Position numbers and translations under genes: made by a program
Shown here: positions 1-47,265 of the stretch, piece after piece
Layout of the letters: the number at the start of each line of letters is the position of its first letter
Numbering within the stretch: the first letter of the stretch is position 1
Source of the DNA: Malacoraja senta
Lineage: Eukaryota
Reading direction: 5' to 3'
NCBI GenBank assembly: GCA_038087875.1
Contig: JAXLNO010002960.1
Location: 186,001 to 233,265 of the forward strand
DNA: 47,265 nt
The notes under the pieces: model-generated
The model's database searches: none
What the model saw: only the letters and a program-made list of their open reading frames with translations
Told to the model about the DNA's origin: nothing

Positions 1-36
1 GGCCTACTCCTGCACCTATTTTCTATGTTTCTACGT
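1..36 (+). mobile_element. 3' tail of CR1-type LINE (truncated by window edge)
   Basis: ggcctactcctgcacctattttctatgtttc; the same tail recurs at ~18640-18675 (+) and ~39090-39120 (-). Confidence 0.55.
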
Positions 37-61
37 CATGGTGAGTCCAGCACTCGTTGAC

Positions 62-152
62 GTCTGGTCCTGAAGACGGGTCCTGAACCAAAACGTCACC
101 CACTCATGTTCTCCAGAGATGCTACTCAACCCGCTGAGTTACTCCAGCACAA
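62..152 (+). mobile_element. Penelope-like-element-derived short repeat with a decayed minimal hammerhead motif
   Basis: ctgaaga-cgggtc-ct-gaacc-aaaac-gtc-accc followed by cccgctgagttactccagc; related copies at ~15443, ~15520-15670, ~16080-16190, ~17785-17860, ~38650-38830. Confidence 0.5.
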
Positions 153-174
153 ACAATATTAAATCTCAAGTGTT

Positions 175-448
175 TTCATTTCGAGATTCAGTGTGGCAAC
201 GGGCCCTTTGGCCCACCGAGTCCACGCCGACCAGTATTCACCTCTACACCCTCACTATCCTACACACTGGGGACTTTTTACCAAAGCCAATTAACCTACA
301 AACCTGCACGTCTTTGGAGTGTGGGAGCAAACCGGAGCATCCGTAGAAAACCCACGCTGGACACGAGGGGAACATACAAACTCTGTACACACAGCACCTG
401 GGTCTCCGGCGCAGTGAGGCAGCAACTCTACCGCTGAGCCACACTGCC
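175..448 (-). mobile_element. HE1/V-SINE-type tRNA-derived SINE
   Basis: Reverse complement of the SINE at 880-1174: head gtggctcagcggtagagttgctgcctcac, central ggtttgctcccacactccaaagacgtgcagg, tail gggccaaagggcccgttgccacactg. Confidence 0.8.
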
Positions 449-879
449 ATGTTGGGGAAAAATACTTAAAAAACAGCAGAATATTTTTGCCATTTGCCAA
501 ATGAGAGTTGACTATAGTCAAAGAGTGTGTAGTTTGTTCCTGGCACGAAAATACTTCTGCTTTATCAGTTTCACGCTTAACTCCATAAACCTAAAGACTC
601 CATTGTTGGAATGATATTCAATATTTGACAAATCTGAACACCTTAACAGACAGATATAAAGCACACAGAGGGATTACTGGAGTACATTTTCCCTTTGTAG
701 TCCCTGAGAAATCAGTGGCTGTGGCAGAGGGTTTTTCTGATGTTCTAAGCCATGCCAATCCAGATATGATTGAATGACGGAGAGGACTTGATGTGCCAAA
801 TGGAGAAGGAACATCTCATTGGGTTTTAAAGTTTGCAGAGGGCTGACATACAACTTCCTTAGCATCAAGTGATTTGATC

Positions 880-1174
880 GGCATGGTGGCGCAGCGATAG
901 ACTAAGAGTTGCTGCCTTACAGTGCCAGAGACCCGGGTTCGATCCTGTCTAGGTGTGCGTGTAGTTTGTACGTTCTCCCTGTGACCCACGTGGGATTCCT
1001 TCCGGTGCTCTGGTTTCCTCCCACATTCTAGAGATGTGCCGATGTGTAGGTTAATTGACGTCTGTAAATTGCCCCTAGTGTGAAGGATATAGGACTAGTG
1101 TACAGGTGATCGTTGGTTGGCGTGGGCTCGGTGGGCGGAAGGGCCTGTTTTCACGCCATCTCTCTAAAACAAAC
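880..1174 (+). mobile_element. HE1/V-SINE-type SINE
   Basis: tRNA-like head ggcatggtggcgcagcg...gacccgggttcgatcc (A/B boxes), central gtgctctggtttcctcccacattc, tail gggcggaagggcctgttttcacg. Confidence 0.85.
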
Positions 1175-1304
1175 TATTGCCGTTACTTCGTTGGTCTCAG
1201 TTTAACATTGCTTGTGAAAGTCAGCAAAGTACAAGATTCTTTCTATAGCCCGCAGACCAGTGAGCCCATGTGTTCATATCTTTAACCAGACAGTCAGAAC
1301 TTTT

Positions 1305-1437
1305 TTAGTTTAGTTTAGAGATACAGCACAGACTCAGGCCCTTCAGCCCACCGCGTCCACGTCAACCAGCGATACCCGTGCATTAAACTACCCTACGCAC
1401 ACTAGGGACAATTTACATTTATACCAAATTAACCTAC
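1305..1437 (-). mobile_element. SINE 3' half (split by the Rex1 insertion; resumes at 2994)
   Basis: Matches other minus-strand SINE copies up to aattaacctac, then switches abruptly to LINE RT sequence. Confidence 0.7.
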
Positions 1438-1446
1438 TCTCTAGAC

Positions 1447-2993
1447 TGACATCTTCAACCTGTCACATGCCCAAGCAGTTGTCCCCACGTGCCTTAAAAC
1501 CACCTCCCTCGTGCCGGGGCCAAAACACTCCACTGCGGCGAGCCTCAACGACTTCTGCCCAGTTGCATTTACTCCCATCATCACTAAGTGCTTCGAGAGG
1601 CTGGCACACCTCAAAGGCTGCCTACCTCCCACACTGGATCCCTATCAGTTCGCCTACCGCAAGAACAGGAGTACGGAGGATGCCATCTCAACGGCACTTC
1701 ACTCCGCCCTCTCCCACCTCGACAACAGAGACACCTACGTGAGAATGCTGTTCATCTCAGCATTTAACATCATTATCCCCTCAAAACCGATGACCAAACT
1801 CAGCGACCTGGGCATCGACCCCTCCCTCTGCAACTGGATACTGGACTTTCTAACCAACAGACCCCAGTCTGTTAGGTCATACAACCACACCTCTTCAACC
1901 CTCACCCTGAACACAGGGCTGTGTGCTGAACCCCCTCCTCTACTCCCTCTTCACCTATGACTGCACACCTGTACATGGTACTAACACCATCATCAAGTAT
2001 GCAGATGATACAACAGTGATTGGCCTCATCAGCAACAACGATGAGTCGGCCTATAGGGAGGAGGTCCAGCTCCTAGCAGCATGGTGCGCTGACAACAACC
2101 TGGCCTGTAACTACAAGAAGACCAAGGAGCTCATTGTGGACTGCAGAAGGTCTGGGGGCGGCACGCACACCCCCATCCACATTAACGGGACGGAGGTGGA
2201 ACGTGTTTCCAGCTTCAGGTTTCTGGGGGTCAACATCTCTGATGACCTCTCTTGGCCCACAATACCTCAACACTGGTTAAGAAGCCTCACCAGCTTCTCT
2301 TCTTCCTGAGGAGACAAAAGAAGGTCCATCTGTCTCCTCAGATTCTGGTGAACATCTAGCGCTGCACCATCGAGAGCATCCTTACCAACTGTATCACAGG
2401 TTGGTATGGCAACTGTCTCCGACCGGAAACCACTGCAGAGGGTGGTGAAAACTGCCCAACGCATCACCGGTTCCTCACTCCCCTCCATTGAGTCTGTCCA
2501 ACGCAAGCATTGTCTGCGAAGGGCGCGCAGCATCATCAAGGACTGCTCTCACCCCAGCCACATACTGTTTATCCTCCTCCCATCCGGGAGGCGCTACACG
2601 TCTCTCCGTTGCCAGATCAGCAGGTTCAGGAACAGCTTCTTCCCTGCGGCTGTTACACAACTTAACTCTGTACCTTGGGGATTGCCAGTCACCCATCCCG
2701 GACACTCCTTCCCCAGAAAAATTGCACTNNNNNNNNNNNNNNNNNNNNNNNNNNNNNNNNNNNNNNNNNNNNNNNNNNNNNNNNNNNNNNNNNNNNNNNN
2801 NNNNNNNNNNNNNNNNNNNNNNNNNNNNNNNNNNNNNNNNNNNNNNNNNNNNNNNNNNNNAGTGCAAAATTGTATATATATCTTGCTGTTCCATTATTCT
2901 ATGTTCGCTCTATTGGGTGAGATGCTAACTGCATTTCGCTGTCTCTGTACTGTACACTGCACAATGACAATAAAGATTGATTCTGAATCTGAA
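1447..2993 (+). mobile_element. 5'-truncated, frameshifted Rex1/Babar-clade LINE (RT plus C-terminal domain)
   Basis: ORFs 1511-1960, 1923-2309 and 2406+ give [54 protein letters not shown]; 3' end aataaag...(tctgaa)n; inserted into a SINE. Confidence 0.9.
2729..2860. other. Assembly gap (132 N) in the Rex1 3' UTR
   Basis: Run of N. Confidence 1.
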
Positions 2994-3169
2994 ACCTACA
3001 TGTCTTTGGATTGTGGGAGAAAACTGAAGATCTCGGAAAAAAAAAACACGCGGGTCAAGGGGAAAATGTACAAATCTGTACTGACAGCACCCGTAGTCAG
3101 GATCGAACCTGGGTCTCTGGCACTGCAAGCAGTGTAAGCAAAGAACTCTACCGCTGCGCCGCCGTGCCC
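2994..3169 (-). mobile_element. SINE 5' half (continuation of 1305-1437)
   Basis: acctacatgtctttggattgtgggag...aactctaccgctgcgccgccgtgcc. Confidence 0.7.
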
Positions 3170-3194
3170 GCCCCTTTTCCCCAGGACAGAGATG

Positions 3195-3460
3195 GAATAC
3201 TAGAGGGCATAGCTTTAACGAGAGTGGGGCAAAGTTTAAAGATGTGTGGAGCAAGTTATAAGAGGTTAGAGTGCACCTTGAGTGTGTTGCCAGGGGTGGT
3301 GGAGGCAGATACAACAGTGGCATTTAACAGGTTTTTGGATAGGCAGGGAATGGAGGGATAATGATAATGTGCAGACAGATAAGAGTTGGCAGTGGTGTCA
3401 CGTTTAGCACAGGCATTGTGGGCCGAAGGGGCGGTTCCTGTGTTGTACTGGTCTATGTTT
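3195..3460 (+). mobile_element. Degenerate CR1 3' end
   Basis: TRGHSLK-like remnant (actagagggcatagcttt) followed by tail gtgggccgaagggg...ctatgttt. Confidence 0.55.
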
Positions 3461-3541
3461 TAAACCTCAGGTTATCAATCTTTATCTTTAACAAAGGGTT
3501 TGGTGGGGAAGGGAATGAGATGAGTTAAGACAAGCTGATTT

Positions 3542-3836
3542 AAACTTTAGCGATATAGAGTGGAAACTGGCCTTTCGGCCCACCGAGACCACACCGACCA
3601 GCGATCACCCCGTACGCTAGCACTACCCTACGCACTAGGGACAATTTACAAATTTTCCAAAGCCTATTAACCTTGAAAAGCTGCAGGTCTGTGGCGTGTG
3701 GGAGGAAACCGGAGCACCCGGAGAAAACCCACGCTGTCACAGGGAGAAAGTACAGGCAGCATCCCCGGTCAGGATTGACCCCGGGTCTCTGGCGCTGTAA
3801 GGCAGCAACTCCATCGCTGCGCCACCGTGCCGCCCA
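3542..3836 (-). mobile_element. HE1/V-SINE-type SINE
   Basis: Full reverse-complement match to the SINE layout, ending ctgcgccaccgtgcc. Confidence 0.85.
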
Positions 3837-3975
3837 AATAGTTGCACATCAGATTAGACAAGTTAGGAAGAAGAACGTGTCCAACATTGTAGATTCAATT
3901 GCGGAGTTCAATTACTTCAGGCATATATATATGCTAGGCGCCGCTGTTATAACCATATAACCATATAACAATTAC

Positions 3976-4735
3976 AACAATTTTGGTTGTTGAGTAGAGC
4001 AACTACTCGTGAATAAAAAACTGCTGTGACAGTCCGGAGACGCCTTCCAGAGGGTAGTGATTTAAATAGTTTGTGGCCAGGGTGAGAGGGGTCAGAGATG
4101 ATCTTACCCGCTCGCTTCCTGGCCCTTGCAGTGTACAGTTCATCAATGGAGGAAAGGTTGCAGCCAATAACCTTCTCTGCTGATCGGACGATTCGCTGCA
4201 GCCTCCAGGTGTCGTGCTTGGTGACTGAGCCAAACCAGACCATGATGGGGATGGTGAGAACAGACTCTACGATGGTCGTGTAGAATTGGACCATCATTGC
4301 CTGTGGCAGATTGTGTTTCCTCAGCTGCCGCAGGAAGTACATCATCTGTTGTGCCTGTTTGACTGTGGAGTCCGTGGTAGCCCCCCACTTATGGTCCTTG
4401 GAGATGATGGTTCCCAGGAACTTAAAAGATTCCACAAATGTGACTGTGGTGTTGTTGATGGTGAGTGGGGTGAGGGGAGGGGGAGCTCTCCTAAAGTCTA
4501 CAATCAATTACACTGTCTTAAGAGAATTGAGCTCCAGGTTGTTGCTACGGCACCAGGACGCCAGCTGTGACACTTGATGTCTGTAGGCCGATTCCTCCCC
4601 ATCCTGGATCAGTCCAATCAGGGTTGTGTTGTCCGCAAACTTGAGAAGCTTGACTGACAGAGGTGAAGTCGTTGGTGTAGAGAGCGTAGAGGAGAGGAGA
4701 AAGTACGCAGCCTTGTGGTGCTCCTATGCTGAGTG
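3976..4735 (-). mobile_element. Rex1/Babar LINE 3' fragment
   Basis: ORF 3947-4507: MIVDFRRAPPPLTPL...FKFLGTIIS...YFLRQLRK...LPSGRRLR; upstream LYALYTND/KFADD-like remnants. Confidence 0.85.
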
Positions 4736-4888
4736 TTTACGGGTCCCAGATGTACTTTCCCAGCCAAAGTAAGTCAAATGAGCACTGGTGGGTGAAGAGT
4801 TGTAAACTAAGACCCTTGGACAGGTGAGTGGACAAGACAGGTTTAGAGGGGACAATGGACACAAGTGTGTGGGCCTTTGGTACCTTCT

Positions 4889-5137
4889 CAAGATGGCGTC
4901 TTGAATGGCGGGACCTTAACAAGATGGCCGCCGGCATCCGACCAATCATCGGCGCCGACCTCACATGCCCTCACCAGGATGGCCGCCATCAACCCCTCAC
5001 AAAGATGGCCGCCGGCATCCGACCAATCAGCGGTGGCGATCTCACCTGCCCTCACCAAGATGGCCACCGACATCCGACCAATCAGTGGCGCCGACCTCAC
5101 CACGATGGCCGCCATCAACCCCTCATAAAGATGGCCG
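4889..5137 (+). repeat. CpG-rich imperfect tandem repeat (~81/55-bp units) of AAGATGGC and CCAATCA motifs
   Basis: About 7 (A/G)(A/C/G)GATGGC motifs and three gaccaatca boxes (4942, 5023, 5078). Confidence 0.8.
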
Positions 5138-5214
5138 ATGGAACTCTCTGCCACAGAAGGGATCAGGGGGTACGGAGAGAAGGCAGGTACAGGATACTGA
5201 GTTGGATGATCAGC

Positions 5215-5742
5215 TGTGAGAAAGGGGTTAATAGGTATAAGTTGATTTAGACAAGAACCCTTTGTATAGTAGGGAGGATAGGGGGAGTGAAGGACGAGTA
5301 CAGATGGTGACTTTTTCAAGGATGAGAACAGAGAAGATAGCAACAGCCCAGCCAAGAACTGGGGTAAGGGTCAGGAGAAACACTCTGTGCGCATGGGCAA
5401 TGAACTTACACGAATATGTACACACACCCACTATGACAAGATGTCTCATTTAAATGCACATGCGATGCATGATATGGGAGGTGTCTTTGACGTCGGGTGG
5501 ACGTTCCATGACGTTCTCGTGGGAATGTGGGCTTTATGTTATGATTGGAAGAAGCACAATGGGGAGGGATGAGGGTGTGACAATGATACCCATGAAATGT
5601 ATAAAGATAGAAGTCATCCCGATCCTCGGTGTGCCTCTAGGGGACATCAGAGGAGAGGCACCTATTCTGCAGAATATGATTTGAATAAAAAGCTTCTTTG
5701 ACGACTTTGTCTCTAAAAGCGTTTGTGATTTTGAATCTCACA
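5215..5742 (+). repeat. ERV 5' LTR (528 bp)
   Basis: tgtgaga...tctcaca inverted ends; tataaa at ~5600; aataaa 5684-5689; direct repeat of 10806-11349. Confidence 0.93.
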
Positions 5743-5747
5743 ATTTT

Positions 5748-5766
5748 TGGGGGCTCGTCTCGGGAC
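5748..5766 (+). promoter_or_regulatory. Primer-binding site complementary to tRNA-Pro
   Basis: tgggggctcgtctcgggac versus the canonical MLV-type tgggggctcgtccgggat, 5 nt after the LTR. Confidence 0.85.
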
Positions 5767-6129
5767 CCCCACTCCGGCTGGCTGACGACGGTATACAGAA
5801 GAAGGGACGGTGCACCCCGTTGATTTTAACGGTCCCAGACCCCTAGATTGCCGTCAGCGGTTTGGGCGAGTGGTATCCCTGAACAGAGACTTAGCAAAGA
5901 AGTGGGAGTAGTTGGAAATCCGATCGGGAGGAAGATCGGGGGAAATTCGCGAAGGAGCCAAATCGAGTGATTCTTGTGTACAGGACCCGGGTAAGAAAAC
6001 TGACTATTTACTACTCGGGCGATTGGGATAAGACCTTGTGGATACCGCCCTGAAGAATTCAGGGGTCTGTACGGGCAAGGCAGGAAAATGGTGGGAAAAT
6101 AGATCGGGGGGGAAATTCCGATCGGGAGG

Positions 6130-7790
6130 ATGGGCCATGAGAACGGAAAGCCCACCAGGGAGGGGAAGGGCGGTAAGCCCGACCCCAGCATTCTGCCTGA
6201 TAGTCCGTTGAGGCGAATGCTGAGCCTCTGGGGGCAGGGAAATACCCAGGGAATTGGAGGACAAAAATGATTGAGCCTCTGGGGGCAGAGAAATACCCAG
6301 GGAATTGGAGAAGACAAAAATGATTTGATTCTGTTATTTTGAGTTTTAATACATGTAAAAGATGTTGCATTTATTTGAAGTAAGAATGGAACGAATGTGA
6401 TTTGTGTGTAAAAACCGGTTTGGAATGAAAGAGGAAGTTTATATATGTGATAATTATTTTGTTTATTGTATTTGTAGACCACATTGGAAGAGTAAGTAAG
6501 TACGTTTTATTAAAATCAAAAATGTTCACTGTAGGTAGGTGTATGTTCCTTTAAATAAATCAGGTCATGGTGAAAGGCGCCGAACAGCTGTAAGATAACG
6601 ATTAATGTTTGTATCCTTGTAAGAAGGGGAAGTTGTGAAACCAGCTTTTGGTTTTTCTGATGTTCTTTTTAGATTTCTAGTCAGTAAAGATAATTTGGAA
6701 AATTGTTACTAGTGCTAGGAATTGAACATTTAAAATAGTGGTGAATATGGATTGAAATAATTGGAAATAAGTTAATTGGTAAACATTCAAGTTTAGAAAG
6801 AAAGGAGAGAGAGGCAGTTAGAAGATAACAGAAGTAGAAAAACGACAGGCGTGAAAGTAATAAAGCAGGAGGAGTCAGTGGAAGATTTTTGCAAGGAGGC
6901 TAGAATATTTGAGAAGCAAGAAATTGAGTTTAGAATTAGAAAGAAGGCATACCAGAAAGGATTAAAGTTGGAAGCATTGGGATAAAGTGATGAGACTGTT
7001 TTAAAGAGAAAAGAGAAGGACAGACACGGATTATCCCTTGGGGCACCCATAAACTGAAAGGGCTAAAAAATACCTCACCCTATATCCCTGATGGGGGAGG
7101 AAATGGATTAGGGCTTTGGAGGAGGAGAACGTGGGACGATTATTGATCATGGAAGATTTGAAGGCACTGTTGGTAAAAGTGATAGGAACCACTAAAGTGA
7201 CAGAACTACTGAAGATGGATGGTATAAACTGATGCGAACAATGTAACAAGCAATGGCATACTGTTTGCCACAGTCAGGCAGAGGGTATGGCAGACCCTCA
7301 GACAATGTTACCCACTTAAGAGGAACCCCAAGGAACAAGGGGAGATACAGAAGGAAAGGCAAATAGCCTATCTGGAAAACCAGCTGAAAAGGTGGAGAGT
7401 TGATTGATGAACATTATATTATGAACTACTGTGGTGGATGTCATTCTTCTTAAAGTCAAGCAGATTCAGCGAACAGTTGGTCTCTGCGGTCGAGAAATAT
7501 CGCAAAGATAGGAAAAAGATTTGCAAACCAGCAGGAGGAGGTGTTGTCAATAAACAATGGACCTAAGTGAGTCCTATGACGGAACCAAGCAGGGCCAGAG
7601 AATTACATGCCAATAATGAATGTCTTTGGGGTACGTTTCCTCAAAAAGTCCTATCAGGAGTGAAATTAATCTGGATATAAGCCCTAACAGGACTGGGGTC
7701 CCCAAGAGAGAAAGGGATTTAAGGGAGGATTTGTTGGTATTGTTCCATAAGTAACAAGCGATGTAAGAGAGAGAGAGAGAGATTTAAAAA
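6130..7790 (+). pseudogene. gag: Fragmented gag (MA N-terminus, capsid remnant, decayed zinc knuckle)
   Basis: MGHENGK...ILPDSPLRRMLSLW (MA-type); RKWIRALEEENVGRLLIMEDLKALL (~7110-7170, capsid-type); GRICWYCS (~7720-7750); many stops and deletions. Confidence 0.65.
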
Positions 7791-7879
7791 AAATACTTCA
7801 GAATGTAGGACAGAGAATGATAACCTCGGGAAAAGGCAGGATATAGTTCAGACTAGATTAGGTATAAGCCCTGTAGTGT

Positions 7880-8430
7880 CGTTTATGATGAATAAGGTAA
7901 TTAAGAGGTTTGGTAGACGTACAGAAATCAGCTTTGACAACGGATTGTTTTCATTTAGGGAGTAGCTAAGTTGGCGATAGAGACCCTTAGAGTAAAATAC
8001 ACATTTGGGTATGTAACACCTGCAGTCACAGGCATGGTGGAAAGAATAAATGGAACATTGAAGGTTAATATAAATAAGATTTGTTTAATTACAAAGTTGA
8101 ATGGGATCGATGACCTGCCATTGGCACTGAAGAGATGTTGCATGCAAACTAACCGAGCAGGTGGCACAATGGAGAGGTCCCTACAAGAGACCGAGTTTGG
8201 AACAGTTAAAGATAGAATTTAAAAAGTATATGAAACAGTTAATTATGATATACAAGTCTATTTACGAACAGGAAAAGTAAAAGCTGTTGGAGGTGGACCA
8301 GGAGGAAGGACCCTTTAAACCTGAAGACAAGGTGTATGTATGAGTTTTCTAAACTACCGACCGATGTTCAGGTAGAAGGTTGATATACCTGGTACCATTT
8401 CAATAATACCTGAGGGCTGTCCCGCAGGTA
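7880..8430 (+). pseudogene. pol: Integrase remnant A (core plus C-terminal domain, fish epsilon-like)
   Basis: VIKRFGRRTEISFDNG; GMVERINGTLKVNINKIC; SLEQLKIEFKKYMKQL; PFKPEDKVYV*VF; PTDVQVEG*YTWYHFN. Confidence 0.8.
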
Positions 8431-8514
8431 TGAATAGATAATAGCCCTGAGGTAATTGAACAGGAGGACAAGAGATGTGAGAAAAGAGTAGAGTTTGAAC
8501 AAGAACGTTGTTTG

Positions 8515-9478
8515 ACATCAGTGGTGGGCAAAATAATGGAAAGCATACTTAAGACAATATAAGAATTTGGATAAATAGGGTAGGATTAGGAAGAATTAGC
8601 ATGGATTTGTGATTGTGATGTTTGACTAATCTTGAATTTTTTGAAAAGGTTATTAGGGAAATTGATGAGGGTAAAGTGATGGATGTTGTCTAGATGAACT
8701 TCAGTAAGGCCTTTGACATGGTTCAATAAGGAAATAAGGTTGGTTAAGAAGGGTTAGTAAGGAATAGCAAGATGGATTAAAAAGTGGCTGTATGGGAGAT
8801 GTCAGAGAGCAATGGTGGATGGATGTTTGTCAGGTTGGAGGTCAGTGACTAGAGGGGTACCTCGGGGATGTGTGTTGGGTCCACTGTTGTTTGTCATGTG
8901 AATCAATAATCTGGATGTTGGTGTGGTAAAATAGATTAATAAGTATGTAGATGATAATAAGATAGGTGGTGTTGTGAATAATGAAGTAGATTTTAAAAAG
9001 TGTACAGAGAGATTTAGGTCATTTGGAAGAATGGGTTGAAACATGACAGATGGGTTTAATGTTGATAAGTGTGAGGTGATACATCTTGGCAGGACAAATC
9101 AAAATTGAATGTACATGGTAAATGATTGTGAATTGAGGAATGAAGTTGAATAGAGGGATCTAGGAATAACTGTGCATGGTTCCCTGAAGGTGGAATTTCA
9201 TGAAGATAGGATGGTAAAGAAAGATTTTGGTGTGTTTGCCTTTATAAATCAGAGCATTGTGTATAGAAGTTGGGTTGTAATGTTAAATTGTACAAGGTAT
9301 TGGTGAGGTCAATTGTGGAGTATGGTGTATAATTTTGGTAGGCTTAATTATAGGAAGGATGTCAACAAAATAGAGAGAGTACAGAGGAGATCAATTAGAA
9401 TGTTGACTGGGTTTCAGCAACTAAGACACAGAGAAAGGTTGAACAAGTTAGGTCTTTATTATTTAGGAACGATAGAAG
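8515..9478 (+). mobile_element. Heavily mutated CR1 RT fragment inside the ERV
   Basis: SVVGKIMESIL, DVV*MNFSKAFD, RGVPRGCVLGPLLFV, KYVDDNK (YADD-derived), RLNKLGLY. Confidence 0.85.
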
Positions 9479-9853
9479 GGGTCCCAACAAATACAAGGGA
9501 ATGATGTATTCCTAAGGAACTATTTACTGGCAGTATCTCGTTCTCTTACAGAATTAAGAACCAAGGGGCTGCTGGCACAGAGTCCCCATCTCGACTTTCC
9601 AATCCATTCTGTGAAAGCGGGGGACTGGGATCTTGTAACATCATGGAAGGAAGAAAAGCTGCAACCTAAGTGGACTGGACCCTACCTGGTGTTACTAATC
9701 ACCGAGACAGCAGTACGAACAAAAGAAAAAGGGTGGACACACGCAAGCCGATTTAAGGGTCCTGTGGAGGCCCCACCAAACAATATCAGCCCGTGGACTG
9801 TGCGCAAAGGAGAGGAACCATTGACTTTAATATTTAACAAGAACCCGCGGTAA
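9479..9853 (+). pseudogene. pol: Integrase remnant B (linker plus C-terminal GPY domain)
   Basis: FLRNYLLAVSRSLTELRTKGLLAQSPHLDFPIHSVKAGDW...PKWTGPYLVLL...GWTHASR; near-identical to 43384-43688. Confidence 0.88.
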
Positions 9854-9855
9854 AA

Positions 9856-10765
9856 ATGAAGATTTCGTGTTGGTGGGTCGTGTGTTGGGTGGTTACCCAA
9901 CTATGTAAGCATACAGAGTGTTCAAATGCAGGAAAGTGGAAGGATGTGCAGATAGAACAGGGAGAATGAGCCTAAGGATTTGAAGATAATGATAGTAGCA
10001 GGAGAAACAGAATTAAGGCAATTATATGAGGAGGGAATACCTACAGGAGGGAAGGGAGCCAACACCTGGCTTGCCTGGATCATGTACACGGCCAGGAGTA
10101 TGCAACACACCAATTGCTACGCCTGTGCCGGAGCTAAGCCTCAGCTGGTTCCAGAACCATTTCCCTTGAATTGGGATAGGACACCTGGGGCTATGTCATG
10201 TATACTACAGCTATTCACGAATCCCATCCTACCAAAGGATGCGACCTGCCAGAGTTATCATTACCTACTCCCGGCTAGCAACAACAATACAAAGGGCCGA
10301 AGGACAGACCCTTCGACACACACATATATATAGATGCGATAGGGGTGCCAAGAGGGGTACCCGATGAATTCAAAGCCAGAAACCAGATAGCTGCGGGCTT
10401 TGAGTCCATACTCTTCTGGTGGTCCACACTTAATAAAAATGTGGACTGGATCAACTACCTATACTACAATCAACAACGCTTTATAAATTACACTCGAGAT
10501 GCGGTTGAAGGATTAGCGGAACAACTGACAGATACCAGCCTAATGGCCTGGCAAAATCGCATGGCCTTAGACATGCTACTGGCTGAGAAGGGAGGGGTGT
10601 GTGTAATGTTTGGGGAACAATGTTGCACCTTCATCCCCAACAACATTGCTCCTGATGGGTCAGTATCGAGAGCCCTAGCAGGTCTCACCTCCCTGTCTAT
10701 CGAATGAGAGGAAGATAGAGAGAGGCGAAGATTCTGCTGCTAGCATTAGAGAAGGGGCAGATAGT
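9856..10765 (+). pseudogene. env: Internally deleted env
   Basis: Signal peptide MKISCWWVVCWVVTQL, NCYAC (CXXC), ISD QNRMALDMLLAEKGGVC, CX6CC; several deletions relative to the 41435-43383 copy, including the TM anchor. Confidence 0.9.
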
Positions 10766-10805
10766 CTAAATCAAAGATTGCAGTAGCAATAGTAAAAGTG
10801 TGGAT

Positions 10806-11349
10806 TGTGAGAAAGGGGTTAATAGGTATAAGTTGATTTAGACAAGAACCCTTTGTATAGTAGGGAGTATAGTAGGGAGGATAGGGGGAGTGAAGGACAA
10901 GTACAGATGGTGACTTTTTCAAGGATGAGAACAGAGAAGATAAGGAGACCGTCCAGGATAGAACTAGGGTAAAGGTCAGAAGAAACACTCTGTGCGCATG
11001 GGCAATGAACTTACATGAATATGTACACACACCCACTATGACAAGATGTCTCATTTAAATGCACATGCGATGCATGATATGGGAGGTGTCTTTGACGTCG
11101 GGTGGACGTTCCAGGACGTTCTCGTGGGAATGTGGGCTTTATGTTATGATTGGAAGAAGCACAATGGGGAGGGATGAGGGTGTGACAATGATACCCATTA
11201 AATGTATAAAGATAGAAGTCATCCCGATCCTCGGTGTGCCTCTAGGGGACATCAGAGGAGAGGCACCTATTCTGCAGAATATGATTTTGAATTAAAAGCT
11301 TCTTTGCTGACTTTGTCTCTAAAAGCGTTTGTGATTTTTGAATCTCACA
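10806..11349 (+). repeat. ERV 3' LTR (544 bp)
   Basis: Direct repeat of 5215-5742, preceded by a degenerate PPT aaaagtgtggat; attaaa at 11291-11296. Confidence 0.93.
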
Positions 11350-11600
11350 ATGACCATGGCTGACGTTCCTCAGGCATCAACTCCTGTTCGGTGCCAGTTC
11401 CTCATTGCACTCAATTCTCCAATCTTTCAAAAGTTTAACTACCGCCATATTAAATACTTCCAATGATTTTGTCTTCACAAATCTCTGGCGCCAGAGAATG
11501 ACCACACTCTGCAAAAAGAGATTTTGTAAACAAATGACTGGTCTCTTTTATCTCTTATTGAAGAGGAGTGAAAATACGGCCAATTTTAAGCTTGTCCCCT
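11350..11600 (-). mobile_element. Degenerate CR1 3' end
   Basis: atgaccatggctga... and accacactctgcaaaaag match the reverse CR1 tail also seen at 39088-39400. Confidence 0.5.
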
Positions 11601-11679
11601 CCCCAATTGGCCCTCATTTTGTAACTTGTCAATTATTTATTATTGTCAATAATATGCCCTAGTGAAAAGATTTGCCGTT

Positions 11680-12040
11680 GGTATTAGTTTATTATTGTCA
11701 TGTGAACTGTGATATAGTCAAAAGTTTTTTCTGTGTGTTATCCAATCAGATCATACTACACATGTGCAATCAAGCCATCCACAAGTAGAACAGTGCAAAG
11801 AGAAAACTACTCAGAGTGCAGAATATCGGGTTACAATATCATAGCATTACAGTTACAGAGAAAGTGCAGATCAAAAAGAGTTGCAAGGATCACAATGAGA
11901 TTGGTTGGAAGATCAGGACAACATCTTATCTTACATGAGAATCATTCAGTAGTCCAATAACAGTGTGGAAGAAGCTGTTCCTGAATTTAATGGTGCATAC
12001 TTTCAAACGTTCTTGTGTACTGTCTTAACAGGGAGCATAC
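11680..12040 (-). mobile_element. Degenerate Rex1-type LINE 3' end/UTR
   Basis: ttggtattagtttattattgtcatgtg...aagaagctgttcctgaat pattern typical of a reverse LINE tail. Confidence 0.45.
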
Positions 12041-12202
12041 AATCCCTTTTAAACCACGTGTTTTGTTGATGGTGCCGAAAGAGGCAAAATGGGGCAGATG
12101 TGGACAGTAACTTGGTTGTTGTAGTAGACTGAAGAATATTTTGTGGTGGGTGACTGTGCAAGTTTTACTGAAGATGAAAATAACCATCTTACTGCCTTGT
12201 AG

Positions 12203-12469
12203 TTTCCCCTGAGGTCACTCTCGCTGCCTGCCCTGATGATCATTCAGTCCTGTACTGCACTGTGTTTGGATTTTACCCACCGGCCATCAATGTCAGCTGG
12301 TTGCAGAATGGTCAACATGTCTCTGAGACGAAATCTTCTGGGGTCATACCCAACAACGATGGAACATATCATCTAAGGTCTGTCCTTGAGTATGATCCAT
12401 ATGATGGGAAACAGTATTCCTGTCATGTCAATCACAGCAGCCTGCCCGGTGGGAAGATCATCATCTGGG
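12203..12469 (+). CDS. Ig C1-set exon, MHC class I alpha3-like (89 codons, phase 1-1)
   Basis: ccttgtag|TT...TGG G|gtaaga; VSPEVTLAACPDDHSVLYCTVFGFYPPAINVSWLQNGQHVSETKSSGVIPNNDGTYHLRSVLEYDPYDGKQYSCHVNHSSLPGGKIIIW; LxC-xx-GFYP, W, PNxDGTY, YxCxVxHxxL motifs; no stops. Confidence 0.88.
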
Positions 12470-12544
12470 GTAAGAACGTTAAATATTCTTTCATAGATAA
12501 TCATTATCTTCTGTTGTTTCCATTTTAATCATTGTGACTACATC

Positions 12545-13585
12545 TAGGTATGTTACAAAACTTACCTTCAGCGGCGCTGCAGTTCTGTCACTGCCCGTGT
12601 GCGCGACTTTGGCGCCTTTGAGAGGGGGGCGGGTTTAAAATGCAATATTTCGGCAGCCTGTTCTAAACGATCTTGAACAGGCTAAATAGTTGATGAAGAA
12701 AAATCGCTTTGACTGCCGTTTTATTAAGTTTATTAATATTAGCGCTTTATAATTTAATTGGTGGAGTAAAATTAAAATCATCTTCAAATGCCGTAAACGC
12801 AGACAACGGGGATGGATTTCACGCACGGGACAAGGCAAGGTACACCATTTATTTTTTCATATAAACTTGCTTCTTAGGATGCCTTTAATAAAAATTTCAA
12901 GTTGCGAAAATGTGATTATTTAAGTATACCAACCGGCAGTATTTTTCCTGCCGATATTGGGATTTAATTCAGTGCAACCGCAGCGTTCCAAACCAGCGCG
13001 TTCCACAAAATCCCACTCGCAAGATGATTTAAATGGCCATTAATTTACAGGAATTAAACACTAAATTCCTTCCATTTGGCCTATAAATTAATGACAATGA
13101 GATTTAAAAATAATGTTATATTGTGAATTCTTGTGTGAATGTTATTTGGACACTTAGGCTTTTTAAAAATGTTAACTTTTTCTTAAGAAATGGACAGATA
13201 TTTAGATCTAGTAATTGAATTTTGTAATTAGCTACAATTGGGTAACTAACTAATTATATGCTTTAATTTCAGGTCATCCAAGTAAGATTGTTTCATATTT
13301 GTTTTAGAATGCTTCAATCTATAATAACTGAAAATGTCATTAAGTTCTCTTAATTTTTAAGAAAGTTATGGGCTTTTGACTGTCCTTGATCACAGCTTTT
13401 GTTTTAAGTCAATGGAAAAGCAATAGGGAACAATATGCTAATTTCCGAGTATGAAAATGGCCAAACTTTGTTAACACAGAAGATATGAAAGTGGATTAGG
13501 TGTCAAATTAAACTTCTTTTTATGCTTTATCTGATGGGATAAATTGCAGACTTGATTTTTAAAATCTCAAAATTTTGTGACATTG
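12545..13585. mobile_element. Putative non-autonomous DNA transposon (~1.04 kb)
   Basis: Imperfect inverted termini atgttacaaaa (12550-12560) / ttttgtgacat (13573-13583); 7-bp direct repeat ctacatc at 12538-12544 and 13586-13592; no coding capacity. Confidence 0.6.
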
Positions 13586-13859
13586 CTACATCCCATGTAG
13601 TACATCCCACATTCCAAGATGCTTAAACTTTCTTTGTTTAGTGGTGTTGCTCTAAGTAATCACGTAATCAGTACCCACTCTCCACATGAGCAGAAGACTT
13701 TGTCAACAGAAAATATATTAAAAGTAAGTAAATAAATAACTAATATACAAGGAAGGAGTATTTGGGATTCTCAGTGGTGGAACTGATATCCATGAAAGGT
13801 ATGTTTAAATATAAAATGAATCTTTCCTCATGATGTGATTAACAGCAAGGCACTGGGGG

Positions 13860-14580
13860 AGTACATGCCCCAATCTGAATCAATAGTCTGAAGTGGAAAT
13901 GATTGAGAGCTTTGTGTTCCTTGGCATGAATATATCCAATATTCGGTCATGGACTGGCCACATAGCCAAGGAGGCACACCAACACTTCTACTTCCTCAGG
14001 AGACTGAGGATATTCATCATGTCTCTGGTGACTCCAGCAAACATCTATAGATGCGGCTAGAGAAAGCATGTTGTTGGGTTGCATCACATCTTGATTTGGG
14101 AACTGCACTGCCCAAGACTGCAAGAATATATAAAGAGTTAAAGATCATCACACAGCCCAGACTTCCCAGTATTGACCCAATCTACACCAGGTACCCTTGG
14201 AAAACGAGACTTATCCCACCTTTCTCACATTCCTCCTTCCTGCTCCCATCAGGCAATAGGTACTGAAAGTTGAAAATAAGCACTGCCAGACTCAGGAACA
14301 CCCCCTTTCCACCTGTTAACAGGCTTCGGAAGGGTCCTTCCATAATGTAGGTTTAATGCCCGATTCACCTCAACCTCATTGAACATTGAACATTGTCCAT
14401 GGAACTGATGTGTTACAATGCTGAGAACTATATTCTGTACTCTGTATCCTCCTCTTTGCTCTATCTATTGTTTTTGAGTTTTTTATTTATCTATAGTATT
14501 ATCTAATTTATTTGGATAGCATACAAAACAAACCTTTGCACTGTATCTTGAAACATCTGACATTAATAAAACTAAACCTA
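13860..14580 (+). mobile_element. Old Rex1-type LINE 3' fragment
   Basis: Decayed KEAHQHFYFLRRLR and SFLLPSGNRY; tail ctgacattaataaaactaaac. Confidence 0.65.
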
Positions 14581-15521
14581 ATGAAGTAAGTTCCCTGATG
14601 CAAGTTACAGATTCAGCAACGAAAAATATAACTGCCTGACAAACAGCGATCGTACTAGTTTGATTCCAGGTATGCTGCACTAACCTACACAAATGTTCAC
14701 TTTTGAAGATTCCCTCGAACAATGCACAAATAAGGAATCTGATGTTTCACTCTGAAGACTGTTGACATACTCCAGAACTTAATTTTCAACCTATCTATGT
14801 ATCATCAGCAATCTAGGCTACAGCGCCATCAGTCCCTTCATCTGCTCTTAATACTAACGATAAGTAGTTCACTTTCTTGCATTGATTCCCATCCTGCAGT
14901 TGCAGTTTCCCAACCTGAACACTCCTTTAAGACTCTGCTTGCTCTTAATTGTTTTTCCATTCATGCTAATTATTACCCCCAATGTCATAAGCCTTTGCAT
15001 CATTTGATTGATATCTTATGAAAATCCAGATATTGTGCGACATCTGGTGGTCAGGCCACTTATTGCTAGAACCCTCGTCAGGGGAGCTGGGACTATCACG
15101 TGACAGGGTTTTGGTGGGAGTTGGTGATGAATCAGTCGCCAGTCAACTGGTGTGCCCGATAACAACGGCAGGAACTTTGCTCAAGTCCTTACTAAACACG
15201 AGTGTGCCAAAACTGTATTTCTTTAAAAAAAAACATTGATTTGTTCACAACGCTTGGATCTCTACAATATATTGTATTTCTTTTGTTTCTCATTCCAATT
15301 TTGTTACCTATTCTGCTTTTCCATCATTTTGTTTTTGAATTTTAGGCTGTGCACACCTGCAAACTACTGCTGCTCAAATATACATTGTCTACGGGTTCCT
15401 GTTGCGTTTTCAAAGAATTCTAATCAATTTCTCAAACAAAGTTTGAAGAAGGGTCCGTAAACAAAATGTCACCTGTCCATGTGTAGGGAGAAACTGCAAA
15501 TGCTGGTTTACACCGAAGATG

Positions 15522-15669
15522 GACACAAATTGCTGGAATAACTCAGCTGGTCAGGCAGCATCTCTGGAGAAAAGGAATAGGTGATGTTTCGGGTCACGAT
15601 CCTTCTGACTGAGTCCATGTTCGCCAGATATGTTGCCTATTCCGCTGAGTTACTCCAGCATTTTGTGTC
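15522..15669. repeat. Palindromic Penelope-derived short element
   Basis: ~46-bp inverted arms gacacaaattgctggaataactcagc... / ...gctgagttactccagcattttgtgtc. Confidence 0.65.
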
Positions 15670-16079
15670 TATCATGTATATTCTTTCCACTGACTGGTTA
15701 GCATGAAACAAAAGCTTTTCACTGTACCTCAGTACTCGTGACAATAAACTAAACTAAAGCTTTTGTGTAAATCAGTATCTGCATCTCTTTCTTTCTACAA
15801 TTTTCCTGTTAATGCCCTGTTAATGCACTTTATTGTTTTGTTATTACTTAAATGTTCTGCCATTATTGAAAGGAATCCAGCATTTTTCCCAAAACAGATG
15901 TTAGTTTATATAGGGTTAAAGCTTTCTGCTTTCAATTCACCTTCTTTCATGAATTAAGTTGTGGCTGTGATGGTGCCATAGATCATAGAGTTGTACAGAA
16001 CAGATATTGCCCCTTTGCCATGTTGCAGATCTCCGTGATTCAAAACAACATATTTATTATATACCTTGAAAAGTGCCAA

Positions 16080-16190
16080 AGATAGACACAAAATGCTGGA
16101 GTAACTCAGCGGGTCAGGTAACATCTCTGGAGCAAAGGAATAGGTGGCATTTTGGGTCGAGACCCTTCTTCACCCTGAAGTCTTCAGACA
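16080..16190 (-). mobile_element. Penelope-derived short repeat
   Basis: Reverse strand reads tgaagaagggtctcgacccaaaatgccacc...cccgctgagttactccagcattttgtgtctatc. Confidence 0.6.
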
Positions 16191-16256
16191 GTGCCCATCT
16201 ATTTAGCTGCACAGCTTAACAAATGATATGTAAAATTATGCATTCTTATTTTTCAG

Positions 16257-16364
16257 AAGGAAATAGGAAGAAAGACAGGCACATAGGCCTTATTGCCGTG
16301 TGTGTGCTGATATTGCTGGCTATTGTCTTGGCAGTAATTGTTTGGTGGAGAAAAAAGAGGAGAG
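16257..16364 (+). CDS. Connecting peptide/transmembrane exon of the MHC class I-like gene (36 codons, phase 1-1)
   Basis: cttatttttcag|AA...AGA G|gtaaga; (E)GNRKKDRHIGLIAVCVLILLAIVLAVIVWWRKKRR: hydrophobic run plus basic stop-transfer; joins the C1 exon in frame (W-G|AA). Confidence 0.88.
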
Positions 16365-16620
16365 GTAAGATGGAAAAATTGTGATGCACTGTTGCTAGTA
16401 AAGGTATTGGGCTTGAAGAAATGATCGATCTCAAGTAGGATAAGGCAGCAGCTACACATGAAATGCCTCGACAGTCACCACTGTCAACTAGCCTTTGTGC
16501 TGTTGTTAAATGTTTCTGATGATCAGATATTTGAAAATTGTGAATTCAGTGTAAAAAAAAAAGTTAAACATTATGGATTCACTGCACCAAATCCTAGAGA
16601 TATCATTGAGTCATTAAAAA

Positions 16621-16930
16621 GTACAGCATGGGGGCAGTCCTTTCGGCCCACCGAGTCCATGCCAACCTCCTGTTCACCTGTTCTCATGAATTCTATCTCA
16701 TTGCACCTTCTCATCCAGTCACCCACCCACTAGGGGCAATTTAAAATGGCCAATTAAACTATAAACTGACACATCTTAGGATGTGTGAGGAAACCGGAGC
16801 CCCTGGAGGGATCCAATGCGGTTACACGGAGAACGTGCAAACTCCACATAGATGGCACTCAAGGTCAAAATTGAACCCGGGTCTGTGTCGCTGTGAGGCA
16901 GCAGCTCTACGAGTTGTGACACTGTGCTGC
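16621..16930 (-). mobile_element. HE1/V-SINE-type SINE
   Basis: Reverse-complement SINE layout (ctttcggcccaccgagtcc...gaggcagcagctctac). Confidence 0.75.
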
Positions 16931-17002
16931 TCTGTTGGGGGCTCGCACTGTTCATGATCCAAGTCAGCTATGAGGCACATTGGTTGCAGTTTATCGTTTA
17001 CT

Positions 17003-17297
17003 AGTTTTGTTTAGTTTAATTTAGAGATACAGTAACGAAACAGGCCCTTCGGCCCACCGAGTTTGCGCTGACCAGCGATCCCCGCACATTAACACTATCC
17101 TATACACGCACACCAAGCCAATTAACCTACATACCTGTACGTCTTTGGAGTGTGGGAGGAAACCTTAGATCTCGGAGAAAACCCACGCGGTCACGGGGAG
17201 AACGTACAAACTTTGTACAGACAGCATCAGTAGTCGGGATCGAACCCGGGTCTCCGGTGCTGCAAGCACTGTAAGGCAGCAACTCTACCGCTGCACA
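17003..17297 (-). mobile_element. HE1/V-SINE-type SINE
   Basis: tttagtttaatttagagatacag...aactctaccgctgcac. Confidence 0.85.
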
Positions 17298-17469
17298 CAG
17301 TAGCTGCCACCAAGGCCGCTGTTGCTGGAAAACTCCAAATTAAGTGGGAATGTGAGTAGTGGGAGAAATGGTTCAAGGTGGAAAGCCGAATGAATGAGCA
17401 ACAACATGACAGGTGGACTACAATGTGAAACAGGACAGCACAGAGCCAGAGACCTGAATTAAATACCAA

Positions 17470-17705
17470 CATCGGCTGTTGTATCTGTAGAGTTTGCATG
17501 TTGTTCCTGTGACCATGTGGGTTTCCCCAGGTGCTCTGGTTTCCTCCCACATCCCCAAAACATTGTTTGGTAGGTTAGTTGTCCCCTAGATTGTGCATGA
17601 TACAATGTGGGGAGAGCTGATGAGAATGTGGGACAAATGTAGGATTAGTGTACATGAATGGTTGGTGCAGGTCAGTGGGACAAAGGCCATGTTTGTATGC
17701 TGCAT
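17470..17705 (+). mobile_element. Degenerate SINE (headless)
   Basis: gtagagtttgcatgttgttcctgtgacc...gtgctctggtttcctcccacatccc. Confidence 0.6.
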
Positions 17706-18212
17706 ATTTCCATGACTCTTTATGATGTAGAAAGATGCTGACTATTTTTGATTTATAAGATTGGGAAAGACTGAGGGACAGTGCTAGAGTAACTCAGCAG
17801 GTCAGGCAACATCCCAGGAGACCATGGATAGGTGACAATCTGGTTCGAGACTCTTCAGGCAAATTACAATGGGTATTCCTCAGCTTAAGTCTGATAGTAG
17901 TGTACAGATGCACCTCAACCACTGACTTGCTCAACAAGTGCTTAAATTAGTTGAATTAAAGTATGTTTGGAGTAACATGCAGCAGTCCTTAAAATCTACC
18001 ATTTCCCAAATCCCAAGAGAGCTGGATGATCAGGGTTTTAGTGTAAATTCAGTCATCTATATCACTGGTTTCTTGCCTGTGATCATACTGTTGTAAGATA
18101 TATTCTGGTGATGAATTGCAGTTCACTTTCCTCCTGTGTAAAGGAGTTATTGTGTTGAATATAACAAGTGGAAGGGAAAGTCAGTGTAGGATTTAGAGTT
18201 TGTACGTAATGC

Positions 18213-18500
18213 AGCATGGTAGTGTAGCTGGTAGAACTGCTGCCTCACAACGCCAGAGACCCAGGTTCAATCTGGACCTCGGGTACTGTCTACGTGGAGT
18301 TTGCACATTCTCTTGTGACTATGTGGGCTTCCTCAGGGAGCTCCGGTTTCCTCCCATATCCCAAAGATGAGCAGGTGTGCAGGTAATCATCCTCGGTAAG
18401 TCACCCTGATAGTGTAGGGGTGGATGGGAAATCTATTATGAAAGGGTGATTGCTGGTCAGTATGGATTTGGTGGCACAAATGGCCTGTTTACACACTGTA
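18213..18500 (+). mobile_element. HE1/V-SINE-type SINE
   Basis: gcagcatggtagtgtagctggtagaactgctgcctcac...acccaggttcaatc...ggtttcctccc. Confidence 0.75.
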
Positions 18501-18506
18501 TCACTG

Positions 18507-18675
18507 TTTTCAAGAGAGAGTTAGATTTAGCTCTTAGGGCTAAGGGAGTCAAGGGATATGGGGAAAAAGCCAGATCGGAGTATTAATTTTGGATGATCAG
18601 CCATGATTGTATTTAATGGCGGTGCTGGCTCAAAGGGCCGAATAGCCTATTCCTGCACCTATTTTTTATGTTTCA
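18507..18675 (+). mobile_element. CR1 3' tail
   Basis: ggatgatcagccatg...ggcggtgctggctcaaagggccgaatagcctattcctgcacctatttt. Confidence 0.7.
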
Positions 18676-19239
18676 ATCTTTCTATTAAATAAACTAAATT
18701 GGAAGACAGAAGGTATTGAATGATGCATCTTCACGCCAGCTGTAAATGTCATAAACTGAGAATTGATTGCAAATGTTGTACAATATTATAAAATAAACTG
18801 GGTGATCAAAATGACAAGATGGATGAAGAGCAGAGTTTTCATTGAAATAACAGACGTGCTGCTTTCTCGAGCACTTGGCCTTGGTTGTCTAATATTTCCT
18901 CTTCAAAATACAATGTTCCCCGGCATTGCTGGTCTGAGACACCATTCAGCAAGAATATTTCCTGAAACGGAGGTTCTGCTTTCATGGTATCAAGATGTCT
19001 AACAGCTCCAGCACCCAGATCAGAACCAAGCCATTTCTCACCTTGCCAAAACTAAGAATGCAGCAACAATTTAGTCATTGAACATCAACGACATGCATAT
19101 TTGAACTGAGGCAATGGTTAGCTTATTATCACTGTAAACCAGTCATGGTCATGGGTCTGCCATTGTGGTCACTATTAGTGAGGGTGATTAACTATCATTT
19201 AGCAGTGAAACGGAAAAGAATTGGCTTTTCAAGCCCACG

Positions 19240-19760
19240 GAGCCATAGAGTCATACGGCATGGAAATGGGCCCATTGCCTCAACTTGGCCATGTCAACCA
19301 AGATGCCATGTTTAAACTACCCATATCTCACTGAACCTTTCCTATCTACAGTATGTACCTGTCCAAGTGTGTTCTAAAATGTTTTTTAATACCTGCCTCA
19401 ACTACTTCCCCTGGAATGTTCTTCCATATTTCCACTTCCTCTGGTTCCGAGTAACTCGTTTCCTTCTCACCTTAAACCTAAGTCCTCTGGTTCTTGATTA
19501 CATAAGGCTGGTTAAAAGATTCTGTGCATTCAATCTATCTATGCTCCTTGATTTTATAAACTTCTATAAGATCACCCTCAGCCTCTTGCGTGCCAAGGAC
19601 TAAAGTCCAAGCATTCTCTGCCTCTCCCTGAATCACAGGCCCTGTTAATGACATCCTTCCGATAGTGGAGTGACCAAAACTTAACACAATACTCCAAATG
19701 TGGCCTCACCAACATCTTGTACAACTGTAGCAGAACATCCCAACTTTTTTATTCAGTACC
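19240..19760 (-). mobile_element. Degenerate CR1 3' fragment
   Basis: catagagtcatacggcatgg...aacacaatactccaaatgtggcctcaccaac. Confidence 0.6.
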
Positions 19761-20246
19761 TTTCTTTTAAAATCTTTTTATTGTTTTTTTTCCAAAAAAC
19801 AAAAACAAAAATAAAACATAAAATACAGAGCAAAAAGAATAATGATAAACATAACAATGGTATTGATACATAGGGATCAGGATTAAACACATTAATAACA
19901 GGTATAAACTAATATGAGACCAGTGTCAATATACACATTGAATATAGACCTCTCGGTCTCTATGTTAATATAGTTAAATCTTTAAAAGGAAACATGAATG
20001 TAAAAAAAAAGCAAAGATAAAAAGACAAAAAGAAAAACAAAAAACAAAACCCCCCTAAACTAAAATTTTTTTTTTTTTAATTGGATAATAATAAAATAAG
20101 AATAAAAATAAAATAAATAAATAAAACAAAACAGAACAAAACAGAATCTGAACTGAGAATTTCAACAATTTAAGTCTGTTTGTCGTCAAGTCCATTCCAC
20201 TCTAAGAAGGTAAAATAATTTTTATAAAGGTTAAAGAGGGATCAAT

Positions 20247-23200
20247 TTATGTTGTATGAAAGTGTTCAATAAATTTTCCCCAAGTCTTATCAAATTTAAC
20301 CAAGGGTTCAACAATGTCACTTCTGATTTTTTCTAAATTTAAACATGATATCGTTTCAGAGTACCACTGGAGTGTGGTCGGAGGGTTGGAATCTTTCCAT
20401 TTAATGAAAATAAATCTTCTGGCAATTAATGTGGTAAAAGCAATCAACCGATGGGCGGAGAGGGACAAATGAATAGAATCTAACATTGGTAACCCCAAAA
20501 TTGCAGTAATAGGATGAGGTTGTAAATCTATACATAAGACTACCGAAATAGTATGAAAAATGTCTTTCCAATATTTTTCCAAAAGAGGGCAGGACCAAAA
20601 CATATGGGTCAGTGATGCCACTTCAGAGATACATCTGTCACAGGTAGGATTTATATGACCATAGAAATGAGCTAACTTATCTTTTGACATATGAGCTCTG
20701 TGAACCACCTTGAATTGTATCAAAGTGTGTCTTGCACACATTGAAGAGGTATTAACTAATTGAAGGATCCTCTCCCATTTCTCTATAGATAAAGACATTT
20801 GGAGTTCTCTTTCCCAGTCATTATTAATTTTATCAAATGTATCTATTTGTAATTTTAAAATCAACATGAATAGTCGTTATTAATCCTTTCTGATAAGGGT
20901 TCAACTGTAAAAAAAAATCCAAAATTTCGGGTTGATGTGGTAGCGGAAAAAGAGGTAGTTCCTTTTGTCTAATTTGTAAATATCTAAAAAAGTGTGAATT
21001 AGGTAAATTATATTTATTGGAGAGTTGTTCGAAAGACATAAAACAACACTCCAAAAACAAATCACGAAAAGCTACTAATCCCTTCCTCTTCCATAACAAA
21101 AAAACTTGATCAGTACTAGATGGTTGGGAGAGAAATTTGGATAAAATCAGATAGTCCAAAAAACTTATGAAATTGAAACCGTATTCGGAACGTATGTCTT
21201 ATTATTGGGTTCGTCATATATTTATTCAATCTCGTAATTGTAAAAGGTAACGAGGTCCCTAGAATAGAAGCCAATTATAGCATTGGGTATCTTCTAAATC
21301 TTTTGTCCAAAATGTTAAATAACGAACATTGATTGCCCAATAGTAGAGTCTAAGGTTCGGCAATGCCAAACCACCAACTTTTTTTGATTTCTGTTGGTAT
21401 TTTTTACCTAGTCTGGCATTTTTATTCTGCCATATATATGAAGAAATTTTAGAGTCTATAATATCAAAGAAAGATTTGGCAATAAAAATTGGTATCGTCT
21501 GAAATAAATACAGAAATTTAGGTAAAATGAACATTTTAATAGCATTGATTTGGCCAATTAAGGATAAGGACATTGGTGACCATTTAGTGAACTGATGTTT
21601 AATATGGTCAATTAAAGGAATAAAATTAGCTTTAAATAAATCCTTGTGTTTCTTGGTGATCTTAATACCTAAATAAGTAAAACTTTCAGTAGTCAATCTA
21701 AATGGAAACGGTCCATAACTCAAAACAAAATTATATATTGGGAAAGCTCACTCTTACTAAGATTTAGTTTATAACCAGAAAAACTACTGAATTGATTAAG
21801 TAATGCTACTATTGCCGGAATAGATTTCTCAGGGTTAGAAATAAATAATAACAGATCATCTGTATAAAGAGATAGCTTATGTGTCTTATTCCCGCGGACA
21901 ATACCAAAAATATTAGGGGATTCCCTAATAGCAGTGGCTAAAGTTTCCAAAGCAATATCAAATAGTAAAGGACTTAAGGAACAGCCCTGTCTAGTACCTC
22001 GAAAGAGCCTGAAAAAAGGGGATCTCTGATTATTAGTAAATACAGAAGCCTGAGGTTTAAGATATATCAGTTTGATCCAAGAGATAAATTTTGGACCAAT
22101 CTTAACTTTTTCAAGTATATTGAATAAGTATTCCATTCTACTCTATCAATAGCCTTCTCGGCATCAAGTGAGATGACACATTCTGGGGTTTTATTAGACG
22201 CTGTATATACAATATTTATTAGTCTCCTAACATTAAAGAATGAGTAACGATTTTTAATAAAACCTGTCTGATCTTCGGAGATAATTTGCGGTAAAATCTT
22301 TTCCAATCTCATAGGTAATATTTAGGAACTAATTTTCAAATCTACATTTCACATTGATATAGGTCTATATGATGTCACTTCAGTAGGGTCTTTATCTTTT
22401 TTTAAATTAAAGAAATAGAAGCTTCATAAAAAGATTGTGGTAATCTATTCCTTAAAAAGGCATCTTTAAATACCTTGCATAGCCATGGAGACAATACATT
22501 TGAGAAATACTTTAAAAATTCTACTGTAAACCCATCTAAACTGGGAGCTTTACCAGAATTCATTGAAAAAATTGCTTTCTGTATTTCTTCTTCCGTGATG
22601 GGTTCATCTAACAACAGAGACTCATTGTATGGTAAATTTGGTAAGTTCAGTTTCTTTAAAAACTCATGCATTATATTGGAATCAGTAGGAAAATCTGATT
22701 GGTATAGGGAGGTATAAAATTCCTGAAAGGATTTATTAATTTCGTCATGGTCTACAGTTACTGTACCATCCCGTTTACTCACTTTAGTAATCTGACTCTT
22801 GGCCGACACTGCCTCAATTGATTAGCAAGTAATTTACCAGATTTATCGCCATTTATATAAAATGGACTTTTGGTTTTAAGTAACTGGTTCTCAATCGGTG
22901 ATACTAATAACAAATCATATCTCAATTGAAGTTCAACTCTATTCTTATAGAGCTCTAAACTAGGAGTTTTGAATATTTTTTATCAATTTCTTTAATCTCG
23001 TCAGCCAATGTGCGTATTTCTTTTTGTGTTTGTTTTTTTAATCCCGCGGAGTATGAAATAATTTGTCCACGAATATATGCCTTAAAAGCATCCCAAACTA
23101 TACCATTGGATATCTCTTCATTAGAGTTTGTCAAGAAGTAAAAAGCAATCTGATCTTTCATAAACTTAATAAAGTTTAAGTCTTGAAGCAAAGTAGCATT

Positions 23201-23520
23201 AAATCGCCATTGTTTAGCACTAAACTTGGAATCAGGTAGTTTGATCAATAGTTTCACTGGTGCATGATCAGAAATAGCAATTGTATCATACTCACATGCA
23301 ATGACGAATGGAACTAGCCGAGAATCTAGTATAAAATAGTCGATCCTAGAATAACTATGATATACATGAGAGAAAAATGAAAATTCTTTGTCGTTTGCGT
23401 GTAAGAATCTCCAAATTTCTAACATTCCCGAGTCAAGTAAAAAAGAATTAATAAAATTAGCTGATTTATTTGGAAGCACATGATCAGATGTAGATCTATC
23501 AATCGAGGGATTCAAAAAGC
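20247..23520 (-). pseudogene. L1 ORF2 remainder (endonuclease C-terminus, RT, C-terminal Cys region)
   Basis: YSRIDYF, SDHAPV, GKAPSLDGF, QTGFIKNR, SLDAEKA, GTRQGCSLSPLLF, LYTDDLLL, CDRC...HMFWSC; several frameshifts. Confidence 0.9.
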
Positions 23521-23752
23521 AATAGTAAGATTAAACGAGAACTTATCTAAGTTTGAAGTTTGATCTTTATTTTATGAGGAGTTACGTAGGTGATTACGTG
23601 AAGAACCCCGCCAGTGCGCCTGCGCGTCAATCTTCAAAGCAGCGGTGTGAAATCACAAAAAACAACAACCGAAGTAATATAGTCTCATAATAAAACGAGT
23701 AATACAAGAACTTCCATCTGACCTTTATGATAGAGGGTAGGGTCGTGGTGGG

Positions 23753-23866
23753 CACGTAATCACCTACGTAACTCCTCATAAAATAAAGATCAAACTTCAA
23801 ACTTAGGTAAGTTCTCGTTTAATCTTACTATTTTACTTCGGAGTCACGTGAGTGACTACGTGAAGA
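23753..23866. repeat. DIRS internal complementary region (ICR)
   Basis: 23753-23830 is the reverse complement of 23523-23600 (1 mismatch); 23831-23866 is the reverse complement of 28319-28354 (1 mismatch). Confidence 0.92.
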
Positions 23867-24034
23867 TTTTAAAGCTTTGTGATTTCATGCCGTGGATCAA
23901 TCCCGGCTTCTCACTGCATAGATTGACTCGGAACGAGAATAATCAATCATGCATTCATAATAACATTTGTACCACAAATGCAGTAATTCATTTCAATAAT
24001 GAAATGAATCAGATCCCCTTTAAACCAGAGGAAT

Positions 24035-24897
24035 TTACACAGAACTTAAAATAGTTTCTGCAAACAACCCCGCATTAACAATAGGCCGATGGTAAAAATG
24101 TTGAAACATCAACTCATTGGACCACCCGGCGGCTGCGAGGATATGGTCGACGGGGCCGTCTTTTGCCCCGGCCGCCGACGTTTCTGCTGCCGTAGTCGAG
24201 TGAGACGTAAAAACATAAGTGTTAATACCAGCAGCTGTTAAGACTTCTTTTATCCATCTGGAAATAGTCTGTATTGAAACTCTCTTGTGTGGTTTCTTGT
24301 GTGTGATCAACAACCCAGTTTCCGTATTCTCAAATTCTTTGTGACCTCAATGTATTGTAATAAATATGTCTTAATACAGAGACATGGATCATTTGGATAT
24401 GCTCCTAGCATAATTTTAAATCCTGTCACACCTGGCCTAATTTACTTTAATAGGTCATAGATATAGAATGTAACCTTGTCTTCAGTTACTTCCATACTGT
24501 CTATTTGTAATTTTCCAAGTGTTTGCACTCGTTGTGCTGTCACTCATGCCATAAGCATGAATACTTTCATACTGAGCTTGACCAAAGGTAAAGACACACT
24601 TGATGACCATTCACGAAGTAGTTTCAGTACCACACTTACATCCCAGATTGTCACGTACCTAGGTTTCGGTGGTTTGGAATTAAAGATTCCTTTCATTAGT
24701 CTGGAAACAATTGGGTGTGACCCAATTGAGTTTCTTTCTGAATCCAGAACCAAATATGAGGACAATGCACTTCTGGCTGAATTAATTGCATTACAACTCA
24801 GACCTTCATCATAATAAAGTTTTGACAGAAATTCTAAACATTTGAAATATCTGCAGTGCTTTATTGCACATTCTTTTGTACCCAGAACTCTTCCCAT
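24035..24897 (-). pseudogene. DIRS tyrosine recombinase (broken)
   Basis: INSARSALS, HPIVSRLMKG, WDVSVVL, SIQTISRWIK, SHSTTAA (HxxR Arg lost), GWS...FQHFY. Confidence 0.85.
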
Positions 24898-25048
24898 TTC
24901 TTAATATAAGAAAGGTACTGTTTTTGAGTGCTCTTCCTCCCGGCTGCCGTAAGCATGTCCACAGTATGCTCAGACAGTCCTCGTCCCAGAAAAGGCATTC
25001 TTAAAACCTGCAAATCAACAAATCCAAACGATGGTATAATGGATGTTG

Positions 25049-25696
25049 TTACCCTGTTACAGAGTACAACAATAAATTACTCCTTTTTGGGACTTTCATC
25101 AACATTTGTGTTGTTAATTCTAATATCAACAGATACCATGGCTGTATAGGCCAATCTGGTACTACCAATACCCTTGAAGCAGCATCTTGCCTGATTTTAA
25201 GCAAACATTGGCTTATGAGGCAGAAAGGTGGAAATATATATGAAAACATACCACCCCAATGTAGCGAGAAAGCATCAATCGCCACTGCTCCTGGATCTGG
25301 TTTCCATGAGACATATCTCGATAGCTGATGATTCAAGTCGATGTCGGTCATTCCAAATCTGGTTACTATATCATTGAATACCTCTTGATTCAACAACCAT
25401 TCTTTATTATCATGGAACTTTCATGACCTGGTGTCTGCTATCGTATTCATTCTACCTGTTAGATGGAGAGCTGAAATCCAAATATTCTTTTCAATACACC
25501 AAGACCAAATTTGATTAGCCATTTTGTCACATGACACCGACTTGATTCCACCCATATGATTAATATAGGCAACTACTGTTGTGTTATCAATTTGAACTTG
25601 AACATGCTTATTAATTGTGTTAGAACAGTAAGCTTGGAGCCCATAGAAACATCCTAGAAGCTCCAAATAGTTAATTCCCCATGTCTGCAGTAACAA
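25049..25696 (-). pseudogene. DIRS RNase H and adenine-methyltransferase-like domains
   Basis: INYLELLG, DNTTVVAYINHMGG, HLTGRMNTIAD; DAFSLHW...YIFPPF...VPDWPIQPWY. Confidence 0.85.
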
Positions 25697-25886
25697 TGAC
25701 TCTTCCTGATTCCATCTGCCTTCTCAGCTAGATGTTAAGTCAGTTGCACCCCATCCTAGTGCACTGGCATCAGTTTGAAATATCATGGAAGGTTGTTCAA
25801 TCAGCACTTTACTGGAACTGCTTGAGACATGTAGAATCCACCACTGCAGATCAGAAACTGCATTTGTTGTTAGTTGCATGGTTCTA

Positions 25887-26770
25887 TCAAAAATGACCAA
25901 CATGCTTTCTCAGTGCCTGTTCTTTAATTCTCTGCAGCTGTTGATAATGTAATGGTCCAAATTGAACTGCTGGGAATGCTGCTACTAATTTTCCCAGTAC
26001 ACGAGCCACCTGTCTAATTGAAGGTTTTTGCTCGTTTAGTAGATTACTGCAATCTTTAATCAAATCCACCTTTTTCCCTGGGCAAAGTAATATTCATTTG
26101 GACTGAATCAATTGTAAACCCCAAATAATTAATAGAGGTACATGGTGTTAACCTAGATTTCTTTGGATGAATTAGAAACCCAAATTTTTAAAAGTTGATT
26201 TCACAACTGCAACAGATGCTTCTGTTGACTGTTTTGTCTTTCCTATAATCAAGACATCATCCAAATATGCCATGAGTACATGCCCCTGGCTTCTCAGCAA
26301 ACCCAGAATTGGTTTTAACAATTTTGTGAATATTCTGGGTGCAGATGTTAACCCATTAGGCAGAGCTTTGAACTGCCACAACTGGTTCATCCATTTAAAT
26401 TTAAGATACTTCCTATCTTCTGAATGAACAGACACTGAATAATATGCATCTTTCAAGTCTATAGTTGCCATATAACATGCTTCTGAAATAAGCTGTTTGG
26501 CAGTCACAAATGTTTCCATTTTAAAATGTCTAAATTGCACAAAAGGATTCAGATTTGTCAAATCTAGAATAATCCTACATCCTCCATCCTTTTTTGATCG
26601 AGGGAATATATTTCACACAAATTGGTGACTTTGGTAGACTGATTTTTTCAATAACCCCTCTTTTTTATATAGGGTTTCAAGTGCAACCTGAACCTCCATC
26701 ACTTCTTTTTGTACAAAGTGCAGAGTTCGGCTAGGAACATGCTGAACAGGCAAATCATAATTTGGATTGA
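25887..26770 (-). pseudogene. DIRS reverse transcriptase (broken)
   Basis: FKMET, IDLKDAYY, ALPNGLTSAPRIFTK, AYLDDVLI. Confidence 0.9.
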
Positions 26771-26772
26771 AT

Positions 26773-27870
26773 TCAATTCAAAATCCTTGTATATGATTCA
26801 GGATTACCACATTCTGAAGTAATTTTCTTCCAATTATTATAAAAGAAATGTAACCTGCCTCCAACTTTTGGACTTAATCCAGTTAGTATGTTCCCATGAG
26901 AACCAGGTTCACCTACCTCTTGAGTCATTTGAGTACCCTGAGATTCCTGGGTTCTCCCGGAAGCACGCCCACTGGTTCTTGCTCCCGCTGCAGGCCGCCA
27001 ACTACGTCCCTGCGTTGATGAGCGACTTGGTCCAGGATCCGTATGACGTCTGAAAGGATACTTCCTCTTTACAGACTTCACAACCATTGATGTCTTCATC
27101 AATCCTGTTTTCGCTTCATCTTCCAACTCTTTAATATGTCTCCCGAGATCCTCTCCAAAGAGTAAGTTGGGTAATTGTATATTACTTGGTTTGCAGAGTG
27201 CTGCGAATTTTGGATTCATAGTAGGCCGTATCACACTTTTCCTCAGACAATTGTCTCGAAGTGGGTGCTGCATAGCAACCCCAGTGTTTCCTGATGCAAC
27301 TCCGTCATCTCTTGGCTTTTTTCTGCTATTCTTGCAAAAGCAGTTATTCCAGAACCCAACAGCTTTAATATTCTCTGCAACTGATTCCAGATAATTTGAT
27401 TCACTGCTGCCCACAGTTACTTCTTGCAGTCTCATCCATTTCCTGCTGTTCCAGCTAATGGTATACCAAGTAATTTATTAAGGAGGCCAGTTCTTCTTCT
27501 AATGGCTCTCCTGACCCTGACGGGGCAGCGAATCCTACTGCCAGGAGTGGAACATCTGGCAGCTGCCGTTCATCGCCTTGTACAGCCTCACCGTCAGAGT
27601 CGGGGTCTGAAATCTCATGACCCGTAGCACGCTCCTCTTCCTGAGGGTGCATTCCATCAGCCCTGAGCCAGGTGCTGTTAAGCTGCTCCTGCAGCTTGGA
27701 TTACAGTGCACTCCTTCCTGAGTGAACTTTGCTCCAACAGCCTATGTAAAAGACTTTCTATTTGGGCAACATGCTCGAAAGCAGTATCTAGCCCTGTACC
27801 AGGAGCTGTTTGAGCTGTTTCCAGCAGCTTGCTTTCAGTACACTCCTCCCCGAGTGAACTTTGCTCCAAC
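26773..27870 (-). pseudogene. DIRS ORF1 (gag-like) remnant
   Basis: Located upstream of RT; NPKFAALC...LLFGEDLGRHIKEL; stops and frameshifts; ~132-bp internal duplication at 27720/27852. Confidence 0.55.
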
Positions 27871-28354
27871 AGCCTATGTAAAAGGCTTTCTATTTGGGCA
27901 ATATCTAGCCCTTGTGCTACTTACATTGCCTGGGACTCCCTCCGTGGGCCGTTGGGATTTAAACTTTGTCTTTTGCCCGACAGGCGCTGACTGTGTTTTC
28001 ACCAGCCCCAGGTCCACAGTCGCTATGCTCACCGCTGGCGACTGTACCGGGGTTTAGAGGCGGTTGGTCTCTAACCGCGGACTCCCGACTTTCCCGACTT
28101 CTGTCGGCTGTGTCGCTCGCCTCTTCCCCCTGTCCGTTTTTTCCATTGCGTCTGTGGAAAAAATCCCCATAGACCCACAGTAAACGGACCTGGAAAACCT
28201 GAAAAAAGTTTTTACTTACCTTGTAGTTGAAAAACTACAAATCCACTCGAGGAGCTCTGCTCACGTCCGTTTGCGTCAAGGCGTCTGACGTAATGACGCG
28301 CAGGCACACTGGCGGGGTTCTTCACGTAGTCACTCACGTGACTCCAAAGTAAAA

Positions 28355-28801
28355 TTGAAGTTTCCACCCATTATTAAAAAGTGTTCATTTAAATTGTGAA
28401 AGGATGCAATTAACTGTTTAAAAAACTCAGGGTGATCAATATTTGGTGCATAGACATTCACCATATGACTTTTTGCCTATAAAGGACACTGGTAATCACC
28501 AAGAATCTGCCATATGGATCAGAAATTGTTTCATGGTGAACAAACGGAATTGAGGAGTCAATAAAAATAGAGACTCCTTTCACCTTGCCTGTGAATTTGA
28601 ATGAAACTGCTGTCCTCTCCAAAACTTGAAAAATCGTGACTTGTCATCTTGCCTTACATGAGTTTCCTGAACAAAGATAATCTGAGCATTTAGTCTGTGA
28701 AGAACTTTTAAAAAAAATGTCCTCTTAATGGGATGGTTCAAGCCATTCACATTCCATAAAAGGAAATTAGTAACTTTATCCATATTGCTTGTAAAAATCA
28801 T
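28355..28801 (-). pseudogene. L1 ORF2 5' part (APE endonuclease N-terminus)
   Basis: LLWNVNGLNHPIKR...FVQETH...; ends at GGNFN at the DIRS boundary. Confidence 0.88.
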
Positions 28802-29360
28802 GTGGGATGTAATGGGTTAATTTCTTGAAGCCTAAAAGTTCATAATACTGGAAGAAGAAAAATCTAGGGCGGAGCCAGGTGACGACATTTCAGCCAATTT
28901 TGTAGTTCAGAATTTGCACAAATGGAGATCACTAAATATGGAACAAAAGACCCCTCCCCCTTCCCCCCTCCCACCCCTGTAGAACCCCAAACTGACCAAA
29001 AGACAGTCAGCAAACTACCTAATCCCCTCCCCAATCCCATCTCTCCCAGTAACAGCGCTCAGCATAAAATGAATAATATTTAACCACTACGTCATAACAC
29101 ATTCGTTATTATCTCTTTGAGAGAGAAGAAAAAATAATACAGACTGGCATGGAATGCTGCTTATTATTATCCAAGGTCAAGATATGAAAAACAAGAACTG
29201 CGTTCTCTTAGTTTGTCTAACGACAGGGGAACACGAATTAACAAAGAAATTCTTAAAAGAATATATATAAAAGAAAAACAACTCGTCCAGTTAAATTCTT
29301 AATCATTACCAAACGAAATGTTGTCAAAATAGGAACAGTAAATCTCCAATTATAACTTAA

Positions 29361-30260
29361 TCAGCTATCAATTACTTCCCTTCCTCGTCGTAGCTCTTCA
29401 GACGCAGCTGGAGGTGTCTTGAGGACTGTTATAAAATCGAAAGTTACCATTGAAAAGCCGAATACGCAATCTAGCTGGTGATAATAAAGCTCGGCGCAGT
29501 TTTTCTTATACAAATCAGACATTACATTATAAAAAGTCTTTCTTATTTCCAAAAGCTCGTAACTATAATCAAGGACAAACCGAAACTTGCATCCTTCATA
29601 TTCAACCACACCAAACTTTTTTGCTGCCTGGAGAATATTCTCCTTCATTTGAAAAAAATGAAACCGAATAATGAAGTGTCTCAATCCTGTGTGCCTTATC
29701 CGGGAACGGAAGGTTTTCATTGTGCTCAATGTTGAATGTTTCCTTTATCATTTTAGAAGCATATATTATAACGTTATTTCCTTCTTGGCCTTCCGGCAAA
29801 CCAACAATTCGTACATTCAAACGACGTCTTCTGTTTTCTAAGTCTTGTATTGCTGAATTGTTTTCATTCATTCTCCGTTCCAATTTTTCAATCTTCAAAT
29901 CTCTCTCCTGTCCCAGGGTGCGCAAGATATCAATTTGATCCTTTTGTTCACGTTCATCTTGTAACAAAGACAGTTTTCCTTGGACTTCTTGGACAATTTG
30001 GTCGAAACTCCTTTCACCATTTCTTCCAAACTGCCAAATCTTGTTTTCATTTCATTTTTCAGCTCATTTTTCAATTCATCGTTCATTTTCGATATTGCTT
30101 CAATGATGCTGGAAACAGAAGCTGCAGCTGTGGTTGTGGCTTTCCCCAGTTCCTTCTTTGGGGATCCTCCTTTCCTTCTTGTCTCCATCCTTTTCACGAT
30201 TAAGGCGTGTAAAAGTGTTATCAACACTTTATGAACAGTTAGACGGTGTCTTGAAGTCAA
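29361..30260 (-). pseudogene. L1 ORF1 (coiled coil plus RRM/CTD), frameshifted
   Basis: IQDLENRRRRLNVRIVGLPEG, FIIRFHFFQMKENILQAAK, FRFVLDYS. Confidence 0.88.
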
Positions 30261-30889
30261 ATAGTCACCAGTAACATTGAAAGAGTGGTCAGTGGAAGTT
30301 AAAAGTTAAGGGAGCAAACGAGTTTGCAACCTTACAGCATGCTGCCTTACACAAGGAGAGTCTAGTTATTGACATGTTATTGATGTTCATGATTATTCTG
30401 TTCTTTGTGCCTGGCCATTTTGACTTTGTCACATGTTACTTGGTTTATGATATTGTACAAGATTTGCAATCACACCTCCCAATTGACTAAAATTATCCCA
30501 ATTAACTAAATGCCTACTATGGCATTTAACTTATTGCATTATATTCAGTGCAGGGTAGAAGCTGCAGTTTTTTAAAAAGGGCAAGTTTTTATTACACACT
30601 ATGTGGTGTGTGCCTGGAAAGCACTGCCAGGGATGGTGGCGTCTGGGGTGCACCTTCGTGGGTGCATGGAGATGCAGGGGTTTGAGGGACATGAATCATT
30701 TGCAGGCAGATGCTGCCTAACTGGTGTCTGTCCGACTGATCTGGAGGGATCTGATGGTCAGGCAGGGAATATTTCCAGTGACCAAATGGTGCTGAGTTCG
30801 CTGAATTTTACGGTGAATGGGAATGCCCCTGTAATAGAGGAACAGGTCCTTTGTCCAACAACGTTTGTGCTGAACATGACGCAACCTGA

Positions 30890-31110
30890 GGCAGAGTGGC
30901 GCTGCTGATAGAGCTGCTGCCTCAGTGCGTCATACACATCAGTTCAATCCTAACCTCGGTTGTCGGCTGTGTGAAGTTTGCATGTATTCCCTATGACCGC
31001 ATGGGTTTCCACTGTCCTCCAGTTTTCACACACATACTAAAGATGCCAGGTTTTATGGGTTAATTGGTCTCTGTAATTTGACCCTAGTGTGGAAGCGAAA
31101 GTTACATAAC
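30890..31110 (+). mobile_element. HE1/V-SINE-type SINE (diverged)
   Basis: ggcagagtggcgctgctgatagagctgctgcctcag...gttcaatcc...tgggttaattgg. Confidence 0.65.
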
Positions 31111-31154
31111 ATAGAACTTGTGTGAACGAAACTATTTGAACGAGTATTGAGTTT

Positions 31155-31400
31155 TTTGTTTAGTTTAGAGAGAGAGCATTGAAACAAACACTTCGGCCCC
31201 ACTGAGTCCGCACCAACCAACGATCACCCACATAAGCTAGGGACACAAGTCAATTAACCTACAAACCTGCACATCTGTCTTTGGAATGTGGGAGGAAGCT
31301 GGAGCACCTGGAGAAAACCTATGCAGTCACAGGGAGAAGGTACAAATTCCGTACAGACATCACCCGTGGTCAGGATCAAACCCAGGTGTCTGGCGCTGTG
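31155..31400 (-). mobile_element. HE1/V-SINE-type SINE
   Basis: tttgtttagtttagagagag...gtcaggatcaaacccaggtgtctggcgctgtg. Confidence 0.7.
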
Positions 31401-31949
31401 CCTTTATATCTGGAAGGAAGATGTTATGTGGGATGAATCAACAGTTAAAGCGAATAAACTAGTTGCATCTTTCTGAGTTCTGTTCTCTGCTATGCCATTT
31501 CTTTGTTGTCTAATATTTAATTTCCCTCCTCAGATTATCAAAATATTCAACCAAAGCAGAACATGCACTGCTAACCAATCGCTGAGTAGAAGATTTCATG
31601 GATGTGATTAAAATGCAGGAACTGGAATAAATGGAAAGATTTAAATTAAGTTTATCAAACATGACAGAAATTCTCAATAGACTGCCCTGTATTTGTACAA
31701 ATTAGAGCTATCTAGCAATTTATGTTGATAACAGCTGATATGACTGAGGCCACAACTCGTTTACTGTGCTTATTCCACATAAGACACAATTCCCTGGTCT
31801 TTTAGAATGTATCCACGCATTATCCATCAATTCACCACCACATCATGCCTCTTTAATACATTCATAAGGTTAACTCTGTTTCTTGTCATCTCCAAGGGAC
31901 ACAGAACCAGTGATTTCAGCCATTCATGGTTAGGCAACACTTGCTTATT

Positions 31950-32550
31950 CCAGAAATCTCTTCTAGCTGATATCAAATATTAATATATCCTTTCGTAAAT
32001 TTGAGGACCAAGCTGTGCACAGTGCTCCTGATTTGTCCTTAGCAACATCATGTACCATAATTACAATAGTAACCTACCTTTGAATGCTACTCACCTTCTG
32101 AGTTGTGTGCTGCATCTACCTGCTGGCTTTTTGTTTTGCACTTTAAGCACTTGAATCTCTTGTACTCCACTCATTTGCAATCTCACTCCATTTAGATAAT
32201 AGCTTCCTTTGAATTGCTCTTACCAGAGTGTGTGAGCACATATTTTCCATTATTAAACTCCATTTGCCATGTTTATGTTCATCTAACAAAGAGTCATGGA
32301 GCCATATAGCATGGAAGTAGGTACTTCAGCCTAATGCTCCAAGCTGAACAAGATGCTACATTTAGGTTAGTCACATTTGCCAGCGTTTGGCCCACTTTCC
32401 TCTCAACATGTTCTATCCATGTACCTGTCCAAGTGTCTTTTCAATGTTGTTATTCTGCCTTCGCTGGCAGCTCATTCCATACACCCAGTAACCTCTTAGT
32501 AGAAAAGGTTGCCTCTCAGGTTCCTACTAAATCTTCCTCCTCACCTTAAA
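31950..32550 (-). mobile_element. Old CR1 3' fragment
   Basis: accaagctgtgcacagtgctcc and catagcatggaagtaggtacttcagccta...ctcaccttaaacc. Confidence 0.5.
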
Positions 32551-32552
32551 CC

Positions 32553-33154
32553 CAGGGGTGCAGTGCTGCCGGAGCTCACCTGAGCACCGATCCGGCACCT
32601 CTGTTAAAGAAAAAATAAACAGCGTGGAATTTTAACTAGCGGATGTGTGGTCGGGGTAACCTGATTAAAAGAGGGGTAAGGGAAAGATCCATCACAACTG
32701 AGGTTCCCTGTAGGAGGAGGGGAACACTATGATACAGCAGAGACAGACCATGTGATGTGTGCATCGTTTGTGGTTGTGGGCCTGGAGCTGAGCCTGGAAC
32801 TTTGGTGGGTGGGTGAGTGGGTGGGTGTGTGTGTAGGTGAATGGGTGTGAGGGTGAGAGTGTGTGTGTGTGTGTGAAGGCCCAGAGCTGCAGGATAGTCA
32901 GGGCGAGTCGGTGTCTTGCCGGCACCTCTGTAAAAATACATGATAACTGTCTTTTTCTTTACTTGCTTCATAATTATATTTCATGATAATCAGTGAGTGC
33001 AACCGTGCAATATTTTGTCATAATTAAATTAAGTATTATATGTTTTAATGTACTAGCTATACACTGGGATGTAGTAATAGGCTATAATCTTGTTTGACCC
33101 TCTAGGGAGACTAGCTTGCCCCCCCCCCCCCCAGCAAAATCTGAAATGCCCCTG
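32553..33154. mobile_element. Possible hAT-like MITE
   Basis: Ends caggggtg / gcccctg; no TSD found. Confidence 0.3.
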
Positions 33155-33369
33155 TTTGACAGCTCCGACACCTAAAAAATGAGCATTGAACACTGCTTAA
33201 ACCTGTTTTTGCTGGTTCTTGATTACCCTACCCTGGGTAAAATAAATCCTGATCAATCGCCCTCATGATTTTAGAAAGCTCTCTAAGCACCAATTAAATG
33301 GTTTCAATTATAGATAGAGTAAGACTTTGTGGTTATTTCCAACAAGAATTTTAGACTAAAGAAAGGCCA

Positions 33370-33700
33370 GTGGAAGTACTTGGTCAAACAGCATCTGTGG
33401 AGGCAAATGACATATACCAACATTTCAAGTCAAGGCACTGCATTAGAATTGAAGGAGAGGATGGGAAGATTCTAACAGTTTGAAGGAGGAATGGGGCAGA
33501 GGCTGGTAAGTGGCAGGTGGAATCAGCTGGGGAGGGGATGATGGGCAGATGGAGCAATGTTGGTGTATGGGTGGTTGTGGGAGAACAAATGAACACCAGT
33601 GGTATGGATAAGCTGAAATGTGAAAACTTTATATTCATACCATCGGCTTGTAAGTTACCCAGGTGGATTATCATATATTTTACTTAAAACCTTCTGTGCC
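33370..33700 (-). mobile_element. Penelope-like element 3' remnant (GIY-YIG C-terminal peptide)
   Basis: ORF 33384-33674 begins IIHLGNLQADGMNIKFS (cf. PLE C-terminal HLIFRLGxLQPxGMNIxFS), followed by a pyrimidine-rich UTR and cacagatgctg motif. Confidence 0.65.
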
Positions 33701-36039
33701 CAAGGTTAACGACAGATGGGTCAGTGTGAGAGTGGGAAGGGGTATTAAAATACCATACAACAGATCTCAGGATGATCTTTACTTCAAAGGGATGTGCTGT
33801 ACAAAATGGTTGACATCTAAGCTAGTTTCTCCACAGTGTGAGCAATGATTGCAGTAGAGAAAGTTGAAAGAGATGCAAGTGAACCTCTGTCTCATTTGAA
33901 CAGTTTATTCTCCTGTTGTTCACCTCTCCCTCCTCCTCTCCTACCTGTTTCCATCTACCCATTATCCTCTCCCCACCTGGTTCTACGTTTGATCTACCAG
34001 CCTCTGTCCTATCCCTCCCTGATTGCTATATATTGGCAATCCATCCTCTTCCCTAACAGGCCTGGTGCAGGTTCTTGACCCTATTTGTGACATCAACCAT
34101 TTGTCCCAATAATTTTGCTTGAGCCATTGAATGCTTTCAGTCTTCTGTTTTTAGTTGCAGATTCCATTAGCTACAGTCATTATTGGATAGAATATATTTT
34201 GTTTTAACACTGCATTTAGTCTGAGACACAGCACCAATAAATGTTGTTACATAACGCTTGGTTATTTGATGTCAAAAGTCTTGATTGTTTGTACTTTGTA
34301 CATTTCTAATCTAATGCAAAGAATTTATCATCCATATGAATATAAAATTATCCACGGTGACTGGTGGTACAGAGATCAAGTTCATTTTATGTGGCTCATT
34401 TGGTACAAGTTCTGCTCTTGAGATTTCACCTAATAATAGTTGCCTGTAGAATGTGCTTGATGAATAGACCATTGAGTATAAGATTTTGGGAAATAAATTG
34501 GCATGAAATCCAAGTAAACACATTGGATTGCACCCTGTTTTATAGTGGCTTCATGTTGCGAAGTAAAGGCAAGATATATGGAATGTGCAAGATATAATAT
34601 GAAAGATACAATATGCAAGGCGCAAAATTAAATTGTTGTTAAGAAAATGTAAGGCCTCCATTTATTTGCAACAGCATCAATCACAGTTATCTTACGTCAA
34701 AGTTGATTTTGTATTTTTTAAAGAATGAATGGGAACAAAATGATCAAAAATGAATTGGCAGTCAAAGTAATACAAGGTTGTAGTGGAGACAAGTGTGTAG
34801 GAACAGGCCACTCTGCCGATCCTGCCAATACTGCTGCATATGGTCCACATGAGCCTCTTCCCACCTTATGCGATCTGCAACATGGTTGGCAAGTCTATGC
34901 TGGATTCTCCAATGTAGAACCGACTATTCTTTTCTCTTTTGTGCTTGCCCAGCCGTCCCCTAAATGCAATTCATTGATCTGGATCCTCATTCTCACCAGT
35001 ATTGGGTGGGAGGGGAGGAGAGGGAGCATTCTCTGTCGAATTCCCTGCTGGATTTTATGGTGGAAATGTTTTCACCATAGTGATTCATTTAAAAGCTTTA
35101 TGTATTTTAATATCACCCTTCAGCCACTTCTCAAAGGGGTGGAGGGCAGGGGGTGGACGACTTACCCAGGGACATTCGATGACCGTGTTTTGTTTATTTT
35201 ATCCAAACATTTTTTACTATAGATTAATATAGTATTATTTTTTTGTATCTTGGGTAAGCACATTGAAATAGCAATGGATGGCGTGTTCAGAAAATTATTT
35301 CTGATTTGTCCTCGCTTTGTGAACACCAAACCAATGTATGCATCTGCAAAAAGGCATTGGCACCAGGGTCTCGGTTCCTTTTAAGCATCCCAGTTATCAT
35401 GTTCTTTGATGCAGAGGAAATGTGGCCACGATAAATATAAAAATGTTGAAATGCAGAATATAAAAGTAATAGGAATTCAGTCATTTGAGCCTGAACTATT
35501 ATTCCATGTGATCAATTGTGACCTAAAATTTATAGCTTGATCCTTTTGTTTCTCTGATCCTTTGACCATACAAATAACATATAACTCCTTGTATAAATTC
35601 AATGATCTGTGTTCAACTGCTTCCAGTGGTGTAACATTCCACACGTTCATCATTCTGTGGGAGAAGTAATCGCTCTTCATCTCAACTTGAAGCCTGACCA
35701 TCAGATTGTGACCACTGGGTCCTGAACTGACCGGATTTCCCTCTTGAATATATGTATGCGTACTTTTCTACACATATATGTTTGTGTGTGTGTGTATATA
35801 TATATATGTGCACATTGCTTTTGTTTTTCTCTTTCTCGTTTTTCATATTGTTTACCATGTACTATGTTTACATATTCCATTGTGCTGCAGCGAGTAAGAA
35901 TTTCATTGTACTATCTGGGACATATGACAATAAAACACTCTTGACTCTCTTCAATCTGTACAGACCCATAAGAATGTTGTAGTTGATTTTGAATGGTCCT
36001 AATCACAATGTAAATCTAATCGCCCAAATCGCCCTTCAT

Positions 36040-36680
36040 ACATTAGTCTCCGATGACCTCTCTTGGACCAACAATACCTCAACTCTGGTCAAGAAGGCTC
36101 ACCAGCGTCTCTTCTTCCTGAGGAGACTAAAGAAGGTCCATCTGTCTCCTCGGATTCTGGTGAACTTCTACCGCTGCACCATCGAGAGCATCGTTACCAA
36201 CTGCATCACAGTATGGTATGGCAACTGCTCTGTCTCCGACCGGAAAGCACTGCAGAGGGTGGTGAAAATTGCCCAACGCATCACCGGTTCCTCACTCCCC
36301 ACCATTGAGTCTGTCCAAAGCAAGCGTTGTCTGCGAAGGGCGCTCAGCATCGCCAAGGACTGCTCTCACCCCAACCACAGACTGTTTACCCTCCTACCAT
36401 CCGGGAGGCGCTACAGGTCTCTCCGTTGCCGGACCAGCAGGTCCAGGAACAGCTTCTTCCCTGCGGCGGTTACACTACTCAACACTGTACCTCGGTGACT
36501 GCCAATCACACCCCCCCCCCCCCCCGGACACTCCTCCCACCAGGATTTATTAGATTTATTTATTTACTGCTCATATTTATGTCGCTCTTCTAGGGAGATG
36601 CTAACTGCATTTCGTTGTCTCTGTACTGTACACTGCACAATGACAATAAAGTTGAATCTGAATCTGAATCTGAATCTGAA
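36040..36680 (+). mobile_element. 5'-truncated Rex1/Babar LINE (young, intact 3' ORF)
   Basis: ORF 35983-36498: KKAHQRLFFLRRLKK...LLPSGRRYRSL; tail aataaagt(tgaatc)n; same family as 1447-2993. Confidence 0.92.
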
Positions 36681-36883
36681 TTAGTCCTCCCATCCCTGAA
36701 ATCTGCTGAATCTTCACAGCACTCCCTCCATAACAAGAACATTCTTCCTAAGATCAGGAGACTAAAACTGCAGATGCCATGGTCTTGGCAAACACATTTC
36801 TCAGAATAACATGATGTATCTTTAGAAAGGGATAAGGAGGAATCTCAAGAGTCAGAGGGAGGAACATATTAAGTTCTTGGAGC

Positions 36884-37400
36884 TGAACTGAACTGAACTG
36901 AACTTTATTTATAGAGCACTTTAAAAACAACCACTGTTGCAACAAAGTGCTGTACATGACTAATCATAAACATAAAACAAAACAATAAAAACATTAAAAG
37001 ACAGTAAAAACAATAAAAAAACAATAGAAACACTAAAACAGGAGCAAAGTCTCATGCAGGGTCAAAAGCCAAGGAATAGAAAAGGGTTTTAAGACTAGTT
37101 TTGAAAATGGACAGTGAAGGGGCCTGTCTAATGTGCAAAGGTAGAGTGTTCCATAATGTCGGAGCAGCAACAGAGAAGGTTCTATCCCCTCTGAGCTTCC
37201 GCTTAGACCTCGGTACCTCCAGGAGCAGCTGATCAGCTGACCTGAGGCACCGAGCAGGAGCGTAGGGATGAAGCAGCTCAGAGAGGTAAAGATTTAAAAA
37301 CAAATAAAAGAATCTTAAAATGAACTCTAAAGTACACAGGCAGCCAGTGGAGGGAGGCCAGAATAGGCATTATGTGCTCCCTCTTACGAGCTCTGGAAAA
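36884..37400 (-). mobile_element. L2-clade LINE 3' end
   Basis: ORF 37052-37303: YLSELLHPYAPARCLRS...GDRTFSVAAPTLWNTLP...FKTSLKT; tail aataaa(gttca)n. Confidence 0.85.
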
Positions 37401-38687
37401 TTATCAATCTTTGAATGGAAGAATGGATAGGGAGGCTGCTCACTTTGCTGAAGGGTTTGAGAGCGGACAAGGAATTCTATGCAACGTGCGTTTGGAATTT
37501 CAAGTGTATGGCATGTAGATGTTGTGTAATTGGCTCCATTATGCCCTTAGTGCATTGGAAAAGGTAAACGGGGTTTTCACCTAAGATTACATTTTCTGCT
37601 AACAGCACTTTATGGTAAGCAAGTAGGCTGGCTTTGGGAAACAATTAGATGATTGAGGGCTCACTTAGAATAACTGGGAAATTATGGAGCAGCCTACAAG
37701 GATATTTAGTGTAGCTAAAGGATAAGTTAAACCTTTCTTTTCTCCGAGACATGCAAGAATAGCTCGGTGCTTGATTTAATGCAGAACCTTTGAAGGACAG
37801 TGGCTGGGCCCGCAAGATCTCCACACCAGCCATCATAAATAGGAGTCTCCAATGGGCAGAAGACTGTGAGACTTGATGGTATTTGCTACGGCTTCTATCA
37901 TTTAACACATTGAGCTGAAAACCATGAGATTCGTTGCTTTTTTAATGCTTTGTCTTGTAATTTGATGTAATAAAGATAGTAATTTGTACCCCTGCAATTT
38001 TCTTTCTCCGTTCATTGATCCGAATCCTATTTATGTTTCATTACAAAGAGAGAATTGGATAAACTAATTGTGAGCAAAAACATGCAAAACTACAGTCGAG
38101 GGGCTGGGGTCGAACAAGTGATTTTCTCCAGTAGAGAGGTGGCATTGGCCTGATAGGATGAATGGTCCCCATCAGCACAGTAAACATTTAAATGATCCAT
38201 TGATTTGTATTTATCATTGTATATCAAATAAACTTAGGGATACGGAAGGAGAAATATTTTGGCCTGTTTATATGGTGCAAAATAACCCACCCCAGAACAA
38301 TAAATAGTTGTGAATTTACACTTAATATTACCTGTCACTGAAGCAGAGTGCAGAGGATCTCAAATTCATTTAAGAAATAGTATTAAGGCGACTGTATAGA
38401 AAATGGTGGGTATTGCTTGGCAGCAAGATGGGAGTAGTATTGTAGTGGTAGTGATGAGGTGCTTTGGTGGCAATGATCATAATTTAGCATGATTAATGTA
38501 GAAATGTGCACTAGGAACGCAGGTTCGCAGCTGAGGTGAAAACATTTCCAAGACTGCAACATAATTTAACAGAAATGTAATACAAAATGTAATAAAATAG
38601 GGCAAATGAATGGTAACAGTTAACAGATCTCTGGGGATACTAGAAACTGCAGATATTGGATCGTTGAGCAAAACTGTTGGAGGAACA

Positions 38688-38814
38688 CAGTGGGTCAGGC
38701 AACATCTGTGGGATGGAATGAACCAATGACAATTCAGGCTGGAACTCTTGTTCAGACTGGTGACTTCAAAACGTTGTCAGTCGATTCCCACCACAGATGC
38801 TGCCTGACCCACTG
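38688..38814. repeat. Palindromic Penelope-derived short element
   Basis: 24-bp inverted arms cagtgggtcaggcaacatctgtgg / ccacagatgctgcctgacccactg (1 mismatch). Confidence 0.7.
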
Positions 38815-39087
38815 AATTCTTCATGCACTTTGTTTTTAACACACCAGCTGGAAAGAGTCCAGAGAAGATTTACAAGGAGACTTGATAGTGGCATTTGAAG
38901 TCTTTAGAAAGGCATAGATATGCAGGGAAAGGATGGATATGGAACATGTGTTGGTGGAGGAGATTAGTTCAACTTGGCATCACGTTTGGAACAGAAGGTG
39001 TGGCCCCAAGGGCCTGTTCCAATGCTGAACTGTTCTGCAAGTCACTGAGTCTCTGTTCAGGGAGGGTGAGGTTGAGAAGGCTCTGAT

Positions 39088-39400
39088 TTCAATAGAAAAT
39101 AGGTGCAGGAGTAGGCCATTCGATCCTTCGAGCCAGCACCGCCATTCAATGTGATCATGGCTGATCATCCCCAATCAGTACCCCGTTCCTGCCTTCTCCC
39201 CATATCCCCTGACTCCACTATTTTTAAGAGCCCTATCTAGCTCTCTCTTGAAAGCATCCACTGCCCTCTGAGGCAGAGAATTTCACAGACTCACCACTCT
39301 CTGTGAGAAAAAGTGTTTCCTCGTCTCCGTTCTAAATGGCTTACTCCTTATTCTTAAACTGTGGTCCCTGGTTCTGGAAATGTGGCCCCTGGTTCTGGAT
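39088..39400 (-). mobile_element. CR1 3' end
   Basis: atagaaaataggtgcaggagtaggccattcg...atgtgatcatggctgatcatcc. Confidence 0.8.
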
Positions 39401-39419
39401 TTCATTCCTTAGAGTGCAA

Positions 39420-39750
39420 AAGGATGGGGTGATCTGAAAGAGGTTTACAAAATTATGTGAGCAATCAATCAGGTAAATGCGCTTGAGTTTTTTGCCCACA
39501 ATAGGGGACTCGAGAACCAGAGGATATAGATTTACGGTGAGAGGTGGGTGAGTGTGGAGATTTAATAGGAACCTGGGGATAACATTTTACACAAAGAGTG
39601 GTGGGTATATGGAACGAGCTGCCAGAGGAGGAGGTTGAGACAGGTACTATCATAACAATAAATATACAATTGGACAGGTACATGCATAGGATAGGTTTAG
39701 AGGGTTATGAGCCAAGCGTGGGGAGTTGGGACTAATGTAGATGGGGCATG
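39420..39750 (+). mobile_element. CR1 3' end (second subfamily)
   Basis: ggggtgatct...agaaccagaggatatagattt...tggaacgagctgccagagg. Confidence 0.65.
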
Positions 39751-39759
39751 CTGTGCCGA

Positions 39760-39945
39760 AAAGCCCGTTTCGACGCAGTCTTACTAGGGGCAATTTACAA
39801 AGGGCAATTAACCGATAAACCTGCACGAGTTTGGAATGTGGGTGGAGACCAGCGCCCGGAGAAAACCCACGTACGACGTTCACACAGACAGCATCCGTAG
39901 TCGGGATCAAACCCGGGTCTCTGACGCTGCGAGGCATCCGTTCGA
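39760..39945 (-). mobile_element. SINE fragment
   Basis: ggggcaatttac...cgggatcaaacccgggtctctgacgctg. Confidence 0.65.
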
Positions 39946-40886
39946 CTGCTGCGAATTTTGTTTGTATTTTCTGATTTAAATCAAAGATGTTGGTATAGAT
40001 ATGAGTTCCATGTTTAGGAAATGTGTGAATGTCAGCAAAGTTGTTTGCAGGTGTAGTATTAGGCAAGATGTAAACTGCCTTGACATTCAATAACATTACC
40101 AAGCTAACTCCTCCGCCATCAATCTCTGTTCCAATAATAATTGAATCACCGTCTTTTTGACCAGACAGTAGGACTCGCGTGAACTTGGAAGCTGCAGGGA
40201 AAATGACTAATTTGGACTGGTGTTACTTTTGGCCACTGAATGGAAGATTATAATCATTTTCCTCTGGACGGTGGAATCAACACCCTTTCGCTTTCCAAGC
40301 GGGCAATTAGTGCTGTTCTCCCTTTGAAATCTACCGTGTAAAAATAGCACCTGCAGATCAAGATCCAAATTGACCGCCATTCTGATTTGGAAATATGTCC
40401 TGATCCTCAGTATTGCAAATGCCGAATCGCCCCACGCCGACAGAATATTGTACTGGCGCATGGAGGTCTTCAGCGGTGGGAAAAAAAGATGGCTCTTCAC
40501 TGTAGATGAAATGTGCATGTACCTTTAACATAGTGACCTCACCACTACTAACCACTCCCCACATCACTGGTATAATTACAACCTTCCCACCCAGTTCTCT
40601 CTCTCTCTAGTTCCAGTGACAGACCACGGACAGCTAGGGCAGCAATAAACAGTAGTAACGATACAGTGCATTATGACCCATCATTACATTCACCACGTAG
40701 TCAAAGGCAAAAAGGAAATGTTAATACAACCTTGCTACCTGCTTAAAATAAACACTGGGTGTTGCAATCGCTAGATACAACGTGTTGGTTTATTATTGAC
40801 ACGGGTAACTAGATACAGTGAAAACCCCTTTGCGTGGTATTCAGCCAAATCATACTATGCATGAATACAATTAAGCCATACATAAG

Positions 40887-41439
40887 TGTGAGATGCAAAA
40901 TCACAAACGCTTTTAGAGACAAAGTCGGCAAAGAAGCTTTTTATTTAAATCATATTCTGCAGAATAGGTGCCTCCTCTGATGTCCCCTAGAGGCACACCG
41001 AGGATCGGGATGTCTTCTATCTTTATACATTTCATGGGTATCATTGTCACACCCTCATCCCTCCCCATTGAGCTTCTTCCAATCATAGCATAAAGCCCAC
41101 ATTCCCACGAGAACGTCCCTGGAACGCCCACCCAACGTCAAAGACACCTCCCATATCATGCATCGCATGTGCATTTAAATTAGGCATCTTGTCATAGTGG
41201 GTGTGTGTACATATTCATGTAAGTTCATTAGGCATGCACAGATTTGTTTAACCTTATGTACTTTCTCTCTTTCTACTTCTCAAATCTTCTGCTGAATTTG
41301 CTACTTTTTATCTAGAATTTCTCTCTGTTCTATATATCGTTATTTTCTATTTTACCAGCAGTCTGGCTTCTGCTGACACCACAAGCCATTTTTCTATCCC
41401 TAATATAAATCAACCATGTCTGTTAACTCTTTCCTCACA
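40887..41439 (-). repeat. ERV 3' LTR (553 bp)
   Basis: tgtgag...tctcaca; 3' ~340 bp match the LTRs at 5215 and 10806; preceded by PPT aaaaaagaaaagggtggat (41440-41458). Confidence 0.93.
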
Positions 41440-43383
41440 ATCCACCCTTTTCTTTTTTGCTACGCAACCTTTGATTTATACTATCTTCCTTTTCTAATGC
41501 TAGCAGCAGATTCTTCGCCTCCCTATCCCCCTCTCGTTGGTTATACTGTGTTCTGAAGGCCATCATGGTGGCGGCCCTGTTCTTTGTCAGGGCTGTTTCT
41601 ATCAATCGCTGAGCCAATCCCCGTACGCAGGGAATCATACAACATCCGAACAAACACAGTAACCCCACCATGACTACCACTGATGTTAGAGCTGAGGTAA
41701 AGATGTGCTTCCATTTCCCAAACCAGGATTATAGAAACCCAGTCCAGGAGTTGTCTACTCCAGAGTTCTCAGCCAATTCGATAGTCAGAGAGGTGAGACC
41801 TGCTAGGGCTCTTGACACTGACCCATCCGGAGCAGTGTTGTTGGGGATGAATGTGCAACATTGTTCGCCAAACATTACACACACCCCTCCCTTCTCAGCC
41901 AGTAGCATGTCCAAGGCCATGCGATTTTGCCAGGCCATTTGGCTGGTAGCTGTCAGTTGTTCCGCTAATCCTTCAACTGCATCTCGAGTGTAATTTATAA
42001 AGCGTTGTTGATTGTAGTATAGGTAGTTGATCCAGTCCACATTTTTATTAATTGTGGACCACCAGAAGAGCATGGACTCAAAGCCCGCAGCTATCTGGTT
42101 TCTGGCTTTGAATTCATCGGGTACCCCTCTTGTCACCCCTATCGCATCTATATATATATGTGTGTGTCGAATGATCCTTTCACCCCTCTCTTTTGTTGTT
42201 GGCTTCCTTCATTGAGTTCTACAGCATGTTCTACTGCTATGGTGAAGGGCATCATCAGTTGTGTGAGGGTACAGGTTCCCGTCCATGACCCCAGTAACCG
42301 GGGCCACAGGGTATTCTCCCCGCACCACCACCAGACATCGGCTCTACTGACTATCTGTTTTTTTAGCCAGGAGCTATTGAACAGTGGTCCCTGTTCCTCA
42401 GCCGTTATGTTATACGTCTGATTGCAGTTGAGCACCTTCCCCATATCCTGTCCCTCTGGGTTATTTCTTGTATAGCACTCAAACCCCTCCTCCCCAAGAG
42501 GACTGGTAAATGGAGGAGGTCGAGGGTCTTCCCTTCGGCCCTTCGTATTGTTGTTGCTGGTCGGAAATAGGTAATGATAACTCTGGCATATCACATTCTT
42601 TGGTAAGAGGGGATTCGTGAATAGCTGTAGTATACATGACATAGCCCTAGGTGTTCTATTCCAATTCAGGGGAAATGGTACTGGGACCAGCTGAGGCCTA
42701 GCTCCGGCGCAGGTGTAACAATTGGTTCATTGCATACTTCTGGCTGTGTACATCATCCAGGCAAGCCAGGTGTTGGCTCCTTTTCCCCCTGTTGGTGTTC
42801 CCTTCTCATATAACTGCCTTAATCCTGTTTCTCCTTCTACTATCATTATCTTCAGATCCTTAGACTCATTCTCCCTGGTGACTTTGCTGACTACCGGTGG
42901 TGCTGGTGTTGCCCCGGGATCCCTATTCTGACTGTCATCTATCTTCAACACCTTTCCCCTATCCTCATATCTTACCATCTCCCCATCCCGCTTCACTTCT
43001 ATCTCAAACTTCAGACACGTGTCCTTCCCTGTTTTATCTGCACATATCCAATACCTACCACTTTCCTGCATTTGAACACTCTGTATGCTCACATATATAC
43101 GTCCTGGCAATTTCTCGTTCGGGTTTTGATATATTTTCCACCTATCAGTTTGATAGGTGGTTCGATGCCACCCATATTTTGATGAAGTAAACACCGCGTG
43201 CCAATTTCTACTGGGATGGGTGCATACATACATTCTATAGCCACACCACCATTTTCTTTTACATACATTAAATGGGATGGTGGTGGGCCTTCTATTCTGT
43301 GGTATTGTGATTTTTATACATGTTATATTACTCACGAGTTGGGTAACCACCCAACACACGACCCACCAACACAAAATCTTCAT
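41435..43383 (-). pseudogene. env: Gamma-type env, ~650 codons, three point lesions
   Basis: Signal peptide, NCYTC (CXXC), QQKR cleavage-site position, ISD WQNRMALDMLLAEKGGVC, CX6CC, TM VVVMVGLLCLFGCC; lesions: TGA 42727-42729, +2 in (TA)n 42149-42159, TAA 41729-41731. Confidence 0.93.
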
Positions 43384-43688
43384 TTTCCCGCGGGTTCTTG
43401 GTAAATATTAAAGTCAATGGTTCCTCTCCTTTGCGCACAGTCCACGGGCTGATATTGTCTGGTGGGGCCTCCACAGGACCCTTAACTCGACTTGCGTGTG
43501 TCCACCCTTTCTCTTTTGTTCGTACTGCCGTCTCGGTGATTAGTAACACCAGGTAGGGTCCAGTCCACTTAGGTTGCAGCTTTTCTTCTTTCCACGTTTT
43601 TATTAATACCCAGTCTCCAGCCTTGACTGAGTGTATCGGGAAGTCCAGTGGTGGGCTCTGGGCCAGCAATCCTTTAATTTTTTGTTCT
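43384..43688 (-). pseudogene. pol: Integrase C-terminal domain remnant
   Basis: KGLLAQSPPLDFPIHSVKAGDWVLIKTWKEEKLQPKWTGPY...GWTHASRVKGP. Confidence 0.9.
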
Positions 43689-43979
43689 ATATCATGCATC
43701 GCATGTGCATTTAAATTAGGCATCTTGTCATAGTGGGTGTGTGTACATATTCATGTAAGTTCATTAGGCATGCGCAGATATGTTTGACCTTATGTACTTT
43801 CTCCCTTTCTACTTACTCCTCAAATCTTCTGCTGAATTTGCTACTTTTTATCTAGAATTTCTCTCTGTTCTATATATCGTTATTTTCTATTTTACCAGCA
43901 GTCTGGCTTCTGTTGACACCCCAAGCCATTTTTCTATCCCTAGTCTAAATCAACCATGTCTGTTAACTCTTTCCTCACA
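43689..43979 (-). repeat. Truncated LTR (U3 part only)
   Basis: Matches ~41150-41439 with a few percent differences; PPT at 43980-43998; breaks at gcatgatat. Confidence 0.9.
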
Positions 43980-44394
43980 ATCCACCCTTTTCTTTTTTGC
44001 TACGCAACCTTTGATTTATACTATATCCTCCTTTTTTAATGCTAGCAGCAGATTCTTCGCCTCCCTATCCCCCTCTCGTTGGTTATACTGTGTTCTGAAG
44101 GCCATCATGGTGGCGGCCCTGTTCTTTGTCAGGGCTGTTTCTATCAATCGCTGAGCCAATCCCCGTACGCAGGGAATGATACAACATCCGAACAAACACA
44201 GTAACCCCACCATGACTACCACTGATGTTAGAGCTGAGGTAAAGCAGTGCTTCCATTTCCCAAACCAGGATTCTAGAAACCCAGTCCAGGAGTTGTCTAC
44301 TCCAGAGTTCTCAGCCAATTCGATAGACAGAGAGGTGAGACCTGCTAGGGCTCTTGACACTGACCCATCCGGAGCAGTGTTGTTGGGGATGAAT
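43980..44394 (-). pseudogene. env: Second copy of env 3' end (TM anchor open)
   Basis: FIPNNTAPDGSVSRALAGL...GFLESWFGKW...GLLCLFGCCIIPC; GAA at 44271-44273 where the other copy has TAA. Confidence 0.9.
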
Positions 44395-44440
44395 CGCCCG
44401 TTCACACACGCGCGGGTGGAGGGCGTGCGTGTGTGCGGGC

Positions 44441-44743
44441 ACACAATACTTCATGTGTGGTCTCACCAGGGCCCTGTACAACTGCAGAAGGACCTCTTTG
44501 CTCCAATACTCAACTCCTCTTGTTATAAAGGCCAACAGGCCAAAACTGCACACAATACTCCAGGTGTGGTCTCACCAGGGCCCTGTACAACTGCAGAAGG
44601 ACCTCTTTGCTCCAATACTCAACTCCTCTTGTTATAAAGGCCAACAGGCCAAAACTGCACACAATACTCCAGGTGTGGTCTCACCAGGGCCCTGTACAAC
44701 TGCAGAAGGACCTCTTTGCTCCTGTACTCAACTCCTCTTGTTA
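44441..44743. repeat. Tandem array of a 109-bp CR1-derived unit (~2.8 copies; continues at ~46093-46195)
   Basis: Units start at 44441, 44550, 44659; the reverse strand encodes the CR1 [12 protein letters not shown] motif. Confidence 0.88.
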
Positions 44744-46093
44744 TTCAGATTCAGATTCAGATTATTTAATGACCACACAGTCAAGCTGGTGGAATTCATG
44801 TTCAGTACAGGATGTTACACAATAGGCTGATTCCTGTCAAACATAACATAAAACACAACAACATACAGTATACAGTACATGCACGAGGTGGCTGTGTGAT
44901 GTTGTCATAGAGTGTTCAGATTTCGAATTGCATATGGGTAGAAACTGTTTTTAAGTCGTGATGTTTTGGCGGGCAGTGAGCTGTAGCGCCTTCCTGACGG
45001 CAGCAGGAGGAAGATGTGGTGAGCTGGGTGGGAGGGATCAGAAATTATTTTATTCACCCTTGACACAGACCGTTTGAGATTGAGTGATTCAATTGATGGG
45101 AGGGAAGTGCTGATGATTTTGGATGCTTTGTTGACAATGCGCTGTAGTTTATTACGGGAGTGAGTGTCTAAACTGCTGTACCAAACTGTTATTGATGAAG
45201 TGAGCATGCTTTGGATGATGGCTGTGTAAAATCGGATTAGGAGATGTTTCCTCACTCTGAACTTCTTGAGCTGACGGAGAAAGAAAAGTCTTTGGTTGGC
45301 TTTTTTATAAATGTGATCTGAATTGATTTTCCATTTGAGGTTATTGCTTATGTGAGTGCCAAGAAATTTGAATGAGTCAGTGGTGGATATGGGTTCGCCA
45401 GAGATGAGTAGGGGGGTCTTGGGTTGTGCCTTACGTCTGAGATCAATGATAAGTTCATGTGTTTTTGATGTGTTGAGTAGGAGGTTATTATCTGTTTTGT
45501 TTGTTTGAGTGCGGTATTCTGTTTCGTTGTTGTTAGAGATGAGACCTATGATGGTTGTGTCATCTGCGTATTTATATATTTTGACTGAACTATACTGGGA
45601 TGTGAGTTGATTTGTGTAGAGTGAGAATAACCAGGGTGACAAGACGCAACCCTGAGGGGCTCCTGTACTGAGGTGCAGAGGGTGAGATATGGTGTTATGT
45701 ATCTTCACCCTCTGTTGTCTGTTCCAAAGGAAGCTATAGATCCAATGACAGACGCAGGGGTCAATGTTCATGTCCGTTAATTTATGGAAAAGTTTGACCG
45801 GGTTGATGGAGTTGAATGCCGAACTGTAGTCCATGAACAGGATGCGGGCGTAAGTGTTGGCGGTTTCCAGGTGTTGCAGAGTGTGATGGATGGCCAGGTT
45901 GACTGTGTCTTCTACTGACCTGTTTTGCTCTATATGCGAATTGATGTGGGTCCATGTTGGAGGAAGTGCTGGTTTTGAGTTGAGCGAGAATAATGCGCTC
46001 AAATGACTTCATGGCCACAGATGTAAGGGCAATCGGTCTGTAGTCATTGAGGCAGGATGTTGTGTTAGACGTGGGCACAGGAATGATGGTGGA
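44744..46093 (-). mobile_element. 5'-truncated Rex1/Babar-clade LINE, nearly intact RT
   Basis: ORFs 45782-46078 and 44905-46002: [40 protein letters not shown]; one frameshift; tail aataatctgaatctgaatctga. Confidence 0.93.
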
Positions 46094-46289
46094 TTATGAA
46101 GGCGAACAGGCCAAAACTGCACACAATACTCCAGGTGTGGTCTCACCAGGGCCCTGTACAACTGCAGAAGGACCTCATTGCTCCTATACTCAACTCAATC
46201 TCTGTTTTCTTTAGTGGCCTTTCCAAATAAAATGAAAACATATTTTACACTTTGTGGACACCTTGATGTTTGAATTATGTTCTTCAACC

Positions 46290-46612
46290 AGTTTAGTCTA
46301 GTTTAGTTTAGAGATACAGTACAGAAACAGGCCCTTCGGCCCCACCGAGTCCGTGCTGACCAGCGATGCCCGCACACTAACACTATCCTACACACACACA
46401 CTAGGGGACAATTTACAATCTTTACCAGAAACCAATTAACATACAAACCCGCACATCTTTGGAGTGTGGTAGAAAAACAGAGCGCCCGGAGAAATCCCAC
46501 ACAGGTCACGGGGAGAGAACTTGCAAACACCGCACAGACAGCACCCGTGGTCGGGATGGAACTGGGGTCTCTGGCGCCGTGAGGTGGCAACTCTACCGCT
46601 GGGTCACCGTGA
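46290..46612 (-). mobile_element. HE1/V-SINE-type SINE
   Basis: gtttagtctagtttagtttagagatacag...aactctaccgctgggtcaccgtg. Confidence 0.85.
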
Positions 46613-46642
46613 CGACCAGAGAGGGAGGGAGATGTGGATACT

Positions 46643-46790
46643 TCTCTCTACCTCTCTCTCTCTCTCTCTCCCTGCTTCTCTATCTCTCTCTCTCTCCTGC
46701 CTCTCACTCTCCCCCCCCTCTCCCTCTCTCTCTCTCCCTCTCTCTCTCCCTCCATCCCTCCATCCCCCCTCCTTTGTTCTCTCCATTCCA
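46643..46790. repeat. (CT)n / polypyrimidine low-complexity tract
   Basis: ctctctctctccctgcttctc... Confidence 0.9.
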
Positions 46791-46814
46791 CCCTCAATGC
46801 CCCAAAAAACAACA

Positions 46815-47006
46815 ACAAAACACCCGGAACCAAAACTGCGGCGTTTCGCCCTCCACCCGGATGCCTGAGACCCGCCGTCCCACTTTGCCAGCGCCGGTGC
46901 GCCGCCCTAAACCGTCCCCCCTTTCCCCGGAAGCGCCTTTGTGGACGAGAGGTTCGCCACCCGACCGGAAGTGGTGCGGGAATCCAGCTGTGAAGAGCAG
47001 GTAAGG
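46815..47006 (+). promoter_or_regulatory. CpG-island-like promoter with ETS sites and a probable non-coding first exon ending at a splice donor
   Basis: High CpG density; ccggaag 46927-46933 and accggaagtg 46964-46973; gagcag|gtaagg donor at 47000/47001. Confidence 0.6.
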
Positions 47007-47040
47007 ATAAAAGCGCTGTCATGCAGCGGGAGGCAGCAAT

Positions 47041-47265
47041 GCAGCCAGTGATGCATGCATTCCCTTTAATGCAGCCAGTGATGCATGCATTCCCTTTAAT
47101 GCAGCCAGTGATGCATGCATTCCCTTTAATGCAGCCAGTGATGCATGCATTCCCTTTAATGCAGCCAGTGATGCATGCATTCCCTTTGATGCAGCCAGTG
47201 ATGCATGCATTGCCTTTAATGCAGCCAGTGATGCATGCATTCCCTTTAATGCAGCCAGTGATGCA
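47041..47265. repeat. 30-bp minisatellite (>=7.5 copies, runs off the window)
   Basis: Unit gcagccagtgatgcatgcattccctttaat, only two variant positions seen. Confidence 0.97.

Follow-up and report, generated by a model that had tools for sequence, protein, structure and literature searches.

How did a stretch that reads like a host immune-receptor V domain come to stand at the N terminus of a retroviral Env SU in Malacoraja senta? A sequence-only reading of the window, by which we mean the whole stretch of 47,265 nucleotides analysed here, had recognised in positions 42994-43317 the strand motifs of CD300/pIgR-type V domains, and had proposed either that the virus grafted a host V domain as or into its receptor-binding domain (RBD), or that this lineage keeps the gamma-type RBD sandwich in an unusually Ig-like form. 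Translated, this interval yields residues 23-130 of an env frame opening at 43383 on the minus strand; every quoted word is indeed encoded there, and the segment sits within the domain that we delimit as the RBD (Table 1). Our analysis indicates that the segment is very probably an ordinary RBD-C domain of a gamma-type Env SU, carried by a defective ERV that is present twice in the window, and that no fresh graft took place. The second of the two proposals was thus essentially right, but the trait it describes is not special to this lineage.

Table 1. The two ERV copies in the window and their parts, numbered from the first nucleotide of the window.
Feature	Position	Strand	Evidence
ERV copy A, same family as copy B, interior heavily deleted	5215..11351	+	self-comparison; ORFs
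env remnant of copy A	9856..10805	+	tblastn with the env N-terminal piece; ORFs
3' LTR of copy B, approximate bounds	40884..41434	-	self-comparison
env gene of ERV copy B	41435..43383	-	ORF pieces; translations; Pfam TLV_coat; PDB matches of the TM piece
Pro-rich hinge, residues 155-165, joining the RBD to the SU C-domain	42889..42921	-	translation; present in relatives
Predicted receptor-binding domain, residues 19-135, RBD-C class	42979..43329	-	family HMM; hhalign; family profile; low-confidence AF2 model
Predicted signal peptide, residues 1-18	43330..43383	-	hydrophobic N terminus in translation; putative cleavage site
C-terminal integrase fragment of pol, overlapping the env start	43328..43723	-	Pfam MLVIN_C, E 4.8e-11
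Second copy of the env 3' end and the LTR 5' part	43689..44444	-	self-comparison; TM-tail ORF

The env of copy B has the architecture of a gamma-type Env. A signal peptide precedes an SU made of an N-terminal RBD of about 115 residues, a Pro-rich hinge and a CXXC C-domain, and the order also includes a furin-type site and a TM with CX6CC; it was read from translations, with the CXXC taken from copy A and from relatives. Pfam TLV_coat matches both the SU C-domain piece and the TM piece of copy B, and in a PDB search the TM piece matches the TM of syncytin-1 and -2, HERV-T and MLV. The hydrophobic N terminus is kept in the relatives P0007, P0008, P0012 and P0013, and the Pro-rich stretch that had been noted after the domain was found where the hinge is placed. 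The CXXC-containing SU C terminus that had been described behind it is readable in copy A and in relatives, but in copy B it lies outside the open piece that holds the N-terminal domain: that piece comprises signal peptide, RBD and hinge, and ends before the CXXC. Similar truncated env ORFs recur in contigs from other samples, and comparison of the window copy with copies from other samples gives a dN/dS of about 0.3 for the RBD. Over about 347 bp, the 3' LTR of copy B and the LTRs of copy A are 95% identical, and there is a weaker match at the LTR start. The integrase fragment, 91% identical to copy A positions 9570-9902 in the self-comparison, is all that is left of pol in copy B, and gag is absent. 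Directly upstream of this fragment lies the duplicated env end and LTR part, which is 97% identical to 41153-41852.

Copy A is bounded by LTRs at 5215-5744 and 10806-11351 that share 94% identity. Its env keeps the TM ectodomain and the CXXC motif, covers only 232 of the 623 yardstick residues, and has at least one frame change and large internal deletions that take out most of the RBD. The sequence-only reading had pointed to two words of the V-like segment that survive in this deleted copy near 9902-9962; both are present, but they lie in two different reading frames. As a fusogen, the env in the source genome is dead, copy B having two in-frame stops and one frameshift (counted against an intact relative) and copy A its large deletions.

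Judged by sequence searches, the window copy on its own bears no likeness to Ig or V-set domains beyond chance. A V-set/Ig profile search of the domain, put forward as a check of the V-set signature, was negative: at E<=10, Pfam returned no Ig family for the window ORF, for the domain alone or for close relatives, all of which stay below the gathering threshold of V-set (PF07686, 26 bits). With the segment as query against 1.84e9 protein representatives, phmmer found no host protein. The bacterial repeat proteins P0002 and P0003 were rejected as spurious because their scores sum over repeats, and the sole other match was a near-identical ERV fragment. A phmmer search of PDB with the window sequence gave noise at E<=10, with no Ig chain and no 6W5Y among the matches; a PDB profile search with a shallow alignment of the close family (A1) gave 0 matches, and jackhmmer started from the window RBD converged within its own family only.

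The predicted structure, of low confidence, may hint at a V-like fold. An AF2 model of the domain, built from a shallow alignment, is all-beta with about 10 strands (pLDDT 53.5, one of five models above 35). When this low-confidence model was compared with PDB by Foldseek, nearly all of the top 50 matches were V domains, with TM scores of about 0.45-0.53 and E-values of at least 0.02; none of these 50 reached an E-value of 0.001, and none was a retroviral RBD. A single-sequence AF2 model of the whole first open env piece was unusable (pLDDT 38.9). Foldseek against BFVD was uninformative, returning generic phage Ig-like matches, with walleye retrovirus Envs at TM 0.29-0.36.

Membership in a widespread family of Env RBDs was detected with profiles. 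Over residues 23-134, an HMM of 23 N-terminal domains scores the window copy at 19.9 bits and the relative P0013 at 25.9 bits, where 2000 shuffles reached maxima of 11.8 and 13.1 bits, respectively. The same HMM matches 115 of 224 fetched Envs, primate ones among them at 103-106 bits, and members of the family come from sharks, teleosts, amphibians, birds and primates. By hhalign, the window subfamily matches the Env RBD family over 113 columns (97.7%, P 1.5e-12); a teleost-rich N-terminal group (g0) was set aside, its link to the window subfamily being weak (P 1.3e-3). A nine-sequence family profile, which includes the window copy, finds the EnvP(b)1 RBD (6W5Y), a structure of IgV topology (PMC12051499), at E 2e-21 over profile positions 6-128. 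The RBD-C classes, Pb(1) and Fc among them, have been described as IgV-like and as lacking the B-F disulfide (Hotzel 2024, bioRxiv 10.1101/2024.03.17.585361).

The alignment columns of the 23 relatives tell which of the V-set-like words belong to this family. The B-strand C41 is a Cys in 18 of the 23 (all ungapped), and Y52, C54, W61 and W72 are each kept in 17. R81 in the D strand and I100 are found in 14 relatives each; the column of E107 holds Asp in 17, G109 is kept in 14 and Y111 in 15; towards the end of the domain, G119 and F126 are kept in 17 and I128 in 14. Family-wide, the motif set consists of the B-strand Cys, the D-strand Arg, D/E-x-G-x-Y, the G-x-D turn and an F-x-I-x-V G strand, and an E-strand hydrophobic pattern and an aromatic-x-Cys C strand (Y52-V-C54) also count among its V-like features. 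The window domain has the V-set D-strand Arg, the acidic residue before the F strand and the G-x-Y; in V-set domains, that Arg and that acidic residue form a salt bridge. The D-, E-, F- and G-strand motifs picked out by the sequence-only reading are conserved throughout the Env RBD family, and the V-set-like words are inherited family features. The C strand, on the other hand, had been misplaced. RKWWC is not a conserved C-strand motif, its second W differing in close relatives, and when the domain is aligned to a true V-set relative, the aromatic-x-Cys falls on Y52-V-C54 instead of W45-W46-C47. CD300/pIgR-type V domains have a second disulfide, from the C to the C' strand; the window copy has a Cys after the C-strand aromatic residue (C54), but four residues further on, where relatives carry another Cys, it has a Ser. 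The Cys cluster in the C41/C47/C54/C58 columns, together with W61 and W72, makes up a set of private family features that the window domain shares.

The cysteines of the F and G strands do not follow the V-set scheme. In a canonical V-set domain, a B-strand Cys and an F-strand Cys, the latter within D-x-G-x-Y-x-C, stand about 65-75 residues apart; this arrangement was not found in the window domain, which has C41 and E-x-G-x-Y with the Cys displaced by one. Because the canonical F-strand Cys column holds Ile in the window copy (and Leu in 15 of the 23 relatives), the domain should have no B-F disulfide. The displaced C114, one column after the canonical position, had been taken for a shifted F-strand Cys, and its pairing with the B strand is probably wrong, as the column is Gly in 19 of the 23 relatives. 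At the column of C123, none of the 23 has a Cys. P0174, the closest relative by RBD, has both cysteines, and P0199 has neither. Since C114 is unconserved and co-occurs with C123, a local hairpin disulfide between the two is likelier, and their co-occurrence in very few lineages suggests that they are most likely a lineage-specific pair stapling the F-G hairpin. The disulfides of the domain would lie elsewhere than at the canonical B-F position, in putative pairings.

At the level of the family, the likeness to CD300 and pIgR that the sequence-only reading had seen is independently supported, although the single sequence gives no match. After EnvP(b)1, the best PDB matches of the nine-sequence profile are pIgR (E 8.2e-5) and CD300f/CLM-1, with CLM-1 entries at 3.3e-4, 3.4e-4, 3.5e-4, 0.0025 and 0.0075; secretory component comes at 0.006 and CMRF35-H at 0.085, and the V domains of antibodies, TCR and VNAR rank below CD300/pIgR. 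The CLM-1 match spans profile positions 25-127, nearly the whole domain; in the pIgR match, no single stretch passes alone, and weak matches to several Ig domains are summed. With a four-sequence subfamily profile, CLM-1 is already the best natural match, at E 0.056. Some Envs come closer to the Pfam V-set model. The RBD of P0199 has sub-threshold matches to V-set (17.4 bits, E 0.005) and to Ig_CD22, P0213 reaches 14.5 bits, also under the threshold, and in P0194, a CXXC Env with a similar C-domain, the head passes at 30.2-35.8 bits (35.8 for the domain alone). The P0194 env lies directly after an integrase gene, which indicates that V-set-headed Envs exist in this group. Against this Pfam-positive domain, hhalign gives a score of 26-39, where the shuffle maximum is 17. 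With CD300f and pIgR, the window domain shares features from the D to the G strand, namely the Arg, the E-strand pattern, a Y-W ahead of the column of the F-strand Cys, the turn K-T-G-x-D and a G strand with alternating hydrophobic residues. It differs from them in the Ile of the F-strand Cys column, and a search with the window copy by itself does not detect the likeness. Taken as a whole, the family has, in sequence, a weak but significant likeness to CD300/pIgR-type V domains.

Could that likeness mark a graft peculiar to this lineage, in which an ERV ancestor replaced or extended its RBD with a host CD300/pIgR-like V exon? Such an event would have a precedent in the SIRP-like RBD, a host IgV domain captured by an Env (Hotzel 2024); the motifs resemble CD300f in order and spacing, and the V-set head of P0194 behind its integrase gene speaks in the same direction. 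However, the search of 1.84e9 proteins gave no host protein, Pfam V-set is silent on the window copy and its close relatives, the canonical B-F Cys pair is disrupted, and along its full length the domain can be aligned with Env RBDs from shark to primate, whose private features it shares. For a domain without a similar host protein in that search and homologous to a widespread Env family, a graft peculiar to this lineage is very unlikely. The opposite view would make the resemblance an accident, a fast-evolving RBD unrelated to V-set in which motifs were picked after the fact. It draws on the uniformly negative single-sequence tests, the unconserved C-strand motif of the sequence-only reading, the F-strand Cys that is off by one and the low confidence of the structural model, but it fits poorly with a CLM-1 signal that strengthens as the profile deepens from four to nine sequences. 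Nor would it lead one to expect that the top non-retroviral matches are almost only CD300/pIgR in a database, PDB, where antibody V domains predominate, that the family includes a solved structure of IgV topology (PMC12051499), or that the hhalign scores against the P0194 V-set exceed the shuffle maximum; we consider an accident highly unlikely.

A further alternative to vertical descent with the C-domain is an exchange between retroviruses: recombination within env would have brought in the RBD of a different Env lineage, perhaps one that resembled P0194 and had a canonical V-set head. RBD transfers among Env groups have been described (Hotzel 2024), the identity of the RBD to the nearest C-domain relatives is below 20-25% where that of the C-domain is 36-42%, and among the 224 fetched proteins the subfamily and the P0194 V-set are reciprocal best non-self matches. 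Yet P0174 is both the closest C-domain relative and the closest RBD relative, as vertical descent predicts, and P0194 is unmatched by the family HMM. Nor is P0194 especially near, since the subfamily profile gives it 12 bits and CLM-1 16.7 bits. For the C-domain, an NJ bootstrap tree was unresolved, with 22%, 13.5% and 0% for the three groupings tried. The P0194 head was not retained as the specific sister of the window RBD, its support being mixed (hhalign P 7e-4 to 2e-6 depending on settings, against an HMM score below that of CLM-1). Taken together, these points make recombination of the RBD unlikely.

We keep to the reading of an ordinary RBD-C domain. By itself the window matters little, as it holds a cartilaginous-fish-type member of a known Ig-like RBD class in dead proviruses. 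The origin of the gamma-type RBD is, however, an open question in the literature on retroviral Envs: the host origin of RBD-C has been called unknown (Hotzel 2024), and the paper on the EnvP(b)1 structure makes no mention of CD300 or pIgR. An ancient host origin of the RBD-C class would be in keeping with the CD300/pIgR likeness of the family. Tentatively, and as something rather less than an even bet, we suggest that the whole class may descend from a captured CD300/pIgR-type host V domain; the shark-type family, P0199 and P0194 would then be sequence intermediates in which this ancestry first becomes visible. With a defined candidate donor family, the origin of the RBD could be tested by structure comparison and by V-set phylogeny.

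When intact, such an Env may have worked as MLV-type Envs do. Its RBD would be a compact beta-sandwich of IgV topology at the SU N terminus, like those of EnvP(b)1 and ERV-Fc, followed by the Pro-rich hinge and a CXXC C-domain predicted to be disulfide-linked to the CX6CC of TM. By this analogy, loops at one end of the sandwich would have bound a cell-surface receptor, binding would have been passed on to the C-domain, the CXXC/CX6CC bond would have isomerised, and TM would then have refolded, leading to membrane fusion. The RBDs of MLV and FeLV themselves (1AOL, 1LCS; RBD-C Type-C) occupy the same position, have the same presumed role and, according to the literature, the same general Ig-like scaffold, but their length is roughly double, they have large VRA/VRB insertions and one more strand at the N terminus, and neither in sequence nor by Foldseek did they match the window domain. 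In shape, the open piece of copy B resembles the soluble RBD fragments of the FeLIX/Refrex-1 type; truncated Envs of signal peptide-RBD-hinge shape with antiviral action have been described (PMC9245640). The captured SIRP-like RBD of alpha-like mammalian ERV Envs is also an Ig V-type domain at the SU N terminus. In that class, similarity to the host donor is evident by BLAST, the B-F disulfide is retained and the Envs have no CXXC (Hotzel 2024); none of this is true of the window domain.

The closest counterparts are found among the compact RBD-C domains. The ERV-Fc/BabFc-type RBD (RBD-C Fc; Hotzel 2024) is compact, IgV-like and free of long VRA/VRB loops, as would suit the roughly 115 residues of the window domain; several relatives in the family bear the NCBI names 'FC1 Env-like' or 'BabFcenv-like', and within RBD-C both the Fc and the Pb(1) type are candidates for the window domain. 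In EnvP(b)1 (ERV-P(b), 'PABLB'), the inferred RBD, of the RBD-C Pb(1) type, is likewise an N-terminal SU domain, with a hinge and a CXXC C-domain behind it. By itself the window sequence does not match 6W5Y, a direct hhalign of the subfamily with a primate relative reaches only 61% (P 8e-5), and the window lineage lacks the D-E-loop Cys pair of the family and has its own new pair, C114 and C123. EnvP(b)1 has an IgV topology without the canonical B-F disulfide; the window domain, for which such a topology is predicted at low confidence, likewise lacks the canonical F-strand Cys.

In a defective ERV env of gamma type, the segment is the receptor-binding domain (RBD), and it is a new addition to the known IgV-like RBD-C class of gamma-type Envs (EnvP(b)1/Fc-like). 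All the env words quoted in the sequence-only reading were recovered by translation at 42994-43317 on the minus strand, as residues 23-130 of the frame from 43383. This env, in ERV copy B, is gamma-type because a C-terminal integrase fragment lies upstream of it (Pfam MLVIN_C, E 4.8e-11), its downstream pieces match Pfam TLV_coat, and a PDB search with its TM piece finds TM subunits of syncytin-1/-2, HERV-T and MLV. Measured against an intact relative it carries two in-frame stops and one frameshift, and the env in the Malacoraja senta window cannot act as a fusogen. A 700-bp block, made of the env 3' end and the first part of the LTR, stands on both sides of the stretch with the integrase fragment and 5' part of env, and this doubling makes copy B a rearranged or partly duplicated fragment and not a simple provirus. 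In copy A, a further copy of this element on the plus strand, large deletions in env have removed most of the N-terminal domain, leaving 232 of the 623 residues of the intact relative covered. Both words quoted from this deleted copy are present, but split over two different reading frames. No host gene was recognised around the ERV copies, and the surrounding DNA is repeat-rich.

Features of the window, and the gene of the related Env P0194
Feature	Position	Strand	Remarks
ERV copy A, LTRs	5215-5744 and 10806-11351	plus	94% identity between LTRs
700-bp block around copy B	41153-41852 and 43689-44394		direct orientation, 97% identity
Non-LTR retrotransposon remnants	3947-4507, 20247-23515, 26172-27435, 44905-46002	minus	RVT_1 (reverse transcriptase), zf-RVT, short ALKBH8_N-type motif
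Tandem repeat, ~109-bp unit	44439-44746		adjoins duplicated env fragment; again at 46094-46209
Tandem repeat, 30-bp unit	47038-47265		window end; one frame gives a repeated 10-residue peptide
Dispersed repeat, ~600 bp	2236-2993 and 36047-36668		87-90% identity; first copy broken by N run, 2729-2860
P0194 gene	L004:1006-2670		Logan sample ERR6050764; directly after integrase gene

The fold of the RBD is assigned mainly because of its homology to 6W5Y, the inferred RBD of EnvP(b)1, which has IgV topology without the B-F disulfide (Hotzel 2024, bioRxiv 10.1101/2024.03.17.585361; PMC12051499). A profile of nine unmodified N-terminal domains (the window copy, one close relative, proteins P0174 and P0199, the latter with its full RBD, and five members of a big cluster of 23 Env N-terminal domains) was searched against PDB, and matched 6W5Y at E 2e-21 (79 bits, profile positions 6-128). 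The same profile matched the polymeric Ig receptor (E 8.2e-5, summed over weak stretches), CLM-1/CD300f (E 3.3e-4, 3.4e-4, 3.5e-4, 0.0025 and 0.0075; in the best match profile 25-127 aligned with 22-108 of a 113-residue chain) and secretory component (E 0.006), with VNAR, titin, CMRF35-H and antibody V domains at E of at least 0.013. With a profile of four sequences from the window subfamily, CLM-1 was already the top natural match, at E 0.056 and aligned across strands D to G; the signal therefore rises with profile depth. At the level of sequence, this growing signal points to the CD300/pIgR subfamily, as the sequence-only reading had named.

The label 'CD300/pIgR-like' holds for the family profile but not for the single window sequence. 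Pfam returned no family at E<=10 for the open env piece, the RBD alone or the close relatives, and phmmer against PDB gave only noise and no Ig chain, despite the very many V domains there. Against 1.84 billion representative proteins, phmmer found one nearly identical ERV fragment plus two repeat proteins from bacteria, the latter artefacts of scores summed over repeats. Sub-threshold Ig matches of individual sequences in Pfam came only from the P0199 RBD (V-set E 0.005, Ig_CD22 E 0.02). From a shallow close-family alignment, AF2 gave one model with pLDDT 53.5 and pTM 0.46 and four with pLDDT 30-35. The first was all-beta with about ten strands, and its top 50 Foldseek matches in PDB were almost all V domains (nanobodies, VH, PD-1, TIGIT, CRIg), with TM of only 0.45-0.53 and E-values all short of 0.001; BFVD gave no useful match. 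These predictions are weakly supportive of an Ig fold at most.

An index of 5.8 billion proteins contained ~25 ORFs with the same N-terminal domain, found in Logan assemblies of three sequencing runs and each sharing about 89% identity with the window copy. Compared with two of these Logan contigs, the RBD of the window copy had a dN/dS of ~0.3, a value in line with purifying selection in the past but drawn from small counts (9-10 synonymous, 13 nonsynonymous). Env ORFs of this family on contigs from three different runs (L001, L002 and L003, proteins P0004-P0021) stop early at recurring points. L001 has a pol ORF of >960 codons; in the species behind these runs the family may therefore be young, or may be expressed.

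A wider search, with the longer relative P0019 and then a 20-sequence profile, returned >280 gamma-type Envs from sharks (Chiloscyllium, Heterodontus, Scyliorhinus, Mustelus), teleosts, amphibians, birds, a marsupial and primates, many named 'FC1 Env-like', 'BabFcenv-like' or 'PABLB member 1 Env-like' at NCBI. N-terminal regions were trimmed ~50 residues before CXXC and clustered. The HMM of the resulting big cluster matched 115 of 224 fetched proteins, and scored 19.9 bits on the window RBD (residues 23-134; best of 2000 shuffles 11.8) and 25.9 bits on its relative P0013 (best of 2000 shuffles 13.1); hhalign joined the subfamily to the cluster with 97.7% probability (P 1.5e-12, 113 columns). 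Closer RBD relatives were P0174 (43 bits), whose contig encodes gag-pol-env, and P0199 (28.5 bits), which at 49 bits also bridges to the big cluster. The P0199 gene call begins at an internal Met, and the env frame is open ~56 codons farther upstream (L007:2833-3000). This extension supplies strands A and B as well as a signal peptide, and with it the Pfam V-set match climbs from 14.3 to 17.4 bits.

The V-like words first seen in the RBD were correctly read, and those of the D, E, F and G strands are genuine family features, because their columns are well conserved. Among 23 relatives, the window residue was shared for C41 in 18 (all the ungapped ones), for Y52, C54, W61, W72, G119 and F126 in 17, for Y111 in 15, for R81, I100, G109 and I128 in 14 and for D121 in 11, while 17 had Cys at the column of S58 and 17 had Asp at that of E107. 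Residue 58, Ser in the window copy, is Cys in the close relatives too. The C-strand motif and the F-strand Cys were probably misassigned: RKWWC varies among close relatives, the column of C114, the supposed F-strand Cys, is Gly in 19/23 relatives, and none of the 23 has Cys at the C123 or C22 columns. Since C114 and C123 co-occur, both being present in P0174 and both missing from P0199, we infer that they form a local hairpin disulfide and not a shifted B-F bond. The Cys pair of the family's D-E loop is kept in P0199 and absent from the window lineage.

The words had been explained either by a host V domain grafted into the virus or by an Ig-like gamma-type RBD. A graft in this lineage is unsupported, phmmer having detected no host V-domain protein similar to the window RBD among the 1.84 billion representatives. 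The profile hits include P0194, a 554-aa Env whose V-set head is followed directly, with no Pro-rich hinge, by the CXXC C-domain and a gamma-type TM with CX6CC. This head exceeds the Pfam threshold for V-set, with 30.2 bits within the whole protein and 35.8 as a domain alone, and also that for I-set; it has the canonical B/F Cys pair and weakly matches MXRA8, pIgR, PD-L2, LAIR1 and TREM-1 in PDB. In the Hotzel 2024 survey no CXXC-bearing Env was reported with a head of this kind.

Closeness of P0194 to the window family is favoured by its C-domain, third of 203 in similarity to that of the family, and by its head, which is the reciprocal best non-self match of the subfamily (Smith-Waterman z ~5; hhalign P 7e-4 to 2e-6 by settings, scores 26-39 against shuffles <=17; 72% and P 3.3e-5 against the nine-sequence profile). 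However, the subfamily HMM gives it 12 bits, below CLM-1, the big-cluster HMM does not match it, and its position is unsettled in a bootstrap NJ tree. The P0194 head may have kept an ancestral V-set state, or may be a host V domain captured independently. For the window family, read as an IgV-like gamma-type RBD, analogy with MLV-type Envs suggests that the RBD loops would bind receptor, that binding would then be relayed to the CXXC/CX6CC bond, and that TM would then drive membrane fusion.
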